Shown here one piece after another: positions 1-64,000 of a DNA stretch of 64,000 nt. The DNA is taken from IMG/VR virus record IMGVR_UViG_3300023179_000021, positions 32,001 to 96,000 of that record. One strand, written 5' to 3'. The stretch's first letter is position 1; every line of letters begins with the position of its first letter. The notes beneath the pieces were generated by a model. That model did not search any database. It was not told the origin of the DNA and saw only the letters and a program-made list of their open reading frames with translations. Position numbers and translations under genes: made by a program. The stretch comes from a virus.

Positions 1-1260
1 CAGTCCAGATACCAGGTACCCAATGGAATGATATAGCAGGTGGTGATTATCATTCCTTAGCTCGTAAATCCGATGGTACCTTGTGGTCATGGGGTCTTAA
101 TCAATTTGGCCAACTAGGAGACAATACCAAAACTTATAGATCCTCTCCAGTCCAGGTACCAGGTACCCAATGGAATGATATAGCAGGTGGTTTTTATCAT
201 CCCTTAGCTCGTAAACCTGTGGCTCCTGTTTTTGGTGAAGGATGTACACTTTGGGCATGGGGTCGTAATGCTGAAGGCCAACTAGGAGACAATACCACAA
301 CTAATAGATCCTCTCCAGTCCAGGTACCAGGTACCCAATGGAGTGATATAGCAGGTGGTTGTAGTCATTCCTTAGCTCGTAAATCCGATGGTACCTTATG
401 GTCATGGGGTTATAATAATAATGGCCAATTAGGAGACAATACCACAACTTGTAGATCCTCTCCAGTCCAGATACCAGGTACCTCCTGGAATGATATTGTG
501 AGTGGTAGTATTCATTCCTTAGCTCGTAAATCCGATGGTACCTTATGGGTATGGGGTCGTAATCAATATGGCGAACTAGGAGACAATACCACAACTTGTA
601 GATCCTCTCCAGTTCAGGTACCAGGTACCCAATGGAATGATATAGCAGGTGGTAATTACCATTCCTTAGCTCGTAAATCCGATGGTACCTTATGGTCATG
701 GGGTTCTAATTTTTTTGGCCAACTAGGAGACAATACCAGAACTAATAGGTCCTCTCCAATCCAGGTACCAGGTACCCAATGGAATGATATAGCAAGTGGT
801 AGTCTTCATTCCTTAGCTCGTAAATCCGATGGTACCTTATGGGTATGGGGTCGTAATGATTCTGGCGAACTAGGAGACAATACCACAACTAATAGATCCT
901 CTCCAGTCCAGATACCAGGTACCCAATGGAATGATATAGAAGGTGGTTGTGTCCATTCCTTAGCTCGTAAATCCGATGGTACCTTATGGTCATGGGGTTA
1001 TAATTGTTTTGGCCGACTAGGAGACAATACCACAACTTGTAGATCTTCTCCAGTCCAGGTACCAGGTACCACATGGAATGATATAGAAAGTGGTGATCTC
1101 CATTCCTTAGCTCGTAAATCCGATGGTACCTTATGGATATGGGGTGTTAATGCTTCTGGCGAACTAGGAGACAATACCAGAACTACTAGATCCTCTCCAG
1201 TCCAGATACCAGGTACCCAATGGAATGATATAGCAGGTGGTAATAACCATTCTTTAGCCA
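1..1260 (+). repeat. 147-bp coding tandem repeats (RCC1 blades)
   Basis: Near-identical units, e.g. aaatccgatggtacc...ggagacaatacc...tcctctccagtccag, recurring every 147 nt. Confidence 0.95.
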
Positions 1261-1280
1261 TCAAATGTTTTCCGGTATAA
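1..1280 (+). CDS. RCC1/BLIP-II repeat beta-propeller protein, 5'-truncated by the window edge
   Basis: Frame is open from base 3. Contains 49-aa repeats (DGTLWxWGxNxxGQLGDNT..RSSPVQIPGTQW.DI.GG..HSLARK), with 7 repeats after the linker KPVAPVFGEGC. Confidence 0.9.
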   Translation, partial: VQIPGTQWNDIAGGDYHSLARKSDGTLWSWGLNQFGQLGDNTKTYRSSPVQVPGTQWNDIAGGFYHPLARKPVAPVFGEGCTLWAWGRNAEGQLGDNTTTNRSSPVQVPGTQWSDIAGGCSHSLARKSDGTLWSWGYNNNGQLGDNTTTCRSSPVQIPGTSWNDIVSGSIHSLARKSDGTLWVWGRNQYGELGDNTTTCRSSPVQVPGTQWNDIAGGNYHSLARKSDGTLWSWGSNFFGQLGDNTRTNRSSPIQVPGTQWNDIASGSLHSLARKSDGTLWVWGRNDSGELGDNTTTNRSSPVQIPGTQWNDIEGGCVHSLARKSDGTLWSWGYNCFGRLGDNTTTCRSSPVQVPGTTWNDIESGDLHSLARKSDGTLWIWGVNASGELGDNTRTTRSSPVQIPGTQWNDIAGGNNHSLAIKCFPV

Positions 1281-1300
1281 TTATTATTTTTTTATAAATT

Positions 1301-1882
1301 ATGCTTTTATTTGATTATGTTACGGTGATGCCAAACTGCTTAAATGATTCTTTACTTGATATGTATTTGTCATTAAAAGAACAAGAAGTTTCTCCGGCAC
1401 TTACCGGTTATTCCGATAACCAAAAAACAAACCTTGAGTATCGTAAAACAAATTGGATTCCTATACCTTATGACCTTTTACAACAAACTCAGGCCTCCAT
1501 TACTTCTTTTTATAATGGTATGCTTCTTGACAAATATAAACAACCAATTAAATTTATTGAACCTACACAATTACTCCATTACCCCGTTGGTGGTGAATAT
1601 AAAGAACATAATGATTCTGAAGATTTTGTCCACGGAAAACTGACAAGAGTTTGCGAAAGAGACTTGTCGATTTTAGCCTACCTAAATGATGACTATGAAG
1701 GTGGTGAACTCGAACTAAATAACTTTAATGTGACATTTAAACCAAAGGCCGGAACTGTGATTTGCTTTCCTTCCTACATTGAATTCACACACCGAGTTTA
1801 TCCGGTGACCAAAGGTAACAGATATACACTTGCAACATGGATATGCACCTATGAACGAATCTACTCCAGACCATACTTATGA
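1301..1882 (+). CDS. 2OG-Fe(II) oxygenase, prolyl 4-hydroxylase-like
   Basis: HxD (EHND), YLNDDYEGGEL, distal H (THRVYPV) and RY motif. Confidence 0.85.
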   Translation: MLLFDYVTVMPNCLNDSLLDMYLSLKEQEVSPALTGYSDNQKTNLEYRKTNWIPIPYDLLQQTQASITSFYNGMLLDKYKQPIKFIEPTQLLHYPVGGEYKEHNDSEDFVHGKLTRVCERDLSILAYLNDDYEGGELELNNFNVTFKPKAGTVICFPSYIEFTHRVYPVTKGNRYTLATWICTYERIYSRPYL

Positions 1883-2492
1883 CAAAGAAGGCTTTATCGT
1901 ACTTCGAAAATTTATACCACATTTTTTCGCTGACTACCTTAAAACCTATTTCGACACATTAAAAACAAACGATAAATTACAAAAAGGCGATGCACAAGTC
2001 GGTAATTCTTTGTGTACCTATGGTGACCCAGCCTTTGATACTTTTATGCTTATGTCGGCACCTTTGATTTCTGGTGCCGTAGGAAAGCAATTATTTCCAA
2101 CTTATACTTACGCACGAATTTATTACAAAGGCTCCGAATTACTTCCACATATTGATCGAGATGAGTGTGAACATTCGGTATCGGTATTTCTTGGTGGTGA
2201 ATATGATACGCTATGGCCAATTTGGATGCTAAATAAAGAAGTACACAAGCAACCTCAAATGTGTGCGCTTTATTCTGGTGATGCCGTAGTTTATCAGGGA
2301 AACAAAGTACATCATTGGCGTGATGGTTTCGAGGGCACCTCACACTATCAATTGTTTATGCACTTTGTTGAAGCCGATGGCAAACACAAGGATAAAATTT
2401 ACGACACTCGCCCCTTTATAGGATTACCAAGTGACACAAAAACAGATTATGGACTTTCAAGCGATCAACGACCAAGCGAAGAACCTGTTTGA
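1851..2492 (+). CDS. 2OG-Fe(II) oxygenase
   Basis: TYTYARIY, LLPHIDR..CEHS, GDAVVYQG, HWR. Start moved to ATG 1851. Confidence 0.8.
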   Translation: MNESTPDHTYDKEGFIVLRKFIPHFFADYLKTYFDTLKTNDKLQKGDAQVGNSLCTYGDPAFDTFMLMSAPLISGAVGKQLFPTYTYARIYYKGSELLPHIDRDECEHSVSVFLGGEYDTLWPIWMLNKEVHKQPQMCALYSGDAVVYQGNKVHHWRDGFEGTSHYQLFMHFVEADGKHKDKIYDTRPFIGLPSDTKTDYGLSSDQRPSEEPV

Positions 2493-3630
2493 CCAAAAAC
2501 AATTTTCTGAAGCTCTTCAATTACTTGATCGTCCTGACCTACCAAAAGAACTCATACCAAATTTAGCCAAGTGCTATTATTACACTTCAAGGGCTCCCGA
2601 GGCTCTTGAATTGTTATTGCCACTGAAGAAAGACGCAGACCTTTGGATTGATACGGCTCTTTATTACAATGCCATAGGAAACCATGATAAGGCTCTTGAA
2701 ATTTATGAGACATTAAATAAAGAAGATTCAAAAGTTGCTTTTAATATAGCCTGGCATTACCTAAGAAACAATGAATTTTCAAAAGGGTTTAAACTCATAC
2801 AAAAAGGGTCTGAAGTAAGATCCTGGGGTCACGAATACCTTCACCTTGAAAATGGCATCGTTCATCCCGAGAACCGATGGAGTGGTCAACAAACCAATCA
2901 TTTAGTTCTTTTACTTGAAGGTGGTCTGGGTGATGAATTTATTTTTTTACGATGGGCCAATTACCTTAAAACAAAATGTAATAAGTTAACCATTCTTTGT
3001 AATCCATCCCTTCTTCGTTTACTGACCAATGCTGGGTATGATGTAATGCCAAGTAGCGCACTGAAAGAATTAGACTACGATCATTATGCACCAAGTATGG
3101 CTTTACCCGATATTCTTGGTTTAAATTCACCACAAGAACATGTCGTTTTTCCTTATATAAAATCCTATGTTGAACCATTTATTACCAAGCAAATGAATAA
3201 AGTAGCGAATGGCCAAAAAAAGATTGGCATTAAATGGTTTGGAAATCCAGAGTTTGAACATGACCAATTTAGAACGGTACCCTCAGATGCACTGAAGGAT
3301 CTTGAAGAATTTGGTCAATTATTTTCTTTACAATTTGAAGATGGTGACCCAAGAATACCAAATTGCCGAGAAATCATTCGAGACTGGCAAGATACCTATT
3401 CGGTCTTTGGTAGTCTTGATTTAATGGTGACCAGTTGTACCAGTACCGCACATTTAGCTGGTGCCATGGGTATACCTGTCATTGTTTTGGTTCCATTAGT
3501 ACCGTATTTTGTATGGGCTTCTGATACAATGCCCTGGTATCCAAAAAATGTAAAGGTTCTCAGACAAACTAAATACAATGACTGGTCTGAAACCTTGAAA
3601 GAACTATACCATGAAATATCAAGAATTTAA
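2449..3630 (+). CDS. TPR-containing glycosyltransferase (GT9/heptosyltransferase-like)
   Basis: N-terminal TPR-like helices, EGGLGDEFIF, LDLMVTSCTSTAHLAGAMGIP. Confidence 0.8.
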   Translation: MDFQAINDQAKNLFDQKQFSEALQLLDRPDLPKELIPNLAKCYYYTSRAPEALELLLPLKKDADLWIDTALYYNAIGNHDKALEIYETLNKEDSKVAFNIAWHYLRNNEFSKGFKLIQKGSEVRSWGHEYLHLENGIVHPENRWSGQQTNHLVLLLEGGLGDEFIFLRWANYLKTKCNKLTILCNPSLLRLLTNAGYDVMPSSALKELDYDHYAPSMALPDILGLNSPQEHVVFPYIKSYVEPFITKQMNKVANGQKKIGIKWFGNPEFEHDQFRTVPSDALKDLEEFGQLFSLQFEDGDPRIPNCREIIRDWQDTYSVFGSLDLMVTSCTSTAHLAGAMGIPVIVLVPLVPYFVWASDTMPWYPKNVKVLRQTKYNDWSETLKELYHEISRI

Positions 3631-4219
3631 ATTATTTCCAACAACTGTCTTGCGTTTTGATTGCTCTGAGGTGATTACAAATGATGATGTAAACGCTATG
3701 ATTTTCGACATTGATAAAATTTGTGACAATGGTAAGTACATACAAGACGATGAAAAAACTCCCAAATATCAAAGTAAACCTATTTTGTTTTTAGATGAAG
3801 CACCAGAAATTTGGCAGAAACTTAAATATACTTTTTTAAATTCTTGCCAACAATATTTACAAACCGTGAATGATTTTGTCAACAATCAAAACTCAATGCA
3901 ATTCACTGGTGCTCGAGCCTGGTTCTACAAGGGCTGGAAATCCTTTAATGTTACACAAACCAACCCATGGCATAATCACAACCCTTCGTTTCTTTCGGGT
4001 GTATTTTATTTAAGTGTTCCTGGAAATGAAAATGAAGGTGGCACCGAATTTATGGACCCAAGACAAAATGAATCTCATGGTGTTCGTAATCAATTTATCG
4101 CACCAATTAATTTAACTTGGGTTATTTTTCCAGGGTGGCTCTATCATCGTTCGAGCTATTGTGATACTGAAACACCTAGGTATGTCATTGCTGCCGATTC
4201 TTATGTAAAAGTGCAATAA
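3611..4219 (+). CDS. putative 2OG-Fe(II) oxygenase (TIGR02466-like)
   Basis: LFPT, WHNH..SFLSGVFYL, IFPGWLYH, RYVIA. Confidence 0.75.
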   Translation: MKYQEFKLFPTTVLRFDCSEVITNDDVNAMIFDIDKICDNGKYIQDDEKTPKYQSKPILFLDEAPEIWQKLKYTFLNSCQQYLQTVNDFVNNQNSMQFTGARAWFYKGWKSFNVTQTNPWHNHNPSFLSGVFYLSVPGNENEGGTEFMDPRQNESHGVRNQFIAPINLTWVIFPGWLYHRSSYCDTETPRYVIAADSYVKVQ

Positions 4220-4806
4220 TGTACCAACAGTTTATTCACACAAAACCGGAAGTCAAAGAGGTGGCCACTGATATTTTGGCCGTTGAATTTTGGAAGCCAG
4301 AGTTTTGTGAGTATGTCATTGAGGCTGCCGAAAACATAGGTGGTTTTCAAAGTCATCCAAGTGACCCGGTACCTGGTTCGGAGCTTCGCATAAATAAAAT
4401 TTCCGAAGAGCTTTACACTTCTTATTGTAGACATTGGAAATATATTCTGCAACCCATTCTTGAAGATTATTATCAACTTCCATCGGAGCAATGGTTCTTT
4501 GGTTGGAAAGTTCCGTTCATTATTAAGTATACAATGAACGGTCAAAGAAATTTAAGAAAACATTTTGATGGCAGCTTAATTACGGGATCAGTGAAATTAA
4601 ATGATAAATACAGAGGTGCCGAGTTAGTATTTCCTAGGCAAAAGTTTTCAAATAAGAATGTTCCTATTGGTTGGATTTTACTTTGGCCAAGCAGTATACA
4701 ACATTTACATTTTTGTGATGATTTAATAGAGGGTACAAAATATTCTTTGACTTGTTGGACTAAACAGGATATAAAAGAGCAAGGAATCAATTACAAGGAT
4801 GTTTAA
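4219..4806 (+). CDS. 2OG-Fe(II) oxygenase resembling the procollagen lysyl-hydroxylase catalytic domain
   Basis: FIIKYTMNGQRNLRKHFDGS.IT..VKLN..Y.G.EL.FPRQ, HLH, GTKYSL. Confidence 0.75.
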   Translation: MYQQFIHTKPEVKEVATDILAVEFWKPEFCEYVIEAAENIGGFQSHPSDPVPGSELRINKISEELYTSYCRHWKYILQPILEDYYQLPSEQWFFGWKVPFIIKYTMNGQRNLRKHFDGSLITGSVKLNDKYRGAELVFPRQKFSNKNVPIGWILLWPSSIQHLHFCDDLIEGTKYSLTCWTKQDIKEQGINYKDV

Positions 4807-6989
4807 TGGTAACTAAAAATGTATTTCGTTTAAAGAAATATTATGAATTAGTTTTGGCTGGTTGTGTGGGTTATGATGCTACGTTTGATGGCGGTGAATT
4901 GTGGTCGTGGGGTTATAATGGTGATGGCCGACTAGGAGACAATACCAAAACTTGTAGATCCTCTCCAATCCAGATACCAGGTACCCAATGGAATGATATA
5001 GCAATCGGTAATTCTCATTCCTTAGCTCGTAAATCCGATGGTACCTTGTGGGCATGGGGTGATAATGGTAGTGGCTTTCTAGGAAACAATACCACAACTC
5101 CTAGATCCTCTCCAGTCCAGATACCAGGTACCCAATGGAGTGATATAGCAAGTGGTGGTAACCATTCTTTAGCCTGCAAATCTGATGGCACTTTATGGGT
5201 GTGGGGATCTGGTAATTGTGGCCGTTTAGGAATCAATTCTACATCTCAAAGATCCTCTCCGATCCAGGTACCAGGCACCACATGGAGTGATATATCGGGT
5301 GGTGAAAGTCATTCCTTAGCTCTTAAATCCGATGGTACCTTGTGGTCATGGGGTTATAATGTTTATGGCCAACTAGGAGACAATACCACAACTCAAAGAT
5401 CCTCTCCAGTCCAGGTACCAGGCACCCAATGGAATGTTATAGAGGGTGGTAGTTCCCATTCCTTAGCTCGTAAATCCGATGGTACCTTATGGGTATGGGG
5501 TAATAATAGTTCTGGCAACCTAGGAGACAACACCACAACTTGGAAATCCTCTCCAGTCCAGATACCAGGTACCCAATGGAATGATATAGTAGGTAGTGCT
5601 AGTTTTTCTTTAGCTCGTAAATCCGATGGTACCTTATGGTCATGGGGTTATAATGGTTCTGGCCGACTAGGAGACAATACCACAACTAATAGATCCTCTC
5701 CAGTCCAGATACCAGGTACCCAATGGAATGATGTAGGGAGTAGTGTTGCCCATTCCTTAGCTCGTAAATCCGATGGTACCTTATGGTCATGGGGTGTTAA
5801 TAATTGTGGCCAACTAGGAGACAATACCACAACTTATAGATCCTCTCCAGTCCAGATACCAGGTACCCAATGGAATGATATAGCAGGTGGTAGTTCCCAT
5901 TCCTTAGCTCGTAAATCTGTGGCTCCAGTTTTTGATGAGGGTGCTTGTACCTTATGGTCATGGGGTTATAATAATTGTGGCCAACTAGGAGACAATACCA
6001 CAACTAATAGATCCTCTCCAATCCAGATACCAGGTTTTCGGTGGAATGATATAACAGGTAGTGGTTGTCATTCCTTAGCTCGTAAATCCGATGGTACCTT
6101 ATGGGCATGGGGTAATAATGGTCAAGGCCAACTAGGAGACAATACCATAACTCCTAGATCCTCTCCAGTCCAGGTACCAGGTACCCAATGGAATGATATA
6201 GCAAATGGTAATAGGCATTCCTTAGCTCGTAAATCCGATGGTACCTTATGGGCATGGGGTGCTAATGGTAGTGGCGAACTAGGAGACAATACTGGAACTT
6301 ATAGATCCTCTCCAATCCAGATATCAGGTACCCAATGGAATGATATAGAAGGTGGTGGTAGCCATTCCTTAGCTCTTAAATCCGATGGTACCTTATGGGT
6401 ATGGGGTTATAATTATAATGGCCAACTAGGAGACAATACCAATACTAATAGATCCTCTCCAATCCAGGTACCAGGTACCCAATGGAATGATATAGCAGGT
6501 GGTGTTAGCTTTTCCTTAGCTCGTAAATCCGATGGTACCTTGTGGTCATGGGGTGCTAATGGTGTTGCCCAACTAGGAGACAATACCAGAACTTATAGAT
6601 CCTCTCCAGTCCAGGTACCAGGTACCCAATGGAATGATATAGCGGGTGGCGGTTTTCAATCCTTAGCTCGTAAAACCGATGGTACCTTATGGGCATGGGG
6701 TAATAATGGTCGAGGCAACCTAGGAGACAATACCAGAACTTATAGATCCTCTCCAGTCCAGATACCAGGTACCCAATGGAATGATATAGGAGGGGGATGT
6801 CTTTATTCCTTAGCTCGTAAAACCGATGGTACCTTATGGGTATGGGGCGATAATGATAAAGGTCAATTGGGACAAATAACTTATACTGATCGGAGGTCTT
6901 CTCCAGTCCAGGTACCAGGTACCCAATGGAGTGATATAGCAAAGGTTGATAACCATTCTTTAGCCATCAAATACAATAGTACCGCTTAA
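4806..6989 (+). CDS. RCC1-repeat protein with 14 repeats (two tandem 7-bladed propellers)
   Basis: 7 repeats, linker SVAPVFDEGAC, then 7 repeats; paralogue of 1..1280. Confidence 0.9.
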   Translation: MVTKNVFRLKKYYELVLAGCVGYDATFDGGELWSWGYNGDGRLGDNTKTCRSSPIQIPGTQWNDIAIGNSHSLARKSDGTLWAWGDNGSGFLGNNTTTPRSSPVQIPGTQWSDIASGGNHSLACKSDGTLWVWGSGNCGRLGINSTSQRSSPIQVPGTTWSDISGGESHSLALKSDGTLWSWGYNVYGQLGDNTTTQRSSPVQVPGTQWNVIEGGSSHSLARKSDGTLWVWGNNSSGNLGDNTTTWKSSPVQIPGTQWNDIVGSASFSLARKSDGTLWSWGYNGSGRLGDNTTTNRSSPVQIPGTQWNDVGSSVAHSLARKSDGTLWSWGVNNCGQLGDNTTTYRSSPVQIPGTQWNDIAGGSSHSLARKSVAPVFDEGACTLWSWGYNNCGQLGDNTTTNRSSPIQIPGFRWNDITGSGCHSLARKSDGTLWAWGNNGQGQLGDNTITPRSSPVQVPGTQWNDIANGNRHSLARKSDGTLWAWGANGSGELGDNTGTYRSSPIQISGTQWNDIEGGGSHSLALKSDGTLWVWGYNYNGQLGDNTNTNRSSPIQVPGTQWNDIAGGVSFSLARKSDGTLWSWGANGVAQLGDNTRTYRSSPVQVPGTQWNDIAGGGFQSLARKTDGTLWAWGNNGRGNLGDNTRTYRSSPVQIPGTQWNDIGGGCLYSLARKTDGTLWVWGDNDKGQLGQITYTDRRSSPVQVPGTQWSDIAKVDNHSLAIKYNSTA
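4895..6965 (+). repeat. 147-bp coding tandem repeats, same unit as 1..1260
   Basis: Scaffold nucleotide sequence is shared with the first RCC1 gene. Confidence 0.95.
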
Positions 6990-7007
6990 TCTTAATGAAA
7001 GTAAATT

Positions 7008-7865
7008 ATGAAAAATATGAATTTTTGTATAGGGTTGCCTCGTTCCGGTTCAACCCTTTTGATGAATATCCTTCAACAAAACCCTAGCATCTTTACATCA
7101 TCAACTTGTCCAACTCCATACCTAGTTGAAGGTTGTAAAATACAGGCCACATCTATATCCGAGTTTATTGCTATGGATCAGGATGTGCTTACTAAGTCTC
7201 TCCTTTCTTTTATGAAATATGGTATTGATGGTTGGTACAATGCCTTAACCAATAAACCAAATATCATTTCTAAGTCGAGGTGCTGGGACAGTAATTTAAA
7301 TATGATTTTTGCTCTTTATGAAAACCCCAAGATTATCATTTCGCTTCGTGATGTTCGAGATATAATTTGTTCTTTTGAAAAACTTCTTCAAAGACATCCA
7401 ATGTGGACAATAGGTTCCAAAGAAGACCCTGTACACCTAATGCCCTTTGAAAAACGAATGGAAATTTATTGTACCGATGTTGGTGCAAATTTAGGAAGGC
7501 CACTTTATTACCTTCCACATGTTTACGAATGGATGCAAAAGAGGCCAAATAATTTCTTTCTTTTTCGTTTTGAAGACTTTAATGAAAAACCAAAAGAATC
7601 GTTGAGATCACTGTATCAATGGCTCGACCTACCCTATTTCGACCATGACTTAAATAACATACCTCCGGCTGAACAGTATGAACATGACACTGTTTATCGA
7701 GCTCTAGTTTCACACAAGACCGAAACAAAACTAAGATATATGGAACCGAACTATATATCTATGATGACGCCAGAACAATCGGACCTTGTCATACGGCACA
7801 ATGAATTTTTTTACAAGACATTTTATCCTGAAATTTATTATGAAAAATCAAATAGAATTTCGTAA
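7008..7865 (+). CDS. sulfotransferase (PAPS-dependent)
   Basis: 5'-PSB motif GLPRSGSTLL, 3'-PB motif LRDVRDIICS, RFEDF. Confidence 0.85.
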   Translation: MKNMNFCIGLPRSGSTLLMNILQQNPSIFTSSTCPTPYLVEGCKIQATSISEFIAMDQDVLTKSLLSFMKYGIDGWYNALTNKPNIISKSRCWDSNLNMIFALYENPKIIISLRDVRDIICSFEKLLQRHPMWTIGSKEDPVHLMPFEKRMEIYCTDVGANLGRPLYYLPHVYEWMQKRPNNFFLFRFEDFNEKPKESLRSLYQWLDLPYFDHDLNNIPPAEQYEHDTVYRALVSHKTETKLRYMEPNYISMMTPEQSDLVIRHNEFFYKTFYPEIYYEKSNRIS

Positions 7866-8373
7866 GGTATTTAAAGAACTTCCAGTTTTTACAACAAACA
7901 TTGGTCAACATCGACAGGCTATTGAAATGGCCGCTAAAGCCATTTTTGAAGAGCGCCAAAAAAATCCAAGAAGAATGGAATCTAATGTTAAGGCCGATTA
8001 TGTTTCTTCTTGGGGAAGCCATTTAAACAATCCAAATTTTCAGCCACTCATTGACATTGTTCTATCGTTTTGTGAAGAAGTATCTAAGACATATTTTAAT
8101 GTTGAATTGAAGTATAAAATATATAATTGTTGGGGTATGTTATATGAGAAAGGCGACTATGCAGTAAAACATTCACATTTTCCATCGACCTTTGCTGCGG
8201 TTATATACCTTGAAGTTGAAAAAGATTCTGCACCAATTGTATTTGAAGATGAACTGACCGTTGTTCCAGCTTCAGGCTCATTAATTCTTTTTCCAGCGAT
8301 TCTTCACCATGAAGTGCCTAAAACAAAAGGACGAAGAATGGTAATTTCTATGAACATCGACCACATATCATAA
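7840..8373 (+). CDS. putative 2OG-Fe(II) oxygenase
   Basis: WGMLY..GDY..KHSH, AAVIYL, ILFPAILHHEV, RMVISMN. Confidence 0.75.
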   Translation: MKNQIEFRKVFKELPVFTTNIGQHRQAIEMAAKAIFEERQKNPRRMESNVKADYVSSWGSHLNNPNFQPLIDIVLSFCEEVSKTYFNVELKYKIYNCWGMLYEKGDYAVKHSHFPSTFAAVIYLEVEKDSAPIVFEDELTVVPASGSLILFPAILHHEVPKTKGRRMVISMNIDHIS

Positions 8374-8383
8374 CGGAGTACCT

Positions 8384-8848
8384 ATGAACCAAAGAATTAT
8401 TAACGTATTTAATGACTTTCAAATTGCTGACCTTGATGATGATATGGTTGGAATTTGTAAGACATTGGTAGATTTTATGAAAGAGATTCGTCGGCAAATA
8501 CCCGATGAAGAGTACCCTGAAGCCGAACCGCCACATAACTTTTATAAAATGCAACCACATCAGCCAAAAATGGAGTTAAGAAAAAACTACAGAAAACTTT
8601 TGGCTAATACCGTAAGAAATCAACACCCAATTGTATCTCATAACATTAAACTTTTAAACCTTTATGTTGTTCTTCTTACAGCTGCATACCTCTATCACCT
8701 GCCCGTTGAAAAGATGGTTGAACTCAGTAAAAATGTCGATGGTGAATTTACAAGAAAAGAATCTGAACAATTATTGCTTGATGATACCATGTCGCCGAAC
8801 TGGCTCAAAGAACCATCGGGAAAGGACTTCACTGCGATTATGTTATGA
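8384..8848 (+). CDS. hypothetical protein
   Basis: 154-aa ORF with GGAG RBS, in operon. Confidence 0.6.
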   Translation: MNQRIINVFNDFQIADLDDDMVGICKTLVDFMKEIRRQIPDEEYPEAEPPHNFYKMQPHQPKMELRKNYRKLLANTVRNQHPIVSHNIKLLNLYVVLLTAAYLYHLPVEKMVELSKNVDGEFTRKESEQLLLDDTMSPNWLKEPSGKDFTAIML

Positions 8849-9522
8849 AATTTAATTATGAATATACACATGAACGTGAAATTGAATCGGCTTACATACT
8901 TAAATTATCAGGTAATCCAGTTTCACAAGAGCTTTCTGAAAGATGTAAATACACTTGTGACAAAGTTGGAATGCCTGCTAAATATTGGGAGGCCTTTGAT
9001 GGCACCAATAAAGTTGATGTCATTATACCAAATCACCTTAAAAACAAAGATCATATACAGTGGCTAAAAGTACATAAAACAGACATAAGTACCACGCAAG
9101 TTGCTATTATCATGTCGCATTTTTCATTATGGTGCCACTGTATGACCATTGATAAACCAATTGTTATTTTTGAACATGATGCTGTAATGATTAAACCTTT
9201 ACTTAAATTTGGTTTTTATAATATGATACAGTTTTTAGGATGTATAGAACAAGTAAAGGGAACGCTACCGGTATTTAAGTTACCTCCACACGCATCTTGG
9301 TATGAAGGCCGCCTAAGGTTTATTTGTCGTGCTCATGCGTATGCCATTGACCCACAAATAGCCAAAAATTTAGTTTCTCATATTCTAAGAGTTGGAATTA
9401 TTACAACGGCTGATGTTTTTATGCGCTCCGATTTATTTGGAATTATACAAGATGATGTGTATGCCTACGATATGGCTGGTGAATCTATAAATTACGAACT
9501 ACAGAACTCCATAAATTCATGA
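8845..9522 (+). CDS. glycosyltransferase, GT25-like
   Basis: AYILKL, WEAFDG, SHFSLW, IVIFEHDA, AHAYAI. Confidence 0.7.
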   Translation: MKFNYEYTHEREIESAYILKLSGNPVSQELSERCKYTCDKVGMPAKYWEAFDGTNKVDVIIPNHLKNKDHIQWLKVHKTDISTTQVAIIMSHFSLWCHCMTIDKPIVIFEHDAVMIKPLLKFGFYNMIQFLGCIEQVKGTLPVFKLPPHASWYEGRLRFICRAHAYAIDPQIAKNLVSHILRVGIITTADVFMRSDLFGIIQDDVYAYDMAGESINYELQNSINS

Positions 9523-10160
9523 ATAAATGTGTTCATGTTGTTTATATCAATGACTTTTTTCCCGAACTTTGGTCATTAACATACCCAAGCATTAGTTATT
9601 ATGCTAAAAAAATTGGTGCCGATTTAAACATTATCGACCAAAGAAAATTTCCCGAATGGCATATGTACTATGAGAAAATGCAAATGTATGAATGTGGTAG
9701 AAATTATGATGCTAATTTTCTTTTAGATGCTGACATTTTAATTCATCCAGATTTTCCAGATTTTACTACCGTCACAAAGCCACATCACATAGCATTTAAT
9801 GATAACTTTCATGCAACCGATCATTATTACGGAGTAGAAGACAACATTTACTTTCAACGTGATGGCCGTGATGTCGGTATCTCAACAAATGCCGTTATTT
9901 CATTTAAGTCTACACATGATGTTTGGGAACCATTAGACATGGATCCAAATGAGGCAAAAAAAATTTTAAAGCCTCATGCCTTCATTGATGAGTATTGTTT
10001 GTCTTTAAATATGGCTAAATATGGTTTGAAGTATACTGGTATTACATGGGAAGATTGGCAACGATACTACTTCGTTCATTTAGGAAACATGGGACCAAAA
10101 GATACGGTTCTACCAAATGCTTATAAAGTGATTGAAAATTGGAAGAAAAATTTAAAATGA
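9519..10160 (+). CDS. nucleotide-diphospho-sugar transferase (GT-A fold)
   Basis: YAKKIGAD, EK, LLDADILI (DxD). Confidence 0.65.
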   Translation: MNKCVHVVYINDFFPELWSLTYPSISYYAKKIGADLNIIDQRKFPEWHMYYEKMQMYECGRNYDANFLLDADILIHPDFPDFTTVTKPHHIAFNDNFHATDHYYGVEDNIYFQRDGRDVGISTNAVISFKSTHDVWEPLDMDPNEAKKILKPHAFIDEYCLSLNMAKYGLKYTGITWEDWQRYYFVHLGNMGPKDTVLPNAYKVIENWKKNLK

Positions 10161-11080
10161 ATACAACATTTTTATTATCTGGTGGTGCAGGAAGAATCAT
10201 TACGGCTACACCTGCTCTTGAGAAATATGCTCGTCTAAACCCAGAAGACGATTTTAAAGTATTGATTTATGGATGGGAAAACCTATATTGGAACCATCCA
10301 CTGCTACAATCTAAAACGTATGGCGTAAATCAAAAAGGTATATTTGAGTTAATTATTAAAAACTCAATACTTAAATCACCCGAACCATATCATTGTCATT
10401 CTTATTACAATCAAAAAACTTCTTTGAGTGAAGCCTTTGATGAAGAAATCAATCACACAACCGATCATTCTGATTTAACAAAGGCTAATTTATATCTACA
10501 CTCAAACGAAATAATAACAGTCACAAAGATGATTGATGATGCAAAAAAACAAAAGAAAAGAAAAAAGTTTGTGGTGTATCAACCGTTTGGATCTGGTATT
10601 CAACTAGTCAACAATCGCCCATTTGATGCTTCGGGTCGTAGTTTAGATGTTGATGATTCTCTTAATTTAGGTTACCTTTTGTCGCAAGATGCTGTTGTTC
10701 TATATTTCGGACCCAGTGAGTTCATACATCCAAAAGATAATTTTATGTTGAACACCAAAAATATGAATGGTGCCGATTTGAGATTTTATATGGCCATGAT
10801 TTCTCAATGTGATTATTTTGTAGGTGTTGATTCAGTCGGCCAACATATGGCTCGTGCATTTGATAAACCGGGTGTCATTGTCATGGGATCTACATTTGAA
10901 AAGAATGTAAGTTATCCCGAATGGTTTAAAATTTATCGCAATGGTGTCCAACCAACATATAATCCCATAAGAATTGGTGGTGTTGATTCAGAATTTGCTG
11001 ATCGGGCAAATGATATGGTTATGAGTTTCAATAAAAATCAAATTCAAGAAATTTATACAATGGCAAAAAATTTATGTTAA
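10157..11080 (+). CDS. GT9-like glycosyltransferase (GT-B fold)
   Basis: SGGAGRII, CDYFVGVDSVGQHMARAFDKPG. Confidence 0.75.
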   Translation: MNTTFLLSGGAGRIITATPALEKYARLNPEDDFKVLIYGWENLYWNHPLLQSKTYGVNQKGIFELIIKNSILKSPEPYHCHSYYNQKTSLSEAFDEEINHTTDHSDLTKANLYLHSNEIITVTKMIDDAKKQKKRKKFVVYQPFGSGIQLVNNRPFDASGRSLDVDDSLNLGYLLSQDAVVLYFGPSEFIHPKDNFMLNTKNMNGADLRFYMAMISQCDYFVGVDSVGQHMARAFDKPGVIVMGSTFEKNVSYPEWFKIYRNGVQPTYNPIRIGGVDSEFADRANDMVMSFNKNQIQEIYTMAKNLC

Positions 11081-11667
11081 GATTCCACGATTATTTAGAA
11101 GGTAGTATAAGACACATACTGGAAAAAATACCTCCGCCAAAAACAGTCATTGAAATTGGCGTGTTCGAAGGTTATTTTACCTTTAACATGACTCAAATGA
11201 TAGCACCAAAAAATAAAGATTATGTTCATTATGCAATCGACCCATATTCGGGACCATCAGACGCTTTAACCAAAGAAAGAATATTTGAGGCTGAAAAGGA
11301 ATTTGTTTCTTATTTAAATAATTTTCCCTATAAGAATAACATTAAGTTTATGAAGAAGCGATCTTGGGATGGTCTCATGGAATTACACCATAAAGGTGTT
11401 CGTGCCGACTTCATTTATGTTGATGGTGACCACAAGGCCGCCGAAGTTCTTGAAGACATGGTTCTTGGTTTTAATTTGCTAAATACTGGAGGTGCTATGT
11501 TATGCGACGATTCGGTTTCTTGGTGTCATACAGAATCTAACGGACAAAAACCTTTACACTATTCTCCAAGATTAGCCGTTGACAGTTTTATACAGTGTAA
11601 TTGGGGTAAAATAGATGTTTGTATTTTACCTAATGGATATCAATCAGCCTTCATTAAAAGATCATGA
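11074..11667 (+). CDS. class I SAM-dependent methyltransferase (Methyltransf_24-like)
   Basis: IEIGVFEG, DFIYVDGDH, LLNTGGAMLCDD. Confidence 0.85.
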   Translation: MLRFHDYLEGSIRHILEKIPPPKTVIEIGVFEGYFTFNMTQMIAPKNKDYVHYAIDPYSGPSDALTKERIFEAEKEFVSYLNNFPYKNNIKFMKKRSWDGLMELHHKGVRADFIYVDGDHKAAEVLEDMVLGFNLLNTGGAMLCDDSVSWCHTESNGQKPLHYSPRLAVDSFIQCNWGKIDVCILPNGYQSAFIKRS

Positions 11668-12179
11668 CTGAAAGCCCAGTAAATTTTTATTCTTCAAAAC
11701 CAAAACCTGTACACTACGATAGGCAATGTGGTGACTGTAGTGTTTGTTGTCGTTGGTTATTTTATGTTATCAATGGCCATCTAAAGCATCCAGGAAAACC
11801 ATGTTTCTACCTTGGTGAAAATTGTACAGTACACGATGTTCGTCCACAAAGTTGTCGTGATTATCATTGTGCTTACATACAAGGCATTTTACCAGAATGG
11901 ATGAAGCCAACTCGTTCTAAAGTTTTGGTCAATGTGGAGAATTGGGGACAAAATAAAGAACATAGAATGCTTCGTGTCGTTGAGTGTGGCCAAAAGATAG
12001 ATTCGGAAGTGCTCTCTTGGCTTATTCAATTTTCCAGAAATACAAATATAGGACTTATCTATCAACTATCTGGCGTATGGAATTATTTTGGTCCCGATGC
12101 CTTTATGGAGTTTTTTAAAGATCAAATTCTTAAAGCCGAATTTCAAAACCCATTATTATATGACGAAAAGAAAACTTGA
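11664..12179 (+). CDS. CxxCxxCC cysteine-cluster protein (YkgJ/FliB-like)
   Basis: CGDCSVCC, C.YL...CTVH..RP.SC..Y.C. Confidence 0.7.
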   Translation: MTESPVNFYSSKPKPVHYDRQCGDCSVCCRWLFYVINGHLKHPGKPCFYLGENCTVHDVRPQSCRDYHCAYIQGILPEWMKPTRSKVLVNVENWGQNKEHRMLRVVECGQKIDSEVLSWLIQFSRNTNIGLIYQLSGVWNYFGPDAFMEFFKDQILKAEFQNPLLYDEKKT

Positions 12180-12963
12180 CATAGCCCTTAGAACTTGCGA
12201 TAATAATTCAATACATGAAAGTCGCTCAAGTACAGGTAAAAGAATTATACCATCAGATAAACCAATGCTAATTAAAAAGTGTTTCGTTTCTCTTTGTAAT
12301 TCAATTGAGAAAACCGAAAATACCGATATAAGGCTTTGGATTTACGATGACCATAGTTCCGAAGATACAAAAAAATATTTAAAAACGGTTGCTGCCAATA
12401 AAAACATTGAATATTATTTTTTTGATTTAGAAGAAAGAGGTCATAATTATTCTGGCCTGAAACAGTTTGAATGTTGTCGGGATAATGGCCGAGATTGGTC
12501 ATACTCAGTTGAAGATGATTATTTACATTATCCAAGTGCTATACCAGAATTTTTATCAATGGGTGAGCGATTTAGAAATATGCTTGGCACTCCAATTGGT
12601 ATTCGACCTGATGATTGTCCTATGTCTTATACCAGTAATACTTCATTTAGAACAAAACCATCAATTATATTTTTAGGTAATGATCGACACTGGAAAACAA
12701 CGCAGCATACCACACAAACTATGTTTTTAGATTCAAGCGTTTTCAAAGACTATTGGGATATTTTTGCAGTTATGGCAAAATATTATGGCCGCTTGGTTAT
12801 CTTTGAAAACGATACGCTAAATAAGTTATGGGATGATGGTGTTTCAACAAGAGGTCCAGTGCCATTGTTTTCTCCAATACCATCACTTGCTATGCACATT
12901 ACTTATGATACTGAACCACCTTTTACTGATTATAAAAAACTTTGGGATGAAATTGAACTATGA
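12160..12963 (+). CDS. GT2-like glycosyltransferase
   Basis: IYDDHSS, YSVEDDYLH, SPIPSLAMH. Confidence 0.7.
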   Translation: MTKRKLDIALRTCDNNSIHESRSSTGKRIIPSDKPMLIKKCFVSLCNSIEKTENTDIRLWIYDDHSSEDTKKYLKTVAANKNIEYYFFDLEERGHNYSGLKQFECCRDNGRDWSYSVEDDYLHYPSAIPEFLSMGERFRNMLGTPIGIRPDDCPMSYTSNTSFRTKPSIIFLGNDRHWKTTQHTTQTMFLDSSVFKDYWDIFAVMAKYYGRLVIFENDTLNKLWDDGVSTRGPVPLFSPIPSLAMHITYDTEPPFTDYKKLWDEIEL

Positions 12964-13796
12964 ATAAAATTTTAATTATGGGTCTTCCAGGATCCGGTAA
13001 AACATATTTTGCTGAGCGCCTTAAAAGATACCTTGAAACACACGGCACAAGGTCATTATCATCAATTGAAGATGTTCCATATCCAAATTTAAATGCTCGT
13101 GTTGATTGGTTTAATGCCGATGAGGTTCGCAAAAAATTTAACGATTGGGATTTTAGTCGTGAAGGCCGTATTCGCCAATCAATTCGTATGTTTGATTTTG
13201 CTTTGAGATGTAAAGGTGATTATGTCATTTGTGATTTCGTGGCACCTTTACCTGAGATGCGACACAATTTCAAAGCCGATTGGACAATTTGGATGGACAC
13301 AATTGATGCTGGTCGTTATGAAGATACCAATAAAGCCTTTGTTCCGCCAGATGTTTATGATTTTCGTATCAATGAACAAAACGCCGAGAAGTGGGTCCCC
13401 TATGTTGGTGAAATGATTCTCCAAGAAAAAAGAAGGCCTCGATTTGATTGGCAAAAAGAAACAGTTCAAATGCTGGGTCGTTGGCAACCATGGCATCCAG
13501 GACATCGAGCGCTATTTGAAAGAGCAATTGCAAAGACCGGACAAGTGGCCATTATGATTCGTGATTGTCAAGGTTGGAATGGCTCCAATCCTTTTGCCAT
13601 TGAACAAGTTAAAAACTTTATTCGCCGTGATTTGGATCCTTTATATCAAGGTCAATATGAAATTCTTGTTGTGCCAAATATTGTAAACATCACATACGGC
13701 CGTGACGTTGGCTATAAAATTGAACAAGAAGTTTTTGATGATACGATTCACAACATTTCAGCCACAAAAATAAGAGAATCAATGGGCCTCAAGTGA
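12960..13796 (+). CDS. adenylylsulfate kinase-like domain fused to an HxGH nucleotidyltransferase domain
   Basis: P-loop GLPGSGKT, NADEVR, DFSREGR; C-terminal GRWQPWHPGH, YGRDVG, ISATKIR. Confidence 0.75.
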   Translation: MNKILIMGLPGSGKTYFAERLKRYLETHGTRSLSSIEDVPYPNLNARVDWFNADEVRKKFNDWDFSREGRIRQSIRMFDFALRCKGDYVICDFVAPLPEMRHNFKADWTIWMDTIDAGRYEDTNKAFVPPDVYDFRINEQNAEKWVPYVGEMILQEKRRPRFDWQKETVQMLGRWQPWHPGHRALFERAIAKTGQVAIMIRDCQGWNGSNPFAIEQVKNFIRRDLDPLYQGQYEILVVPNIVNITYGRDVGYKIEQEVFDDTIHNISATKIRESMGLK

Positions 13797-14017
13797 ACAA
13801 ATATCATATCAGATTTAATACTAATCATAGTGGCACACCTTTGGTTTGGCGTGTATTCGAAAACGGCATCGAACATTTAGCAACCGATGTTCGTATTATA
13901 GGTGAAACTTTTACCGAATGTACCGAAGAACATGGTCAAATCAAATGGAATATTGCTTGTTTAGGAAATTTAACCTGGTCGGATAAGTCTGCAACTATTA
14001 TAACAGTTAAGAACTAG
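13793..14017 (+). CDS. hypothetical protein
   Basis: 74-aa ORF, GTG start overlapping the upstream stop. Confidence 0.6.
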   Translation: MNKYHIRFNTNHSGTPLVWRVFENGIEHLATDVRIIGETFTECTEEHGQIKWNIACLGNLTWSDKSATIITVKN

Positions 14018-14018
14018 T

Positions 14019-14726
14019 GTGATACCCAAAATAGTTCACCTCTCTTGGAAAGATAAGAATCTTTTTGAGAGACATTCACCACTTATAATTTATGGTGTTA
14101 AAAGGCTTCGAGATTTAAACCCAGATTGGGACATAAGAATAACCATTGATGAAGAAATTAATGACTATTTAAATGAAACAATGCGGCATGATTTTTCTTT
14201 AGTTGAACATAAAGGCATTGTGGCCAAAACAGATATTTGGAGGCTCTATAAGTTACTTTATGAGGGTGGTATTTACGTTGACATTGACCGCTTCTGTGAT
14301 GTTAAATTGTCAGAAGTTATACCAAAAAATGTAAAACAAATTCTTCCTGTTTGTAGGTATTATGATTTTTCTCACGATTTAATGATAAGCGCACCAAATA
14401 ACCCGGTTTATAATACAACAATTTCAATGTATTTGCATCGTAGAAAGATAGGATTTGATAACATTTATTTCTTAGGCGCTCAAACCTACATGCACGCTAT
14501 CACTCATACTTTAGTTGGTGAAATGATTAACACGAATCCGGGCCAAGAAAAGTTTGAAGGAATAATAAATAAGATAAAAAGTCTAGGTTTCATTGAAGTT
14601 TTTGTTGAAGATCCGCCATATTTCACTTTTCTATATCGAAATCGTGAGGATATAGGTGACTGGGGAAAACTAAAGAAAGAATTCTACTCCAAATCAGGCA
14701 TCAAACATTGGACAGGAGAATGGTAA
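14019..14726 (+). CDS. GT32/OCH1-like glycosyltransferase (DxD sugar-binding)
   Basis: MIPKIVH, LNPDW, DIWRLYKLLYEGGIYVDID. Confidence 0.85.
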   Translation: MIPKIVHLSWKDKNLFERHSPLIIYGVKRLRDLNPDWDIRITIDEEINDYLNETMRHDFSLVEHKGIVAKTDIWRLYKLLYEGGIYVDIDRFCDVKLSEVIPKNVKQILPVCRYYDFSHDLMISAPNNPVYNTTISMYLHRRKIGFDNIYFLGAQTYMHAITHTLVGEMINTNPGQEKFEGIINKIKSLGFIEVFVEDPPYFTFLYRNREDIGDWGKLKKEFYSKSGIKHWTGEW

Positions 14727-14743
14727 TTAAACTCTTCTTTTAA

Positions 14744-14750
14744 CTAAATA
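14744..14750 (+). promoter_or_regulatory. T4-type late promoter variant (CTAAATA)
   Basis: Intergenic TAAATA box upstream of structural genes; gp55 is encoded in this window. Confidence 0.55.
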
Positions 14751-14773
14751 TGGGTTAAAGAGGAGACCTCACT

Positions 14774-15109
14774 TTGGCAGACTTTGTAGAACTCGACATT
14801 GAGGCCGGTGCGACATTTTCATTACAAATTACAATTAAAAATGATAATGGAACTGGTAAAAATTTAGCAAATCACATTTTTACAGGCCAGCTTCGAAGGT
14901 CTTATTATTCCTCTACTGCTAACAATTTCACCATAACTGTTGATGATACTGCAAATGGTGTTATTTCTTTAGGGATTTCTTCAGCTAATACCGCAAACCT
15001 TCGTGCTGGCCGTTATGTTTTTGATATTGAAATGGATGACACATCCAACACTACTGTTACAAGAGTGGTAGAAGGTATTGCTACGGTTCTGCCAAATGTA
15101 ACAAGATAG
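14774..15109 (+). CDS. small Ig-like virion protein (BppU-like adaptor)
   Basis: TTG start with AGGAG RBS; IEAGATF, GRYVFDIE, RVVEG..TV.P.VTR. Confidence 0.6.
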   Translation: MADFVELDIEAGATFSLQITIKNDNGTGKNLANHIFTGQLRRSYYSSTANNFTITVDDTANGVISLGISSANTANLRAGRYVFDIEMDDTSNTTVTRVVEGIATVLPNVTR

Positions 15110-15113
15110 TTAC

Positions 15114-17771
15114 ATGAAAATAGAAATAACCAAGGCTAGTCCTTCTGTTAGCACTGTAAAACTTGGAGGTAATTTAACAGCAGCAGTTGCAACGGGTGTT
15201 CAAGGAACTTCAGGTTTTTCCGGTTACAGTGGAGATAATCCAGGCTCAAGTGGTTATTCTGGTCGTTCTGGTTTTTCCGGTTACAGTGGAGATAATCCAG
15301 GCTCAAGTGGTTATTCGGGTCGTTCGGGTTATTCTGGTTACTCAGGTATTTCTGGTTTTTCTGGTTTTTCTGGTTTTTCGGGTGCTCAATTTGTAGGATC
15401 ATCTGGTTATTCAGGTGTATCTGGTTACTCTGGTAATAGTACATCAGGTTATTCGGGACCATCGGGTTACTCCGGGTTTTCTGGTGTTTCCGGTTACTCT
15501 GGTATTTCGGGTGCTTCAGGTATCTCAGGTTATTCTGGACAATCTGGTTTTTCTGGTACTTCCGGGATAAGTGGTTTTTCTGGCGCTTCTGGTTACTCTG
15601 GTTTCTCAGGCATTTCAGGCTATTCGGGACCATCAGGATATTCTGGTCAATCGGGATTTTCTGGCCAAATTGGTAACTCCGGTTATTCTGGTCAATTAGG
15701 CATTTCTGGTTATTCTGGCCAATTAGGTACATCCGGTTACTCCGGTGTCTCTGGTTATTCCGGCATTTCTGGTTATTCCGGATTCTCTGGTATTTCCGGA
15801 TACTCAGGCGTTTCTGGTTATTCTGGATATTCTGGTATTTCAGGCGCTTCAGGTATAAGTGGTTATTTCGGTATTTCTGGATATTCTGGATTTTCTGGTT
15901 ATTCCGGGTTTTCTGGTATTTCTGGTGCTTCGGGTTTATCTGGTTATTCTAGTATCTCTGGTTATTCCGGGTTTTCTGGTATTTCTGGTGCTTCGGGTTT
16001 ATCTGGTTACTCAGGTATTTCTGGATTTTCTGGTATCTCTGGTTATTCTGGGTTTTCCGGTATTTCAGGTGCTTCGGGTTTATCTGGTTATTCTGGTATT
16101 TCTGGTTATTCGGGAAGCGTTGGTGCGGTTGGAGGATTTTTCTTTTATACTTTCGACACCGCTAAGACAACAGATACCGCACCAGATTCACAATCATTTC
16201 ATTCAAATAGTCCGGGAAGCCAAGCATTAATTTCTAAACTTTGGTTTGATGATGATGATATAGCCGGCGCAAATGTTTATCCTTTTGTGAGTTCTGTTTT
16301 CAATACGACAGGAACACCTAAAGGTTTTTTAAGTATTCGTGGTTCAGCTGGCACTGAACGTCTTTACATACAAGTTGATTCTGTAACAAAGAAAACTGGA
16401 TATTATGAATTAAGTGTTACTGTGCTTTCAAATTCACCAGATGCATTAGATGATGGTGATTTGTCTGGATTTAATTTAACGAGAAATGGTGATTCGGGCA
16501 CCTCTGGTTATTCTGGTATAAGTGGTTATTCCGGCATATCCGGATATTCAGGTTATTCTGGTATATCTGGTTACTCCGGTTTTTCGGGTATTTCTGGTTA
16601 CTCCGGATTCTCAGGTATTTCTGGCTATTCCGGTTATTCTGGCATTTCAGGTACTTCTGGTATATCTGGTTATTCAGGCGTTTCTGGTTACTCCGGATTC
16701 TCAGGTATTTCTGGCTATTCCGGTTATTCTGGCATTTCAGGTACTTCTGGTATATCTGGTTATTCAGGCGTTTCTGGTTACTCCGGATTCTCAGGTATTT
16801 CTGGCTATTCTGGCTATTCTGGTATTTCGGGTTACTCTGGTTATTCGGGCATTTCTGGTTACTCCGGATTCTCAGGTATTTCTGGCTATTCTGGCTATTC
16901 TGGTATTTCGGGTTACTCTGGTTATTCGGGCATTTCTGGTTATTCTGGATATTCTGGTATTTCTGGTGCTTTGGGTATTTCTGGTTACTCTGGATTTTCA
17001 GGTATTTCGGGTTACTCTGGTTATTCGGGCATTTCTGGTTATTCTGGATATTCTGGTATTTCAGGCGATTCAGGTATAAATGGTTATTCTGGTATTTCTG
17101 GATATTCTGGATTTTCTGGTTACTCCGGGTTTTCTGGTATTTCTGGTTACTCTGGATTTTCTGGTATTTCAGGAGCTTCAGGCATTTCTGGATTTTCTGG
17201 TATTTCTGGCTATTCTGGTATTTCTGGTGCTTCGGGTATTTCTGGTTACTCTGGATTTTTTGGTATTTCTGGATTCTCTGGTATTTCTGGATTCTCTGGT
17301 ATTTCTGGTTTTTCTGGCGCTGCCGGTCCATCAACCACAATTAACGCCACAAATGATACAACAACAGCTTCTGATTTTTATCCTGTATTTGTTGCTGGAA
17401 CCGGATCAAACCAAACAGCTACAGCATCTTCAACCAAACTTTATTTCAGACCTTCAACTGGACAATTAAGCGCTACAGATTTCAACACACTTTCGGATAT
17501 AGCATATAAAGAAAATATAGACACTATCCATAATGCACTAAATAAAGTATTAGAACTAAGAGGAGTTTCTTATCAGTTTAGAGATTCAAATAAACCCGCT
17601 TTTGGAGTTATCGCTCAAGAAATAGAGAATGTTTTGCCTGAAGTTGTTAATCAAAATGATAATGGCGACAAAACTGTATCTTACAATCATATTATTGCTG
17701 TGTTGATTGAAGCTATTAAAGAACAACAACAAATTATAGATAAAATAAATCATAAAATAAAGAACTTGTAA
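15114..17771 (+). CDS. (Gly-X-Ser)n repeat fibre protein with C-terminal peptidase S74 intramolecular chaperone
   Basis: Long runs of SG(Y/F/I) triplets, a central globular insert, and a C-terminal SD..YKENI...LRGVSY...GVIAQE...coiled coil. Confidence 0.8.
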   Translation: MKIEITKASPSVSTVKLGGNLTAAVATGVQGTSGFSGYSGDNPGSSGYSGRSGFSGYSGDNPGSSGYSGRSGYSGYSGISGFSGFSGFSGAQFVGSSGYSGVSGYSGNSTSGYSGPSGYSGFSGVSGYSGISGASGISGYSGQSGFSGTSGISGFSGASGYSGFSGISGYSGPSGYSGQSGFSGQIGNSGYSGQLGISGYSGQLGTSGYSGVSGYSGISGYSGFSGISGYSGVSGYSGYSGISGASGISGYFGISGYSGFSGYSGFSGISGASGLSGYSSISGYSGFSGISGASGLSGYSGISGFSGISGYSGFSGISGASGLSGYSGISGYSGSVGAVGGFFFYTFDTAKTTDTAPDSQSFHSNSPGSQALISKLWFDDDDIAGANVYPFVSSVFNTTGTPKGFLSIRGSAGTERLYIQVDSVTKKTGYYELSVTVLSNSPDALDDGDLSGFNLTRNGDSGTSGYSGISGYSGISGYSGYSGISGYSGFSGISGYSGFSGISGYSGYSGISGTSGISGYSGVSGYSGFSGISGYSGYSGISGTSGISGYSGVSGYSGFSGISGYSGYSGISGYSGYSGISGYSGFSGISGYSGYSGISGYSGYSGISGYSGYSGISGALGISGYSGFSGISGYSGYSGISGYSGYSGISGDSGINGYSGISGYSGFSGYSGFSGISGYSGFSGISGASGISGFSGISGYSGISGASGISGYSGFFGISGFSGISGFSGISGFSGAAGPSTTINATNDTTTASDFYPVFVAGTGSNQTATASSTKLYFRPSTGQLSATDFNTLSDIAYKENIDTIHNALNKVLELRGVSYQFRDSNKPAFGVIAQEIENVLPEVVNQNDNGDKTVSYNHIIAVLIEAIKEQQQIIDKINHKIKNL

Positions 17772-17772
17772 A

Positions 17773-18654
17773 ATGGCAATATCACTAAGAACACTATTAG
17801 GCGCAGGCGTATCGGGTTATTCGGGTAAATCCGGTTTTTCTGGTTATTCTGGCACTTCGGGTACTTCTGCTTATTCCGGTATTTCAGGTTTTTCTGGCCG
17901 ATCAGGTTATTCTGGTATCTCTGGTTATTCTGGAATATCTGGTTATTCCGGCATTTCTGGTTATTCTGGTTATTCCGGCATTTCTGGTTATTCTGGTTAT
18001 TCCGGCATCTCTGGTTATTCTGGTTATAGTGGTTATTCTGGTGTTTCTGGATATAGTGCGGCTTCACCTGGACCAGAAGGTGTATCTGGTTATTCTGGTT
18101 ACTCTGGTTATTCCGGCATCTCTGGGTATTCAAGTTATTCCGGCATCTCTGGTTATTCCGGCATTTCCGGTTATTCCGGCATTTCCGGTTATTCCGGCAT
18201 TTCCGGTTATTCTGGTGCTTCAGGCCCATCCACCACAATTAATGCTACAAATGATACAACAACAGCTTCTGATTTTTATCCGGTATTTGTTGCAGCTACA
18301 GGTTCAAACCAGACAGCCACAGCATCTTCAACCAAACTTTATTTTAGGCCATCTACTGGCCAGTTGAGTGCTACAGATTTCAATACACTTTCTGATGTAG
18401 CGTATAAAGAAAATATTGAGCCAATTAATAATGCGCTAAATAAGATATTAGAGTTGCGTGGCGTTTCTTATCGTATGAAAGGTTCTAAAAAGCAATCTTT
18501 GGGTGTTATTGCACAAGAAATTCAACATATATTGCCTGAAGTTGTTAATCAAAATGATAATGGTGATAAAACAGTTTCTTATAACCACATTATTGCTGTA
18601 CTAATTGAAGCTATTAAAGAACTTAAAGAAGAGATAGACCGATTTAAAAAATAA
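17773..18654 (+). CDS. short (Gly-X-Ser)n fibre protein with S74 chaperone
   Basis: SGYSGI repeats; C-terminal part nearly identical to 15114..17771. Confidence 0.8.
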   Translation: MAISLRTLLGAGVSGYSGKSGFSGYSGTSGTSAYSGISGFSGRSGYSGISGYSGISGYSGISGYSGYSGISGYSGYSGISGYSGYSGYSGVSGYSAASPGPEGVSGYSGYSGYSGISGYSSYSGISGYSGISGYSGISGYSGISGYSGASGPSTTINATNDTTTASDFYPVFVAATGSNQTATASSTKLYFRPSTGQLSATDFNTLSDVAYKENIEPINNALNKILELRGVSYRMKGSKKQSLGVIAQEIQHILPEVVNQNDNGDKTVSYNHIIAVLIEAIKELKEEIDRFKK

Positions 18655-18668
18655 AATTTGGAGTTGTT

Positions 18669-20603
18669 ATGAAATATAGTGTGGTGATACCAACATATAA
18701 TCACTGTGATGATTTTCTTAAACCATGTATCGAATCAATTTTAGAATACACTCATATGAAAGACATAGAATTAATTGTGTCAGCCAATGGGTGTACCGAT
18801 AACACAAAAGAATACCTTGAAAGTCTAAAACTTAATACAAGTATTCATCTAAAAATAATTTGGTCCGATAGTGCAATTGGTTTTGCCAAAGCTGTTAATT
18901 TAGGCATTAAAGCCGCATCTTGTGATAAAATTATTCTTCTTAATAATGATACCAAACTTCTTCAACAAGAAAAAAACACCTGGTTAAATTTACTTGAAGC
19001 ACCCTTTGAAAATGAAAAATGTGGTATTTCTTGTGTGGTAAAAGAATACTCTAAAGTAATGAATAAAGATTTTGCTGTTTTCTTTTGTGTAATGATTGAC
19101 CGAAAAGTGTTTAATACCATTGGTTATTTAAATGAAGAATATGAAATTGGTTCAGGCGAAGATATGGAATTTTCTATTCTTGCCGAAGCGGCTGGGTTTC
19201 AAGTTACACAAGTTTCTGATAAAATAAAACTTGATCGAAAATATTTTACTGGTTCTTTTCCCATATATCATTTTGGTGAAGGTACTGTACACGACGAATC
19301 TTTAGTGCCGAATTGGAGTTCTGTATTTTTAAAAAATGCTTTGAAGGTAGCTAAGAAACATAATGAAGAATGGAGAAAAGAAAAAAACATGAATCATCCT
19401 AAAATTGGTGTAATTACTCCCGTTTATAATGATACCGAACATTTATTTCATGCAATTAATTCGGTAGAAACTCAAAATTTAGGTAATGTTGTACACTTTA
19501 TCTATGATGACTGTTCAACCGATGGCCTTGTAAATTCGGTCAGAGATTATATGAAAGGCAACAAATCGATTGTCTATATGAAAGGCATTGAAAACAAAGG
19601 CCAAGCACATTCAAGAAATCAAGCAATCACTGCAGCTCTCGCCGAGGGTTGCAATTATTTAGCTTTTTTAGATTCAGATGATGTTTGGTTTCCAAATCAT
19701 TTACAAAGAGCACTTGATGATTTAAGAACTAAAAATTGTGACATTGTTTATTCAACTCCACAATTTGTAACTGAAGATGGCCAAATTGTTTTTCCTTATA
19801 ACATTCCAGTGCCACATGTTTTTATTGGCAAACAACTAAGACATAATAACTTTATTTGGGTTTCAAGTGTCGTTTGTAATGCTCGTTGTTTTCTTTATGA
19901 AAAATTTGATGATACATTAAACAGCGTTGAAGAATGGGATATGTGGATTAGATTAGATGCAAGAGGATATAAATTTTATAAAGATGATGAAATAACCACT
20001 CGTTATTTGGTTCGTGATGGGTCGCAAGCCTCAAAGGGTGGTGAAAAGATGCCATTGTTTTGGCAGAAACATCAACAGTTACCGCAACTTAAATTACATT
20101 TGGCTTGTGGCCACGATTATGATGAGGATTATATCAACATTGATTTATATGCTCCTGAAGATGCTAGATGTGATATTCGTTTTGATGTTCAAAAATTACC
20201 GTATGATGATAATACCATTGATGAAATCAAGGCCTTTCATATCATTGAACATTTTCACTTTTTTGAAATACAAGAAGTTCTCAAAGAATGGCATCGTGTG
20301 CTGAAGCCCGGCGGAAAATTATATCTTGAAACTCCGGATTTTTTAGAAACTTGTCGTTCTTTTGTTGAAGGTAGTCCGATACCAGGTTATGATATAGAAC
20401 AATGGAGAATTTTGTTATACGGTCATTTTTTCGCTCATGCTTGGATTCCTGGGCAAATACATAAATTTTTATTTACTGAAACACAACTTAGAACAAACCT
20501 TGGATGGGCTGGGTTTAAAACTGTAAACCGTGTTCGGCCGGCGTCTAAGTATGTAATGAACGAAACACATCATTTATTTTTAACAGTTGAGGCTTTTAAG
20601 TGA
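18669..20603 (+). CDS. tandem GT2-GT2-methyltransferase fusion
   Basis: SVVIPTYN/LLNND, GVITPVYN/FLDSDD, LHLACG...RVLKPGG. Confidence 0.85.
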   Translation: MKYSVVIPTYNHCDDFLKPCIESILEYTHMKDIELIVSANGCTDNTKEYLESLKLNTSIHLKIIWSDSAIGFAKAVNLGIKAASCDKIILLNNDTKLLQQEKNTWLNLLEAPFENEKCGISCVVKEYSKVMNKDFAVFFCVMIDRKVFNTIGYLNEEYEIGSGEDMEFSILAEAAGFQVTQVSDKIKLDRKYFTGSFPIYHFGEGTVHDESLVPNWSSVFLKNALKVAKKHNEEWRKEKNMNHPKIGVITPVYNDTEHLFHAINSVETQNLGNVVHFIYDDCSTDGLVNSVRDYMKGNKSIVYMKGIENKGQAHSRNQAITAALAEGCNYLAFLDSDDVWFPNHLQRALDDLRTKNCDIVYSTPQFVTEDGQIVFPYNIPVPHVFIGKQLRHNNFIWVSSVVCNARCFLYEKFDDTLNSVEEWDMWIRLDARGYKFYKDDEITTRYLVRDGSQASKGGEKMPLFWQKHQQLPQLKLHLACGHDYDEDYINIDLYAPEDARCDIRFDVQKLPYDDNTIDEIKAFHIIEHFHFFEIQEVLKEWHRVLKPGGKLYLETPDFLETCRSFVEGSPIPGYDIEQWRILLYGHFFAHAWIPGQIHKFLFTETQLRTNLGWAGFKTVNRVRPASKYVMNETHHLFLTVEAFK

Positions 20604-21562
20604 GTATATTGTGTTCTATTTCCACTAAAGGTAGATATGATACAACACTACCAATGGCTATACAATCGGTTATTACACAAACTCTTTTACCAAATAAATT
20701 TGTATTGTTTGATGATAATGATGAACCAAAAGATTTAAGAGATATACAACATTATCAATACCTTTTTAAAATTCTCGACGAAAAAAATATTCAATGGGAA
20801 GTAGTTTTTGGACCTAAAAAAGGCCAACATCACAATCATCAAATAGCTAACAGTATGAATTATGAATGGGTTTGGAGGTTAGATGATGACACAGTGGCTG
20901 AATCAAATGTTCTAGAAAATTTAATGTCTTATACAAATTCAAAAGTTGGTGCAGTTGGTGGTTCAATATTAACACCACCATATATTAAAGGCCTTCAGTC
21001 AACCGGAAAAATTGAAAATATTGAAGAACAAAATATTCAATGGGATATGATAACAAATGTTAAAGAAGTTGACCATTTACATTGTTCTTTTGTTTATCGT
21101 GCCGGTATTCAAGACTATAACCTTTCATTATCGAGAGCAGCATTTCGTGAAGAAACATTATTTACTTTTGGTTTAAAACAAAAAGGCTATAAATTACTTG
21201 TCGTACCAAATGCTATAACTTGGCATCTTAAAAATCAATCTGGTGGTGTAAGAACAAATACCAAAGAAATGTTCGACAATGATGATCGAATATTTAAAAA
21301 CTTTTTGCAATTTAAAGATAAAACAATTGTAGTTCTTGATTGTGGTATGGGCGACCACATAGTATTTTCACATGTGCTTGATGACATACCAAATGCTGAA
21401 ATATTTTCTTGCTATCCCGACATAGTGCCAGGTCGAAGTATTGCTGAAGCTATAGATTTATTTGGTGAAATAGATCAATTCAATGTTTACAGAAAAATGG
21501 ATCAATGGAATTGGAAAGATTCATTAGAAAATGCCTTTCGAAAGATGTATATTGTAAAATGA
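20600..21562 (+). CDS. GT2 glycosyltransferase with a C-terminal GT9 N-lobe-like segment
   Basis: SISTKGR, WRLDDD, REET; C-terminal CGMGDHIVF. Confidence 0.75.
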   Translation: MSILCSISTKGRYDTTLPMAIQSVITQTLLPNKFVLFDDNDEPKDLRDIQHYQYLFKILDEKNIQWEVVFGPKKGQHHNHQIANSMNYEWVWRLDDDTVAESNVLENLMSYTNSKVGAVGGSILTPPYIKGLQSTGKIENIEEQNIQWDMITNVKEVDHLHCSFVYRAGIQDYNLSLSRAAFREETLFTFGLKQKGYKLLVVPNAITWHLKNQSGGVRTNTKEMFDNDDRIFKNFLQFKDKTIVVLDCGMGDHIVFSHVLDDIPNAEIFSCYPDIVPGRSIAEAIDLFGEIDQFNVYRKMDQWNWKDSLENAFRKMYIVK

Positions 21563-21987
21563 TAATTATTTCTCCTTATTCAAAACCTCTTCGTAATGGA
21601 CAAAATAATCCTAAAAATTACCCATATTGGAAAGAACTGATTTCATTAATTAAAGAACCAATTATACAAGTGGGAACTAATGAAGAAATTCAACTTGTAA
21701 AAGAGTTTCATAAAAATTTATCAATACCTGAGCTTCGAAACCTTATAAATTCATGTCGAACATGGATTTCAGTTGACAGTTTTTTTCAGCATTTAGCCTG
21801 GGATCAAGGTAAACCCGGCATTGTGCTTTGGGGGCAATCAGATCCGTTGATATTTGGTCATCCTGAAAACACAAATTTATTAAAAGATCGTTCTTATTTG
21901 CGGGAAAAACAATTTTGGTTGTGGGAACAATGTAACTATAGAAAGGAGGCCTTTGTCGAACCGGCAGAAGTTCTAAAGTATTTGTAA
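21559..21987 (+). CDS. GT9 C-terminal-lobe protein
   Basis: KNYPYW, WISVDSFFQHLA..GKPGIVLWG. Confidence 0.7.
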   Translation: MIIISPYSKPLRNGQNNPKNYPYWKELISLIKEPIIQVGTNEEIQLVKEFHKNLSIPELRNLINSCRTWISVDSFFQHLAWDQGKPGIVLWGQSDPLIFGHPENTNLLKDRSYLREKQFWLWEQCNYRKEAFVEPAEVLKYL

Positions 21988-21988
21988 G

Positions 21989-21995
21989 ATAAATA
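21989..21995 (+). promoter_or_regulatory. T4-type late promoter (ATAAATA)
   Basis: Intergenic, upstream of gp13. Confidence 0.6.
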
Positions 21996-22016
21996 CTTTA
22001 TAAACAAGGATTTCTT

Positions 22017-22970
22017 ATGGCCACTCCAACAACAAGAACACAATTTCGTGATTACTGCCTTAGACGGCTAGGATTTCCAGTCATTGATATTAATGTCGAT
22101 GACGATCAAATTGATGATAGAATTGATGATGCACTGAGTTTTTTCTATGATTACCACTACGATGGAACAGAAAAACTTTTCATGAAGCATCAAATAACAC
22201 AAACAGACATCGACCGCCGTTGGATTTATTGTCCCGATGCGGTGCTTTTTGTCACTGGCGTTCTTCGTTTTGATGATTCAAATTCTTCAATTAATATGTT
22301 TGACCTTAGATACCAATTAAGGCTACATGATTTATATGATTTCACTTCAGTTTCTTATGTTTCGTATGAAATTACCATGCAACATATTCAATCTTTAAAC
22401 CTTCTTTTTTCTGGAACACCACAATTTCGTTTTAATCGTTTGCAAAACAAAGTATTTTTAGACATTGATTGGACAAGAGATGTTGAAGTTGGAGATTATG
22501 TAATTATTGAATGTTATCGTAAAATGGCACCAGAAACTGTTAGTCTTACAGGCACAGCCGCACTTACATCTGGTAACACAACGGTTACAGGAACTGGTAC
22601 AAAATTTGACCAAGAAATTGTAGAAAATGATTTTGTAACATTTGGCTCCGAAACAATTCAAGTCAGTAAAATTATTTCGCCAACTAGCATAACACTAACT
22701 ACTGCACCATCAGCAACAAATGCTGCAGCAACAATGACAGTTTCCGGCCTCACTGATGTTTGGGATACTCGTTTTTTAAAAGCTTATGCCACTGCTAAAA
22801 TTAAAATGCAGTGGGGTTCTAATCTTAAAAAATTCGGTGGCATACAAATGCCTGGTGGAGTTACATTAAATGGCCAACAAATTTATGATGAAGCTATGGA
22901 AGAAATTAAATATCTTGAAGAGCAAATGTATAACTCAACAAGTATGCCTAGTGAAATTATGATAGGGTAA
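22017..22970 (+). CDS. gp13: neck protein gp13
   Basis: YCLRRLGFPVIDINVDDDQIDDRIDDAL, QWGSNLKKFGGIQMPGGVTLNG. Confidence 0.92.
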   Translation: MATPTTRTQFRDYCLRRLGFPVIDINVDDDQIDDRIDDALSFFYDYHYDGTEKLFMKHQITQTDIDRRWIYCPDAVLFVTGVLRFDDSNSSINMFDLRYQLRLHDLYDFTSVSYVSYEITMQHIQSLNLLFSGTPQFRFNRLQNKVFLDIDWTRDVEVGDYVIIECYRKMAPETVSLTGTAALTSGNTTVTGTGTKFDQEIVENDFVTFGSETIQVSKIISPTSITLTTAPSATNAAATMTVSGLTDVWDTRFLKAYATAKIKMQWGSNLKKFGGIQMPGGVTLNGQQIYDEAMEEIKYLEEQMYNSTSMPSEIMIG

Positions 22971-22973
22971 TTT

Positions 22974-23882
22974 GTGCCTACTAACCTATATTTTAACCAC
23001 TTTCCTAAAAATCAAATAACAAGTGAGCAACTTCTTGTTGAAGATTTGGTTATTGAAGCCATGCAGATTTATGGTATGGATGTTTATTACCTTCCAAGAA
23101 CTGTAAGAGGGGGAAATGAAGTAGATTATATTTACGGTGAAGATACGTTAAAAGAATATAAGGTAGCACATCCATTAGAAATGTATCTTGAAAATGTAAC
23201 AGGTATGGATGGCGAAGGTGATTTTATTTCCAAATTTGGCCTTGAAATTCGTGATGAATTATCTCTATTGGTTTCTAGAAAACGTTTTAGATATGCAACA
23301 AGAAATAGCCAATTAATAAGGCCAAGAGAGGGTGACTTGGTTTATGTTCCTCTCATGAAAAATTTTTTTGAAATTACTTTTGTTGAAAGTGAAAATGACC
23401 AAGCCATGTTTTATACTCTTGGTCGCGGTCGTGGTGGTAATGTATATGTTTATGCTATGAAATTAAAACAATTTGTATTTTCAAATGAAATTATTGAAAC
23501 TGGTATTGCTGAAGTTGATGAACAAATTCGTGATAATTATTTTCGAACCAAAATTACATTGACAACTGGTTCTGGCTATTATTCAAATGGTGAAATTGTT
23601 TATCAAGGCACCAGTCTTGCAAATGCTAATGCACAGGCTATCGTTGAAAGTTTTGATTTAGTGAGCGCAAGTAAATACATTCAAATTATTCGTGTACAAG
23701 GTAATTTCACCACTGCAAACGTAATTGGCGTAACAAGTGGCGCATCTTGGATGGCCAATGTTGTTTCCGATACTGCTACAATGGATAATGCTTTTGAAGA
23801 CATTGTTGATAATAATCGTATTGAAGGTGAAGCTGATGCAATACTTGATTGGACAGAAACTAACCCATTTGGTGAATCATAA
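22974..23882 (+). CDS. gp14: neck protein gp14
   Basis: EQLLVEDLVIEA..IYG.DVYYLPR, SKFGLEIRDE, RPREGDL. Confidence 0.92.
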   Translation: MPTNLYFNHFPKNQITSEQLLVEDLVIEAMQIYGMDVYYLPRTVRGGNEVDYIYGEDTLKEYKVAHPLEMYLENVTGMDGEGDFISKFGLEIRDELSLLVSRKRFRYATRNSQLIRPREGDLVYVPLMKNFFEITFVESENDQAMFYTLGRGRGGNVYVYAMKLKQFVFSNEIIETGIAEVDEQIRDNYFRTKITLTTGSGYYSNGEIVYQGTSLANANAQAIVESFDLVSASKYIQIIRVQGNFTTANVIGVTSGASWMANVVSDTATMDNAFEDIVDNNRIEGEADAILDWTETNPFGES

Positions 23883-24874
23883 TGTTAGGTAACGACTTTT
23901 TTAGTCACCGCACCATACGAAAAGTTGTTGTAGCCTTTGGCACAATGTTTAATGATTTAATTATAACTAGAATCACACATTCTGGCGCTCAAAAAGAACA
24001 TTTTAAGATTCCATTGTCATATGGTGCAAAAGAAAAATACTTGACACTGATTACTTCGGATCCAACATTGACAAAATCAATTGCTGTAACAGTGCCCAGA
24101 ATTTCATTTAACCTTGACAGTTTATCTTATGATCCAACTCGTAAACAAATGTCAACGATACGGAACTTCTCCGCTAATACATCAACAGCAACTAAAACAC
24201 AATTTGCTCCAGTTCCATATAACTTTGAGTTTTCATTGTCAATATATGTAAGAAATACAGAAGATGGCACACAAATACTTGAACAAATACTTCCATTTTT
24301 TACACCAGATTTTACAGTTACGGTAGATTTTATTCCTTCAATGGATCAAAAATATGATTTACCTATTATACTTAATTCTGTAACATCAACAGTTGACTAT
24401 GAAGGTGACATGTCCACCACACGTTTGATTATGTGGGATTTATCATTTACTGTAAAAGGTTATGTTTGGCCACCAATTAAATCTGGCGAAATTATACGTC
24501 AAGCTAATACAAACATTTATTATCAACCACAAAGTTTAGATGGTCAAGTTGTTTTTGTTGATTATGCCAATGGTACAGGACAATATTTACAATCAGAAAC
24601 TATTCGTGTGGATGATCGATTAGTAAGTGGCCGCGTTCTTTATTTTAGTAACAGTAATACTGGGATATTAATTGCTACAAGTTTAAATAAATTGCTTGAG
24701 GTTGGAGATGTAGTCATCGGTGATATAAGTAATGCATCATTTACAATATCAACTGTAGAAAATACAGCACTTAAACAAACAGCAATAGTTACCACTCCAA
24801 ACCCATCAAATGCTTTACCCGATGATGAATTTGGATTCAATGAAACAATCATCAACTGGCCTAATACGGTATGA
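23882..24874 (+). CDS. gp15: tail sheath stabilizer/terminator gp15
   Basis: IRKVVVAFGTMFND, PLSYG.KEK, QILEQILPFFTP. Confidence 0.92.
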   Translation: MLGNDFFSHRTIRKVVVAFGTMFNDLIITRITHSGAQKEHFKIPLSYGAKEKYLTLITSDPTLTKSIAVTVPRISFNLDSLSYDPTRKQMSTIRNFSANTSTATKTQFAPVPYNFEFSLSIYVRNTEDGTQILEQILPFFTPDFTVTVDFIPSMDQKYDLPIILNSVTSTVDYEGDMSTTRLIMWDLSFTVKGYVWPPIKSGEIIRQANTNIYYQPQSLDGQVVFVDYANGTGQYLQSETIRVDDRLVSGRVLYFSNSNTGILIATSLNKLLEVGDVVIGDISNASFTISTVENTALKQTAIVTTPNPSNALPDDEFGFNETIINWPNTV

Positions 24875-25272
24875 AAAAAATAAATGAAAAATTATCGGAG
24901 CTGTTTGAAGTTGAACCAATAATAATAGAACAACCTAAAGTTGAAACAGTTATTGTTTCTGAAACTAACCCTGTTGATTCCGATGCAGAATTTGCTCGTA
25001 AAAATATTCGTGATTTATTACAAAAAGGCGGTTATGCAATTGATGAATTATTAATGGTTGCAAAACATTCTGAATCACCGAGAGCCTATGAAGTGGCTGC
25101 CAATTTAATTAAGAATTTATCTGATCTAAATAAAGACCTATTAGAGATTCAAAAACGCAAAAAAGATTTAGTTGCTGACAAAGCCGGATCAAAAGATGTG
25201 AATATTGATAAAGCTGTTTTCGTCGGTTCAACCGCAGAATTAATGAAACTTTTAAAAACAAATAAGGCATAA
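24871..25272 (+). CDS. gp16: terminase small subunit gp16
   Basis: D.EFARKN, SESPRAYEV, VFVGSTAEL. Confidence 0.9.
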   Translation: MKKINEKLSELFEVEPIIIEQPKVETVIVSETNPVDSDAEFARKNIRDLLQKGGYAIDELLMVAKHSESPRAYEVAANLIKNLSDLNKDLLEIQKRKKDLVADKAGSKDVNIDKAVFVGSTAELMKLLKTNKA

Positions 25273-25273
25273 A

Positions 25274-25708
25274 ATGGAAAAATTAATTGAACAATTGAAA
25301 GTTATTTTGGGTACAAATTTTGCACTATATTACAAAGCACACAGCTACCATTGGAATGTAGAAGGGCCTGATTTTCCTCAATACCACAAATTTTTGAAAA
25401 AACTTTATTCAGCAATTTTTGAAAATGTTGATAATATTGCCGAACAAATACGTGCTCTTGATTCTTATGCACCAACTAGTTTATCAAGAATATTAGAACT
25501 TTCAGATATTAGTGAGACTGATATAATACCAAGTCCTTTGATTATGATGGCTAATTTAAAAAATGAAAATGATCGTTTTATGATACATGTTCGTGCTGGA
25601 ATTGTAGCTGCTAATGAAGCTGATGAGCCCGGAATTTCAAATTTTCTCCAAGACATTTTAAATCAACATCAAAAACATTCTTGGATGCTTCGTAGTATTA
25701 TTAAATAA
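25274..25708 (+). CDS. dps: Dps/ferritin-like DNA protection protein
   Basis: KAHSYHWNVEGPDF..YH, DNIAEQIRAL, HQKHSWML. Confidence 0.9.
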   Translation: MEKLIEQLKVILGTNFALYYKAHSYHWNVEGPDFPQYHKFLKKLYSAIFENVDNIAEQIRALDSYAPTSLSRILELSDISETDIIPSPLIMMANLKNENDRFMIHVRAGIVAANEADEPGISNFLQDILNQHQKHSWMLRSIIK

Positions 25709-27360
25709 TGTCTGATAGTTACCTTGGCAACTCTAGTCTTAAAAAAATTGGTATTTCTATACCATTTACAGAAGAAAATGTATTAGAATATAAAAAATGT
25801 TCCGAAGAACCAATTTATTTTATAGATAATTATTGTCATATAGTTACACTCGACCACGGTATTCAAAAATTCAAACTTTTTGATTGTCAAAAAGAAAAAA
25901 TTAATTTAATACACAAAGAACGCCGTGTCATTATTATGGAATCTCGGCAAGCAGGCAAAACAACTACAGCGGCGGCATATATTCTTTGGTATACACTATT
26001 TCAAGCTGACAAAAATGTTGCAATTTTGGCCAACAAAGACAAAACAGCTCGCGAGATTCTTTCTCGTTATCAATTGATGTATGAACATTTACCATTATGG
26101 ATGCAACAAGGTGTTAAAACATGGAATAAAGGTGATATTGAATTAGAAAATAATTCAAAAGTATTTACTGCTGCGACAACTACAGCCGGTATTCGTTCTA
26201 AATCGGTTAATCTTTTATATATCGACGAAGCTGCAATTATTCCAAACAATATTGCTGATGCATTTTTTACATCAGTTTATCCGGTTGTTTCAGCTGGTCA
26301 AACAACTAAAATTCTCATCACTTCAACGCCACTTGGATATAATCATTTTTGGAAATTTTGGAATGATGCTGAACATGGTCGTAATGGTTTTGTGCCTCTT
26401 TTTATTCCTTATTGGAAAATTCCAGGCCGTGATGAAAGATGGGCTGAAGAACAACGCCGTGTTCTTGGCGATGTCAAATATAATCAAGAAGTTTTATGTA
26501 AATTTTTAGGTTCGGCACTGACACTTATTCGCTCTGATATAATTGAACAAATGTCATATATTGAACCAATTTATCAAAAAGAAGGCCTTGATTTGTATGA
26601 AATGCCAGAAAAAAATCATAGCTATGTCATTGTAGCTGATACAGCAAAAGGCGTTGGTGGTGATTATTCAGCATTTGTTATTGTTGACATTACAGAAGTG
26701 CCATATAGAGTTGTTGGCAAATATCGTGATAATAATATAGCGCCCATGCTATACCCATCAGTTATCTATCGTGTTGCTAGTGATTTTAATTCAGCACATG
26801 TACTAATAGAAATAAACACATCTGAACAAGTAGCACATATTTTATATCAAGAATATGAATATGAAAATATATTATTTGTGCAAAGAGATAGTAAGGGCCA
26901 AAGAGTTTCTGGTGGTTTCGCTGGCGCAGGAAAAACACAATTAGGCGTTTCAACCGACAAAAAAGTAAAAAGAATTGGATGTTTTAATTTTAAATCATTA
27001 CTTGAAGAAAAAAAACTTCTTGTTTTTGATGCTGATGTAATTTCCGAATTATCTACATTTATTGAATCGAAAGGGTCATATGAAGCCGATGTTGGTTATC
27101 ATGATGATTTGGTAATGCCTTTAGTTTTGTTTGGATGGCTTACAACGAATTCTTATTTTAGAGAAATTACCGATGTTAATCTTCGCAAAGCCGTTTATGA
27201 ACAAAAAATTAAACAAATTGAAGAAGACATGCTGCCTCTGGGTTTTATCAATGATGGTCAACAAGAAGAGGTAACTATTGATTCGGGAGATGTTTGGGGT
27301 AACTATAATTTTGAAGAAAGAAATACGCCACCTCCTGGGTATCTTTCTTCTAAATTGTAA
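25708..27360 (+). CDS. gp17: terminase large subunit gp17
   Basis: SRQAGKTT Walker A, LLYIDEAA, ITSTPLG, HDDLVM. Confidence 0.95.
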   Translation: MSDSYLGNSSLKKIGISIPFTEENVLEYKKCSEEPIYFIDNYCHIVTLDHGIQKFKLFDCQKEKINLIHKERRVIIMESRQAGKTTTAAAYILWYTLFQADKNVAILANKDKTAREILSRYQLMYEHLPLWMQQGVKTWNKGDIELENNSKVFTAATTTAGIRSKSVNLLYIDEAAIIPNNIADAFFTSVYPVVSAGQTTKILITSTPLGYNHFWKFWNDAEHGRNGFVPLFIPYWKIPGRDERWAEEQRRVLGDVKYNQEVLCKFLGSALTLIRSDIIEQMSYIEPIYQKEGLDLYEMPEKNHSYVIVADTAKGVGGDYSAFVIVDITEVPYRVVGKYRDNNIAPMLYPSVIYRVASDFNSAHVLIEINTSEQVAHILYQEYEYENILFVQRDSKGQRVSGGFAGAGKTQLGVSTDKKVKRIGCFNFKSLLEEKKLLVFDADVISELSTFIESKGSYEADVGYHDDLVMPLVLFGWLTTNSYFREITDVNLRKAVYEQKIKQIEEDMLPLGFINDGQQEEVTIDSGDVWGNYNFEERNTPPPGYLSSKL

Positions 27361-27365
27361 AAATA

Positions 27366-27372
27366 CTAAATA
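27366..27372 (+). promoter_or_regulatory. late promoter variant (CTAAATA)
   Basis: Intergenic, upstream of gp18. Confidence 0.6.
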
Positions 27373-27421
27373 GAGTATTGATAAAAAAAACTGATTGTAC
27401 TTATAACTAAAGGAGAAATCC

Positions 27422-29086
27422 ATGGCGTTTCAGCTTTCACCTGGCGTAAATGTATCAGAAATTGATCTGACTACAATTGTGCCCTCAGTCGCCACATCAG
27501 TTGGCGCCTTTGCCGGAATTTTTGCCTGGGGACCAGTTAATGAAGTCATTACAATTTCCGACGAAGTTCGTTTGGTTGACGTATTTGGTAAGCCAGACAA
27601 CAATAATTATGAATACTGGTTTTCAGCCGCTAACTTTTTAGCATATTCAAACAACCTTCGTGTCATTCGTGCAGCAAATTTAGCTACAACAAATACAGCT
27701 ACAAGTGCAAACTCGGGTCTTTTAATTGAAAATGAAGATGATTACTTAGATAATCACAGTTCTGGTGCAAACACTTATGGTCGTTTTGCAGCTAAATACC
27801 CCGGTGATTTGGGTAATTCAATTCGTGTAGAAGTTGCAGATTCAAACACATATTCTGGTTGGACATACGCAAATAATTTTACATCTACACCAAATACTTC
27901 TGTATCTGTTTCAAATCGTGGTGGTGCAAATGATGAATTGCATATCATTGTTCTTGATGTTAATGGTAAATTTACTGGAACAAATAATACAATTCTTGAA
28001 AAATTTCCTTTTGTTTCTAAAGCCAGTGATGCTAAAAGTTTTGATGGTTCTAGTAACTTCTATAAAGATGTTCTTAATCAAAGGTCTAAATACATTTATT
28101 GGATGTCACACCCAGACAGTACAAATTGGGGCACCGTAAACTCTAGCTATACATTACTTGCAACAAGAATCACCTCGACCCTCGCAAATGGCGCCAACGG
28201 TTCAGTAACAGCTGGTGATATTCAAACAGCATTTAATAAAGTAGCCAACCCCGATTCAGAAGACGTTTCATTAATTATTACAGGCCCAGCAACTGCAGCT
28301 ACAATTACAAATGCTATCTCAATTGCTGAAACTCGTAAAGATTGTGTTGTGTTTTGCTCACCAGAGAAAGCTGATGTTGTTGATAATTCTGGTTCTCAAG
28401 AGAATGATGTAACAGCATTCCGTGATACAATTACATCTTCTTCATATGCTGTTATGGATTCTGGTTGGAAATATCAATACGACAAATACAATGACGTTTA
28501 TCGTTGGATACCACTAAATGCTGATACTGCCGGACTCTGTGCTCGAACAGATCAAGAACGTGATCCATGGTTTTCACCAGCAGGTACAAATCGCGGCGTA
28601 ATTAAGAACGTTATTAAATTGGCTTGGAATCCCACTAAAGCTAATCGTGATGTTCTTTACAATCGTGGTATTAATCCAGTTGTTACATTTCAAGGCGAGG
28701 GCACAGTTCTTTTTGGCGACAAAACACTTTTAAGCCGCCCATCAGCATTTGATCGCATTAATGTTCGACGCTTATTCATTTCACTTGAAAAATCAATAGC
28801 ACGTGCAGCTCGCACTTCACTGTTTGAATTTAATGATACATTTACGAGATCACAATTTGTAAATCTGGTTGAGCCTTATCTTCGTGATGTACAAGGTCGC
28901 CGCGGTATTACTGACTTCCGTGTTGTGTGTGATGAAACAAATAACACTGCTGAAGTTATTGATCGCAACGAATTTGTTGGCGATATTTTTATCAAACCAG
29001 CTCGTTCAATTAACTTTATTCAATTGAATTTTGTTGCTGTAAGAAGTGGTGTAGCTTTTGAAGAAATTGTTGGTCGTGCAGTCTAA
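27422..29086 (+). CDS. gp18: tail sheath protein gp18
   Basis: LSPGVNVSEIDLT, PWFSPAG, FDRINVRRLF. Confidence 0.95.
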   Translation: MAFQLSPGVNVSEIDLTTIVPSVATSVGAFAGIFAWGPVNEVITISDEVRLVDVFGKPDNNNYEYWFSAANFLAYSNNLRVIRAANLATTNTATSANSGLLIENEDDYLDNHSSGANTYGRFAAKYPGDLGNSIRVEVADSNTYSGWTYANNFTSTPNTSVSVSNRGGANDELHIIVLDVNGKFTGTNNTILEKFPFVSKASDAKSFDGSSNFYKDVLNQRSKYIYWMSHPDSTNWGTVNSSYTLLATRITSTLANGANGSVTAGDIQTAFNKVANPDSEDVSLIITGPATAATITNAISIAETRKDCVVFCSPEKADVVDNSGSQENDVTAFRDTITSSSYAVMDSGWKYQYDKYNDVYRWIPLNADTAGLCARTDQERDPWFSPAGTNRGVIKNVIKLAWNPTKANRDVLYNRGINPVVTFQGEGTVLFGDKTLLSRPSAFDRINVRRLFISLEKSIARAARTSLFEFNDTFTRSQFVNLVEPYLRDVQGRRGITDFRVVCDETNNTAEVIDRNEFVGDIFIKPARSINFIQLNFVAVRSGVAFEEIVGRAV

Positions 29087-29111
29087 ATAGGGAAAAATAG
29101 GAGAAAATAAC

Positions 29112-29657
29112 ATGGCATTTTCAGTAGCTCAATTTAGATCCCAAATGACTGGTGACGGTGCTCGTCCCAATTTATTTGAGGTTTCTATGCCGTTTCCTAC
29201 CTTTTCTGCACCGGGAAACGCACAAACAAAATTAACATTTATGTGTAAAACTGCACAACTTCCCGGTTCAACCGTTGGAGTTGTGCCTGTTCAATATTTT
29301 GGCCGCGAATTGAAATTTGCTGGTAACAGAACTTTTGCAGATTGGACAATTACAGTCATTAATGATGAAGACTTTATTGTAAGAAATGCGTTTGAACGTT
29401 GGATGAATGGCCTTAACACACATCGTACCAATCTTCGTAATGCTACAGCCTTAGCTCCCTCTAGTTACACTCAAGATGCAGAAGTTTATCAATATGGCAA
29501 AATTGGCAATCGGATTAAAACTTATAGATTTATTGGCATGTTTCCAAATGATATTACGCCAATTGATGTTGATTGGGGTTCGAATGATACTATTGAAGAG
29601 TTTTCGGTAACTCTTGCTTATCAATGGTGGGAAGCGGTACCTACTGGCGTATTTTAA
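29112..29657 (+). CDS. gp19: tail tube protein gp19
   Basis: GARPNLFEV, GRELKFAGNRTFADWTITVINDEDF. Confidence 0.95.
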   Translation: MAFSVAQFRSQMTGDGARPNLFEVSMPFPTFSAPGNAQTKLTFMCKTAQLPGSTVGVVPVQYFGRELKFAGNRTFADWTITVINDEDFIVRNAFERWMNGLNTHRTNLRNATALAPSSYTQDAEVYQYGKIGNRIKTYRFIGMFPNDITPIDVDWGSNDTIEEFSVTLAYQWWEAVPTGVF

Positions 29658-29660
29658 AGT

Positions 29661-29686
29661 GGTGGGCTTTGGCCCATTTACTTCTT
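29661..29686 (+). terminator. hairpin after gp19 (possible terminator)
   Basis: GTGGGC-TTTG-GCCCAT followed by a T-rich tract. Confidence 0.5.
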
Positions 29687-29701
29687 TAGAATGAGAAACC
29701 G

Positions 29702-31342
29702 ATGGCAATAAACCTTTTTGGGTTTACTATAGGTAGAAAAGACGTTGCTCAGGAAGAGAAACCAGAGCAACGTTCTTTTGCACTTCCTATGCCGGCACTT
29801 GACGATGGTGCCATTACAATTACACAAAATGCTTATTACGGCACATATGTTGACCTAGAAGGTTCTGTTCGAAATGAGCTAGAACTGATTACACGCTATC
29901 GTGAAATGGCAAATCACCCTGAACTTGAAGCCGCTATTGATGATATTGTCAATGAAGCTATTACACATGATGAAACTGGTGATGTTGTCACTATTAATTT
30001 GGATAAACTTAAACAACCAGAAACAATTAAGAAAAAAATTATTGAAGAATTTAATAATGTTCAACGTCTTCTTAATTTTGAAAATTTAGCTGATGATTTA
30101 TTTAAACGTTGGTATATTGATGGAAGAATTTATTTTCATATTGTAGTTAACGAAAAAAATCCCAAAGAAGGTATACAAGAACTTCGTTATATTGATCCAA
30201 GAAAAATAAGAAAAGTTCGTGAAGTTGTAAAAGAAAAAGATGCCAAATCTGGTGCTATGGTTATTAAATCTTTAGCGGAATATTATGTTTACAGTGATCG
30301 TGGCAGTACAACACAAACTTACACCGCGGGTATAAATGCCGGTGTTCGTATTGCTGCTGATTCTGTTATTAATGTAAATTCTGGTCTTATGGATGCTAAA
30401 AATACTTTTGTGATTTCATATATTCATAAGGCCATTAAGCCACTTAATCAATTACGAATGATTGAAGATGCAGTAGTGATTTATCGTTTATCTAGAGCAC
30501 CAGAACGTCGTGTTTTTTATATTGATGTTGGTAATTTGCCAAAAGGTAAAGCTGAACAATACCTTCGTGACATCATGATTAAATATCGTAATAAAATGGT
30601 TTATGATGCAAACACTGGTGAACTTCGTGATGATCGTAAACACATGTCAATGCTTGAAGATTTTTGGCTTCCTCGCCGTGAAGGTGGTAAAGGTACAGAA
30701 ATTACTACACTGCCTGCTGGTCAAAACTTAGGTCAAATTGAAGATGTAGATTATTTTCGCAAAAAACTTTTACAATCTTTAAATGTTCCATATTCCCGAA
30801 TGGATCAACAAGGTGGTGGTGGTCTTGCATCTCTTGGACGATCAGCTGAAATCACCCGTGATGAATTGAAGTTTGCTAAATTTGTTAATCGCCTTCGAAA
30901 TAAATTTTCACAAATATTTGATAATGCTTTAAAAATACAACTTTCACTTAAAGGTATTTGTAGTTTAGAAGAGTGGGATGAATTTAAAGAAAGTATCTAT
31001 TACGATTATAAAAAAGATAATAATTTTACTGAACTTCGTGAAGCAGAATTAATGCGTGAAAGAGTTTCAACACTTCAACTTTTAGATCCTTATATTGGTA
31101 AATATTTTTCTCAAACATGGGTTAAAAAAAATGTTCTTCGCATGTCTGATGAAGAAATTGAAGAGATGGCTAAAGAAATGGAAGAAGACGGTTCAACTGA
31201 TATGTTAGCACAGGCTCAACAACCCGAAGGTGGCGATCAAGTTGAACCAGTAGATAACACTGTTGATCGCACGGCTACTGAATCGCCAACACCACAACTT
31301 GATGCTGAAGTTGAGAAATATTCAATAGGTATAAATAGATAA
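29702..31342 (+). CDS. gp20: portal protein gp20
   Basis: WYIDGR, RAPERRVFYIDVGNLPK.KAEQY, EDFWLPRREGGKGTEI. Confidence 0.97.
   Translation: MAINLFGFTIGRKDVAQEEKPEQRSFALPMPALDDGAITITQNAYYGTYVDLEGSVRNELELITRYREMANHPELEAAIDDIVNEAITHDETGDVVTINLDKLKQPETIKKKIIEEFNNVQRLLNFENLADDLFKRWYIDGRIYFHIVVNEKNPKEGIQELRYIDPRKIRKVREVVKEKDAKSGAMVIKSLAEYYVYSDRGSTTQTYTAGINAGVRIAADSVINVNSGLMDAKNTFVISYIHKAIKPLNQLRMIEDAVVIYRLSRAPERRVFYIDVGNLPKGKAEQYLRDIMIKYRNKMVYDANTGELRDDRKHMSMLEDFWLPRREGGKGTEITTLPAGQNLGQIEDVDYFRKKLLQSLNVPYSRMDQQGGGGLASLGRSAEITRDELKFAKFVNRLRNKFSQIFDNALKIQLSLKGICSLEEWDEFKESIYYDYKKDNNFTELREAELMRERVSTLQLLDPYIGKYFSQTWVKKNVLRMSDEEIEEMAKEMEEDGSTDMLAQAQQPEGGDQVEPVDNTVDRTATESPTPQLDAEVEKYSIGINR
31330..31337 (+). 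promoter_or_regulatory. T4 late promoter TATAAATA
   Basis: Exact T4 consensus upstream of the prohead core genes. Confidence 0.7.
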
Positions 31343-31358
31343 TTAATAAAGGTGTAAT

Positions 31359-31550
31359 ATGACAACAAGACAATTTATAGATCAACTTGCTGCTGGCGAA
31401 AGCGCTTTAGCAAAAGAAACTCTTGAAAATATCATTTCAAGTAAGGCTTTTGAAGCGCTTGATGCCTATAAAAAAGAAATAGCTGTAGGCATTTTTGGTG
31501 GGCAATCAGATGAAACCGAAGAAGAAGTTGAAGAACAAGAAATTGAATGA
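31359..31550 (+). CDS. small acidic prohead core protein (gp67-like)
   Basis: Position after the portal gene; acidic C-terminal tail. Confidence 0.55.
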   Translation: MTTRQFIDQLAAGESALAKETLENIISSKAFEALDAYKKEIAVGIFGGQSDETEEEVEEQEIE

Positions 31551-32314
31551 AAAGTTTAACTGAATTTAGGCAAGAACCTCTAACGGAAGAAAAATCAAAT
31601 TATTTAAAGTTTGATATTTTAATTCGTGCTGGTTTAGCTAATAAAGCACAGTTACAAAGAATACATAACATTCTTGATAAAATGCAAGAGGAAAAACCAT
31701 CTTTTAATAACGCCGATAAAATGATTATACAAAATCTTTTTAATAAAATGGCGGATTTGCTTACTTCAAATAAGCAAATTTTTTCACAAGCACGCCGTTC
31801 GGTTAATGAGGGTGTAATTGATACCTCCGATTATAAAGTTTCACCAACAACTGGTAAAAAATATAAAGCTCATCGAATTAATATTTCAAAAACTGGTGAA
31901 GAAGAAAATCTCAAAGAAGAATTAACTAAGTTTGACCCACCTTTTGTTCTTGTATTGAAGCGAAAAGCCATTCGTCTTTATCCTGGCTCTACAAGAATTG
32001 CATTATATTACAGTGATAAATTAAATAAGTATTTTTCTGTACCTTATTCTACCGAAGAAAATCAAAGAGGTGTTGTACAAGCTGAAGATACAATTATGTC
32101 GGTATTAGAATTTGTCAGAGAAAATAAACAACCTCAGACAATTTCATATGGTGAAAATCAAGACATTATAATTGAATATCGAGTAGCTAATGCAATATTA
32201 AAAATTTATGCTTCTTTAAATGACGAAAATAAATTAAAAATTTCTGAGATGATTGAAAAAGGACCTGAGCAATTTAATAAAGTTGCTAGTTTTGCTTTAT
32301 CAAAAATCATATGA
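31547..32314 (+). CDS. hypothetical head-module protein
   Basis: 255-aa ORF between portal and protease. Confidence 0.6.
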   Translation: MKSLTEFRQEPLTEEKSNYLKFDILIRAGLANKAQLQRIHNILDKMQEEKPSFNNADKMIIQNLFNKMADLLTSNKQIFSQARRSVNEGVIDTSDYKVSPTTGKKYKAHRINISKTGEEENLKEELTKFDPPFVLVLKRKAIRLYPGSTRIALYYSDKLNKYFSVPYSTEENQRGVVQAEDTIMSVLEFVRENKQPQTISYGENQDIIIEYRVANAILKIYASLNDENKLKISEMIEKGPEQFNKVASFALSKII

Positions 32315-32748
32315 ATTTTATAGACAAATTAATTGAAAATGATTTAAAAGGTGCTAGAGCACTTTTGTTTTATCGCCTCGATGAAATTGCCAAAGAATAT
32401 TTAAAAAGTTACAAAGAAATTTTAATTACTGATCGCTTTGAAGTATTAGAAGAGGCCGTTCGTAGAAATCCAAACATTGTTCGCATGGGTCGTATACAAA
32501 AAATTCGCCGTAGAATACGAAGAAATGCCAAAGGCAAAATAGTATTACAAAAAAATGTAAAACGTTCTGGTGTTAAAGGATATCGATTATCGGGTAGTAC
32601 ATTAAAAAGAATACCTGCTGCTCAAAGATTACAGAAAGCAAGAAAACTTAGACAATCATGGAAAACAACAAGAAGAGCTCAATTACGAAGAACATTGATG
32701 AAAAGAAAAATGTCTTTGCGTAGACGAGCAGCAATAGGACTAAGATAA
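32311..32748 (+). CDS. highly basic prohead core protein (gp68-like)
   Basis: Arg/Lys-rich C-terminal two thirds; position before gp21. Confidence 0.55.
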   Translation: MNFIDKLIENDLKGARALLFYRLDEIAKEYLKSYKEILITDRFEVLEEAVRRNPNIVRMGRIQKIRRRIRRNAKGKIVLQKNVKRSGVKGYRLSGSTLKRIPAAQRLQKARKLRQSWKTTRRAQLRRTLMKRKMSLRRRAAIGLR

Positions 32749-32749
32749 A

Positions 32750-33100
32750 ATGGCATTTGAAATAACCAACACACAAAGATCCGCATCAATTATTAGAGTC
32801 GTTAATTCTGGCACTGAAACTGTACAGTTAGCTAATTTAGCGTTTAATGCTAATGAAACTGTTTCTTCAGCTAGTATACGAAGGCTGACTTGGTCTACAA
32901 ACGGCAGTATTCAAATTGTAAGAAATTCTGTGCCAATATTGATGTTGCACAATGCGGGAACAATGATGCTTGATGAACTCAATCATTCAATTGCAAATAA
33001 TGATACATCAAGTATCGTAATTACAATTAATACTGGTGGATCAATTGTTATGGAAGTCACAAAAGTGGCATCTTATGCTAACGTACTAACGGAAATGTAA
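32750..33100 (+). CDS. hypothetical virion protein
   Basis: 116-aa beta-rich ORF in the head operon. Confidence 0.55.
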   Translation: MAFEITNTQRSASIIRVVNSGTETVQLANLAFNANETVSSASIRRLTWSTNGSIQIVRNSVPILMLHNAGTMMLDELNHSIANNDTSSIVITINTGGSIVMEVTKVASYANVLTEM

Positions 33101-33101
33101 A

Positions 33102-33752
33102 ATGAAACTAATTAGAGAAACAATTGAAAACGTTAAATGTCTTAGTGAAACTACAGAGAACGGTAAAAAACGTCTGTATATTGAAGGTACATTTTTAGTT
33201 GGCGATAAAGTAAATCGTAACAATCGTATGTACAAAATGGATACACTTCGCCGCGAAGTTGGCCGTTATAATGAAGAATACATTAAAACAAATCGTGCTC
33301 TTGGTGAATTAGGTCATCCAGATACTCCGTCTTTAAATTTAGAACGAGTATCACACAAAATTTTATCTCTTGCAGAGGATGGCAATACATTTTATGGTAG
33401 AGCTTTGATCCTTGAAACTCCTTATGGCCAAATTGTTAAAAACTTTATTGAAAATGATGTCAGTATTGGTGTTTCTTCAAGAGCTTTAGGTTCAGTTGTT
33501 CAAACAAAAGAAGGCTATAATTTAGTACAAGATGATTTAAAATTAGCTACAGCTGCTGACATTGTTGCTGACCCATCTGCACCTGGTGCTTTTGTTCAAG
33601 GCATTATGGAAAATAAAGAGTGGATGTTTATTGATGGTAAATTTGTTGAAGCTAATTTTGATTATTCTAAAAAACAAATTAAACAAGCATCTTCCAAGCA
33701 AATAGAAGAAGTTGCTTTAAAATTATTTGAAAATTACCTACGAAAACTTTAA
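33102..33752 (+). CDS. gp21: prohead protease gp21
   Basis: MKLIRE, NRNNRMY, RALGELGHP, GVSSRALGS, DIVADPSAPGA. Confidence 0.95.
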   Translation: MKLIRETIENVKCLSETTENGKKRLYIEGTFLVGDKVNRNNRMYKMDTLRREVGRYNEEYIKTNRALGELGHPDTPSLNLERVSHKILSLAEDGNTFYGRALILETPYGQIVKNFIENDVSIGVSSRALGSVVQTKEGYNLVQDDLKLATAADIVADPSAPGAFVQGIMENKEWMFIDGKFVEANFDYSKKQIKQASSKQIEEVALKLFENYLRKL

Positions 33753-33756
33753 AATT

Positions 33757-33764
33757 TATAAATA
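33757..33764 (+). promoter_or_regulatory. T4 late promoter TATAAATA
   Basis: Exact consensus upstream of gp22. Confidence 0.75.
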
Positions 33765-33786
33765 GAAAATCACAAGGAGATTCCTA

Positions 33787-34845
33787 ATGGCATCAAGTAA
33801 ATTAATGGAAGCAGCTGCTGATATTCTTGCCGGAAGCAAGTCTAAAGCCACCGCTATGCCACCAGAAAAACTACCGGGCGAAATGGAAGACCTGGGTGGT
33901 CCCACGCCACAAAATTTTAAATCAACAGATGATTCGACGAAAATTTATGCCTCTGCAAAAGCGCCGGATAATTCTGCTAAAAATAAAGCTAGCATTTCTA
34001 CAAAACCATCTGATGCTTCAGCAGACACTCAACTCCGCATGAATAAAGAAGATTCTGAAGAAGATAACGAAGAAATGCTTGATGAAAAATCATACATGAA
34101 TATGATGAAGAAAAAAATGAAAGAAGATGTCGATGCACTTTTTGCCGATGATTCAACAATTTCTGAAGAGTTTAAAGAAAAAGCAGCTATAATTTTTGAA
34201 GCTCGTGTTTTTGATCGTGTCGCACAAATTCAAGAAGAACTTGAAATCGAATATGCATCAGTTCTTGAAGAAGCCGTTGAAGAAATTAAAAATGACTTGA
34301 CCGAGAAGGTCGATGATTATCTTTCCTATGTTGTTGAACAATGGATCGAGCAAAATGAAATTGCTGTTGAATCGGGCCTCCGCGCTGAACTTACCGAAGA
34401 ATTTATCGCTGGTCTTCGTAATTTATTTGCTGAACATTACATTGATGTTCCTACAGAAAAAGTTGACCTCGTTGATGAGCTTGCAAGTAAAGTTGAAGAA
34501 CTTGAAGGCAAACTTAACGAAGAAATTGAACATGGTATTGAATTGAAAAAAGCTTTAATTGAGTCTTATAAACAAGAAGTTACCCATGCTGTTTGCGAGG
34601 GTCTCACCGCTACTCAAGTTGAAAAAATTAAATCACTCGCAGAGAGTGTAGAGTTTTCCACAGAGGAAGAATACAAAGAAAAACTTGAAACAATTCGTGA
34701 GAACTACTTTCCGTCTGGCGTTAAAAAAGCCAATGTTGCACAGCTGCATGAACAAGTAGAAGATGCCGACGAAAAGAAGGCCATAATTACTGACCCATTC
34801 GTTGCTGCAGTCTCACAAGCTATTTCAAAAACTAAGTTACAATAA
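33787..34845 (+). CDS. gp22: prohead scaffold/core protein gp22
   Basis: FKEKAAIIFEA, KVDDYLSYVVEQW..NEIAVESG. Confidence 0.9.
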   Translation: MASSKLMEAAADILAGSKSKATAMPPEKLPGEMEDLGGPTPQNFKSTDDSTKIYASAKAPDNSAKNKASISTKPSDASADTQLRMNKEDSEEDNEEMLDEKSYMNMMKKKMKEDVDALFADDSTISEEFKEKAAIIFEARVFDRVAQIQEELEIEYASVLEEAVEEIKNDLTEKVDDYLSYVVEQWIEQNEIAVESGLRAELTEEFIAGLRNLFAEHYIDVPTEKVDLVDELASKVEELEGKLNEEIEHGIELKKALIESYKQEVTHAVCEGLTATQVEKIKSLAESVEFSTEEEYKEKLETIRENYFPSGVKKANVAQLHEQVEDADEKKAIITDPFVAAVSQAISKTKLQ

Positions 34846-34869
34846 TAATAAAATCAAGGAGATTTTCTA

Positions 34870-36219
34870 ATGTATCTTTCCGAACAACTTCAAACTAAAT
34901 GGGCAGGTGTACTGGATCATCCAGACCTGCCTGCAATTAAAGATCCGTATCGTAAGGCTGTTACTGCTGTTATTCTTGAAAATCAAGCTCAAGAAATGCA
35001 AAAGGCTGCAGGTATGCTTCACGAAGCTGTACCAACAATGTCGGCATCTGCTGGTCTTGGTTCTGGCGGCGCAACCGGTTTTTCAGCAGGCGCTACTGCT
35101 ACAGGCCCAGTTGCTGGTTTCGACCCAATTCTTATTTCGTTGGTTCGTCGTTCGCTTCCAAATTTGATTGCCTATGACATTTGCGGTGTTCAACCAATGA
35201 CTGGTCCCACTGGTCTTATTTTTGCAATGCGCTCACGTTATAGCACACAAACAAGTGGTACAGAAGCTTTCTACGATGAGGCTAACACTGGTTTCTCTGG
35301 TCTTGGCACTGCACAAACAACCCTTGCTATCGGTGCCGCAGCTGCTAACACTTTTGTTGCTAACGGTGCAGGTGTTGCTGCTATGTCAACAGCTCGTGCT
35401 GAAGCTCTCGGTGACGGTTCTAACACTTTCCAAGAAATGGCATTCAGTATCGAGAAAGTTACTGTTACTGCTAAAACTCGCGCTCTCAAGGCAGAATACT
35501 CAATCGAACTCGCACAGGATCTTAAAGCAGTTCATGGTCTTGACGCAGAAACAGAATTGAGCAACATTCTTTCTTCAGAGATTCTTGCTGAAATCAACCG
35601 TGAAGTTATCCGTACAGTTTATGCTGTTGCTAAGACTGGTGCTCAAGTTGGTACTACAACTGCTGGCACATTCAACCTCGACACAGATTCTAACGGCCGC
35701 TGGATGGTTGAAAAAGTTAAGGGTCTTGCCTTTCAAATCGAACGCGAAGCAAATACTATTGCTAAGCAAACTCGTCGCGGTAAGGGTAACATCATGATTT
35801 GTTCTTCAGATGTTGCTTCTGCTCTTGCCATGGCTGGTATTCTTGATTATAACTCAGCACTTCAGTCTCAGGTTAATCTAACAGTTGATGATACCGGCAA
35901 TACTTTTGCAGGTACATTGTTTGGTCGTATCAAAGTTTACATCGATCCATATTTCCCAGCAGGTTCCACTTCAGAATTCGCAGTTGTTGGTTATAAGGGT
36001 TCGAACGCTTATGATGCAGGTATTTTCTACTGCCCATACGTTCCTCTCCAAATGGTTCGTGCTGTAGATACTGGTACATTCCAGCCAAAGATTGGTTTCA
36101 AAACTCGTTACGGTCTTGTTGCTAATCCATTTGCTGAAGGTACGACACAAGGCTCCGGTACTCTTACCAACCTTGCGAATGTGTATTACCGTGCATTTAA
36201 AATTTCGAACCTCATGTAA
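34870..36219 (+). CDS. gp23: major capsid protein gp23
   Basis: GVQPMTGPTGLIFAMR, ELAQDLKAVHGLDAE.EL, FQPKIGFKTRYG. Confidence 0.98.
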   Translation: MYLSEQLQTKWAGVLDHPDLPAIKDPYRKAVTAVILENQAQEMQKAAGMLHEAVPTMSASAGLGSGGATGFSAGATATGPVAGFDPILISLVRRSLPNLIAYDICGVQPMTGPTGLIFAMRSRYSTQTSGTEAFYDEANTGFSGLGTAQTTLAIGAAAANTFVANGAGVAAMSTARAEALGDGSNTFQEMAFSIEKVTVTAKTRALKAEYSIELAQDLKAVHGLDAETELSNILSSEILAEINREVIRTVYAVAKTGAQVGTTTAGTFNLDTDSNGRWMVEKVKGLAFQIEREANTIAKQTRRGKGNIMICSSDVASALAMAGILDYNSALQSQVNLTVDDTGNTFAGTLFGRIKVYIDPYFPAGSTSEFAVVGYKGSNAYDAGIFYCPYVPLQMVRAVDTGTFQPKIGFKTRYGLVANPFAEGTTQGSGTLTNLANVYYRAFKISNLM

Positions 36220-36240
36220 ACCCCATTAAGAGGGTTCTTA

Positions 36241-36269
36241 AAGAGGGACAGAAATGTCCCTCTTTTTTT
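36241..36269 (+). terminator. rho-independent terminator after gp23
   Basis: AAGAGGGACA-GAAA-TGTCCCTCTT plus T-run. Confidence 0.9.
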
Positions 36270-36273
36270 ATGG

Positions 36274-36280
36274 ATAAATA
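36274..36280 (+). promoter_or_regulatory. late promoter ATAAATA
   Basis: Directly after the gp23 terminator, upstream of the gp3-like gene. Confidence 0.55.
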
Positions 36281-36285
36281 TTAAC

Positions 36286-36816
36286 ATGACCGCATTTACT
36301 AGAAATCCAACCAATCCTAATTTTCTTCAGCCCAATAAGTTTATATTAAACTTTACACGGGCACCGGCACTTCGTTATTTTTGTCAAACAGTTACAGTAC
36401 CCGGCATAGCAACAACAGAAATACCACAAACAAATCCATTTGTAGAAATCTATGTACCTGGTGAAAAAGCAGTTTATGATGTTTTAAATATTACATTTAT
36501 GGTTGACGAAAATTTAGAATCATGGCGCGAAATACATGATTGGATTCGTGCGATGACTTTTCCATATTCTTATGCTGAGTATCGTTCATTGGCAAATTTA
36601 AATCCTTATAATCAAAAAGGCCAACCTCAATACTCAGATGCTACACTTACACTTCTTTCTTCGGCAAATAATCCAATACTTGATTTTAAATTTTATGATG
36701 TGTTTCCCATTTCTATTGGCTCTTTTGTCATGTCTTCTACAGATAGCCCAGATAGTATTATTACCTCAGACGCAACATTTCGGTATACTTTATACGATTT
36801 AGTTGTACCAGGATAA
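36286..36816 (+). CDS. gp3: tail completion/tube terminator gp3-like
   Basis: NFLQPNKF, FCQTVTVPG, FMVDENLESW.EIHDW, DATL; T4-like synteny. Confidence 0.75.
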   Translation: MTAFTRNPTNPNFLQPNKFILNFTRAPALRYFCQTVTVPGIATTEIPQTNPFVEIYVPGEKAVYDVLNITFMVDENLESWREIHDWIRAMTFPYSYAEYRSLANLNPYNQKGQPQYSDATLTLLSSANNPILDFKFYDVFPISIGSFVMSSTDSPDSIITSDATFRYTLYDLVVPG

Positions 36817-36831
36817 TTTTTATGATATAAT
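36803..36831 (+). promoter_or_regulatory. sigma70-type promoter for uvsY
   Basis: TTGTAC-17 nt-TATAAT with TGn extension. Confidence 0.6.
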
Positions 36832-36852
36832 CTCCGTATAGGAGGATTTGAA

Positions 36853-37287
36853 ATGAGTAAACTTGATGATTTATTGGCTATGTGGGCAAAAGATACTGAA
36901 ATTGATCGCACCGAACCAGGTAAAGCTCTTTTAGATATTCCCAAACTTCATAGCAAATATCTTAACATACTTTCAAATCATCGTCTATTGATCCGAGACT
37001 GTGAATTTAAATATAACCGAATGAAAAAGATTAAGTGGGAATACTATACTGGTAAATTAGATGAAGATGATTTAAAGAAACATGGATGGGAGCCATTTCC
37101 GTATGTTCTTAAGTCCGACATCACTACATATATGGAAGCCGATGAAGATATGAATCGTTATTTGGCTCAAAAAAGGTTACATGAAGAAATTGTTGAAGTT
37201 TGTAATTCTATACTGAAAGAATTGCACTCTCGCACATATCAGTTAAGAGGTTTTATAGAATATGAAAAGTTTATAAACGGAATATAA
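36853..37287 (+). CDS. uvsY: recombination mediator UvsY
   Basis: W.KD..ID, IPKLHSKYL, EYYTGK, Y.EADED. Confidence 0.9.
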   Translation: MSKLDDLLAMWAKDTEIDRTEPGKALLDIPKLHSKYLNILSNHRLLIRDCEFKYNRMKKIKWEYYTGKLDEDDLKKHGWEPFPYVLKSDITTYMEADEDMNRYLAQKRLHEEIVEVCNSILKELHSRTYQLRGFIEYEKFINGI

Positions 37288-37295
37288 ACAATTAA

Positions 37296-38759
37296 ATGAG
37301 TGATATAACATTACATGTATTAAATGAGGCTTACATAAAAGTTGAATGTGAAAGGCACTATGCTCAAGAATTAAACGAATACTTTTCTTTTCGAGTTCCA
37401 GGGTATCAATTCACGCCGGCTTATAAAAATAAAATTTGGGACGGTTACATAAAACTTTTTTCGTTAAAAGACAATACCATCTATCGAGGCCTTTTACCTT
37501 ATATTGAAAAGTTTGCCAAAGAAAGAAATTATGAAGTAAATATTCATGATAATTTAAATGTCACCGATGAATTGTCATTAAAAGAAACTACTGAATTTAT
37601 ACAGTTACTTAATTTGCCATTAGAGCCTCGTGATTATCAAATAAAGTCTTTTGTACATGCTATAAGAAATCGGCGTATGTTGCTTGTTTCTCCTACGGCT
37701 TCTGGTAAATCACTTATCATTTATCTAATTGTACGGTATTTTCAGAAGATAAATTTAAAACGTGGTCTTTTAATTGTACCAAACATTTCTCTCGTGGCAC
37801 AAATGTATAAAGATTTTGAATCGTACGGTTATGATTCACTAGAGAATTGTCATACCATACACCAAGGGCGTGATAAAGAGGCTAAAAAGTTTCTGTTCAT
37901 TTCTACATGGCAATCTATCTACACACAACCTAAGGAGTATTTTGAACAGTTTGATTTTGTAATTGGCGATGAGGCACATTCATTCAAGGCTAAATCTCTC
38001 ACTACAATTATGACTAGTTGTATCCATTCTAAATACCGTATAGGTTGTACAGGTACATTGGATGGTACACAAACACACCGCCTTGTGCTTGAGGGTTTAT
38101 TTGGGCCGGTATATCAATCAACTTCCACATCCGAATTGATTGAGAAAAAACAATTGGCTGATTTTAAAATAAAGTGTTTGATATTGAAGTATCCTGAAAT
38201 TGTTTGTAAAGAAAGCAGAAAATGGGATTATCAAACCGAAATAGATTACATTGTGTCAAATTCTAAACGTAATGAATTTATTAAAAATTTAGTGCTATCA
38301 TTAAATGGTAATACTCTTGTTTTGTTTCAATTAGTAGAAAGACACGGTAAAATACTACATGACCTTATTCAAAAGCATTCTAGTGATAGGCATGTATTTT
38401 TTGTTTTTGGTGGAACTGACATTGAAGTTCGTGAATTGGTTCGTTCAATTACTGAAAAAGAATCTAATGCTATTATTGTGGCTTCTTATGGCGTTTACAG
38501 CACTGGAGTTAATATACGCAACCTTCATAATATTGTTTTCGCCTCACCATCTAAATCAAGAATTCGTAACCTTCAATCAATAGGCCGCGGTCTTCGTATT
38601 GGTGAAAATAAACAAGAGGCCACTTTGTTTGATATTGTTGATGATTTAAGAACAGGTAAAAATACAAATTATACGCTAAAACATTTTCTTGAAAGAGTAA
38701 AAATATATGATGAAGAAAAGTTTAATTATAAATTTTACAATATAAAGTTAAAAACATGA
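37296..38759 (+). CDS. uvsW: SF2 DNA helicase UvsW
   Basis: PRDYQ, SPTASGKS, GDEAH, LQSIGRGLR. Confidence 0.95.
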   Translation: MSDITLHVLNEAYIKVECERHYAQELNEYFSFRVPGYQFTPAYKNKIWDGYIKLFSLKDNTIYRGLLPYIEKFAKERNYEVNIHDNLNVTDELSLKETTEFIQLLNLPLEPRDYQIKSFVHAIRNRRMLLVSPTASGKSLIIYLIVRYFQKINLKRGLLIVPNISLVAQMYKDFESYGYDSLENCHTIHQGRDKEAKKFLFISTWQSIYTQPKEYFEQFDFVIGDEAHSFKAKSLTTIMTSCIHSKYRIGCTGTLDGTQTHRLVLEGLFGPVYQSTSTSELIEKKQLADFKIKCLILKYPEIVCKESRKWDYQTEIDYIVSNSKRNEFIKNLVLSLNGNTLVLFQLVERHGKILHDLIQKHSSDRHVFFVFGGTDIEVRELVRSITEKESNAIIVASYGVYSTGVNIRNLHNIVFASPSKSRIRNLQSIGRGLRIGENKQEATLFDIVDDLRTGKNTNYTLKHFLERVKIYDEEKFNYKFYNIKLKT

Positions 38760-39175
38760 CCGAACTATTAGAACTTCAAATAAAAATTTTAAGATTAAAT
38801 ACAGGTGAAGACATTGTTGGTTTTTGTTTAATGGATGATGAACATGGTTGTGTAAGTATTGAAAACCCTATGAAAGTTCATATTAAAAGAGCCACACCGC
38901 CACTTGGTCAAACAGCACTTTATATGATGCCTTGGTTGCCATTAGAAATCATTGAAGATAATTTAGCAACTATTAATTATGATGATATAATTACTATTGT
39001 AGATCCAAAAAAATCATTTGTTAAATACTATAATAATGCCGTAGAAGAATATGAAATTCAAAGAAAAATACAAGAAAACGAAGTAGAAGAAAATGAAGAA
39101 AATGATGTTGATGAAGAAACTTTACAAGAAATGTTAGAATCTCTTCGTGAATCTAAAAAGAATCGTCTACATTAA
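38756..39175 (+). CDS. conserved T4-like hypothetical protein (Sm-like fold)
   Basis: LRLNTGEDIV, NPM, PW; usual neighbour of uvsW/gp55. Confidence 0.6.
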   Translation: MTELLELQIKILRLNTGEDIVGFCLMDDEHGCVSIENPMKVHIKRATPPLGQTALYMMPWLPLEIIEDNLATINYDDIITIVDPKKSFVKYYNNAVEEYEIQRKIQENEVEENEENDVDEETLQEMLESLRESKKNRLH

Positions 39176-39576
39176 TGGATTATAGTGAACAAAATTTAAA
39201 ACTGGTATCTTCAGTTATAAAAAATAATTTAACACCAGATTTATTACCTAAAAAATGGGTGCAAAGGAATCAAAGCAACCCTACATTTGGGCATTGTCAT
39301 ACAGCATCAGCTTGCCTTCAAAAGGTCTTTGGTAGTAAAATGATACATCTTTGGAGAGGCCTTGATGATGAAGGTATTTGGCATTGGTGGGCAGTAGATA
39401 TAAATGGTTTAAGAATTGATATTACAGAAGAACAATATACCTCTCAAGGTAGAGTGCCACCTTATGATGTTGGGATGAAGGCCTCAATCTTAGGATTTGA
39501 TTATCGTAAAAGAGTATTGAAGCTTTTGGATAAGGTAACTAAAGAATTATCATCATACGGAACACCGCTAATGTAA
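39175..39576 (+). CDS. hypothetical protein (YunG-like, Cys-His-Asp motif)
   Basis: GHCHTAS, HWW, RIDITEEQY. Confidence 0.5.
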   Translation: MDYSEQNLKLVSSVIKNNLTPDLLPKKWVQRNQSNPTFGHCHTASACLQKVFGSKMIHLWRGLDDEGIWHWWAVDINGLRIDITEEQYTSQGRVPPYDVGMKASILGFDYRKRVLKLLDKVTKELSSYGTPLM

Positions 39577-39628
39577 CACTTGTCAAGAGCAAAAACAAGG
39601 GCTTATTAGGCGAAGATAACATAAAAGA

Positions 39629-39657
39629 TTGACATACAACCAACGAATGTGTATACT
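39629..39657 (+). promoter_or_regulatory. sigma70-type promoter for gp55
   Basis: TTGACA-17 nt-TATACT. Confidence 0.8.
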
Positions 39658-39666
39658 ATGAAAACT

Positions 39667-40209
39667 ATGACAAAGAAAACTAACTATTATATAAACAATG
39701 CTGACTTTCTTAAAGCTCTCATTGATTACAAAGAGTCGTGTGAAATTGCTCAAAAACAAAAGAAATCTGACCCTCCAATACCAAATTATATTGGCGAGTG
39801 CTTCTTAAAGATTGCTGACCACTTGTCTCGTAAGCCAAATTTTGTATCATATTCTTTTCGAGATGAAATGATTTCAGATGGCATTGAAAATTGCCTAATG
39901 TATTTTAAAAATTTTGATCCAATTAAATCAAAAAATCCATTTGCCTATTTTACACAAATTATTTACTATGCTTTTCTTCGCCGTATTATGAAAGAAAAGA
40001 AACAACTGTATGTTAAATATAAGGCTACTGAAAACTTTGGTTTACTGGATGAATTTGAAATGTTTGAAGATTCAGATGGTAATATGAGGCAATTTCAGTT
40101 ATATGATAATATCTCAGAGTTCATACAAACATTTGAAGAAAACAAACGAAATAAAAAACGTGGTAAAATTAGAACATTTGAAGACTTAGAGGAAAATATA
40201 GATGAATAA
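39667..40209 (+). CDS. gp55: late transcription sigma factor gp55
   Basis: YINNADFL, IPNYIGECFLKIA, DEMISDGIENC, NPFAYFTQI. Start placed downstream of the promoter. Confidence 0.95.
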   Translation: MTKKTNYYINNADFLKALIDYKESCEIAQKQKKSDPPIPNYIGECFLKIADHLSRKPNFVSYSFRDEMISDGIENCLMYFKNFDPIKSKNPFAYFTQIIYYAFLRRIMKEKKQLYVKYKATENFGLLDEFEMFEDSDGNMRQFQLYDNISEFIQTFEENKRNKKRGKIRTFEDLEENIDE

Positions 40210-40378
40210 TGAAGATATTTTAAATCGTATTGCAGCACTAGAAGCTCGAAGTGAAATGTTTGAATCTGAAATTATTCGTGTGGAAAATACACATCGAAAC
40301 CAAATGATGATTGTTGATTTAAAAAAGAAAAAACTTAAAATCAAAGATGAGATTGAACAACTTAAAAAACAACTATGA
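40202..40378 (+). CDS. small coiled-coil protein (DUF465/YdcH-like), not in the ORF track
   Basis: 58 aa MNNEDILNR...LKKKKLKIKDEIEQL; its stop overlaps the gp47 start. Confidence 0.65.
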   Translation: MNNEDILNRIAALEARSEMFESEIIRVENTHRNQMMIVDLKKKKLKIKDEIEQLKKQL

Positions 40379-41439
40379 AAATATGTATTCTTGGTGACAC
40401 CCATTTCGGTGCTCGAGGTGATTCGCTAGACTTTCATCGGTACTTTCAGAAATTCTATGAAAACATTTTGTTTCCATATCTGGAAGAAAACAATATTAAA
40501 ACTATTTTTCAAATGGGTGATTTATTTGACCGCAGAAAGTTTATCAATTTTAATTCTCTTTTTTTAGCGAGAAAGTATTTTTTTGATGAAATAGTTGCAA
40601 ATGATATAACAATGTATACACTCATTGGTAATCACGACATGGCTTTTAAAAATACTTTAGAAGTCAATTCTCCGTCGTTGGTTATTAATGACTATAAAAA
40701 TGTTAAAGTCATTCAAAATTTCACAACAATTGGACTTGGTGATACTTTAATTGATGTTGTTCCGTGGATTTGTGATGAAAATAAAAACGATATAATTAAA
40801 AAAATTAAATCTTCAAAATCAGATATTTGTTTCGGGCATTTTGAAATCATGGGTTTTGAAATGGAAAGAGGCAGTATATGTGAGACAGGTATTGACAAAA
40901 AGATTTTATCCAGATATGATGTGGTTTTGTCGGGCCATTTTCACCATAAATCCACTCAAGGTAATATTACCTATGTTGGTACACCTTATGAAATGACATG
41001 GTCTGATTTTAATGATGTAAAAGGTTTTCATATTTTTGACACTGAAACTAGAACACTTGAATTTACGGCAAACCCATATACAATGTTTAATAAAATTATA
41101 TATGATGATTCAGAAACAAACTTTGAATTTTGGAAAGCCTATGAATATGATAAACATGCAAATACCTATGTAAAAGTTGTTGTGGTCAATAAACAAAATC
41201 CATATTTGTTTGATAATGTAATTGACAATCTATATAAAGCTTCTTGTGCTGATATTGCAATTGTTGAAGATTTTACTGATACACGAATTGAAGATGAAAT
41301 TGTTGACCAAGCTGAAGATACAATGACTATTCTTTCAAAATTTATCGATGCACTTGAACTTGATGTTGAAAATGATAAATTGAAAAAAGTGATGCGAGAA
41401 CTTTATGTTGAAGCATTGAATACTGAAGTTACTGACTGA
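40375..41439 (+). CDS. gp47: recombination endonuclease gp47 (Mre11/SbcD-like)
   Basis: GDTHFG, GDLFD, GNHD, SGHFH. Confidence 0.95.
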   Translation: MKICILGDTHFGARGDSLDFHRYFQKFYENILFPYLEENNIKTIFQMGDLFDRRKFINFNSLFLARKYFFDEIVANDITMYTLIGNHDMAFKNTLEVNSPSLVINDYKNVKVIQNFTTIGLGDTLIDVVPWICDENKNDIIKKIKSSKSDICFGHFEIMGFEMERGSICETGIDKKILSRYDVVLSGHFHHKSTQGNITYVGTPYEMTWSDFNDVKGFHIFDTETRTLEFTANPYTMFNKIIYDDSETNFEFWKAYEYDKHANTYVKVVVVNKQNPYLFDNVIDNLYKASCADIAIVEDFTDTRIEDEIVDQAEDTMTILSKFIDALELDVENDKLKKVMRELYVEALNTEVTD

Positions 41440-43151
41440 TGATAATTTTTCAAAAAATCCGTTGGAAGAATTTACTTTCAACAGGTAATAATTACACAGA
41501 AATTAACTTATCAACAAACACCAATACACTGATTGTTGGTGAAAATGGCTCAGGCAAATCTACAATGCTTGATGCTTTATGCTTTGGTTTATTTGGTAAA
41601 GCTTTTCGTTCAATTAATAAACCACAACTTTTAAACAGTATTAATCAAAAAGAATGTGTAGTTGAAATTGAATTTGAAGCCAATAACAAAACCTATAAAA
41701 TCATTCGTGGCATCAAACCAAATATCTTTGAAATCTATTGTAATGGCACTCTGCTTAATCAAGAGGCTGCATCAAGAGATTACCAAGAACACCTCGAAAA
41801 ATTTATACTGAAACTTAATTATAAATCTTTCACACAGATTGTTATTCTTGGTTCAGCTTCATTTACGCCGTTTATGCAACTTTCGGCATCTGACCGCCGA
41901 ACAATCATTGAAGACTTGCTCGATATACAAATATTTTCGACGATGAATGGATTAGTCAAAGAACGATTATCAGCCAATAAAGAAAGTACTTCATCTATTA
42001 AACATCAAATTGATTTATTTACCAAAGAATATGAGTTAAAAAAGAAACATATTGAAGACCTCAAAAAATCAAATGATGATGAGGTGAAGCGATATGAAGA
42101 AGAGATTCAAAATAATATTGAAACTATAAGTCAACTATTGGCAAATAATCAAGTTCTTACAATTAGAACTGAAGAATTAAATCATGAAATTTCAAATAAA
42201 ATTGATTGTGAAAACAAAATTAAAAAGATTACAAAACTTGAATCTCAAATTGAAAACAATATTTCCAAGTATGAAAAAGATATAAGTTTTTTTACAAATA
42301 ACAATGATTGTCCAACATGTAGGCAATCAATAGTTTCTGAATTCAAAGAAGAACAAATTAATTCTCTTGGTATTAAAAACAATGATTCTAAGGCCGCTCT
42401 TGAACAACTTAAAAGAAAACTTAAAGATGAACAAGAAAGGCTAAATGAAATCAATGAAACACAATCCTTGATTCAAAGTTTTGTTGTAAAAATTGCTACA
42501 AATAATACTTCAATCAATGAAACAAACAAGTATATTAACAAACTTCGTAAAAAAATTGAAGAACTTACCACGGACAAATCAAATACAGAGAAAGAAGGCA
42601 ACAACCTAAAAGAATTACAGGACTCTTTGTCTCAACTACAAGAATCGTTAAAAGAACTAATACAAGAAAAAGCATACTTAGAAGTGGCCTCAACGCTATT
42701 GAAAGATACTGGCATTAAAACAAAGATTGTCAAACAATATCTTCCAATTATTAACAAACTGGTCAATAAGTATTTAGCTCTTTTGGATTTCTTTGTGAAC
42801 TTTAACCTTGATGAATCGTTCAAAGAAACAATTAAGTCTCGGCACCGTGATGATTTTTCATATAATAATTTTTCAGAAGGTGAGAAACAAAGAATTGATA
42901 TGGCTCTTATGTTAACTTGGCGTGCTGTTGCTAAGTTAAAAAATTCAGCCAATACTAATTTATTGATACTTGATGAAACGTTTGATTCAAGTTTGGATGC
43001 CAATGGAACCGAATATCTAATGACAGTTTTACACACATTAGAGGGGGTAAATTTATTTGTTATTTCACATAAAGGTGATGTGTTGCAAGATAAATTCAGT
43101 AATGTTATTCGTTTTGTAAAGGAAAAGAATTTCTCTAAGGTGATAAAATGA
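41439..43151 (+). CDS. gp46: recombination ATPase gp46 (Rad50/SbcC-like)
   Basis: GENGSGKST, CPTC hook, FSEGEK, LILDE. Confidence 0.95.
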   Translation: MIIFQKIRWKNLLSTGNNYTEINLSTNTNTLIVGENGSGKSTMLDALCFGLFGKAFRSINKPQLLNSINQKECVVEIEFEANNKTYKIIRGIKPNIFEIYCNGTLLNQEAASRDYQEHLEKFILKLNYKSFTQIVILGSASFTPFMQLSASDRRTIIEDLLDIQIFSTMNGLVKERLSANKESTSSIKHQIDLFTKEYELKKKHIEDLKKSNDDEVKRYEEEIQNNIETISQLLANNQVLTIRTEELNHEISNKIDCENKIKKITKLESQIENNISKYEKDISFFTNNNDCPTCRQSIVSEFKEEQINSLGIKNNDSKAALEQLKRKLKDEQERLNEINETQSLIQSFVVKIATNNTSINETNKYINKLRKKIEELTTDKSNTEKEGNNLKELQDSLSQLQESLKELIQEKAYLEVASTLLKDTGIKTKIVKQYLPIINKLVNKYLALLDFFVNFNLDESFKETIKSRHRDDFSYNNFSEGEKQRIDMALMLTWRAVAKLKNSANTNLLILDETFDSSLDANGTEYLMTVLHTLEGVNLFVISHKGDVLQDKFSNVIRFVKEKNFSKVIK

Positions 43152-43723
43152 GTGAAGAATTTTTAGTTATTAATACAGAACAATCTTTGGTTAAGCCAAA
43201 AGCATTAGAACCATTGCCATTGTATGATGAAAACTATTCGATGTTGAAACAAAAGATGCCTGATTATACTGGTCAATTACCAAATCAAAATATGACCAAC
43301 CTCATTGAGCGTATGAAAATGACAATGAGAAAGTTTTCGGGCATTGGTCTTTCGGCAAACCAATGTGGTATTATGACCAGAATGTTTATTATTGGGCATG
43401 AAAACTTTGAACTGGTGTGTATCAACCCTAAGGTTCTTGGCCAATCGGCAGAAATAATTAAAGGCGATGAAGGTTGCCTCTCTTTTCCCGGTTTGTTTTG
43501 TAAGATAGAAAGGCCTGCATGGATCGATGTTGAATTTATGAATGAAAAGGGTGAGATTCTACAGACAAGACTTGAGGGTTTAACTGCAAGATGTTATTTA
43601 CATGAACTCGATCACATGAATGGAATTAAATTAATTGACCATGTTGGCCCTGTAGCTTTAAAAATGGCTCGTGAAAAACAAAGAAAACGTATTAAAACAA
43701 TTACTAAACGATTGAAAAAATAA
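43148..43723 (+). CDS. def: peptide deformylase
   Basis: GIGLSANQ, EGCLS, HELDH. Confidence 0.95.
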   Translation: MSEEFLVINTEQSLVKPKALEPLPLYDENYSMLKQKMPDYTGQLPNQNMTNLIERMKMTMRKFSGIGLSANQCGIMTRMFIIGHENFELVCINPKVLGQSAEIIKGDEGCLSFPGLFCKIERPAWIDVEFMNEKGEILQTRLEGLTARCYLHELDHMNGIKLIDHVGPVALKMAREKQRKRIKTITKRLKK

Positions 43724-45000
43724 TGTCTTACTCATTTGACCCTAAAGATGATGTTGATACACAATGGCAAAAATGGCGCGATTCTGGTTTAACTTTTCAA
43801 CAAATCGACGAAGAAAAACTCCGAACTAAAGTAATTGAAGAACTTACTTATGTTTCAAAGATGGATGTTAAAGAGTACACTTTGTATCAGAAATGGTGTG
43901 AGGTGCAAGAAAAATACCCTTCAACTATTATAAATGATTTATGGGAAGGCCAAAAATGTGTTCTGCAAGATGAAGATCAACGCCGCGCTATCGATGAAAT
44001 AAAACGCAATTTTTGGATACCTGAAACATCTGAAGCTTACGAAGCACTAGAACCAGAACTTCTTTACACCAATAAAGAAAAAGGTCTGCCTGAATTGTGG
44101 AATTGTATTCGCACATTCTCTTCAACAATGAAAAACAATTCAAACATCGGCCGTAATCTTAATTTTATTGTGCGTGATCGAATCACTAAGAAATATCTTG
44201 GTGTGATTTGTATTTCATCAGATTTTCTTGACCTCACACCAAGAGATAGGTACATTGGATGGTCAAGAGAATTAAAAACGCAAGGCGGTATGATTAATCA
44301 CACGGCCATCGGTTCAACAATTGTACCTTTGCAACCACTTGGGTTTAATTATGTCGGTGGTAAACTTCTTGCTCTACTTTGTCTTTCGGATCCAATACAA
44401 GAACTTTGGGAGAAATTGTACGGTGATAAGTTGGTGTCTATAACCACCACATCACTCTATGGTAAAACAAAGGCGGATGGTCTATCCCAGTATGACAATC
44501 TAGACTACTGGCAGAAAATGGGATTCACTTCAGGTTCCGTGTCGTATGAACCTACCAATGAAACAAGGTATATGATTCGTGAGTGGCTTAAAACAAATCA
44601 CACACGGAGATACTTTGAATGGTATATTGCGAAGAAACCATCTGGTCAACCACATAAACGTGACCATAAGAATCGTTCATTGACCTTTGCGTATTCTAAA
44701 CTCAATGTACCAAAAGAATTTATTAAATCTGACCATGCTCGTGGTATTTACTGGTGCCCTTTGTATGCTGAATCAGTAGAGTTTCTCCGAGGCGAACATG
44801 ACGGCAAGAATATGAAAAAATGTTTTGATTCTTCGATTCAAGACCTAAGTAATATATGGAAGAATAAACATGCAAGGCCTCGAATTAAACAATTAGTAAA
44901 AAAAGACCGTGTTTCACATGATACTCTTTTCTATGACAATTTGGCAACCTTGTCTTGGGAAGAAGCAAAGTCTATGTATCTTCAACAAGTTGGCAGGTAA
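43723..45000 (+). CDS. DUF4338/DruA-like protein, putative Mom-related GNAT-fold DNA-modifying enzyme
   Basis: GRNLNFIVRD, RDRYIGW, IVPLQPLGFNYVGGKLLA, TTTSLYG, SQY..L..W.KMG.T.G. Confidence 0.6.
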   Translation: MSYSFDPKDDVDTQWQKWRDSGLTFQQIDEEKLRTKVIEELTYVSKMDVKEYTLYQKWCEVQEKYPSTIINDLWEGQKCVLQDEDQRRAIDEIKRNFWIPETSEAYEALEPELLYTNKEKGLPELWNCIRTFSSTMKNNSNIGRNLNFIVRDRITKKYLGVICISSDFLDLTPRDRYIGWSRELKTQGGMINHTAIGSTIVPLQPLGFNYVGGKLLALLCLSDPIQELWEKLYGDKLVSITTTSLYGKTKADGLSQYDNLDYWQKMGFTSGSVSYEPTNETRYMIREWLKTNHTRRYFEWYIAKKPSGQPHKRDHKNRSLTFAYSKLNVPKEFIKSDHARGIYWCPLYAESVEFLRGEHDGKNMKKCFDSSIQDLSNIWKNKHARPRIKQLVKKDRVSHDTLFYDNLATLSWEEAKSMYLQQVGR

Positions 45001-45430
45001 AACCTTTATGAATTTTGTATTTACCTTTAGCCACATTGTACATACAACTTTCATAAAGATTATTTTCTTTACAGAATTTTTTAAGATTTTTAACCTTTTC
45101 GGTTTTACCGTCAGGAAAAGTTACTAACCAATTTTTCGAAAGTGTGTTTGCTATTTTATTTTTTTGTATTTGACTGTTTGGGATGCCTTTGTTCCAGGTT
45201 GTAATTCCTTTCAGAGCGAGACTTATTTTATCTTTAGATTCTTGTGTGTGTTTTTTGCCCAGATTAAGTTCTCTTAAGATTTGTTTTGTTGATTCGTGGA
45301 GTTTTTCTCCTTTAATTGCACCTCGATAAGACCAAACAGCATCATTTGGAATTTCTATTGGATTGTTTTTGATCCATTCACGCAGTTCTGTGGTCCAATC
45401 ATCATCTAGATTGTGAGAATAAATACTCAT
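44972..45430 (-). CDS. NUMOD3-repeat DNA-binding protein (homing-endonuclease-derived; no recognisable nuclease domain)
   Basis: GKKHTQESKDKIS, WNKG, C-terminal NLKKFCKENNL...HKGF. Start moved to ATG 45430, after SD AAGGA. Confidence 0.7.
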   Translation of the reverse strand: MSIYSHNLDDDWTTELREWIKNNPIEIPNDAVWSYRGAIKGEKLHESTKQILRELNLGKKHTQESKDKISLALKGITTWNKGIPNSQIQKNKIANTLSKNWLVTFPDGKTEKVKNLKKFCKENNLYESCMYNVAKGKYKIHKGFTCQLVEDT

Positions 45431-45508
45431 GCTGACATTCCTTACTAATGTTAGAGTGGGTGCAGACGGCAATCTGGCGACCCACACCTATATATGCCGT
45501 TAAAACTC

Positions 45509-45537
45509 TTGACAAATTACATATATATTAGTATAGT
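45509..45537 (+). promoter_or_regulatory. sigma70 promoter driving the tRNA-like RNA
   Basis: TTGACA-17 nt-TATAGT; expected +1 is 2-3 nt before the RNA. Confidence 0.8.
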
Positions 45538-45545
45538 CCAAATAT

Positions 45546-45611
45546 GCGGTGAGTCCGAGACAGCTTACCTTCCCAGTAGGCAGAGAGGTTTAACTCCTCT
45601 GAACCGCTCCA
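45546..45611 (+). tRNA. atypical tRNA-Gly(TCC) with a reduced D-arm
   Basis: GCGGT/ACCGC acceptor stem, U73, encoded CCA; anticodon stem GCTTAC/GTAGGC with loop CTTCCCA; T-arm AGAGG-TTTAACT-CCTCT; mini D hairpin GTC-CGA-GAC. Confidence 0.75.
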
Positions 45612-45647
45612 CTTCTGTTGTATAAAAACAACAAAAAAGTTTAATGA

Positions 45648-45660
45648 AATCAATGACTTA
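45648..45660 (+). promoter_or_regulatory. IHF-binding consensus site
   Basis: AATCAATGACTTA matches WATCAANNNNTTR, with an upstream A-tract, 8 nt before a -35 box. Confidence 0.55.
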
Positions 45661-45668
45661 CAAAGCGC

Positions 45669-45697
45669 TTGACAAATCACTGCGGCTAGAGTAAGAT
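45669..45697 (+). promoter_or_regulatory. sigma70 early promoter
   Basis: TTGACA-17 nt-TAAGAT. Confidence 0.75.
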
Positions 45698-45725
45698 GGT
45701 AACATAAATCATTACGGATATCGAT

Positions 45726-48062
45726 ATGTCATTTACTGCTGAACAAAAATCGCAACTTGCCAAACTGATGGCGACCGAGAATTTGACGGTTCAACACCAG
45801 AAAATTTCAACAGCCAAATTTGATCCTAAAAACCGTGTATTGTATCTCCCAATCTGGCAGGATATGTCTGGTGATCTTTATGATCTCTTGGCAGGCCATG
45901 AAGTTGGTCATGCTCTTCATACTCCCGCTGAAGGTTGGCACAATGCTGTAGTTGACAAAACAAAGCCTGCTTCATACAAAAACTTTTTGAATGTCGTTGA
46001 AGATGCTCGTATTGAGAAAAAAGTAAAGCGCCGGTATCCTGGTCTTCGCTTGCCTTTTCAGAGAGCATATAAAGAGCTTTTCGACCGTGATTTTTTTGGT
46101 ATTCGGAACCGTGACCCTAATAAATTGCCTTTTATCGACCGTTTGAATATTTACTCAAAGTCACAATACACTGCTTCGTTCCTTGAATTCAATGAGCGTG
46201 AACTTGATTTTGTTGATAGAATTCAAAAAACTGAAAGCTGGGATGATGTTGTTGCCTTGACCAATGAAATTTTCGAATACTCAAAGGAAGAGCAATCTCA
46301 AATCCAACATACTGATTTTGATCCAGACAATTATGGTGAAGATGGTTTTGATGAAGATTCCGCTTTTGATGAAGTTGACCAAGATGAAGATGGTCAAAGT
46401 CAAAACGGTACCAAGTCTAAGGCTGGTGATGAAAACGAAGGTGATGAATCGGAAGCCGAGGGTGATGGTGGTGCCGATGGTTCAAATGACAAAGGCGAAA
46501 CTGGTGAATCTAAAGGTTCTCGGCTGAATCGTTTCAAGGACTCGGAGGAATCTGATGAAGATCAATTTGAGCCAGAATGTATTACTGATGAAAACTTCCG
46601 TAAAAATGAAGACTTATTGCTTGATGCACAAAGCAAACCTTTTGTTTATGTAAATGTGCCAAAATTCAATGCGAAACATAGCATCACGCCAGCAAGCCGT
46701 GTGGTCGAACAAATCAATGATTATTATACAAAAGGATTTTCGCTCACGGAAGTTCTATCTGCGGCTGATATCCAAAAATTGATCGGCGATTTCAAAAATC
46801 GAAATGAACGGTATATTGGTTTACTTGCTAAAGAATTTGAAATGCGTAAAGCTGCCAAAGCTTTTAGTAAGTCTAAGTTGTCCGACACCGGCGATATTGA
46901 TGTTGCTAAACTTTCATCTTACCAGTTTGATGACAACATTTTCCGCAAAGTGATGTTGACACCAAAAGGTAAAAATCATGGTCTTATGTTGTTACTTGAC
47001 AAATCGGGTTCCATGGCCGATAACATGCCTGGTTCAATTGAACAGATTTTGATTCTTGCTATGTTTTGTCGCAAAGTGAATATCCCGTTTGTGGTGTACG
47101 GATTCGGTAGTTCCTATCGTGCTCGGAAGACTGATTTTCCTGGAGAGTACCTTAAGAATGATGATGGTTCGGGAAAAGTTTTTTCTGCTCATAGCAATGA
47201 TCTCCGTTTCAGTGAAGTTTATCTCCGTGAGTATCTAAATTCAAGCATGTCAAACATGGAATTTATGTCGGCTGTCAAAGCTTTGTTGTTACTCAAGCGG
47301 TCATTTGAAATGAAATGGCGCTCCAGTCGGCCCGATTCAGAAGATTTATCGAATACTCCGTTGACCGAGGCTGTATTTGCTTGCACTCATTTGATGCAAA
47401 AATTCCGCCAAAAACACAACCTAGACCTTTCAAGTTTGGTGGTTGTACATGATGGTGATTCAGACTCTATTGGTTCTTTTTATCAACAAAGTGAACCTGG
47501 ATTGAGTAAGTACACCAACAGTTTCAGTACAATTATTCATAACGTGATTGTTCAGGATCGCCAAAACAAATTTGAGTATAAGTTGAAAACTCCTGATCCT
47601 TCGAAGGCTCACTTTGATCCAATGCTTCTGTGCGCTATTGAGTATTTCAAACAGCTAAGTAATTCAAAGGTGTTTGGTTTCTTCTTGACAAGCGGCAGTC
47701 GTGGTAGTGCAAAGGCTTCAATTATGAACCGCTATGTGTTTGACGATGGCGAAAACTTTGAATCTCTTGAAAAGAAAGCTTTCAGAAGCCATAACTATAA
47801 TGAAAAAGCTCGTGTCAATCAACAATTAGATTTGATGGTGAAGAAGTTTAAAGCTGAGAAGTTCCTGATCAGCAAACCAAAAGGCTACAATGAATTTTAT
47901 ATTGTGGCTGGTGGTGATGAATTGGTTACCGAGGCTGATGAAATGGAAATCGAAGGCAAAGTGACCTCATCCAAATTGAAAGCCGCCTTTTTAAAGATGA
48001 ACAAAAAGAAAGCCATCAATCGTGTTTTGGTCTCCCGTTTCATCCAGGGCATTGCCGCCTGA
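45726..48062 (+). CDS. CobT-like protein: HExxH metallopeptidase-like N-terminus, acidic linker and VWA domain
   Basis: HEVGHAL, NVVEDARIE, D/E-rich linker, MIDAS LLLDKSGSM, TPL, HDGDS. Confidence 0.8.
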   Translation: MSFTAEQKSQLAKLMATENLTVQHQKISTAKFDPKNRVLYLPIWQDMSGDLYDLLAGHEVGHALHTPAEGWHNAVVDKTKPASYKNFLNVVEDARIEKKVKRRYPGLRLPFQRAYKELFDRDFFGIRNRDPNKLPFIDRLNIYSKSQYTASFLEFNERELDFVDRIQKTESWDDVVALTNEIFEYSKEEQSQIQHTDFDPDNYGEDGFDEDSAFDEVDQDEDGQSQNGTKSKAGDENEGDESEAEGDGGADGSNDKGETGESKGSRLNRFKDSEESDEDQFEPECITDENFRKNEDLLLDAQSKPFVYVNVPKFNAKHSITPASRVVEQINDYYTKGFSLTEVLSAADIQKLIGDFKNRNERYIGLLAKEFEMRKAAKAFSKSKLSDTGDIDVAKLSSYQFDDNIFRKVMLTPKGKNHGLMLLLDKSGSMADNMPGSIEQILILAMFCRKVNIPFVVYGFGSSYRARKTDFPGEYLKNDDGSGKVFSAHSNDLRFSEVYLREYLNSSMSNMEFMSAVKALLLLKRSFEMKWRSSRPDSEDLSNTPLTEAVFACTHLMQKFRQKHNLDLSSLVVVHDGDSDSIGSFYQQSEPGLSKYTNSFSTIIHNVIVQDRQNKFEYKLKTPDPSKAHFDPMLLCAIEYFKQLSNSKVFGFFLTSGSRGSAKASIMNRYVFDDGENFESLEKKAFRSHNYNEKARVNQQLDLMVKKFKAEKFLISKPKGYNEFYIVAGGDELVTEADEMEIEGKVTSSKLKAAFLKMNKKKAINRVLVSRFIQGIAA

Positions 48063-48084
48063 TGTTGTTTTTATGCAACAGGGC

Positions 48085-48113
48085 TTGACAGAGCCCTGAT
48101 TCTTTTATATAAT
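48085..48113 (+). promoter_or_regulatory. sigma70 promoter, perfect consensus
   Basis: TTGACA-17 nt-TATAAT. Confidence 0.85.
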
Positions 48114-48144
48114 GGATCCATATTGTGAATGAGGATATTTCGTT

Positions 48145-49323
48145 ATGACTTCCCGTGCTTCTAATCGCCAAAATTTCATCGATTCCTTAATTGCTCTTGG
48201 CAAACCTGTGGTTACCAAGGCTGAGATTAAGAAAGTTTGTGCTGAAATCGGCATTTCTAGTGCCGCTTGGTTTACTAAAGATGAAAACAACCGTGTTGGT
48301 CATGGTCTATATAAAGTACCGACCGCTTCAGATGTAGCATCTATACCTGCTATGGTAGCTCAAGTTTTGCCAATGACTAAACCTGTGGAAAAATCAGAAA
48401 ATCGTATTCAAAATGTTTCGACCGATCTGGAAGAAACTGACCTAGTTCCTAAAGTGTACAAAAATTATGTACCGTTTGGTAACTTTGATGATGTTCTGTC
48501 TATTGTACAAAGCAATCGATTCTTTCCTGTGTTCATTTCGGGCCACTCTGGCAACGGTAAGACCATGTCGGTCGAACAGGCTTGTGCTAAAGCCAAACGT
48601 AAGTTCATTTGTGTTTCAATGACACCTGAAACCGATGAAAGTGATTTGCTCGGTAACTATGTTCTTATTAACGGCAACATGGAATGGCGTGATGGTCCTG
48701 TGACCACTGCCGCTCGTCAAGGTGCTGTCCTTTGTATTGATGAAATTGACTATGGTGCTCAGAACCTATCGAGTCTTCAGCGTGTACTTGAAGGCAAACC
48801 TTTTATGCTGAAGAAAAAAGGTGAATTGATTGTGCCTGCTCCTGGTTTTACAATATTCGCAACCGCAAATACCAAAGGCAAAGGCTCTGATGATGGTCGT
48901 TACATGTTTACCAATGTTCTGAATGAAGCCTTTCTTGAGCGTTTTCGTAATACGCTTGAGCAAGAATGGCCTCCGACTACTGTAGAAAAAAAGATTGTCC
49001 GTAAGGAACTTGATTCAGTTGGTCGTTCTGATGATGATTTCGCAGATAAGTTGGTTACATGGGCGGATGTCATACGGAAGACGTTCACGGAAGGTGGTTG
49101 TGACGAAGTGATTTCTACACGCCGTTTGGTGCATATCGTTGAAACCTTTGGTATCTTCGGCGATAAAATGAAAGCCATTCGTATGTGTTTGAATCGCTTT
49201 GATGAGGACACTAAGGCTTCGTTTCTTGACCTGTATACTAAAGTTGATGCTGGTGCCACTGCTGAGCAGATTTTGACGCCAGAAACTCCGGCTAAACCAA
49301 TTGATGAAGAAATTCCGTTTTAA
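48145..49323 (+). CDS. CobS-like MoxR AAA+ ATPase
   Basis: GHSGNGKT, LCIDEID, ATANTKGKG, NEAFLERF, ISTRRL. Confidence 0.9.
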   Translation: MTSRASNRQNFIDSLIALGKPVVTKAEIKKVCAEIGISSAAWFTKDENNRVGHGLYKVPTASDVASIPAMVAQVLPMTKPVEKSENRIQNVSTDLEETDLVPKVYKNYVPFGNFDDVLSIVQSNRFFPVFISGHSGNGKTMSVEQACAKAKRKFICVSMTPETDESDLLGNYVLINGNMEWRDGPVTTAARQGAVLCIDEIDYGAQNLSSLQRVLEGKPFMLKKKGELIVPAPGFTIFATANTKGKGSDDGRYMFTNVLNEAFLERFRNTLEQEWPPTTVEKKIVRKELDSVGRSDDDFADKLVTWADVIRKTFTEGGCDEVISTRRLVHIVETFGIFGDKMKAIRMCLNRFDEDTKASFLDLYTKVDAGATAEQILTPETPAKPIDEEIPF

Positions 49324-49340
49324 TATTACCTGAATAATGC

Positions 49341-49369
49341 TTGACACAGGCTTCGGCCTGTGTTATATT
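49341..49369 (+). promoter_or_regulatory. sigma70 promoter overlapping a UUCG hairpin
   Basis: TTGACA-17 nt-TATATT; the spacer forms ACACAGGC-TTCG-GCCTGTGT. Confidence 0.65.
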
Positions 49370-49373
49370 ATCG

Positions 49374-49417
49374 TTACTGAGAGAACGGTCGCCTCTCGGT
49401 AATGTTTTAGTGCGACC
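49374..49417 (+). promoter_or_regulatory. H-type RNA pseudoknot in the 5' leader
   Basis: S1 TTACTGAGAG/CTCTCGGTAA; S2 GGTCGC/GCGACC. Confidence 0.65.
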
Positions 49418-49435
49418 AACATGGAGAAATTTGTA

Positions 49436-49708
49436 ATGTCCGCAAAAGAAAAAGTTTTAAATTATTTGTCAAAAATCGATGGGTATAATACATTGACCGC
49501 TAAAAAAATGCAAACGCTTTTTGGTGTCAAGAATCCATCAGCCACAATCAATGAACTTCGCAATGAAGGCCATGCTATTTACTTGAATAGCCGCAAAACT
49601 TCCAGTGGTGAGAAGGTATCTTTTTACCGTCTTGGTACACCAACGAAGCGTATGGTTGCTGCTGGTATTGCAGCTCTTCGCACACAAGGACGCCGTGCAT
49701 TTGCCTAA
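49436..49708 (+). CDS. winged helix-turn-helix protein
   Basis: KEKVLNYL, FGVKNPSATINELRNEG..IY, YRLG; GGAG RBS before ATG 49436. Confidence 0.7.
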   Translation: MSAKEKVLNYLSKIDGYNTLTAKKMQTLFGVKNPSATINELRNEGHAIYLNSRKTSSGEKVSFYRLGTPTKRMVAAGIAALRTQGRRAFA

Positions 49709-49730
49709 AAGATAGTCCACTTTGAGCGAC

Positions 49731-49764
49731 AGAGGGATATATACTTTATATCCCTCTTTATTTT
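49731..49764 (+). terminator. rho-independent terminator
   Basis: AGAGGGATATA-TACTT-TATATCCCTCT plus T-rich tail. Confidence 0.7.
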
Positions 49765-49775
49765 ATGGACAAATT

Positions 49776-50591
49776 ATGGAAATACAAGTAAAACTTGATG
49801 AATTGAGGAAACATAAAGTTTTTGTGGCAACACCAATGTATGGCGGTATGGCTCACGGACTTTATGTTAAATCCAGTCTTGACCTGCAAGCCATGTTAAC
49901 CAAGTATGGCGTTGAAACTAAATTTTCTTTTCTCTTTAACGAATCGCTAATTACAAGGGCTCGTAATTACCTTGTTGATGAATTTCTAAGAACAGATTAT
50001 ACACATTTACTTTTTATTGATTCTGATATTCACTATCATGCACAGGATGTCGTAGCACTTCTTGCACTTGATAAAGATGTAATTGGTGGGCCATATCCTA
50101 AGAAGGCCATCAATTGGCAGAATATTATTGATGCTGCAAGAAAACATCCCGACCTTGAAGCACATGAATTAGAAAAATTGGTTGGCCAGTATGTGTTCAA
50201 TGTGGTCAAAGGTACAAAACAATTTTCTGTAACTGAACCACTAGAAGTGATGGAAATTGGCACAGGCTACATGTTAATTAAACGACATGTATTTGATAAA
50301 ATGAGAGATGCTTTTCCAATGATTCATTACAAACCAGATCATGTTGGTCAAGCGAACTTTGATGGTTCTAGATACATTCATGCATATTTCGATACAGTGA
50401 TTGACGCCAAGGGTTCCATTACAGACGGTGGGACAGATCGTTACCTAAGTGAAGATTACATGTTCTGCCAAATGTGGCGTAAGATCGGCGGTCAAATTTT
50501 CTTATGCCCTTGGATGAAAACGCAACATGTCGGAAGTTATGCATTTACTGGAGATATGCCGGCGGTGGCCAATTATGCAGGAAAGTTATGA
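49776..50591 (+). CDS. GT-A fold glycosyltransferase-like protein
   Basis: VATPMYGG, ESLITRARN, LLFIDSDI, GTGYMLIKR, YLSEDYMFC. Confidence 0.75.
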   Translation: MEIQVKLDELRKHKVFVATPMYGGMAHGLYVKSSLDLQAMLTKYGVETKFSFLFNESLITRARNYLVDEFLRTDYTHLLFIDSDIHYHAQDVVALLALDKDVIGGPYPKKAINWQNIIDAARKHPDLEAHELEKLVGQYVFNVVKGTKQFSVTEPLEVMEIGTGYMLIKRHVFDKMRDAFPMIHYKPDHVGQANFDGSRYIHAYFDTVIDAKGSITDGGTDRYLSEDYMFCQMWRKIGGQIFLCPWMKTQHVGSYAFTGDMPAVANYAGKL

Positions 50592-50651
50592 AAAACATAA
50601 CATATAAGTACAGGGCTTTATATAATCATGATATGAAAAAAGGTGATCGTA

Positions 50652-51338
50652 ATGAAACTTTCAAATGAAACAATTGGTGTTCTAAAAAACTTTGGCAGTA
50701 TTAATTCTGGTATTTTTTTGAAGAAAGGCAAAACAATTAAAACCGTTTCTTCACATAAAAATATTTTGGCACAAGCTACAATTCCTGATGAAATTCCTGC
50801 CGACTTTGGTATCTACGACTTAAATGAATTTCTTTCTGTGGTTTCTCTGCATAAAGATGATTTGAATCTTGAGTTTGATTCTAAGAATGTTGTAATCTCT
50901 GGCCTTAAAGGCCGTAGTAAAATTAAGTATCGTTCTTGTGATGCTACAATGCTTGTTGTACCTCCAGAAAAAACACTTCAGATTGCTAATCCAGAAATTC
51001 AATTTGATTTAAGTGCTGAAGACTTTAGATGGATTCTTGACGCTGCAAATGTTCTTGGCAGCCCACAAATTTCTGTTGAATCTGATGGTATAAAAGTCAC
51101 ACTGAATACATTAGATGTAACAAATGATTCAGCTCATACCGAATCGCTTGAATTAGAAGTTGAAGGCTCTGGTAACAAATACAAGATGGTTTTTAAAACT
51201 GAAAATTTTTCTAAAGTATTACTTGGTCCATATGAGGTGAAAATTTCTTCAAAAGGCGTTTCTCATTTTAAGAACAAAAAAACATCTATTGAATATTGGA
51301 TTACCACAGAAATTGGCTCAACATTTCAAAAGGCTTAA
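50652..51338 (+). CDS. gp45: sliding clamp gp45
   Basis: MKLS.ET..VLKNF.SIN, FGIYDLNEFL. Confidence 0.93.
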   Translation: MKLSNETIGVLKNFGSINSGIFLKKGKTIKTVSSHKNILAQATIPDEIPADFGIYDLNEFLSVVSLHKDDLNLEFDSKNVVISGLKGRSKIKYRSCDATMLVVPPEKTLQIANPEIQFDLSAEDFRWILDAANVLGSPQISVESDGIKVTLNTLDVTNDSAHTESLELEVEGSGNKYKMVFKTENFSKVLLGPYEVKISSKGVSHFKNKKTSIEYWITTEIGSTFQKA

Positions 51339-51340
51339 TT

Positions 51341-51523
51341 ATGATTTTATTTACTGATGCTGAAACTGGAAATGAAGTTTATATAAATCCAGATTGTGTA
51401 AAGATGGTTAGAGATTTTAGAAACTTAACAAAAATCATGTTTTTGGATGATGCGTATGTTATCGTCACTGACACTCTTAAAGTTACAATTGAAAAAATGG
51501 TTAAAAAACCAGTTAAATCTTGA
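51341..51523 (+). CDS. small protein resembling the FlbD/SwrD family
   Basis: MILFT...G.EVYINPD.V..V...T.I...YVIV.DT...IEK. Confidence 0.5.
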   Translation: MILFTDAETGNEVYINPDCVKMVRDFRNLTKIMFLDDAYVIVTDTLKVTIEKMVKKPVKS

Positions 51524-51549
51524 GATGTTTATTGTGAGGAATTTTTATT

Positions 51550-52482
51550 ATGAGTCAACTTCTTTGGGTGGAAACACACAGGCCCCAAACAATTCGGGAC
51601 TGTATCCTACCAGAGCGTCTGAAAAAACCATTTCAGGAATATGTCAATCAAAAAAGTATTCCAAATCTTCTTCTTGCTGGTGGTCCTGGAGTAGGCAAGA
51701 CCACAGTGGCCAAGGCCATGTGCAACGAAGTGGGATGCGATTATCTGGTAATCAATGGTTCTGACGAATCTGGTATTGATACTTTCCGTGTAAAAATCAA
51801 AAATTATGCTTCGTCAATGTCTTTGGCTGGTGGCCGTAAAGTCATCATCATTGATGAAGCCGACTATTTAAACCCAAACTCCACACAACCCGCCTTAAGG
51901 AACGCAATTGAAGAATTTGCTTCAAACTGCTCTTTCATATTTACTTGTAACTATAAGAATCGTATCATTGAGCCTTTACATTCTCGGTGTGCGGTTGTCG
52001 ATTTCACTCTTAAAAACGGTGATAAGGCTAAAATGGCCAAAGAATTCTTCATACGAATCAAAGAAATTTTACGAAGTGAATCGGTCGACTTTGAGGACAA
52101 AGTAGTTGCTGAATTAATTAAGAAACATTTTCCAGATTTTCGTCGTGTAATTAACGAACTGCAGCGTTATTCGCAGTTTGGTAAAATCGATTCTGGTGTT
52201 CTTGCTCAAATTGCTAATGTTTCTATTTCTGAAATAGTAAAGCATATGAAAGAGAAAGATTTTGGCTCTCTTCGTAAGTGGGTGGCCTCAGGAGATTATG
52301 ATGCAAATGTGGTGTTTCGGCAGATTTATGACGCACTATATGACGTATTAAAACCACAATCAATTCCACAGGCCGTATTGATTCTTGCTGACTATCAATA
52401 CAAACAGGCCTTTGTTGCTGATGGTGAAATTAATCTTGTTGCTTGTCTTGTTGAATTGATGGGGAATTGTGAGTTTGTATGA
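51550..52482 (+). CDS. gp44: clamp loader large subunit gp44
   Basis: LWVE..RP, GGPGVGKTT, IIIDEAD, LHSRC, FPDFRR. Confidence 0.95.
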   Translation: MSQLLWVETHRPQTIRDCILPERLKKPFQEYVNQKSIPNLLLAGGPGVGKTTVAKAMCNEVGCDYLVINGSDESGIDTFRVKIKNYASSMSLAGGRKVIIIDEADYLNPNSTQPALRNAIEEFASNCSFIFTCNYKNRIIEPLHSRCAVVDFTLKNGDKAKMAKEFFIRIKEILRSESVDFEDKVVAELIKKHFPDFRRVINELQRYSQFGKIDSGVLAQIANVSISEIVKHMKEKDFGSLRKWVASGDYDANVVFRQIYDALYDVLKPQSIPQAVLILADYQYKQAFVADGEINLVACLVELMGNCEFV

Positions 52483-53048
52483 AATTAGATTTTTGTGCTA
52501 TTTGTGGTACTAAAGAAGGTTTACACCAACATCATATTCATCCTGTTGTATACTCTACGGCAAAAAGAAACAGTAAGAAATATGACTCAAATAAGAAATT
52601 AAAAGAATGTGATATTTTTGAGATATGGGCTTATCTTTTAGATCAAGGTTATATATCAGATGATGCGACGGTTACGGTTTGTGAATTTCATCACAATATG
52701 TTGCACGGTATAGTTAAATTCACAAAAGCAAAACAATCCGATATGATTAAAGCAGGTATAGAAAAATCTAGACAAAAAGGCATCAAGCTTGGAAGACCTA
52801 GTAAATTGAATGATGAAATGATATACAATGTGCATCAAATGCGAAAAAATGGATTTTCAATTAGAGATGCGGCGAGAGAACTTAAAATTGGTATAGGCAC
52901 AATTTATTCAGCTTTAAACTTGGAACCAAAAGATTTATCGAACGAAGAGTGTGATGAAATTCTGAATTTGATTGAAAATGATGAACTTGATTCACATTTA
53001 ACTGTTGAATTGGAATCAACTTCTTATTGGGAAAATCTTCGTGAATGA
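52479..53048 (+). CDS. HNH endonuclease-like protein with a resolvase-type HTH C-terminus
   Basis: CAICG...LHQHHI, TVCEFHHNMLHG; KGIKLGRP...SIRDAARELKIGIGTIY. Confidence 0.7.
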   Translation: MKLDFCAICGTKEGLHQHHIHPVVYSTAKRNSKKYDSNKKLKECDIFEIWAYLLDQGYISDDATVTVCEFHHNMLHGIVKFTKAKQSDMIKAGIEKSRQKGIKLGRPSKLNDEMIYNVHQMRKNGFSIRDAARELKIGIGTIYSALNLEPKDLSNEECDEILNLIENDELDSHLTVELESTSYWENLRE

Positions 53049-54192
53049 TTTATTTAATCTTCTTAGACTAAAACGTTCTAATTCATTTAAAAAAAGTACC
53101 AAATATCATGTAGCTCGTAGCCGAAATAAAAGAAAAATACGAAAAATTGACGATAGGAAATATGAAATGGGTGCATCAATGGAAGATAAATCACAAACAG
53201 AGTATTTTTTAAGTGCATCATCTTTGAATGACCATGTGATTTCTAAATGTTTATCAAAGCGTGTTGAATTAAGATTTACAACAATTTGTCTTAAAGAAAG
53301 TTTGGTTTGTAATCCTAAGGAATGGCATGAATATGTCCGTTATAAATTAGATGATGAATTCAATCAATTGGTTGAATTTGGCCATCAAACTGGTATGATT
53401 ATCAATAATGAAACAAATGATTTCGTTGATTACACTGTCAATTCCAATCTTGTTGAAGTCAAAATTTATGGCTCTAAACAATTTACCGAAAAAATGTATG
53501 GCCAATTGACCGAGGATTTTGAAATTGCTGCATGTTATATTGAATGGGTTTATGGTTCAGATGGTGAATCCGTAAATATTCCATTATCATCAGAAAAGCT
53601 TCCAATTTCTGAGATGTACCCTTTTCTTGGGAGTGAATCAATCGAAGAATACTATAATCGTTTTTTAGAATCATCAGCATCGATTCTTCTTTTGATTGGT
53701 CCACCAGGCACAGGTAAAACCACATTCATTCGTGGTTTGCTTTATCATTCTGCTATGAACGCCATTGTTACCTATGACGATAAGATCCTAGAGCGTGATT
53801 ATATCTTTGCTCGTTTTATTGAGGATGATGTTGGCGTAATGGTCATTGAAGATGCTGATAGTTTCCTCAAACCAAGGGCCGATGGCAATACAATGATGCA
53901 TCGCTTTCTAAATGTGGGCGATGGCCTTATTTCAATGAAACGTAAGAAACTCATCTTTTCAACCAATCTGCCATCGGTTAATGATGTTGATGATGCTCTA
54001 ATTCGTCCCGGTCGTTGCTTTGATATTTTAAATTTTGAGAATTATAACGAAGAACAAGCTAAGATTGTCAGTGGAAAACTTGGTATACCTTTTAATTCTA
54101 AATCACCTTCTGAGACTTATTCTTTGGCTGAAATCTTTCATACACAAAAGAATTCAAACTCAAAACAGAAAAGAAAGATGGGATTTGTATGA
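53041..54192 (+). CDS. AAA+ ATPase
   Basis: GPPGTGKT, VIEDAD, FSTN, DALIRPGRCFD; start uncertain. Confidence 0.85.
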   Translation: MNDLFNLLRLKRSNSFKKSTKYHVARSRNKRKIRKIDDRKYEMGASMEDKSQTEYFLSASSLNDHVISKCLSKRVELRFTTICLKESLVCNPKEWHEYVRYKLDDEFNQLVEFGHQTGMIINNETNDFVDYTVNSNLVEVKIYGSKQFTEKMYGQLTEDFEIAACYIEWVYGSDGESVNIPLSSEKLPISEMYPFLGSESIEEYYNRFLESSASILLLIGPPGTGKTTFIRGLLYHSAMNAIVTYDDKILERDYIFARFIEDDVGVMVIEDADSFLKPRADGNTMMHRFLNVGDGLISMKRKKLIFSTNLPSVNDVDDALIRPGRCFDILNFENYNEEQAKIVSGKLGIPFNSKSPSETYSLAEIFHTQKNSNSKQKRKMGFV

Positions 54193-54575
54193 GTAACCCT
54201 TTTGACTATGTAAATCAGATTCTCTATGGTAAAAAGGATTTGATTGTTGATGCTCAAACTGAAAAAGAATACAACCCCTTCATCGTAAACAGGTCACTTT
54301 CTTATCATTTCGATTGTGTTTTGTTTACTAATGAGATGAATCGAAGGCATTTTGTCGATAAAAAGTTACAAAATTCATTCCTAATAAATACAATCAGGTC
54401 TCGTAAAAGGCCTTTTGCTAAGTGGGTTAAATCTGAAAAGAGTGAAGATTTGGAATGTATCAAAAAATATTTTAACTATTCCAACATTAGAGCTCTTGAA
54501 GTTTTGCCTCTACTCAGTGAAAAACAAATCCAAGAATTAAAAGAAAAAACCGAAATAGGTGGATTAAGGAAATGA
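54189..54575 (+). CDS. gp62: clamp loader small subunit gp62
   Basis: PFDYVN.I, YNPFIVNRSLS, KRPFAKW. Confidence 0.9.
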   Translation: MSNPFDYVNQILYGKKDLIVDAQTEKEYNPFIVNRSLSYHFDCVLFTNEMNRRHFVDKKLQNSFLINTIRSRKRPFAKWVKSEKSEDLECIKKYFNYSNIRALEVLPLLSEKQIQELKEKTEIGGLRK

Positions 54576-54576
54576 T

Positions 54577-54993
54577 ATGTCTGATATATTTAAAGGAGTT
54601 GGAGTTGAAATAACACTTGAAAATGAGGATGCATTTTTAAAAGTAAGAGAAACACTGACAAGAATTGGTGTTTCGTCTCGTAAAGAAAAAGTGTTATACC
54701 AATCTTGCCACATACTTCATAAACAAGGCCGTTATGTAATTTTACATTTTAAAGAATTATTTTCTTTAGATGGAAAACCATCTACAATTACAGACAATGA
54801 TATACAACGAAGAAATGCTATTACTAATTTGCTTGAAGAATGGGGATTATTGAAAATACTTAAAGATGAAAAGGAGAAAATTGAAGGAAATTTGGCACCT
54901 CTACATCAAATTAAAATCATTTCATATAAAGAAAAAGATGATTGGGAACTTGTAAGTAAATATACAATAGGAAAAAAGAAAGTTGAGTATTGA
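54577..54993 (+). CDS. regA: translational repressor RegA
   Basis: FLKVRETLTRIG, LYQSCHILHKQGRY.I.HFKELF.LDG. Confidence 0.95.
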   Translation: MSDIFKGVGVEITLENEDAFLKVRETLTRIGVSSRKEKVLYQSCHILHKQGRYVILHFKELFSLDGKPSTITDNDIQRRNAITNLLEEWGLLKILKDEKEKIEGNLAPLHQIKIISYKEKDDWELVSKYTIGKKKVEY

Positions 54994-54995
54994 AA

Positions 54996-55175
54996 ATGAA
55001 ACCCGTAATTGTGAAATTAAAAAATTTATATACAAATGAAATTATATACACTGAAAATTATGATGATTACCAAGAAAAAGATGGTCTAGAATTCATCAAA
55101 GTTTTTAAGGAAGAAAACCCAAAAAGAAAGTATTTGGTCAACAGAAATGCTTATCAAATACTAAATAAAGAATAG
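54996..55175 (+). CDS. hypothetical protein
   Basis: About 59-aa ORF after regA. Confidence 0.5.
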   Translation: MKPVIVKLKNLYTNEIIYTENYDDYQEKDGLEFIKVFKEENPKRKYLVNRNAYQILNKE

Positions 55176-55227
55176 CCAATGCCTAATGGGTTGGCTATTT
55201 TAAACTTGCTTATTTAAGGAGAAAACT
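55171..55227 (+). promoter_or_regulatory. ROSE-like RNA thermometer 5' UTR
   Basis: 5' hairpin plus CTTGCTT pairing with the SD AAGGAG, with a bulged G. Confidence 0.55.
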
Positions 55228-55701
55228 ATGACTTATGTATTACGTCCGCTTCACTACACAACCCTTGGTTTTGAACGCTTTTTTAATGATGTTGAGCGAT
55301 TGCTTAAAGATGACCCTCAAGCCAAGGCTTCCAACTTTCCACCACATAATATTCTTCGTCTAGATGACAATCGTTATATCATCGAAATGGCTGTCGCTGG
55401 TTTTGCCAAAGACGAAATTGATATTACAATTGAAGATGGCAGCTTGACCGTAAAAGGTGAAAAAAAAGAACAGGTAAATAATTCTCAATATGTACATCGT
55501 GGTATTGGCACACGTTCTTTTACCAAAACTTTTACTGTTGCTGATACAATTGAAGTTTGTGGTGCCGAATTTAAAGATGGCATTCTTCGTATTGGTCTAG
55601 AAAATATTATTCCAGATCACAAGAAACCGCGCAAAGTTGAAATTGGTAATAATCTTGAGGCATTCAAGCCACAACTTTTACAAGAGACCAAAACGGCATA
55701 A
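55228..55701 (+). CDS. small heat shock protein (Hsp20/IbpA-like)
   Basis: NFPPHNI, IEMAVAGF, YVHRGI..RSF, DGILRI.LE. Confidence 0.93.
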   Translation: MTYVLRPLHYTTLGFERFFNDVERLLKDDPQAKASNFPPHNILRLDDNRYIIEMAVAGFAKDEIDITIEDGSLTVKGEKKEQVNNSQYVHRGIGTRSFTKTFTVADTIEVCGAEFKDGILRIGLENIIPDHKKPRKVEIGNNLEAFKPQLLQETKTA

Positions 55702-55707
55702 GTGGGT

Positions 55708-55744
55708 GGGAGGGCTTGACCCTCCCTTGTTTTTATTATAGAAT
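55708..55744 (+). terminator. terminator hairpin overlapping a sigma70 promoter
   Basis: GGGAGGG-CTTGA-CCCTCCC plus T-tract; TTGACC-17 nt-TAGAAT. Confidence 0.7.
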
Positions 55745-55752
55745 AGATTCTT

Positions 55753-56205
55753 ATGAAAACTATTTCAATTGTCAGTGATGATAGAAAATGTGGTGATTGT
55801 ACACTTTGTTGTGAAGGATGGATAACAAATGTTGCACATGGCTATGAAATGTGGCCAGGTAATAAGTGCCAATTCGTTTCTTGTGGAAATGGTTGTACAA
55901 TTTATAATGATCGGCCCAAAAGTTGTGAAGAATTTTCTTGCCAATGGTTAATTGACAAACGTGTGCCAGAGTGGATGAAACCCAATACATGCGGTGCTAT
56001 TTTAAAAGAATGGGAAATAAATGGTATTAAATTTTTAGAAATTTTTGAAGCAGGCCGAAAACTAGATTCTGAAGTTTTAACATGGGCTTTTAATGCTCTA
56101 GTAAGCAAAAAATTTGAAAATATAAAATACCAAGTTTCTTCAGGTTGGAATTATTTCGGTACCAAAGAATTTTTTGATGTAATCAGAAAAAAATATCAAA
56201 AATGA
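55753..56205 (+). CDS. CxxCxxCC cysteine-cluster protein, paralogue of 11664..12179
   Basis: CGDCTLCC, CTIYNDRP..C..F.C.W, PEWMKP, DSEVL.W, WNYFG. Confidence 0.7.
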   Translation: MKTISIVSDDRKCGDCTLCCEGWITNVAHGYEMWPGNKCQFVSCGNGCTIYNDRPKSCEEFSCQWLIDKRVPEWMKPNTCGAILKEWEINGIKFLEIFEAGRKLDSEVLTWAFNALVSKKFENIKYQVSSGWNYFGTKEFFDVIRKKYQK

Positions 56206-56633
56206 AACAAAAATTTATCGAACCCTATATGAAGGTAGCTGAAACTTTTGCTGAGTTATCTTCAGCACGCCGTCTTCATGTCGGTGCTATTGTTGTAAAA
56301 GATGATAGAATCATTTCAATTGGTTATAATGGTATGCCGACTGGATGGACAAATGAGTGTGAAGATGAAAAATATGAAGAAGATGGATTTCATATCACAA
56401 CGATAACAAAGCCAGAGGTATTGCACGCTGAAACAAACGCAATCGCTAAGTTAGCTAAATCCACAGAATCTGGTGATGGCGCTATAATGTTTATTACTCA
56501 CGCACCATGCCTTGAATGTGCAAAGTTAATTTATCAAAGTGGCATCAAGTCTGTTTTTTATCGTAACACCTATCGCAGCACCGATGGTGTTGATTTTCTA
56601 ACTAAATGTGGCATCGAGGTAAAAAATGTCTGA
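56202..56633 (+). CDS. dCMP deaminase
   Basis: VGAIVV, GYNG, HAETNAI, PCLEC. Confidence 0.92.
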   Translation: MKQKFIEPYMKVAETFAELSSARRLHVGAIVVKDDRIISIGYNGMPTGWTNECEDEKYEEDGFHITTITKPEVLHAETNAIAKLAKSTESGDGAIMFITHAPCLECAKLIYQSGIKSVFYRNTYRSTDGVDFLTKCGIEVKNV

Positions 56634-56796
56634 TAAAGTATACACTAGCGAAGTTCTAGAGATTTTAGAAAACGGTGATGCAATGATTGAAATACCAATT
56701 GAACTTATGAAAGAAATGGAATGGAAAGAAGGCGATGTTCTGGATTGTTCTTTAGAAGAAGACACAATTATTTTGCGTAAACTTGACAATTATTGA
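56626..56796 (+). CDS. AbrB/MazE-type DNA-binding protein, not in the ORF track
   Basis: 56 aa: NGDAMIEIPIELMKEMEWKEGDVL...IILRK. Confidence 0.65.
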   Translation: MSDKVYTSEVLEILENGDAMIEIPIELMKEMEWKEGDVLDCSLEEDTIILRKLDNY

Positions 56797-56810
56797 TTTA
56801 CATTTAAAAT
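56783..56810 (+). promoter_or_regulatory. sigma70-type promoter
   Basis: TTGACA-16 nt-TAAAAT. Confidence 0.55.
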
Positions 56811-56827
56811 AAGAAAAGGAAATCATT

Positions 56828-57190
56828 ATGAAATCTGTGTTTAAAGATGTACAAATTTTTATGGAAGCCGCAGATCAATCAACAACAGATTATAATCTAG
56901 ACCAATCTTCTCTTTATATGAAATTAATTGGTGAAGAATTTAGTGAACTACTTACTGCTAAAAACCGTAATGATGACCCTGAAATTGCTGATGCTTGTTT
57001 CGACCTCATGTGGGTTGTAATTGGATATATGATTTCAAGAGGTTGGAATGTTGATAAAATTTGGGATGAAGGTGCTCTAAGTAATTTAAGAAAAATTGAT
57101 CCAGAAACACGAAAAGTTTTAAAACGTGAAGATGGTAAAGTTTTAAAACCCGAAGGATGGCAACCTCCCAATTTTAGTCAATTTGTTTAA
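56828..57190 (+). CDS. MazG-like NTP pyrophosphohydrolase
   Basis: LIGEEFSEL, EIADACFDL, SNL.K, REDGKVLKP. Confidence 0.85.
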   Translation: MKSVFKDVQIFMEAADQSTTDYNLDQSSLYMKLIGEEFSELLTAKNRNDDPEIADACFDLMWVVIGYMISRGWNVDKIWDEGALSNLRKIDPETRKVLKREDGKVLKPEGWQPPNFSQFV

Positions 57191-57201
57191 AAAGGAACTA
57201 T

Positions 57202-57426
57202 ATGAATATTCGTGAATTAGCTAAAAAAATAGCAATCGAACAAAAACTTCCAAGGTCTGAGAAATATGATTTAGTTTTGCGAGAATATGACAGAATGGTC
57301 GAACTGATTGGCTTAGTTCCTGACCCTAATTACAACATGCGTGATTTTGAAGGGCGTGAAATGTTGTTTCCTAAACGCTGGGTAACACTGGCTGTTTTTC
57401 CCGAAAGTACAAAGGTGAATGTATAA
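57202..57426 (+). CDS. hypothetical protein
   Basis: 74-aa ORF with AAGGA RBS. Confidence 0.55.
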   Translation: MNIRELAKKIAIEQKLPRSEKYDLVLREYDRMVELIGLVPDPNYNMRDFEGREMLFPKRWVTLAVFPESTKVNV

Positions 57427-57725
57427 TGGATGTCAAACTTGTAACACTTAAAACAAATCACACACTGATTGCTAAGGTTGAACTGCCTTTTGACCAATCG
57501 TATGTGTTGGTTAAAGAACCACTTCAAGTAGCCTTACAACCAACCAAAGAAGGTTCTGGTGTGATGTTTGTACCATTTGTTGAATATGCCGAAGAGTTTA
57601 AAACAGGCTTCAAGATTTCAATGAGTGATGTACTAATGATTTCAACACCTCTACAAGAACTACAGGACAATTACCGGCAAATCTTCAGTAATATACAAAT
57701 TGCCTCAGCCATGCCAAGGGTTTGA
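57426..57725 (+). CDS. conserved T4-like hypothetical protein (Sm-like)
   Basis: VKLVTLK....LIA, P, Y...FS.I; usual neighbour of gp43. Confidence 0.6.
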   Translation: MDVKLVTLKTNHTLIAKVELPFDQSYVLVKEPLQVALQPTKEGSGVMFVPFVEYAEEFKTGFKISMSDVLMISTPLQELQDNYRQIFSNIQIASAMPRV

Positions 57726-57737
57726 TATAATCCAAGG

Positions 57738-60269
57738 ATGAACTACTATACAAACATTTCAGTACAAGGCAACAATGTCCTGTATAGAGGTGTCTTAAAC
57801 GGTCGGCGAATTCAAAAGAAAATTGAATACTCGCCGATTTTGTTTTTGCCTTCTAATAAAAATACAGGATGGAAAACCTTATTTGGTGAGAATCTTGAAT
57901 TAAAGAAGTTTGATACGATTCGGGATGCTCGTGATTTTGTTAAACGCTATGAAGAGGTTCAAAACTTTAAGATATATGGCAATGACCGTTTTGAGTATGC
58001 CTTTATTGCTGATGAACACCGAGGACCTATAGATTGGGACATCACTCAACTTTCAATTGTTATCATTGATATTGAGGTTGGTTCAGAGAATGGTTTTCCT
58101 GATCCATATAAGGCCACAGAACCAATCACAGCCATTGCCGTGCGCCAACTAAATGGAGATATCACAGTATATGGTTGTGGTGAATATAAGAAACAAGGTG
58201 ATGAAAATTATATACAATGTAAAGATGAGTGGACACTTTGTAAAACTTTTTTAAAAGATTGGCAAGCAAATTACCCCGATGTGGTTTCTGGTTGGAATAT
58301 TGATTACTTTGATATTCCATACTTGGTAAACCGCTTCAATCGTATTCTTGGTGAAGATGAGACAAAGAAACTTTCACCATGGAATAACGTATGGGAAAGA
58401 AGTTTCGTACATAAAGGCCAACAAAAAAGAGTGTACAATATGACTGGTATTGCTGCACTTGATTACATTGAATTGTACCGATGGTATGCTCCTGCTGGTA
58501 AGTCACAAGAATCATACTCGTTGAATCATATTACCAGTGTTGAACTAAATGAATCAAAAATTTCTTATGATGAGTATGACAACCTCCATCAATTGTATAG
58601 ACTTAATTATCAAAAATTTATTGAATACAATATTAAAGATGTAGAACTTGTCATCAAACTTGAAGACAAACTAAAGCTAATTGAACTAGCACTAACTCTA
58701 GCCTACGACACAAAGACCAACTATGAAGACGTATTTGCTCAAACTCGTATGTGGGATTCGCTCATCTATTCGTATCTCTTGGAGAAAAATGTTGTTGTCC
58801 CGCCAAAAGAAATTCAAAAGAAAGATTCAGCATTTGAGGGTGCCTATGTAAAAGACCCTCAGATTGGTATGCACGATTGGGTGGCCTCATTTGATCTTGA
58901 TAGTCTGTACCCACACCTGATGATGATGTACAACATATCACCTGAAACGCTGGTGGAAACAAGCGACTATACCGATGAAATGAGACAATTGGTTATGGAT
59001 GGGATATCAGTGGAAAATCTCCTTGGCCAAAAAGTAAAAACTAACGCTATAAAAAATGTAACTGTTACTCCAAATGGCCAATTCTTTCGTACTGACTTCC
59101 AAGGTTTTCTGCCAAAGATGCTTGAAGAAATGTATGAAGATCGGAAGAAGTTTAAGAAGTTAATGTTGAAGTGTAAACAAGAATATGTTGACGAAAAAAA
59201 CCCAAAGAAAAAAGAAGAAATTGGTAAACTGGTTGCACGATACAATAATCTACAACTCGCAAAGAAGGTGGCATTAAATTCTGCCTATGGTGCCCTAGGC
59301 TCACAGTATTTCCGATTCTATGATCTTAGAATGGCACTTGGTGTAACATTGGCTGGTCAACTGTCTATTCGTTGGATTGAAAATAAAATCAATATATACA
59401 TGAATAAACTATTAAAGACTGCTGATGTAGATTATGTTATTGCTTCGGACACAGATTCGATTTATTTGCGCCTTGGTGACCTCGTTGATAAGGTGTATGC
59501 AGGCGAGAAAGAAGTTACTAAAGTTATCGCCTTCATGGATCGTGTCTGCGAAGATAAGATACAACCTTATATTAATGAGAGTTATCAGGAACTTGCTTCG
59601 TATGTTCATGCCTATGACCAAAAAATGAGAATGAAGCGTGAAGGTTTGTCCAATAAAGGGCTCTGGACGGCCAAAAAACGCTATATTCTCAATGTGTTCA
59701 ATAACGAAGGCGTCCAATATGATGAGCCTGATATGAAAATTATGGGTCTTGAGGTGGTTAAATCATCAACTCCGGCCATCATTCGGGAGAAAATGAAAGA
59801 AACCATTTCACTGATAATCAATGCCGATGAGGCCACGGTTCAAGAGTTTATTGCAAATTTGAAACAAGAATTCAAGAAACTACCTGTAGAAGACATTTCT
59901 TTTCCTCGTGGCGTCAATGGCATCCGTGAGTATTCGGATTCAGCCAGTCTATATAAAAAGGGAACACCAATTCATGTAAAGGGTGCCATTCTCTACAACC
60001 ATTTTCTCATCGAAAAGAAATTAACAAAGAAGTATCCACTGATACAAGAAGGTGAAAAACTTAAATTTACTTATCTGAAAACACCAAACCCATTTAAAGA
60101 TACAGTTGTTTCATTTCCTGCAAGGCTGCCAAAAGAATTTGGCTTACAAGAATATATTGATTATGAAACACAATTTGAAAAAACATTTATTGAGCCTATG
60201 GAAATTATTTTAGATTGTATTGGTTGGCAAGTAGAACGACAGAACAGCCTCGAAGCATTTTTTGTTTAA
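57738..60269 (+). CDS. gp43: family B DNA polymerase gp43
   Basis: DIEV exonuclease motif, SFDLDSLYPH, K...NSAYG, SDTDS, KKRY. Confidence 0.97.
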   Translation: MNYYTNISVQGNNVLYRGVLNGRRIQKKIEYSPILFLPSNKNTGWKTLFGENLELKKFDTIRDARDFVKRYEEVQNFKIYGNDRFEYAFIADEHRGPIDWDITQLSIVIIDIEVGSENGFPDPYKATEPITAIAVRQLNGDITVYGCGEYKKQGDENYIQCKDEWTLCKTFLKDWQANYPDVVSGWNIDYFDIPYLVNRFNRILGEDETKKLSPWNNVWERSFVHKGQQKRVYNMTGIAALDYIELYRWYAPAGKSQESYSLNHITSVELNESKISYDEYDNLHQLYRLNYQKFIEYNIKDVELVIKLEDKLKLIELALTLAYDTKTNYEDVFAQTRMWDSLIYSYLLEKNVVVPPKEIQKKDSAFEGAYVKDPQIGMHDWVASFDLDSLYPHLMMMYNISPETLVETSDYTDEMRQLVMDGISVENLLGQKVKTNAIKNVTVTPNGQFFRTDFQGFLPKMLEEMYEDRKKFKKLMLKCKQEYVDEKNPKKKEEIGKLVARYNNLQLAKKVALNSAYGALGSQYFRFYDLRMALGVTLAGQLSIRWIENKINIYMNKLLKTADVDYVIASDTDSIYLRLGDLVDKVYAGEKEVTKVIAFMDRVCEDKIQPYINESYQELASYVHAYDQKMRMKREGLSNKGLWTAKKRYILNVFNNEGVQYDEPDMKIMGLEVVKSSTPAIIREKMKETISLIINADEATVQEFIANLKQEFKKLPVEDISFPRGVNGIREYSDSASLYKKGTPIHVKGAILYNHFLIEKKLTKKYPLIQEGEKLKFTYLKTPNPFKDTVVSFPARLPKEFGLQEYIDYETQFEKTFIEPMEIILDCIGWQVERQNSLEAFFV

Positions 60270-60280
60270 CGGAGAAACGA

Positions 60281-61336
60281 ATGGGCATACTTGAAAAACT
60301 GAAAAAGAATTCAACCATTAAAGAAACGGCCATTCTTTCTAAGTCAAAGTTTTTTAATGAGAAAGATGTAATTAGTACATTTGTGCCAATGATTAATGTT
60401 GCCTTTTCTGGTCGCCTCGATGGCGGTTTTACACCTGGCTTGACAATGTGGGCAGGTCCATCAAAACACTTTAAAACAGCATTTAGTTTATTGATGGCTA
60501 AAGCCTACATGGACAAATACCCTGAGGCTGCCCTTTTGTTTTATGATTCAGAATTCGGCACACCAATTAAATATTTTGAAACATTTAATATTGATATGGA
60601 CCGTGTCATTCACACACCATTGACTGACATTGAACAATTAAAATTTGATATTATGCAACAACTTCAGGAAATTTCTCGTGGGGATAAGCTAGTGATTGTT
60701 CTAGATTCTATAGGGAACTTAGCATCCAAAAAAGAAGTTGAAGATGCGCTTGAAGGTAAATCGGTCGCTGACATGAGCCGTGCAAAACAGGTGAAAAGTT
60801 TGTTTCGTATGGTGACACCACACCTTACAATGAAAGATATTCCAATGGTCGTTGTCAATCATACTTACAAAGAAATCGGCATGTTTCCAAAAGATATTGT
60901 AGGTGGCGGCACTGGTTCGTATTATTCAGCCGACAATATTTATATTCTTGGCCGTCAACAAGAAAAAGATGGCACTGAAATTGTTGGTTACAACTTTATT
61001 ATCAATGTGGAGAAATCAAGATATGTCAAAGAAAAATCTAAAATACCTGTTAATGTATCTTTTGATGGTGGGATTAACAAGTGGTCTGGTTTACTTGACA
61101 TTGCACTTGAATCCGGGCATGTGGTCAAACCATCAAATGGTTGGTATGCAAAAGTAAATCAAGAAACTGCCGAAATTGGTGGAAAAGTTCGTTATAATGA
61201 TACACAAACTGCCGATTTTTGGTCTGATATTTTGACCAGTTATTCTTTCCAAGAGTTTGTAAGGAAGAAATATGAAATCACTTATGGCAATATTATGGGA
61301 CAAACTGGGGTGGTGGAAGAAGCCGAGGATGCTTGA
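60281..61336 (+). CDS. uvsX: RecA-like recombinase UvsX
   Basis: AGPSKHFKT, YDSEFG, DSIGNLASKKE, GGTG. Confidence 0.95.
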   Translation: MGILEKLKKNSTIKETAILSKSKFFNEKDVISTFVPMINVAFSGRLDGGFTPGLTMWAGPSKHFKTAFSLLMAKAYMDKYPEAALLFYDSEFGTPIKYFETFNIDMDRVIHTPLTDIEQLKFDIMQQLQEISRGDKLVIVLDSIGNLASKKEVEDALEGKSVADMSRAKQVKSLFRMVTPHLTMKDIPMVVVNHTYKEIGMFPKDIVGGGTGSYYSADNIYILGRQQEKDGTEIVGYNFIINVEKSRYVKEKSKIPVNVSFDGGINKWSGLLDIALESGHVVKPSNGWYAKVNQETAEIGGKVRYNDTQTADFWSDILTSYSFQEFVRKKYEITYGNIMGQTGVVEEAEDA

Positions 61337-61640
61337 AGAAAACAAAGACTTTCACTATATAAACTTCAATAACACTGACGTAACAGGTATTGAATTGTTA
61401 ATGTCGGAGTTTCGCGGTGTTATTTATCATTATGATAAAGCCAGTGTTACTGAAGAAGGTGAAATTGCTCGTTTGAAATTCGGTTATACTGTGGTTCATC
61501 CAGGTGAACATGACATAGATGACTTGAATTCTAACGAAAAATTTCATACAATAATGGGTGACCTGTTGACCCAAATTTTAATGGCTAAAATAGAAGATGA
61601 GACTAGAGACCAGTATTCTAAAAAATTTAATATTCAATGA
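61329..61640 (+). CDS. gp40-like protein
   Basis: Between uvsX and gp41 as in T4; F.GVIY.Y..., L.F.Y. Confidence 0.55.
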   Translation: MLEENKDFHYINFNNTDVTGIELLMSEFRGVIYHYDKASVTEEGEIARLKFGYTVVHPGEHDIDDLNSNEKFHTIMGDLLTQILMAKIEDETRDQYSKKFNIQ

Positions 61641-62991
61641 GGAATTTACTCGTAAAGTATTGCCATTTATTCAATCAGAATATTTCGCCGACAACAAAGA
61701 TAAAACACTTTTTAACTTTGTTTCACAATTTGTCAATAAATATAAAACATTGCCAACTTATGAATCTCTTGTTATTGAATTAAATAACTCAAAAAAACTT
61801 ACCGATCAAGAATTAAAAAATACTTTAAATTTACTTGATGAAATAAATCAAAACAAAAGCGAGCCTACAGAGTTACAGTGGTTAATTGAACAAACCGAAA
61901 AGTTTTGCCAAGACAAGGCGATTTATAATGCCATTATGGAATCGGTAACAATACTTGATTCTAAAAACACAAACAAGGACAAGGGTGAAATCCCTAAGTT
62001 ATTATCAAATGCGCTTGGTGTTTCTTTTGATTCTCATATTGGCCACGATTATATTAATGACTACGATTCCCGTTTCGAATTTTACCACCGACAAGAAACT
62101 AGAATATCATTTGATTTAGACCTTTTTAATACAATCACCAAAGGTGGTCTACCAAATAAAACACTCAATATTTGTCTTGCTGGGACCGGCGTTGGCAAAT
62201 CAATGTTTATGTGTCATGTGGCTGCATCTTGTTTATCTCAGGGCTTGAATGTTCTTTATATTACACTTGAGATGGCCGAAGAAAGAATCGCCGAGCGTAT
62301 TGATGCCAATCTTTTAAATGTATCAATGAACGATCTACATTCTATGACAAAATTGGAGTATGATCGTAAGTTTCAATCATTGCGAAATAAAACACAAGGC
62401 AAACTTATCATCAAAGAATATCCAACGGCGGCAGCCAATGCACTACACTTTCGTTCGTTGCTAAATGAATTGCACCTTAAAAAGAATTTCGTGCCGCAAA
62501 TTATCTTTATTGATTATCTGAATATCTGTTCTTCGGCTCGCATTAAACCTGGTGCCAATGTTAATTCTTATTCTTATATCAAGGCGATTGCAGAAGAACT
62601 CCGTGGTCTTGCTGTTGAATTTAATTTACCTATTGTTTCAGCGACACAAACAACAAGGTCGGGCTATACAAACACTGACATTGGTCTTGAAGATACTTCC
62701 GAATCTTTTGGTCTGCCTGCAACCGCTGATTTTATGTTTGCTCTAATTTCAACAGAAGAATTAGAACAATTAAATCAAATCATGGTCAAACAATTAAAGA
62801 ATCGATATGCTGATCCAAATTTTAATAAAAGGTTTGTAATCGGCGTTGATCGTTCGAAGATGAAGTTGTATGATGTTGAACAATTGGCACAAACTGGTAT
62901 TGTAGATTCTGGCCAAGATGATCCGCCGCTAAATACTTTTGGAAACCGTGAAAGTAAATTCAATCGTAAGTTTGAAGGCTTTAAAGTATGA
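61597..62991 (+). CDS. gp41: replicative helicase gp41 (DnaB-like)
   Basis: AGTGVGKS, ITLEMAEE, IDYLNI, SATQTTR, SESFGLPATAD. Confidence 0.96.
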   Translation: MRLETSILKNLIFNEEFTRKVLPFIQSEYFADNKDKTLFNFVSQFVNKYKTLPTYESLVIELNNSKKLTDQELKNTLNLLDEINQNKSEPTELQWLIEQTEKFCQDKAIYNAIMESVTILDSKNTNKDKGEIPKLLSNALGVSFDSHIGHDYINDYDSRFEFYHRQETRISFDLDLFNTITKGGLPNKTLNICLAGTGVGKSMFMCHVAASCLSQGLNVLYITLEMAEERIAERIDANLLNVSMNDLHSMTKLEYDRKFQSLRNKTQGKLIIKEYPTAAANALHFRSLLNELHLKKNFVPQIIFIDYLNICSSARIKPGANVNSYSYIKAIAEELRGLAVEFNLPIVSATQTTRSGYTNTDIGLEDTSESFGLPATADFMFALISTEELEQLNQIMVKQLKNRYADPNFNKRFVIGVDRSKMKLYDVEQLAQTGIVDSGQDDPPLNTFGNRESKFNRKFEGFKV

Positions 62992-64000
62992 AACTGAATA
63001 AAGAACAGGCGCTTCATTGCGCTGAAGCCTTTTCTAATTATTTTGACCGATTTGGCCGTATTGATGATTACATTCGTGACCAGAAACTAAATTCATTATC
63101 TTCAAGGCCGACTACTCTACCTGGGATGGGACCCGAAGAAGATTTATTTTCTGATTTTACCATGCACCCAAACGACATGAATTTGGAGTTGGTCGAATTG
63201 CCTCAGGACAGTTGGGACATTTATTTAAATATGATTTCTTCTCATTCAAATATGACCAGTATTCCAGGCCGGTGTTTTCGTTTGGCTGTTCTCGAAAAGA
63301 ACACAAATAAATGGGTTGGTTTTATTCGCCTTGGTTCACCAGTTATCAACATGAAACCACGAAATGAACTTCTTGGTGGAGTATTTACACAAACAAAAGA
63401 ATCAGCCAGAGCCTTCAATCAAACAACTATCATGGGTTTCGTAATTGTGCCATCGCAGCCATTTGGTTATAATTATCTTGGTGGTAAATTATTGGCGGCC
63501 ATTTGTTGCTCTCATTGGGTTCGTGAGCAGTTGAACAAGAAGTATGATATGAATACTTGTATGTTTGAAACAACCAGTCTCTATGGTACATCGAAATCTT
63601 CATCGCAATATGACGGTATGAAGCCCTTTTTGAGGTTTAGTGGTCTTACCGACTCCGATTTTCTGCCAATGATGCACGGTAAACCTTATGAAGAACTCAA
63701 AGACTATGTTGAAAATGCTGTTGGTGTTATTGTGCCACCTGAAGCCTCTAGTCGTAAACTTAAAATTTCAAATAAAATTATCAGTATGACCAAAGTGGCT
63801 CTAAAAGGTGAACCAGAATACGGCAAATTTATAACAACGATTCAAAACGCATTGTCTTTGACTGAAAAGAAACGATATTATTATTCAAACTACGGCTTCT
63901 CCAACTTTACAGATGTGGTGATGGGCCGCGCAGATAAGTTGGTGCCAGACAAGGAGAATTATGATAAGTTTCGCCTCGACAACATTATTAACTGGTGGAA
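62988..64000 (+). CDS. second DUF4338/DruA-like protein, 3'-truncated (not in the ORF track)
   Basis: Translated by hand: MKLNKEQ...PGR..RLAV.EK...VGFIRLGSP...IVPSQPFGYNYLGGKLLAAICCS...ETTSLYG...SQYDGM. Confidence 0.75.
   Translation, partial: MKLNKEQALHCAEAFSNYFDRFGRIDDYIRDQKLNSLSSRPTTLPGMGPEEDLFSDFTMHPNDMNLELVELPQDSWDIYLNMISSHSNMTSIPGRCFRLAVLEKNTNKWVGFIRLGSPVINMKPRNELLGGVFTQTKESARAFNQTTIMGFVIVPSQPFGYNYLGGKLLAAICCSHWVREQLNKKYDMNTCMFETTSLYGTSKSSSQYDGMKPFLRFSGLTDSDFLPMMHGKPYEELKDYVENAVGVIVPPEASSRKLKISNKIISMTKVALKGEPEYGKFITTIQNALSLTEKKRYYYSNYGFSNFTDVVMGRADKLVPDKENYDKFRLDNIINWW

Follow-up and report, generated by a model that had tools for sequence, protein, structure and literature searches.

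Known sources of variation in the receptor-binding proteins of phages are diversity-generating retroelements (DGRs), invertible segments and the mosaic exchange of fibre modules. The hallmarks of a DGR are a reverse transcriptase (RT), an extra, usually non-coding template repeat, and variation confined to the adenines of that template, none of which stays invariant in the variable region. A different mode of diversification has been described for the WD40 repeats of 'high internal conservation' in the fungal NLR proteins HET-D, HET-E and NWD of Podospora anserina (PMC1805685, PMC2873952). These propeller repeats are near-identical in their DNA, show concerted evolution both inside single loci and among paralogous ones, and differ in number between strains, and a few codons per repeat, located on the interaction face, are under positive diversifying selection. 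Finally, a survey of highly repetitive RCC1/BLIP-II propellers, with a few viral members among them (Pereira & Lupas 2022, PMC9218822), describes near-identical blades with few synonymous changes and reads them as fresh amplification from a single blade.

The phage genes presented here resemble the fungal repeats in all the respects just listed. They differ in that the propellers belong to the RCC1 and not the WD40 type, that the genes seem to lie in a phage structural module instead of encoding a STAND/NLR protein, that about 6–11 codons per repeat vary, not 4, that RIP cannot contribute, and that the role is probably host recognition, not allorecognition. The STAND/NLR architecture (NTPase plus repeats) is absent, as just a segment of about 30–40 aa stands ahead of the repeats and no further Pfam domains are found; what the genes share with HET-E/NWD is therefore the mode of evolution and not the protein family. 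With the surveyed RCC1/BLIP-II propellers our genes share the fold family and the blade uniformity, whereas saturated face codons, turnover between strains and homogenisation across three syntenic loci are absent from that description. Our literature search, on RCC1 in the tail fibres of phages and on hypervariable RCC1 repeats in phage genes, yielded nothing relevant.

Three RCC1 genes next to baseplate and fibre genes

The window analysed is a stretch of 64,000 nt from a 145.6-kb virus record (IMGVR_UViG_3300023179_000021, positions 32,001 to 96,000) that is 83% complete. We assign the source phage to the freshwater (lake) T4-like cyanomyoviruses, Kyanoviridae-like. The relevant features of the window are:

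1..1280, plus strand: RCC1 gene A, 3' part, 425 aa, of a 14-blade double propeller (ORF and Pfam)
1301..4806, plus strand: five genes listed between gene A and gene B (Pfam, PHROG phrog_61, S-SRM01 annotation), as follows
1301-1882, plus strand: 2OG-Fe(II) oxygenase
1830-2492, plus strand: gene without known function
2431-3630, plus strand: TPR protein
3611-4219, plus strand: 2OG-Fe(II)-oxygenase-like gene
4219-4806, plus strand: 2OG-Fe(II)-oxygenase-like gene
4806..6989, plus strand: RCC1 gene B, 727 aa (ORF, Pfam, AF2 model)
7008..7865, plus strand: sulfotransferase, directly 3' of gene B (Pfam Sulfotransfer_3, 2.2e-14)

The whole record carries three paralogous RCC1 genes (g0, gene A or gA, and gene B) with 14 blades each, that is, 42 units of 147 bp. 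Gene A begins at genome position 31091, so that roughly the first 910 nt, its 5' end, are cut off by the window edge. Its part inside the window begins with the last portion of blade 6, followed by blade 7, the linker between the two propellers (~216-248) and blades 8–14, with units at 81, 249, 396 and so on to 1131. Gene B is made up of an N-terminal segment of about 30 aa, seven blades, a linker (VAPVF..., ~5919-5951) and seven further blades. The 22 complete units counted in the preliminary description are thus present, 8 in the 3' part of gene A and 14 in gene B. The third paralogue, g0 (genome positions 28013-30202), lies upstream of the window and was outside the view of that description.

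Gene B matches the Pfam profiles WD40_RLD (PF25390; 6.3e-157, 523 bits against a cut-off of 150) and RCC1 (PF00415; 391 bits in 14 stretches); the values for gene A are 3.3e-115 and 1.9e-84. The AF2 model of gene B has four strands in every 49-aa unit and 2 x 7 units, with a mean pLDDT of 75.6. With profile scores above the curated cut-off and seven four-strand blades, the genes are RCC1/BLIP-II beta-propellers. Among solved structures, UVR8 is the best relative (4.5e-55; PDB 4D9S), followed by HERC1/2 and RCC1. The N-terminal ~35 aa have no family match in Pfam or PHROG, and no known anchor or trimerisation domain was found there. This segment appears as a low-confidence helix in the AF2 model and keeps a G-W-L...W..Y motif among homologues of about 740 aa.

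Directly upstream of the RCC1 genes we found genes of the baseplate wedge, together with a phrog_358 protein of 1982 aa and a fibre of 259 aa that carries a Peptidase_S74 chaperone domain. The motif TATAAATA is located 72 nt 5' of the gene preceding g0, and also precedes baseplate and head-scaffold genes; it resembles a late promoter and predicts late expression of the RCC1 operon. Such a position suggests, as circumstantial evidence, that the RCC1 genes belong to the baseplate/tail-fibre module. The region also encodes oxygenase, sulfotransferase and glycosyltransferase enzymes. No annotation was found for the 301-aa gene before g0 and the 291-aa gene before gA, and no solved relative of the sulfotransferase was found by sequence.

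A comparable arrangement exists in the cultured Synechococcus phage S-SRM01 (NC_070963), whose RCC1 genes gp335, gp337 and gp344 occupy syntenic positions and vary at identical positions of the unit. The first RCC1 gene of that phage comes after one annotated 'long tail fiber protein distal subunit'. As in our record, the second and third RCC1 genes have genes for a TPR protein and a 2OG-Fe(II) oxygenase between them, and a sulfotransferase (gp345) directly follows gp344. In contrast to our genes, those of S-SRM01 encode single propellers of 344–405 aa with a 51-aa unit and a scaffold of their own, and their blades are less uniform (63–77% nucleotide identity). They are annotated merely as 'regulator of chromosome condensation', and the text of the genome paper on S-SRM01 contains neither this term nor RCC1.

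A uniform scaffold and saturated codons on one face

We numbered the codons of the unit from the L of LWxWG. A per-site alignment places the variable codons where they had first been noticed, namely at 6, 8, 9 and 11 (WG-x-N-x-x-G-x), 17 and 19 (T-x-T-x-R), and 35, 36, 38 and 39 (DI-x-x-G-x-x-H); codon 3 also varies, moderately. Of the ~6–11 variable codons per blade, about six are strongly and about five moderately variable. In the six core codons (6, 8, 9, 19, 38 and 39) positions 1 and 2 are near saturation, with a mean diversity (pi) of 0.59–0.74 compared with 0.08–0.10 at four-fold sites of the scaffold, which bears out the earlier observation that the scaffold is almost invariant even at synonymous sites. 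Even where two units have 0–2 differences over the 114 nt of scaffold, about 12.7 of the 33 hypervariable nucleotides are different. The dN/dS comparison that had been proposed as a check gave a dS of 0.133 for the scaffold and a dN of 1.17 for the core codons (NG86), so that omega at the core codons is at least ~9 by Nei-Gojobori counting, an estimate limited by saturation.

The codon after WG (codon 6) had been reported to end in T in all 22 units. This is correct, with exactly the eight codons listed at the time (ctt, cgt, tat, tct, gtt, gat, aat, gct), and it extends to 42 of 42 units in the genome and 94 of 94 when five strain-level contigs are included. Under the genome's own codon usage such an outcome has P ~10^-23.6 if the units are independent, and codon usage can be rejected as the source of the NNT pattern. 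Moreover, Arg and Leu at codon 6 are encoded by CGT and CTT only, though AGA and TTA are equally common or commoner genome-wide. The third-position T is frozen to the same degree as other synonymous sites, and thus no special template is needed to account for it. Synonymous sites enclosed by variable codons (0.086) match free ones (0.082) in their uniformity. The variable alleles are therefore not old linked haplotypes, and old balanced alleles with linked variation are unsupported, although site-by-site conversion could mimic this uniformity.

Tyr, Asn, Ser, Phe and Cys are abundant among the variable residues, as they are in binding sites. According to DSSP of the AF2 model, the variable positions fall into the D-to-A and B-to-C loops and the end of strand B. 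In the alignment with UVR8, codon 6 corresponds to W94/W302, codon 8 to D96, codon 19 to D107, and codons 38/39 to W285/R286, all of which are dimer-interface residues of that protein (PMC7455749, PMC8748919). UVR8 is likewise a seven-bladed RCC1 propeller, and its dimer-interface positions are those that vary in the phage genes; however, it is a plant photoreceptor with non-homogeneous blades and no functional relation to them. Loop topology and the UVR8 alignment together place the variable positions on one propeller face, as the preliminary description had expected of a structure model.

Turnover between strains and concerted evolution

Five metagenome contigs from closely related strains raised the sample to 94 units, including the 42 of this genome. 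Flank genes are 96–99% identical and the scaffold is the same, while the hypervariable sets are unrelated; despite the near-identical flanks, amino-acid identity of the RCC1 proteins is just 0.73–0.81. Four-fold differences amount to 0.02–0.11 in conserved flank genes and 0.03–0.13 in the RCC1 scaffold. Blades at the same position in two strains are no closer in their variable codons than other blades, and when a strain blade is matched against all blades of this genome, the best match is at the level of the shuffled null. Each orthologue has 7, 14 or 21 blades in these short-read assemblies, in which blade order and number may be partly chimeric. For the first loop, 87 of 94 haplotypes are distinct and sharing between genomes again equals the shuffled null, so that shuffling of a small pool of whole blades or cassettes is rejected.

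Within the genome, g0 and gA differ at 0.050 of four-fold sites, compared with 0.478 (gA) and 0.313 (g0) against the orthologues of a more distant relative (L047). Paralogues within a genome are thus closer than orthologues, and the S-SRM01 scaffold is lineage-specific as well, which shows that the three RCC1 loci evolve in concert. Constraint on the scaffold at the nucleotide level is unsupported, since the L047 scaffold has diverged at 0.31–0.48 of four-fold sites and close strains show an equal clock in scaffold and flanks. Megablast against phage records and an IMG/VR search with scaffold patterns returned no match, and a search of 5.8 billion proteins gave nothing above 52% identity among the 120 best matches listed.

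Origin of the face diversity and role of the proteins

The explanation that we favour, and hold to be rather probable, is that the RCC1 proteins are modular binders for host recognition, with a scaffold homogenised by recombination and a face under diversifying selection. Each gene, a short N-terminal segment plus two seven-bladed propellers, would encode a modular binding protein in which the variable residues of all blades together pave one face. Homologous exchange among near-identical 147-bp units, within and between the three loci, keeps the scaffold uniform or made it so recently, by concerted evolution or the spread of one founder blade, and also alters propeller number between strains. 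Amino-acid replacement at face codons outpaces the synonymous clock by a factor of at least ~9, and strains with 96–99% identical flanks therefore carry unrelated face residues. This pattern is observed; its cause is most likely diversifying selection acting on ordinary point mutations, while recombination on a fine scale, or heteroduplex repair between blades, may bring about a nearly independent reassortment of the variable codons. The antibody- or VLR-like repertoire proposed at the outset holds as far as the pattern goes, in that the variable residues appear one-faced in the model and near-identical strains carry unrelated sets. Of the routes suggested for it, gene conversion or repeat exchange under diversifying selection agrees with the concerted evolution, the high omega and the changes in blade number, whereas whole-blade shuffling does not agree with the almost entirely distinct haplotypes.

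As to function, the proteins probably serve host recognition; they may be recognition or adhesion proteins that are expressed late, form part of the baseplate/tail-fibre complex and are engaged in an arms race with host surface structures that vary. BLIP-II, a tight-binding propeller inhibitor, is the model for another role with the same evolution, in which the proteins would be intracellular binders or inhibitors of variable host proteins (e.g. defence or takeover targets) and not virion adhesins. We regard this as unlikely but as the strongest competitor. It is in line with the general protein binding of RCC1/BLIP-II propellers (PMC9218822), with the lack of a fibre-like anchor or trimerisation domain in Pfam and PHROG searches and with the enzymes encoded by adjoining genes. 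However, the place right after baseplate/tail-fibre genes is kept in two distant phages, the late-promoter-like motif precedes the operon, and other phages have RCC1 domains joined to the N-terminal domains of tail fibres. PollyC and Littlefix, two Pseudomonas phages, have RCC1-like propellers in proteins that carry a tail-fibre annotation.

For selection alone, such an omega at about 250–460 codons simultaneously is extreme, and the seven blades of the relative L045, without a single four-fold scaffold difference while their face codons all differ, leave room for a mutational bias. It is conceivable, though in our estimation doubtful, that a repertoire generator without RT is at work, either codon-wise heteroduplex repair among the 42 blades or a process that mutates only positions 1 and 2 of about six codons per blade. 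In the former version, mismatch-level repair would reassort single codons independently while erasing neutral differences. If true, the phage would possess six antibody-like faces with full turnover between strains at ~5% synonymous divergence, and a second, mechanistically distinct route to hypervariation in phage receptor binding would exist beside DGRs.

Targeted hypermutation, by a DGR whose RT and template lie in the unsequenced ~17% or by another process limited to positions 1 and 2, appears less probable still. The locus does resemble DGRs of the Bordetella BPP-1 Mtd type in having a tail-fibre-linked protein, an invariant scaffold, variation at positions 1 and 2 and an NNT-like output. 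The saturated NNT codons look like AAY-templated ones, the amino-acid set (Y, N, S, C, F and others) resembles DGR output, and replacement exceeds the synonymous clock to an extreme degree. A DGR is nevertheless rejected on three independent tests. The absence of an RT from the window, noted before, holds for the whole 145.6-kb record (83% complete), in which an RVT_1 profile search gave no match at E<=0.01. No spare template copy is present in the record either, all 42 unit matches falling inside the three coding genes, so that the non-coding copy for which a search had been proposed was not found in the record. Lastly, 22 adenine sites per 147-bp unit are at least 95% conserved across 94 units, and codons 17 and 35 vary just at the middle base between fixed bases, which for codon 17 are adenines. 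The proposed derivation from AAT by DGR-type mutagenesis consequently fails. In addition, the third-base T is no more frozen than the remaining synonymous sites, and the targets would be 42 variable RCC1-fold units instead of one C-terminal C-type-lectin or Ig variable region.

Recent amplification of one blade followed by neutral drift at unconstrained loops, without selection for diversity, fits the origin proposed for highly repetitive RCC1 propellers (PMC9218822) and the scaffold codons rare in this genome (TCC, ACC, GTC, GGC, GAC), which a frozen founder unit would be expected to keep, but is refuted by a face-codon dN far above scaffold dS: drift cannot exceed the synonymous rate, and neutral sites (pi ~0.08) stand against saturated loop codons, which makes it highly improbable. 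An assembly artefact, with collapsed or chimeric repeats feigning a uniform scaffold, is just as hard to credit: the 147-bp repeats do come from short-read metagenome assembly and blade numbers differ between contigs, but reading frames of 1.1–3.3 kb are intact in the record and in six independent contigs, which stem from at least three datasets, the scaffold retains many singleton variants, most of them non-synonymous, which no assembler could arrange, no more than 48 nt separate the variable codons, so that each blade is phased inside single reads, and cultured S-SRM01 has the same family and layout.

Under the explanation favoured above, of modular binders homogenised by recombination and diversified by selection, a T4-like cyanophage lineage appears to share the strategy of the WD40 repeats of fungal NLRs, and the RCC1 data provide a clean natural case of concerted evolution in a virus. 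If the proteins bind the host surface, their compact 49-residue unit with defined variable positions would be of use for binder engineering. They would, in that case, also serve as a natural and tractable scaffold in studies of arms races between phages and cyanobacteria in lakes, with S-SRM01 as a cultured phage that has the same three loci.

Three RCC1 genes in a T4-like myovirus

The virus record IMGVR_UViG_3300023179_000021 is linear, 145,640 bp long and estimated to be 83% complete, i.e. the genome is incomplete; the window spans its positions 32001-96000. It is that of a T4-like myovirus and encodes a terminase, tail sheath, portal, head scaffold, major head protein, DNA polymerase and baseplate wedge proteins, and almost all of its listed long ORFs lie on the + strand. 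In the RCC1 region its closest cultured relative is a Synechococcus phage from fresh water, S-SRM01 (family Kyanoviridae). Three paralogous RCC1 genes are present:

RCC1 genes and the adjacent sulfotransferase gene
Genome 28013-30202: third paralogue, g0, just upstream of the window
Window 1-1280: gene A, truncated by the window edge; start about 910 nt upstream
Window 4806-6989: gene B, complete
Window 7008-7865: sulfotransferase gene directly after gene B (Pfam Sulfotransfer_3, 2.2e-14; same position in S-SRM01)

Each RCC1 gene encodes an N-terminal segment of 30-40 aa, seven blades, a short linker (VAPVF...) and seven further blades. This amounts to 42 units in the genome, each 147 bp (49 codons) long; the window contains 22 complete ones. 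Because all sequences are short-read metagenome assemblies, the order and number of blades may be partly chimeric. In two units the B-to-C loop is one codon longer or shorter. The RCC1 regions (window 1-6989) have a G+C content of ~0.40, compared with ~0.35 in the neighbouring 8-14 kb, and the scaffold, the non-variable part of the unit, contains codons with a low frequency in this genome (TCC 6%, GTC 9%, CTA 10%, ACC 15%; also GGC and GAC). These codons fit a spread from one founder blade; together with the higher G+C, they look as if a single atypical founder had been amplified.

Variable codons and their place on the propeller

Comparison of the units bore out every element of the preliminary description of the repeats and their variable codons. 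Counting from the L of LWxWG, the codon after WG is codon 6; it had been said to end in T in all 22 units, and it is indeed NNT in 22/22, in 42/42 genome units and in 94/94 when relatives are added, counts that are not independent since the units share descent. Codon usage can be ruled out as the cause, with a probability of about 10^-23.6 under independence; Arg and Leu at this codon are always CGT and CTT, while AGA and TTA are equally common or commoner genome-wide.

Six core codons (6, 8, 9, 19, 38 and 39) are strongly variable, each with 9-13 amino acids among the 42 units, and codons 3, 11, 17, 35 and 36 are moderately so. At positions 1-2 of the core codons diversity reaches 0.59-0.74 (0.49 at position 1 of codon 9), where the ceiling is 0.75, as against a mean of 0.08-0.10 at the 16-20 four-fold-degenerate sites of the scaffold. 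Third positions of the core codons resemble other synonymous sites (0-0.26), except for codon 39. Unit pairs with nearly the same scaffold (n=43; 0-2 differences in 114 scaffold nt) differ on average at 12.7 of 33 variable nt, just as distant pairs do. Scaffold and variable codons are decoupled. The variable residues are often Tyr (21%), Asn (13%), Ser (13%), Phe (8%) or Cys (7%), with few charged ones, a composition typical of binding sites.

An AlphaFold2 model of gene B (mean pLDDT 75.6; pTM 0.47, low because the placement of the propellers relative to each other is uncertain) shows each unit as four strands:

Segments of one unit in the AlphaFold2 model
W2-x6: strand D
N7-R20: D-to-A loop
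S21-P27: strand A
32-37: strand B
38-40: B-to-C loop
41-46: strand C

The variable codons lie at the ends of strands D and B and in the D-to-A and B-to-C loops, apart from codon 3 in the middle of strand D. The up-down topology of the blade places these strand ends and loops on the same side, so that all variable positions except codon 3 are predicted to share one propeller face. Conservation is highest on the opposite face, in the short turns A-to-B (PGTQW) and C-to-D (KSDGT). Among solved structures UVR8 (4D9S, E 4.5e-55) is the closest, and the units align to it as follows, with chain numbering one ahead of that of UVR8:

Positions of the unit aligned to UVR8
Codon 6: W94/W302
Codon 8: D96
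Codon 19: D107
Codons 38-39: W285-R286
Invariant W4: W92/W300

In UVR8, residues W94, W233, W285, W337, W198, W250 and W302 form the dimer interface, with W92 and W300 in a buried ring (PMC7455749), and R286 makes cross-dimer salt bridges with D96 and D107 (PMC8748919). On this alignment, five of the six core variable positions thus correspond to residues that experiments assign to one and the same interaction face.

Strain variation and concerted evolution

A scan of metagenome contigs with one 25-mer of the scaffold recovered six contigs (L045-L050, from Ga0214917, Ga0214923 and OGWL01), all syntenic with this genome. In five of them, conserved flanking genes have 96-99.5% DNA identity and a four-fold difference of 0.02-0.11, whereas some fibre-like neighbours are far more diverged (0.3-0.6), indicating a mosaic region. 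The RCC1 scaffold differs from ours at 0.03-0.13 of four-fold sites without any fixed difference, and is therefore on the same clock as the flanks. Orthologous RCC1 proteins, paired via their near-identical N-termini, are only 73-81% identical.

At the variable codons, blades in the same position in different strains share no more than other blades, and the best match of a foreign blade to any blade of this genome follows the distribution obtained when variable columns are shuffled independently. The 94 canonical units contain 87 distinct loop-1 and 83 distinct loop-3 haplotypes, and a clear association exists only between adjacent variable codons (8-9 and 38-39). The seven blades of L045 have no differences at 16 four-fold sites, and 22 of 33 variable-codon nt differ. 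Over pooled positional orthologues (NG86), the scaffold has a dS of 0.133 and a dN of 0.061; dN rises to 0.48 at moderately variable codons and to a saturated 1.17 at core codons, giving a crude, saturation-limited omega of at least ~9 for the latter.

The scaffold dN/dS is itself high (0.061/0.133; all RCC1 units, window 81-1277 and 4899-6980), and the majority of scaffold singleton variants are non-synonymous. Codons 24 and 26, only 6 nt apart, toggle between V and I, and all four combinations are found. Blade number in the orthologues is 7, 14 or 21: one strain has 21, i.e. three propellers, where others have 7 (L050, Ga0214923_10033828, 55-3318, reversed strand; L049; L045). Single-propeller forms terminate in ...SLARKA, just where double forms continue into the linker.

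L047, the sixth contig, is less closely related, and its N-terminal segments identify clear orthologues of g0 and gene A:

Four-fold scaffold differences within and between genomes
g0 vs gene A of this genome (paralogues): 0.050
g0 of this genome vs g0 of L047 (orthologues): 0.313
Gene A of this genome vs gene A of L047 (orthologues): 0.478
g0 vs gene A of L047: 0.34

In S-SRM01 (NC_070963, 4671-13098), three RCC1 genes with one propeller each occupy the same syntenic positions. The first comes after the gene annotated as 'long tail fiber protein distal subunit'; the second is followed by a TPR gene and a 2OG-oxygenase gene, and the third by a sulfotransferase gene. These three genes share one scaffold, built on a 51-aa unit (...TPVTTFAGGTNWKQV...) and different from the one found here. 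Together with the L047 distances, this indicates that the loci are old and that their blades were homogenised separately in distinct lineages. Because close strains have no genome-specific fixed differences, homogenisation may either be still running or reflect a single recent sweep before the strains split. In IMG/VR relatives further away, the unit is 50 aa long and blades are 47-76% identical. On the 50-kb viral contig L035 (IMGVR_UViG_3300043410_000467), positions 1-21526 hold two giant open frames of 4982 aa (5' end open) and 2203 aa with many RCC1-type motifs.

Origin of the diversity and putative function

Two readings of the age of the variable alleles can be proposed, and both need selection for diversity at the face codons. 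The alleles might have arisen once the scaffold was uniform, which would imply a rate far above the synonymous rate. Alternatively, conversion could act at single-mismatch resolution, so that each site would be its own locus; neutral sites would drift to uniformity and selected ones stay diverse. The phenomenon is real and striking, and an ordinary explanation is available. The chance of a novel mechanism, mutational or based on repair, is small; a mutational process of a new kind, not confined to adenines and acting at face codons, has a low probability.

A diversity-generating retroelement (DGR) was tested and rejected. The window had been described as free of reverse transcriptases, and none was found in the whole 145.6-kb record (83% complete). 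A genome search for a spare template copy found none, all 42 unit copies being coding. Across 94 units, 22 adenines per unit are at least 95% conserved, among them the AAT of codon 7, flanked by the variable codons 6 and 8, and the AAA of codon 45; in codons 17 (A-N-A) and 35 (G-N-A) the middle base alone varies. A DGR copies the entire variable region anew from an adenine-mutagenised copy, which is incompatible with such fixed adenines. The suggestion that codon 6 derives from AAT did not hold up either: the fixed T of NNT is as frozen as other synonymous sites, so a template is not needed. Old balanced alleles would drag linked variation with them, and none is seen at the synonymous sites enclosed by variable codons (codons 5, 7, 10, 18 and 37; 0.086 vs 0.082 at free scaffold sites). 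Relaxed constraint can be ruled out, since neutral substitutions cannot accumulate faster than synonymous ones.

The genes upstream of g0 encode baseplate wedge proteins, a 1982-aa phrog_358/DUF4815 protein, a 259-aa fibre protein and a 301-aa product. The fibre protein (genome 26262-27041; 14262-15041 of L043, a piece of the record upstream of the window) has a Peptidase_S74 chaperone domain and tail-fibre-tip similarity. About 0.4 of the four-fold sites in its gene differ between strains whose other genes differ by ~0.05, and it looks like a swapped allele. g0 starts 3 nt past the 301-aa gene, and genes A and B overlap the 3' ends of the genes before them. The motif TATAAATA, known from T4-type late promoters, is rare here, rarer than in shuffled sequence, and all four + strand copies are close to structural genes:

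Copies of TATAAATA, + strand
Window 31330-31337
Window 33757-33764
L043 1437-1444
L043 15026-15033

One copy is found shortly before a baseplate wedge gene and another shortly before the head-scaffold gene; a third is located at the 3' end of the portal gene, ~210 nt ahead of the following ORF, and the fourth lies 72 nt upstream of the gene for the 301-aa product that precedes g0. From this placement, TATAAATA looks like the T4-type late promoter of the phage. Pseudomonas phages PollyC and Littlefix have proteins with a tail-fibre annotation in which a Foldseek search against viral models detected RCC1-like propellers. Gene order and packing, TATAAATA, this tail-fibre precedent and the residue composition favour late-made host-recognition or adhesion proteins. 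A real alternative is that they are intracellular binders of variable host proteins, in line with the finding that no anchor domain was recognised in the RCC1 proteins. One idea, suggested by synteny, is that neighbouring enzymes sulfate or hydroxylate the propellers, whose variable face is 21% tyrosine.

Highly repetitive RCC1/BLIP-II propellers, among them a few from viruses, were catalogued by Pereira & Lupas and interpreted as recent amplifications (PMC9218822). The fungal het-d/het-e/NWD WD40 repeats studied by Paoletti et al. display concerted evolution across paralogues, a few positively selected face codons and variable repeat number (PMC1805685). The likeness lies in the evolutionary mode, not in the protein family: here a phage carries the repeats, which have an RCC1 fold and come without an NTPase domain. 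The literature that could be searched contained no paper on such concerted, face-variable evolution of phage RCC1 proteins. S-SRM01, being cultured and having three syntenic RCC1 loci, is a ready experimental system.

Follow-up and report, generated by a model that had tools for sequence, protein, structure and literature searches.

The window (the whole 64,000-nt stretch of DNA that was analysed) comes from a contig of an aquatic T4-like phage. Positions 43723..45000 of its forward strand hold a gene for a 425-aa protein of the DruA family (DUF4338, PF14236) with a predicted GNAT fold, and farther along the same strand, at 45546..45611, lies a 66-nt RNA element derived from tRNA-Gly. Between the two are an ORF of 152 aa with a NUMOD3 motif, on the reverse strand (44972..45430), and a promoter-like site of the sigma-70 type on the forward strand (45509..45537). 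An earlier note on this DNA had drawn attention to a tRNA-Gly-like RNA beside the 425-aa gene, and every part of that arrangement was found in place. Besides the NUMOD3 ORF, the neighbours are Mre11/Rad50-like genes and genes for a peptide deformylase, a VWA/CobT-like protein and a CobS-like AAA protein. The DruA-family gene follows the deformylase gene both in the window and in its relatives, while its homologues in other phages are found not beside deformylase but among genes for DNA polymerase, RNase H, clamp loader and helicase. A Megablast search against the phages in GenBank found no near-identical record.

The 425-aa protein carries the motifs IVPLQPLGFNYVGGKLL and TTSLYG...SQY...W.KMG.T, which the earlier note likened to GNAT motifs A and B, describing the gene as a DUF4338/Mom-like GNAT. 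As regards family, the Mom half of this reading needs correction. Pfam places the protein in DruA/DUF4338 (residues 105-357, E 7e-20, 71.8 bits where the cut-off is 27), as does PADLOC (E 4.8e-18), and its PHROG assignment is phrog_19197; no NCBIfam model matches either this protein or the second DruA paralogue of the genome. DruA is the only Pfam family found in the 425-aa protein, and Mom (PF25680) the only one found in Mu Mom. An hhalign comparison of a DruA alignment with a 30-sequence Mom alignment gave a probability of 0.1%, comparison with Mu Mom alone gave no relation, and a phmmer search of the protein against PDB returned only noise. A 13-residue RGVY match to Mom was dismissed as insignificant. 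These profile comparisons put the protein in the DruA family and outside the Mom family.

The GNAT half fares better, and agrees with the description of the DruA family as GNAT by Aravind and colleagues (PMC10853773). An AF2 model of the protein (pLDDT 94.7) consists of an N-terminal region of ~100 aa without a recognised fold, a core at residues ~105-370 and a helical C-terminus. All 50 matches listed in both VIA structure searches are GNAT-fold proteins, aligned over residues ~105-370 with Z from 9.6 to 7.6, and on the strength of this model the fold of the GNAT superfamily can be considered established. Mom (8bv8) ranks first among 48,161 chains (Z 9.6, rmsd 4.1-4.3), but ordinary acetyl-CoA GNATs reach Z 9.0-9.4, and a difference of less than one Z unit is a tie, so that Mom is the best match in name only; its alignment is also the longest (171-188 residues, versus ~145-150 for most other matches). 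FemA is among the listed matches (Z 8.0), and TacT/AtaT and TmcA are absent from those 50. Foldseek against PDB produced nothing but weak GNAT matches, all of them above E 0.001 (TmcA, 2zpa, had E 0.13). A winged helix, suspected in the N-terminal domain from the order of its secondary structure, was not borne out when the domain was folded alone (best PDB Z 4.2), nor did the PDB structure search reveal any recognised DNA-binding fold in that domain.

The core has one feature that sets it apart from Mom. Classical GNAT motif A (Q/R-x-x-G-x-G/A) binds the pyrophosphate of CoA. In the 425-aa protein, Q204-P-L-G207-F-N209 follows the strand at 194-202, the beta4-alpha3 position of that motif, and Q204, G207 and K214 (of GGK214) are invariant or nearly so in the DruA family alignment. 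Because DruA proteins keep this motif-A-like Q-x-x-G-x-N, which the Mom consensus lacks, it is possible that they use acyl-CoA.

The RNA element has an acceptor stem of five Watson-Crick pairs (GCGGU/ACCGC) followed by G.A and A.G, a D region reduced to a mini hairpin (3-bp stem, 3-nt loop), a distal hairpin of 5-6 bp with the loop CUUCCCA, a T-stem of 5 bp with the loop UUUAACU, and a discriminator U before an encoded CCA. Its GC content, 56%, exceeds the 35.7% of the whole genome. The marks of a canonical tRNA (a match to RF00005 or by ARAGORN, a D-arm, a 7-nt anticodon loop) do not occur together in it. ARAGORN in standard mode, even at lowered thresholds, makes no call on the window RNA, and Rfam (RF00005 etc.) gives no RNA match at gathering score, nor at E 10 over 900 bases, an annotation gap shared by both tools. 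A call by ARAGORN in metazoan-mitochondrial mode was rejected as background, since that mode makes 20 calls in the 145.6-kb genome. Trimmed to its conserved boundaries, the RNA has the cloverleaf as its MFE fold (-20.4 kcal/mol); folded with its flanks it does not, and the z-score of -1.66 is not significant. The reality of the RNA is judged here from comparative data on conserved instances and helix covariation.

A covariance model (R1) matches the window RNA at 78.9 bits (E 2e-16), its sole match in the genome, and the RNA recurs about 120 times, as 52 unique sequences, on more than 100 related IMG/VR contigs. Across 30 distinct sequences, 95.6% of the cells in 16 proposed pairs are indeed paired, compared with 41.7-52.5% in controls with slid partners. 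Nine of the pairs vary on both sides, none of 500 shuffles reached the covariation score, and compensatory changes are found in three helices. The cloverleaf is obtained by MFE alone in 44 of the 52 unique variants. Conservation starts at G1 and stops at CCA, with variable sequence on either side, and the single-stranded segments stay the same even among contigs that share just 58-80% identity in the neighbouring protein. Comparison of the variants thus confirms a real, structured RNA.

What the RNA retains is telling. The determinants of bacterial alpha2beta2 GlyRS are G1:C72, C2:G71, purine4:pyrimidine69, U73, CCA and C35/C36 (PMC10464925). In the RNA, G1:C72, C2:G71, G3:C70, purine4:pyrimidine69, U73 and CCA are all kept, and the distal loop has two or three C's, so that the identity set is present at the level of sequence, aminoacylation itself being a prediction. 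Of the 52 variants, 50 retain GCGG/CCGC-U-CCA, and almost every distal loop contains CC; the CCC of the loop shows little or no variation. The loop ranges from 3 to 8 nt, and its flanking bases vary. In one relative, L027, the syntenic spot is occupied by a canonical tRNA-Gly(UCC), which the Rfam tRNA model scores at 67.9 bits and which has the same acceptor end. From this tRNA at the same position, together with the kept acceptor end and CC loop, I conclude by sequence comparison that the RNA descends from tRNA-Gly.

What it has lost is what the ribosome would need. The reduced classes measure 63-70 nt and lack the D-arm save for a 3-bp vestige; the T-loop is UUUAACU, or UGCGAAU in other classes, and some classes have G33. 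Most close relatives have a distal loop of 4 nt, CCCC or CCCA. The 7-nt 'anticodon loop' CUUCCCA, which contains UCC, is thus peculiar to the window. Judged from these features, the absence of a D-arm/T-loop elbow and, in most relatives, of a 7-nt anticodon loop establishes the RNA as unfit for decoding. The note's picture of a tRNA-Gly derivative that keeps the GlyRS determinants and has lost decoding features therefore accords with the sequence variants and with the published identity set (PMC10464925); a loss of EF-Tu features, which the note also proposes, may accompany this. The same source reports that alpha2beta2 GlyRS needs the arms and the whole L-shape, and for that reason an RNA without a D-arm may be a poor substrate.

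The promoter-like site, TTGACA-17-TATAGT, ends 8 nt 5' of G1 and at 11 of 12 positions matched is the best such site within 43000-46500. In 48 of the 52 unique variants G1 is preceded, at a distance of 8-19 nt (mostly 8-14), by a -10 box resembling TATAAT, and a full TTGACA-17-TATAAT is found between the DruA stop codon and the RNA in many lineages. The promoter had been called dedicated to the RNA. Its -35 box in the window, however, sits within the additional DNA carrying the NUMOD3 gene, and only the -10 box is common to relatives without that DNA.

The NUMOD3 ORF starts at ATG 45430, preceded by an AAGGA ribosome-binding site, and overlaps the 3' end of the DruA gene by 29 nt. Its motif is recognised by Pfam (E 3.8e-6), and the homing/HNH endonucleases that it matches among the PHROGs are matched only in the C-terminal parts of their profiles; its likeness to homing endonucleases is confined to their DNA-binding part. 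The closest relatives (L015 and L016, with 96% and 94% protein identity) have no NUMOD3 ORF, and in them the RNA begins 24 nt past the stop codon; in three others (L030, L046, L048) that position holds an additional ~520-550 nt, and the upstream flank of the RNA is shared. Comparison with these relatives indicates that the NUMOD3 gene is an insertion separating the RNA from the DruA gene, as had been proposed.

The association of gene and RNA proved tighter than could have been known from a single sequence. The RNA normally starts ~24-70 nt past the stop codon of the DruA gene, and the element is present at 77 of 78 informative loci anchored on that gene. Among 30 informative loci anchored on the adjoining gene, 26 have both the gene and the RNA and four have neither; those four are one lineage, so their co-loss counts as a single event. 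The two remain adjacent where the protein has diverged to as little as ~58% identity, across five or more RNA classes, where the RNA is duplicated in tandem, and despite insertions that separate them (this window and L085). Different RNA classes adjoin near-identical proteins, from which it seems that nothing beyond the common acceptor end and CC loop is required. Farther afield, HTVC008M and Mosig, both of which carry the gene, have an odd tRNA-Gly(ACC) 2.5-4 kb away, in HTVC008M the sole tRNA. The distant DruA homologues L096-L100 (42-50% identity) have no tRNA-Gly within 3 kb, nor does one lie beside a cyanophage homologue or the second DruA paralogue of the genome. The coupling of the pair within its own lineages is established by these counts, and it is very probable that gene and RNA form one functional unit.

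How such a unit might work is suggested by Mom. The earlier note mentions that Mom uses Gly-tRNAGly, and this is published: Mom takes glycine off Gly-tRNAGly, attaches it at N6 of adenine in double-stranded DNA, and recognises its donor mainly at the acceptor end (PMC13219725), the very part that the window RNA keeps. By analogy, the phage would make a small RNA from a promoter of its own, descended from tRNA-Gly; host GlyRS would charge it with glycine; the loaded RNA would be kept from translation; and the adjacent DruA-family GNAT would take glycine from this private donor, a step that would parallel the use of Gly-tRNAGly by Mom and of non-proteogenic tRNAGly by the staphylococcal Fem enzymes. 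The most likely acceptor would be the phage DNA, in a Mom-type base modification that shields it from host nucleases.

That the DruA-family GNAT takes its glycine from the RNA seems to me about as likely as not. In favour are the GlyRS determinants kept, the decoding features lost, the tight coupling of the genes, and a GNAT fold with Mom, itself dependent on Gly-tRNAGly, at the top of the matches. Against it are the requirement of GlyRS for an L-shape, the absence of any sequence relation to Mom, the tie in Z between Mom and acetyl-CoA GNATs, the conserved motif-A-like Q-x-x-G-x-N, distant homologues without a nearby tRNA-Gly, and an N-terminal domain without a recognised DNA-binding fold. 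That homologues sit among replication and recombination genes favours a Mom-type modification, but DNA as acceptor is a tentative and rather doubtful proposition.

The known systems each resemble the pair in part. Mom, like the DruA-family protein, is a single phage enzyme of GNAT fold, but it comes from another sequence family and has 241 aa, whereas the protein here has 425 with additional N- and C-terminal parts. Its catalytic residues are R111, S124, D149 and R151. Mom also relies on the tRNAs of its host and lacks a dedicated RNA gene such as the phage here has. The non-proteogenic tRNAGly of staphylococci, partner of FmhB/FemA/FemB, has T-loop UGC or UGU in place of UUC (PMC7826273), and UGC occurs in several of the RNA classes described here. 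Those tRNAs are cell-encoded, full-size cloverleaves serving a peptidoglycan precursor as acceptor; the RNA here is phage-encoded, measures 63-70 nt in its reduced classes, retains just 3 bp of the D-arm and often has a distal loop of 4 nt, and the enzyme is a DruA GNAT rather than a Fem protein. DruA of type I Druantia belongs to the same family by Pfam and PADLOC, but the gene here is flanked by phage replication and auxiliary genes, and no druB-druE operon lies around it, such as type I Druantia would include together with its large DruE helicase. DruA-like proteins have been noted in Synechococcus phages (Phold preprint, 10.1101/2025.08.05.668817). My search of the literature found no biochemical function for DruA and no link between DruA and tRNA.

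Glycine carried by the RNA could instead be passed to a protein, a cell-envelope precursor or lipid, or a small molecule. L/F-transferase acts at protein N-termini, and Fem and MprF act on an envelope precursor or lipid. All the evidence from the RNA fits such acceptors equally well, FemA is among the structural matches, the N-terminal domain offers no recognised DNA-binding fold, and the gene follows that of peptide deformylase, an enzyme acting on protein N-termini. The top structural match is nevertheless the DNA-modifying Mom, over the longest aligned stretch, and the homologues elsewhere adjoin genes of DNA replication; I consider a different acceptor unlikely.

A lower place goes to an ordinary acyl-CoA GNAT for which the RNA is the substrate, acylated either on its charged glycine or on a loop cytosine. 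The toxins TacT and AtaT acetylate aminoacyl-tRNA, and TmcA acetylates cytidine C34 of tRNA; these too are GNAT enzymes with tRNA substrates. The motif-A-like loop and GGK at beta4-alpha3, compatible with acyl-CoA and unlike Mom, the acetyl-CoA GNATs less than one Z unit from Mom and the near-invariant CCC of the loop would all suit such an enzyme, and TacT is cited in PMC13219725 as acting on Gly-tRNAGly. TacT, AtaT and TmcA, however, target the translating tRNAs of the cell and have no private RNA partner, and a private, non-translating substrate would be of no benefit to a toxin-like enzyme. An acylated mini-tRNA has no known role, and a loop of 3-8 nt with varied flanks fits the reading of CC by GlyRS better than it fits a modification site.

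Less probable still, the RNA may be independent of the GNAT, as a tRNA mimic that decoys a host defence or enzyme directed at tRNA, a regulator, or an RNase P or processing signal for the 3' end of the DruA mRNA, their linkage being inherited synteny. Its own promoter in many lineages would be in keeping with this, as would the Gly-like tRNAs kilobases from the gene in HTVC008M and Mosig, the single co-loss, and the distant homologues with no tRNA-Gly adjacent; but inherited synteny sits badly with adjacency that survives divergence, class changes, duplication and insertions, the invariant positions are those GlyRS reads, and U73, CCA and the CC loop would be superfluous for simple processing. 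A functionless tRNA-Gly pseudogene or chance tRNA-like fold, for which the silence of tRNA finders and Rfam and the fold with flanks might speak, is contradicted by covariation in three helices, sharp boundaries at G1 and CCA, the conserved upstream -10 box and the invariant single-stranded segments beside diverged proteins, and is very improbable.

To return to the RNA as glycyl donor, the idea is known in parts, in that staphylococci use cellular non-proteogenic tRNAs and phage Mu borrows a host tRNA; my literature search found no paper describing the gene-RNA pair or a viral RNA dedicated to carrying an aminoacyl group. By its sequence the pair points to a system that would furnish itself with activated glycine, perhaps for the modification of DNA. 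If so, a virus encodes a dedicated aminoacyl carrier for a reaction outside translation, abundant aquatic T4-like phages harbour an unrecognised modification of DNA (or of something else), and there is a first biochemical handle on DruA/DUF4338, the family to which the eponymous protein of type I Druantia belongs. A wider extrapolation, for which I would not claim much likelihood, is that the whole family, including Druantia DruA, DndF fusions and the copies in insertion sequences, consists of aminoacyl-tRNA-dependent modifiers of nucleic acid, with a minimal carrier RNA in the phages. In that event the private tRNA-Gly mimic would reveal the cofactor of DruA, and a viral carrier RNA of 63-70 nt would be charged by the host and invisible to the ribosome. 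The series of RNAs from canonical tRNA-Gly to the 63-nt forms is also a natural experiment on which parts of a tRNA persist when just a synthetase and a transferase must read it.

A last observation concerns the lineage that lacks the pair. The 525-aa ORF found in the slot was considered as a DNA methylase, but this assignment is weak (below the Pfam cut-off, PHROG E ~1e-5, nothing in PDB or NCBIfam). The ORF shares the slot with a small GNAT gene, and the presence there of a GNAT and a methylase-like ORF is a weak piece of context for DNA modification.

The DruA-type gene (43723-45000, + strand) lies on the contig of a T4-like phage (IMG/VR record; 145,640 bp, 35.7% GC, estimated completeness 83%). 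Both motifs that an earlier note on this sequence had likened to GNAT motifs are present in the 425-aa product of the open reading frame. The protein matches the Pfam family PF14236 (DruA/DUF4338) with an E-value of 7e-20, as well as PADLOC DruA and phrog_19197, and its nearest cultured relatives are found in the Pelagibacter phages Mosig (58% identity) and HTVC008M (55%). The candidate RNA (45546-45611, + strand) is the next feature after a promoter-like site recognized by sequence match, TTGACA-17-TATAGT (45509-45537, + strand). On the opposite strand, a NUMOD3-motif ORF (44972-45430) sits precisely between the stop codon of the DruA gene and the -10 box of the RNA; it probably starts at the ATG at 45430, behind an AAGGA. 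Profiles of homing endonucleases match it only in their DNA-binding parts and revealed no nuclease domain.

Standard tools do not recognize the RNA. ARAGORN in its standard mode found nothing in the window, Rfam gave no match even at an E-value of 10 over 900 bases, and the fold of the element with flanks included is unremarkable. (ARAGORN's metazoan-mitochondrial mode does call a D-loop tRNA-Gly(tcc), to which I give no weight, there being 19 other such calls in the genome.) Comparison with relatives nonetheless argues that the RNA is real. An exact 23-mer of the element is present on 11 IMG/VR contigs, and blastn and nhmmer found the element on about 70 of 80 contigs retrieved through the DruA-type protein. 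When 30 distinct sequences were aligned, invariant single-stranded segments and three covarying helices emerged, with a switch between U-A and A-U at acceptor pair 5 (20:10) and another between C-G and G-C at T-stem pair 2 (13:13); several pairs of the distal hairpin switch as well. Of all cells, 95.6% are paired, as against 41.7-52.5% with slid partners; both sides change in 9 of 16 pairs, and none of 500 shuffles reached the covariation score. Conservation is bounded exactly by G1 on the 5' side and by the encoded CCA on the 3' side. Cut at these boundaries, the window RNA has as its minimum free energy (MFE) fold an acceptor stem closing three hairpins, a fold that 44 of 52 unique variants reach by MFE alone, and 48 of the 52 have a TATAAT-like box 8-19 nt (mostly 8-14) ahead of G1.

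Just 3' of the RNA's CCA is a palindrome, TGTTG-N8-CAACA (45614-45636), which many loci (e.g., L006, L017 and L023) have in the equivalent place with varying spacers. With an A-run behind it in place of a T-run, it looks unlike a simple terminator; it may be a protein-binding site.

The descent of the RNA is evident from a relative, L027 (IMGVR_UViG_3300006802_000077), whose DruA-type protein is 80% identical to that of the window. At the position of the RNA, 24 nt past the stop codon and preceded by TGTTATAAT, L027 carries a canonical tRNA-Gly(UCC), called by ARAGORN, scoring 67.9 bits on the Rfam tRNA model and having the same GCGG...CCGC-U-CCA end. The element thus descends from a tRNA-Gly. 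More divergent classes of RNA at the same position came to light with a motif scan and with R1, a covariance model derived from the alignment. GCGG/CCGC, U73 and CCA are kept in 50 of the 52 unique sequences, and almost all distal loops have CC or CCC. The positions kept coincide with the determinants published for bacterial alpha2beta2 glycyl-tRNA synthetase (GlyRS), namely G1:C72, C2:G71, purine4:pyrimidine69, U73, C35 and C36 (PMC10464925). What has been lost, judging from the sequences, is what translation needs. The D-arm has shrunk to a 3-bp/3-nt hairpin without G18G19, and the T-loop reads UUUAACU in the window and UGCGAAU, UGCAAAC or AGCAAAG in others. The 7-nt CUUCCCA loop of the window, with its nominal UCC anticodon, is a local variant and not a conserved anticodon, because most close relatives have a distal loop of just 4 nt (CCCC or CCCA) and G occupies position 33 in other RNA classes. 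The replacement of UUC by UGC in the T-loop is common to some of these classes and to the staphylococcal non-proteogenic tRNAGly that serves Fem transferases (PMC7826273).

The RNA of relatives usually starts 24-70 nt past the DruA-type stop codon. The gap of 545 nt in the window is due to the NUMOD3 insertion, as the earlier note had proposed: the two nearest relatives, at 96% and 94% identity, do not have this DNA, and three other loci (L030, L046 and L048) are longer by some 520-550 nt at that site. The extra DNA, at approximately 45001-45530, includes the TTGACA box that now precedes the RNA.

The phylogenomic linkage between gene and RNA proved to be tight. Of 80 loci anchored on the protein, 78 had enough downstream sequence to judge, and the element is present in 77, the sole exception (L045) having only 191 nt downstream, a stretch that resembles another insertion. 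An independent test, anchored on the downstream 778-aa gene, considered 30 loci with enough upstream sequence. The DruA-type gene is present in 26, every one of which has the RNA, and the motif scan, R1 and ARAGORN found no RNA in the four that lack the gene. These four (L125, L123, L126 and L136) are 92-100% identical, a single lineage, and so represent one co-loss event. In them, the place flanked by peptide deformylase and the 778-aa gene (L125 1402-3404) is occupied by a 143-aa GNAT (Acetyltransf_1) and an ORF of 525 aa that at its C-terminus weakly resembles N6/N4 DNA methylases (24.7 bits in Pfam, below cut-off; PHROG E-value about 1e-5).

The pair persists in L085, despite 1.3 kb of inserted DNA, and where the RNA is duplicated in tandem, in L081 (1361-1500), L094 (3901-4040) and L088 (3907-4046). 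In these three, two different RNAs, 3-4 nt apart and 3' of the DruA-type gene, each have their own GCGG...CCGC-U-CCA end. In a rapid maximum-likelihood tree of the protein, the RNA classes are intermixed, AGCAUAG-type RNAs adjoining proteins nearly identical to those beside UUUAACU-type RNAs. This scatter suggests recombinational swapping of cassettes, and the RNA seems to be exchangeable so long as the acceptor end and the CC loop stay.

The GNAT fold of the protein, also anticipated in the earlier note, was assessed with an AlphaFold2 model based on 66 homologues (pLDDT 94.7, pTM 0.92). Foldseek returned weak rows only, nearly all of them GNATs. VIA-align was run twice, once on the Foldseek hits and once, independently, against 48,161 representative chains; both times Mom of phage Mu (PDB 8bv8) came first (Z 9.6, 171-188 residues aligned, rmsd 4.1-4.3, covering model residues 104-358), followed by acetyl-CoA GNATs (Z 9.4-7.6) and FemA (Z 8.0). 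These matches establish the fold for the modeled protein. The preference for Mom among GNATs is nominal, although its alignment is the longest; hhalign of the two family alignments found no link at the level of sequence (probability 0.1%), and Pfam keeps DruA (PF14236) apart from Mom (PF25680). Modeled separately (pLDDT 83), the N-terminal 104 residues matched no known fold (best Z 4.2).

The chemistry of Mom bears out the earlier note's account: Gly-tRNAGly supplies the glycine that Mom attaches to N6 of adenine in dsDNA (PMC13219725; preprint 10.1101/2023.03.24.534169), after which the glycyl group rearranges to carbamoylmethyl (PMC13219725). Mom uses all three E. coli tRNA-Gly isoacceptors and not Gly-tRNAAla, probably reading the acceptor end, and its authors point out that use of host Gly-tRNA could burden translation (PMC13219725). 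A private carrier RNA would remove that burden. DUF4338 has been termed a GNAT domain (PMC10853773), and the Phold preprint notes DruA-like proteins in Synechococcus phages, giving no function (10.1101/2025.08.05.668817). A literature search found no paper tying DruA proteins to tRNA or describing the RNA. Systems of a known kind, tRNA-dependent GNAT transferases with a dedicated tRNA-Gly, would be joined by one absent from the literature searched.

What the comparisons show is a conserved, tRNA-Gly-derived RNA, apparently separately promoted and predicted to be unable to decode, that is tightly coupled genetically to a DruA-family GNAT gene. In this the observation of the earlier note is borne out; its interpretation, glycyl transfer, is partly supported. 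Gene and RNA very probably form a functional unit. In the mechanism I propose, host GlyRS would charge the RNA with glycine, the charged RNA would be kept out of translation, and the GNAT would take glycine from it as from a private donor, a role for the RNA on which I consider the case evenly balanced. Phage DNA would be the likeliest acceptor, because Mom is the nearest structure and DruA homologues in other phages sit among replication or recombination genes, yet I hold this only tentatively. That the same glycyl chemistry serves an acceptor other than DNA is unlikely. A GNAT that modifies the RNA itself, using acyl-CoA, is rather improbable; behind strand 194-202, where GNATs carry motif A, Q204-P-x-G207-x-N and G-G-K214 are conserved among DruA proteins and have no counterpart in the Mom consensus, so DruA proteins may use acyl-CoA. 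I would give still less credence to a role for the RNA independent of the GNAT. A pseudogene, contradicted by the covariation, is scarcely credible.

The cultured myophages HTVC008M and Mosig have the DruA-type gene without an adjacent RNA. Both have an unusual tRNA-Gly(ACC) 2.5-4 kb downstream of it, after cobS (L002 8998-9071 = HTVC008M 91140-91213; Mosig MT647606.1 7779-7852, - strand), with non-canonical T-loops (AGCGUUA and GGCAGUA). Rfam detects no other tRNA in HTVC008M, and the tRNA-Gly of Mosig falls short of E 0.01 on the Rfam tRNA model. The two phages also share a GC-rich hairpin (GCTGTGCGA...TGACGCA; Mosig locus L001 5700-5745, HTVC008M locus L002 5125-5160), just 3' of the DruA-type gene in HTVC008M or of the next gene, MazG, in Mosig. 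It occupies the region where relatives carry the RNA, and R1 gives no match to it.

A second DruA-family gene (371 aa, PF14236 E-value 1e-10) directly follows a DnaB-like helicase gene at the window's end (62988-64000, on to G000:C1:96104; L145 1989-3104). Its core motifs are 36% identical to those of the first, and it is similar to the cyanophage type; in this genome neither an R1 match nor a tRNA was found beside it. In a more distant phage lineage, with no tRNA-Gly found within 4.5 kb, two tandem DruA-family genes (457 and 363 aa; L096 187-2651, L097 127-2591) lie directly in front of the gene for a family-B DNA polymerase.

Follow-up and report, generated by a model that had tools for sequence, protein, structure and literature searches.

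A tRNA-Gly-derived RNA encoded beside a DruA-family GNAT gene in an aquatic T4-like phage and its relatives: a candidate carrier of glycine outside translation

What is the role of a phage RNA that ends like a tRNA-Gly and has lost features on which tRNAs depend in translation? This question is raised by a 66-nt element in the window, the stretch of 64,000 nucleotides analysed here, which belongs to the T4-like genome of an aquatic phage; the RNA is found in a single copy in the 145.6-kb record. An earlier note, made from the letters of the window, had described this element as a tRNA-Gly(UCC) with a collapsed D arm and had proposed that it was functionally specialised rather than decaying.

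The plus strand reads GCGGUGA GUCCGAGAC A GCUUAC CUUCCCA GUAGGC AG AGAGG UUUAACU CCUCU GAACCGC U CCA, whose parts are located in Table 1. The acceptor stem of this copy comprises the pairs G1-C72, C2-G71, G3-C70, G4-C69 and U5-A68, followed by G6.A67 and A7.G66. The D arm is replaced by a hairpin of 3 bp with a 3-nt loop, which is devoid of GG and is invariant in the family. The middle stem of 6 bp (including one G.U) carries a 7-nt loop with U33, UCC and C37, the "variable region" is reduced to the two nucleotides AG, and the T arm associates the loop UUUAACU, with a U at position 56, and a stem including A49-U65 and A51-U63. With GG and C56 both missing, the RNA is devoid of the elbow contact between G18G19 and Psi55/C56. 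All the features listed in the earlier note (acceptor pairs, U73, encoded CCA, collapsed D arm, C37, T loop and the pairs 49-65 and 51-63) are thus present at this place. Its expectation that standard tRNA finders may miss the RNA was also borne out. ARAGORN calls no tRNA at this site with default or -ps settings, and Rfam gives nothing at gathering thresholds and no match to its tRNA model (RF00005) even at E<=10 in a search of 251 nt. The sole finder that calls the RNA is ARAGORN in metazoan-mitochondrial mode, as a D-loop tRNA-Gly(tcc).

Table 1. Location of the RNA, of its parts and of the neighbouring features in the window
Feature	Position	Strand	Basis or remark
orf425, DruA/DUF4338-family GNAT acyltransferase, proposed partner	43723..45000	+	PF14236, E 7e-20
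NUMOD3/HNH-type homing-endonuclease-like gene	44972..45487	-	inserted between orf425 and the RNA; only 2/79 contexts
sigma-70-type promoter of the RNA	45509..45537	+	TTGACA, 17-nt spacer, TATAGT; 11/12 matches
66-nt tRNA-Gly-derived tRNA-like RNA	45546..45611	+	fold and comparison of homologues
acceptor stem	45546-52/45601-07	+	
D-replacement hairpin	45553-61	+	GUCCGAGAC
anticodon-like stem-loop	45563-81	+	
loop CUUCCCA	45569..45575	+	can be read as anticodon UCC followed by C37; rare 7-nt form of the family CCCA/CCCC tetraloop, of which CC(C) alone is conserved
T arm	45584-45600	+	
U73; encoded CCA	45608; 45609-11	+	
conserved hairpin TGTTGT-N6-ACAACA	45616..45633	+	between the RNA and the next promoter; without U tract
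second DruA-family paralogue, 371 aa	62988..64000	+	runs beyond the window end to C1:96103; 41.1 bits to PF14236

The minimum-energy structure given by RNAfold is exactly the cloverleaf (-20.4 kcal/mol). Since this energy only marginally beats that of shuffled sequences (z -1.72; 9 of 200 shuffles equal or better), the case for an RNA beyond chance rests on its homologues. The RNA keeps its slot in 79 distinct contexts, from at least 119 contigs of IMG/VR, although the identity of the flanking proteins has fallen to 43-96%; its length in the family is 63-68 nt. Two sets were compared, one of 44 distinct type-1 sequences and one of 75 variants of all types. Among the type-1 sequences, 91.6% of the cells are paired. 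The earlier note had pointed to compensatory changes in homologues as the check, and these were found in the 44 sequences: nine pairs are altered on both sides, namely the acceptor pair 5:68 (U-A in 28 sequences, A-U in 16) and four pairs in each of the anticodon-like and T stems. The covariation score reaches 0.300, against 0.098 for shuffles (none of 500 attains 0.300) and at most 0.089 for slid registers. A coding reading of the short ORFs overlapping the RNA (45494-45625 on the plus strand, 45528-45680 on the minus strand) was rejected, because the loops of the homologues differ by 2, 3 or 5 nt and the variation consists of paired compensatory changes.

The homologues also show that the RNA derives from a tRNA-Gly(UCC) gene. 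Its descent is visible in two relatives (L022 and L028) which hold, at the homologous position, an ordinary tRNA-Gly(UCC) called by ARAGORN. Furthermore, forms intermediate between tRNA-Gly and the type-1 RNA (type 2 and type 3) are seen. In the course of this derivation, the GG of the D loop and the C56 of the T loop have been lost, and most members have lost the 7-nt anticodon loop as well. Thus, 39 of the 44 type-1 members are RNAs of 63 nt with a loop of 4 nt, CCCA or CCCC. Judging from these loops, the family is therefore unable to decode and lies further from tRNA than first thought, so that the description as a decoding tRNA-Gly(UCC) does not hold. The anticodon UCC itself is present in the window copy, as had been claimed, but is peculiar to it: this copy is the only one of the 44 distinct type-1 sequences with a 7-nt UCC loop, and a 7-nt middle loop of any kind occurs in only 3 of the 75 variants of all types. 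This rarity explains why the exact pattern of the window anticodon arm gave 0 matches in IMG/VR.

Could the RNA nevertheless be an eccentric elongator tRNA-Gly(UCC), supplementing the translation of GGA and GGG codons as phage tRNAs commonly do? The U33 and UCC in the 7-nt loop of the window copy, the standard tRNA-Gly(UCC) found in the same place in relatives and the version from phage HTVC008M, which ARAGORN still calls a tRNA, would agree with such a role. However, this explanation appears highly improbable given the tetraloop of most distinct members, the absence of elbow contact, the lack of any match to the Rfam tRNA model and the C37 found where a purine is expected. In addition, type-2 relatives, whose loop is UGUCCAA, conserve G33 where tRNA has U33. 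Normal tRNA-Gly genes can, moreover, coexist with the odd RNA in one phage. For example, in one relative a type-3 RNA lies within a cluster of 10 tRNAs, beside normal tRNA-Gly(GCC) and tRNA-Gly(UCC), and is therefore an extra species rather than the decoding tRNA-Gly of this phage.

The RNA has its own promoter, whose -10 hexamer ends 8 nt before G1. The 64 distinct upstream contexts of the homologues all have a -10 element, which precedes G1 by 8-12 nt, and 35 of these contexts match sigma-70 promoters at 10 or more of 12 positions. The gene located downstream has a separate promoter. The hairpin lying in between belongs to 68 of 75 downstream contexts and is found too in relatives without the RNA; it may be a site of 3' processing, of termination or of protein binding. 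The homing-endonuclease-like gene upstream is outside the system. A reading of the locus as an attP or integration site was judged unlikely, as no integrase-like annotation is found near it and the record is a T4-like genome.

The location of the RNA between two genes of the same strand would also be that of a punctuation mark, cut by RNase P and RNase Z between the transcripts of orf425 and of the peptidase. Such tRNA-like punctuation is known in other systems. Alternatively, the RNA could be a roleless tRNA relic in slow decay. Both explanations are very unlikely when set against the promoter lying directly upstream and the other one serving the next gene. Moreover, compensatory changes in three stems and an invariant CCA, U73 and loop CC are not needed for punctuation, and the RNA occupies other genomic positions in related phages, where it is still retained. 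The earlier proposal of a functional specialisation rather than a decay is consequently strengthened by the stem covariation, the conserved private promoter, the ordinary tRNA-Gly(UCC) in the slot of the two relatives and the failure of the finders. Taken with the comparison of homologues, this indicates a real, selected and specialised tRNA-Gly derivative, not a decaying pseudogene.

With which gene does this RNA work? It directly follows orf425 in 79 of 79 contexts and, outside the two contexts with the homing-endonuclease-like gene, starts 5-70 nt past the stop codon of this gene. Conversely, when orthologues of orf425 are found by protein alone, the RNA follows at 5-70 nt in nearly all those that reach 62% identity and have sufficient flank. 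The relatives without the RNA (L016, L018, L019 and L029) are also without orf425. Their slot holds a small GNAT and a protein with a DNA N6/N4-methylase-like C-terminus, and neither a DruA-family gene nor a Gly-like RNA was found on their contigs, which are 5-27% complete. The RNA is not adjacent to orf425 yet is present in the genome in four of the five larger contigs of the 59-62% clade and in the cultured Pelagibacter phages HTVC008M and Mosig, which carry both the RNA and a DruA-family gene; for HTVC008M, 0 tRNAs are listed, and in Mosig the annotation given to the RNA is "hypothetical protein". No tRNA was detected within 7 kb in a distant DruA-like context (L241). From these contexts, the RNA appears to be gained and lost with orf425, a co-occurrence that amounts for the most part to vertical synteny in a single phage group, with absences from about two lineages known from the incomplete contigs above. 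The adjacent DruA-family GNAT is thus the likely partner of the RNA.

Searches beyond this group were negative. A bacterial or host-borne homologue was dropped as a candidate, since 185,579 species genomes of bacteria and archaea contained no match to the 24-base family pattern. The locus had no megablast match among GenBank phages, and distant blastn yielded chance matches only. No publication describing the association of such an RNA with a DruA-family GNAT was found.

The assignment of orf425 (425 aa) to the DruA family relies on PF14236 (71.8 bits for a cut-off of 27) and on the DruA model of PADLOC (E 4.8e-18), whereas NCBIfam gives nothing. DUF4338 was described as a GNAT by Aravind's group (PMC10853773), and no published biochemical function was found for DruA. 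The AF2 model of orf425 has a pLDDT of 94.8. Among 48,161 solved chains, the top match to the whole protein is Mom of phage Mu (8bv8_B; Z 9.7, 174 residues aligned), relative to which orf425 has extra N- and C-terminal domains. Mom (8bv8) also comes first for the isolated domain (Z 12.3, rmsd 3.9, 170 of 202 residues aligned). In both comparisons, generic GNATs follow by less than 1 Z unit, so that the lead of Mom over ordinary acetyl-CoA GNATs should be counted as a tie for this predicted structure. Foldseek against the PDB gave only weak GNAT matches (E>=0.012). Membership of the Mom family, whose catalytic residues are R111, S124, D149 and R151, was rejected by sequence: PF25680 (Mom) is absent from the phage genome, hhalign of the DruA-like profile gives a probability of 0.2% against a profile of 31 Mom sequences and no homology against Mu Mom alone, and searches of PDB sequences with phmmer and a 69-sequence profile return chance matches only, without Mom.

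The DruA family also keeps a motif-A-like loop, Q204-P-x-G207 ... G212-G213-K214, at the beta4-alpha3 position, and an acyl-CoA donor is therefore possible for orf425. This leads to an explanation in which the RNA would be the substrate or the regulator of an acyl-CoA-dependent orf425: the enzyme would acylate the charged glycine or the RNA itself, or would be inhibited by the RNA in the manner of an RNA antitoxin. Besides the conserved loop and the proximity of generic acetyl-CoA GNATs to Mom, the existence of GNAT toxins that acetylate Gly-tRNAGly agrees with it. We nevertheless regard it as unlikely. N-acylation of a private, non-decoding RNA offers no obvious gain for a lytic phage, Mom leads the structural comparison, its alignment exceeding that of any CoA enzyme by 25-30 residues, and orf425 belongs to a DNA-metabolism operon, its neighbours being SbcD/SbcC-like genes, a peptide deformylase gene and genes encoding a CobT-like peptidase and a CobS-like AAA protein.

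The second DruA-family gene of the window encodes a protein sharing 36% identity with orf425 over the core and overlaps the stop codon of an upstream gene of 464 aa (61597-62991). One relative (G007) is without this paralogue, orf425 and the RNA, whereas its homologue of the 464-aa gene, 71% identical, is kept.

The sequence of the RNA provides indications about its possible charging. The bacterial glycine identity set comprises U73, G1-C72, C2-G71, C35 and C36 (PMC9976931). In the phage RNAs, G1-C72, C2-G71, G3-C70, U73 and CCA are present in 44 of 44 type-1 sequences and in all the other types, an invariance to be read knowing that part of the RNA set was gathered with a pattern demanding GCG..CGCUCCA. 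Furthermore, among the 75 variants, 73 have the CC in their middle loop. Across the body types, the family retains nothing but this CC and the acceptor end (U73, G1-C72, C2-G71, G3-C70 and encoded CCA), which are the determinants of bacterial GlyRS. Because the invariant acceptor end and the middle-loop CC match the identity set, the RNA is probably chargeable with glycine. As regards EF-Tu, the pair 51:63 is A-U in 40 type-1 sequences and U-A in 4, never G-C, whereas 49:65 is mostly A-U and 50:64 is C-G or G-C; A-U or U-A at 51:63 is compatible with a weak binding of the factor.

The conservation of the acceptor end could also be that of a decoy. By mimicking this end of tRNA-Gly, the RNA would soak up a host defence factor and spare the decoding tRNAs of the host, the target being for instance a GNAT toxin of the TacT/AtaT2 type, which acetylates Gly-tRNAGly, or an acceptor-stem nuclease. 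In this respect, TacT reads U73 together with G71, which are combined in tRNA-Gly alone (PMC9976931). The acceptor end and discriminator alone are invariant in the phage RNA, while the body evolves fast, which would be expected if binding were all that is asked of the molecule; in addition, the strong early-type promoter would yield a high copy number. However, a decoy leaves unexplained the joint gain and loss with orf425, the methylase-like cassette that otherwise fills the slot and the conserved middle-loop CC, which matters to GlyRS and not to binders of the acceptor end; moreover, the likely hosts have no known toxin of this kind. We therefore consider it rather unlikely.

The reading that we prefer, with a probability of about 0.5, is that the RNA, excluded from the ribosome, carries activated glycine to the DruA-family GNAT encoded beside it. 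Its transcript would be trimmed by RNase P if a short leader is present, and would be charged with glycine by the GlyRS of the host, with the CC of the tetraloop as a putative contact of its anticodon-binding domain. Charging is assigned to the host enzyme because the GlyRS alpha subunit (GlyQ) was not found in the phage record. EF-Tu and the ribosome would ignore the charged RNA, whose glycine would therefore not be drained into translation. The enzyme orf425 would take the glycyl group from the 3' end and pass it to an acceptor, most likely the N6 of adenine in phage DNA as with Mu Mom, and the glycyl adenine would shield this DNA from host nucleases. The RNA and the GNAT may thus constitute a system that brings its own activated glycine to modify DNA; a DNA-glycylating pair is proposed because the nearest solved relative of orf425 is Mu Mom. 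Since SAR11-type hosts were reported to have few restriction systems (PMC7029224), the anti-restriction rationale would be weakened if the host is of that type.

A wider proposal, more tentative and in our opinion somewhat doubtful, is that the RNA is a virus-encoded, ribosome-excluded aminoacyl carrier of 63-68 nt, trimmed almost to the GlyRS identity set, which feeds glycine to a DruA-family GNAT that hypermodifies phage DNA and that, by extension, the DruA of type I Druantia is an aminoacyl-tRNA-dependent enzyme modifying nucleic acids. If true, this RNA would be the first private aminoacyl carrier encoded by a virus and would reveal the extent to which a tRNA can be reduced without ceasing to be charged. 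It would also give a testable activity to DUF4338/DruA proteins, including that of the Druantia defence, and thus a biochemical handle on this unexplained system, and would account for RNAs that annotation misses, such as those of HTVC008M and Mosig.

Several known systems resemble parts of this one. Armless mitochondrial tRNAs and mascRNA-type RNAs share with the phage RNA a miniature cloverleaf and a replacement loop for the D arm. However, mitochondrial tRNAs still decode and have an anticodon loop of 7 nt, whereas mascRNA is eukaryotic and no aminoacylation of it is known. Likewise, orf425 and its paralogue are both above the curated cut-off of PF14236, like the DruA of type I Druantia, but orf425 belongs to a lytic phage, in which its neighbours are SbcCD-like, peptide deformylase and CobT/CobS-like genes and not those of a druABCDE operon.

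Mom of phage Mu transfers glycine from Gly-tRNAGly to N6-dA; it accepts all three isoacceptors and refuses Gly-tRNAAla, its recognition of the tRNA being believed to lie at the acceptor end (PMC13219725). Dependence of a DNA modification on tRNA was established only in 2026, for this one enzyme using host tRNA (PMC13219725). Mom is a GNAT from a phage and bears a helical insertion; it is the best structural match to orf425 (with generic GNATs within 1 Z), and the part of tRNA-Gly that it is thought to recognise is the invariant part of the phage RNA. In contrast, Mu uses the tRNA-Gly of its host and has no carrier of its own, and homology between the two proteins is undetectable by sequence.

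The closest parallel for the RNA comes from Staphylococcus aureus, which keeps non-proteogenic tRNA-Gly (NP1-NP3) as glycine donors for FmhB, FemA and FemB (PMC7826273); no dedicated non-translational tRNA has been reported outside staphylococci (PMC7826273). As the phage RNA is predicted to be, these are extra tRNA-Gly chargeable by GlyRS, in which translation features of the D and T loops are lost and the T-stem pairs bind EF-Tu weakly, and they are donors to GNAT-fold aminoacyl-transferases outside translation. The comparison made in the earlier note thus stands as an analogy of function and not as descent, given that no member of the FemAB/Fem family (PF02388) was found in the phage genome that the RNA is absent from the species genomes searched and that it derives from a tRNA-Gly of phages. 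In staphylococci, the partners belong to the Fem ligases, whose substrates are peptidoglycan precursors. The staphylococcal tRNAs are full-size, chromosomal, restricted to staphylococci and provided with a normal UCC anticodon loop, whereas the phage-encoded RNA is only 63-68 nt long, its anticodon loop being usually replaced by a tetraloop.

All the structural features that the earlier note had listed for the 66-nt RNA are found in its sequence, and the miniature cloverleaf is the exact minimum-energy structure (-20.4 kcal/mol, RNAfold). Against shuffles, this fold energy gives a z of only -1.7, so the single sequence is in itself little proof. Standard tRNA finders had been expected to score it poorly; indeed ARAGORN called no tRNA in the window, its sole call in the whole 145.6-kb virus record being a tRNA-Met(CAT), and only its metazoan-mitochondrial mode reported a 'D-loop tRNA-Gly(tcc)' at the site. 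With Rfam, no family passed its gathering threshold there, and relaxing the limit to E<=10 still gave no tRNA match. A covariance model scan found one copy in the phage's own record.

The record belongs to a T4-like phage whose distant relatives include cyanophages and the Pelagibacter phage HTVC008M. Genes for SbcD-like and SbcC-like proteins, peptide deformylase and orf425, a DruA-family GNAT, are followed by an antisense NUMOD3/HNH-like insert, the RNA, a 778-aa CobT-like 'peptidase' and a CobS-like AAA protein. The insert overlaps the 3' end of orf425 by 29 nt and, being found in just 2 of 79 distinct contexts (loci L037 and L132), looks like a recent mobile insertion.

Coordinates of the RNA, its neighbours and related elements (window positions unless a record or locus is named)
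Feature	Location	Strand	Remarks
tRNA-like RNA	45546-45611	+	GCGGUGA-GUCCGAGAC-A-GCUUAC-CUUCCCA-GUAGGC-AG-AGAGG-UUUAACU-CCUCU-GAACCGC-U-CCA
RNA promoter	3' end 8 nt before G1		TTGACA-17-TATAGT
Second promoter	45669-45697		for the gene downstream of the RNA
Hairpin	45616-45633; about 48063-48080; relatives L002-L034		TGTTGY-N(4-9)-RCAACA
NUMOD3/HNH-like homing-endonuclease gene	44972-45487	-	between orf425 and the RNA
Second DruA-family paralogue	62988-64000, continuing to G000:C1:96103		371 aa
tRNA-Gly(ACC)-like RNA, HTVC008M	NC_020484.1 91140-91213 (L252:1641-1714)		74 nt, unannotated, just past cobS
tRNA-Gly(ACC)-like RNA, Mosig	MT647606.1 7779-7852 (L253:980-1053)	-	74 nt, unannotated
Tandem Gly-like RNAs	L007:847-986		also L184, L185, L198, L147
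GNAT and ~525-aa genes of RNA-free relatives	L016:805-2828; L018:902-2907		
tRNA-Gly(UCC) upstream of mom	L302:2806-2879; L305:2800-2873; L307:2724-2797	same as mom	
DruA-like and Mom-family genes of L241	3001-4212; 7041-end	same for both	

Most related loci fetched via the peptidase protein hold the RNA at the same position. A 15-base pattern from its 5' part matches at least 119 IMG/VR contigs; in all 79 distinct contexts left after de-replication, the RNA is flanked by orf425 and the peptidase gene, whose products range from 43% to 96% identity. A search of 185,579 species genomes of bacteria and archaea gave no match to the family pattern. For 44 distinct RNAs with the same body form as the window's own (type 1), paired cells amount to 91.6% of the alignment. 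The compensatory changes that the earlier note proposed to look for are present: the 5:68 pair is U-A in 28 sequences and A-U in 16, and two-sided changes affect four pairs in the anticodon-like stem and as many in the T stem. Covariation scores 0.300, as against 0.098 for shuffles (none of 500 reaching 0.300) and at most 0.089 in slid registers. Since the hairpin replacing the D arm, GUCCGAGAC, is invariant, covariation neither supports nor contradicts it. Upstream, all 64 distinct contexts keep a -10 element at a distance of 8-12 nt from G1, and the sigma-70 match reaches at least 10 of 12 in 35 of these. That the RNA is a processing signal or a relic appears highly improbable. The hairpin between it and the peptidase promoter is shared by 68 of 75 downstream contexts and is found in RNA-free relatives as well; having no U tract, it is not a classical terminator.

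Two relatives (L022 and L028) have, at exactly the position of the RNA, a standard tRNA-Gly(UCC) that ARAGORN calls; its D loop contains GG and its T loop is UUCGAUU. Other relatives carry reduced bodies, such as type 2 (truncated D arm, conserved loop UGUCCAA with G33, T loop UGCGAAU), type 3 (loop UACCC) and several more, with tandem pairs at some loci. In five such pairs, a Gly-like RNA of type 1 or type 3, whose loop is CCC(C), is separated by 4-10 nt from a second, different one of type 2 (UGUCCAA, T loop UGCGAAU), which suggests two functionally distinct carrier species. The anticodon UCC described in the earlier note does not extend to the family: 39 of the 44 type-1 RNAs are 63-nt forms whose 5-bp stem is capped by a tetraloop, CCCA or CCCC. 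The window's copy is the only one of the 44 with the 7-nt loop CUUCCCA, and a middle loop of 7 nt is seen in just 3 of the 75 variants over all types, so this anticodon is a peculiarity of that copy. One relative holds a type-3 RNA within a cluster of 10 tRNAs, next to normal tRNA-Gly(GCC) and tRNA-Gly(UCC), which makes it an additional species and not the decoding tRNA-Gly of the phage. An eccentric decoding tRNA is thus a very improbable reading; judged from sequence, the RNA derives from tRNA-Gly but does not decode. These analyses establish a structurally constrained, promoter-driven RNA that derives from tRNA-Gly, keeps the glycine identity set, no longer has the architecture for decoding and goes together with a DruA-family GNAT.

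G1-C72, C2-G71, G3-C70, U73 and the encoded CCA are invariant over all types, and the middle loop contains CC in 73 of 75 variants, the exceptions being minimum-energy misfolds visibly containing CCC or two chance matches. In bacteria, glycine identity is set by these acceptor-end elements and the loop CC (PMC9976931). An RNA keeping them could act as an acceptor-end decoy for host factors targeting tRNA-Gly, which we consider unlikely.

Orthologues of orf425 were also fetched by protein alone, independently of the RNA. Among those at least 62% identical with enough flank, a GCGG...CCGCUCCA RNA nearly always lies 5-70 nt past the stop codon. Three loci differ directly downstream, as with the HNH-type gene of the window; in another the contig stops within the RNA, and two have none nearby. 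The clade at 59-62% identity has no adjoining RNA, and Gly-type RNAs are found 7-15 kb away in four of its five larger contigs. In the cultured Pelagibacter phage HTVC008M, listed with 0 tRNAs (PMC7029224), the orthologue gp106 immediately precedes the peptidase and cobS genes. Its Gly-like RNA (T loop AGCGUUA) and that of Mosig, another cultured Pelagibacter phage (T loop GGCAGUA), lack the D-loop GG; the latter lies under the 'hypothetical protein' Mosig_000011, a probably spurious CDS.

The RNA-free relatives L016, L018, L019 and L029 lack orf425 too, and their contigs show neither a DruA-family gene nor a Gly-like RNA. The slot is occupied by a 143-aa GNAT (PF00583) together with a ~525-aa protein whose C-terminal half-domain resembles DNA N6/N4 methylases (N6_N4_Mtase; E about 1e-5, slightly short of the Pfam cut-off); the two may form an alternative DNA-modification cassette. 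The 371-aa DruA paralogue, which has no adjoining RNA and overlaps the stop codon of a 464-aa gene, is missing from G007, a relative that lacks orf425 and the RNA, although the 464-aa gene has a 71%-identical homologue there. This distribution would fit a DNA-modification cassette that can be swapped; the absences, however, come from few lineages and fragmentary contigs, and the presence is mostly vertical synteny.

The orf425 protein matches Pfam PF14236 DruA (E 7e-20) and PADLOC DruA; DUF4338 has been described as a GNAT domain (PMC10853773). With its AlphaFold2 model (69 diverse homologues, pLDDT 94.8), Foldseek gave weak GNAT matches only. In an exhaustive structural search of 48,161 chains, phage Mu Mom (8bv8_B) came top for the whole protein (Z 9.7, rmsd 4.2, 174 aligned residues) and again for the domain alone (residues 104-360; Z 12.3, rmsd 3.9, 170/202 residues), as against Z 11.4 over 140 residues for the best ordinary GNAT and Z 10.6 for S. 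aureus FemA. Because this lead is below 1 Z, sequence profiles reveal no homology with Mom and PF25680 was not found in the phage genome, orf425 is not a Mom-family member but belongs to the DruA-family GNATs, with Mom as its nearest solved structure. No published account of DruA function was found in the literature searched. The family conserves a Q-x-x-G...GGK loop, which keeps alive the quite unlikely alternative that the RNA is substrate or regulator of an acyl-CoA-using GNAT.

We favour, with a probability of about one half, glycyl transfer by orf425. The RNA would be charged with glycine by the host GlyRS, since no GlyQ was found encoded in the phage record, and would be poorly bound by EF-Tu and the ribosome; its 51:63 pair is always A-U or U-A in the 44 type-1 RNAs. 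Then orf425 would take the glycyl ester as donor, the likeliest acceptor being phage DNA. Cultured phages carrying both partners make this proposal testable and of high interest.

Among 80 IMG/VR loci (408 kb) with true Mom (PF25680), ARAGORN found only four tRNAs, three of them tRNA-Gly(UCC) 120-200 nt upstream of mom. Decayed or partial tRNA-Gly copies occupy the same spot in the related loci L297, L303, L304, L308 and L292-L295. Such tRNA-Gly genes may be carried by the phages to serve Mom, or they may be what is left after integration into a tRNA-Gly gene of the host. On the phage-like Logan contig L241 (66 kb), a Mom-family (PF25680) gene lies 3 kb from a distant DruA-like gene that is 31% identical to orf425; the 7 kb examined contain no tRNA.

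No paper describing the RNA was found in the literature searched. Mom moves glycine from Gly-tRNAGly to adenine N6 in dsDNA (Silva et al., Nat Commun 2026, PMC13219725; preprint 10.1101/2023.03.24.534169), followed by rearrangement to 6-NcmdA; all three E. coli tRNA-Gly isoacceptors serve as donors, unlike Gly-tRNAAla, and the enzyme is believed to recognise the acceptor end (PMC13219725), the part that never changes in the phage RNA. In enzymatic terms Mom is the closest precedent, and by family orf425 is DruA; in function the closest precedent is the staphylococcal non-proteogenic tRNA-Gly/Fem system, said to be known in staphylococci only (PMC7826273).
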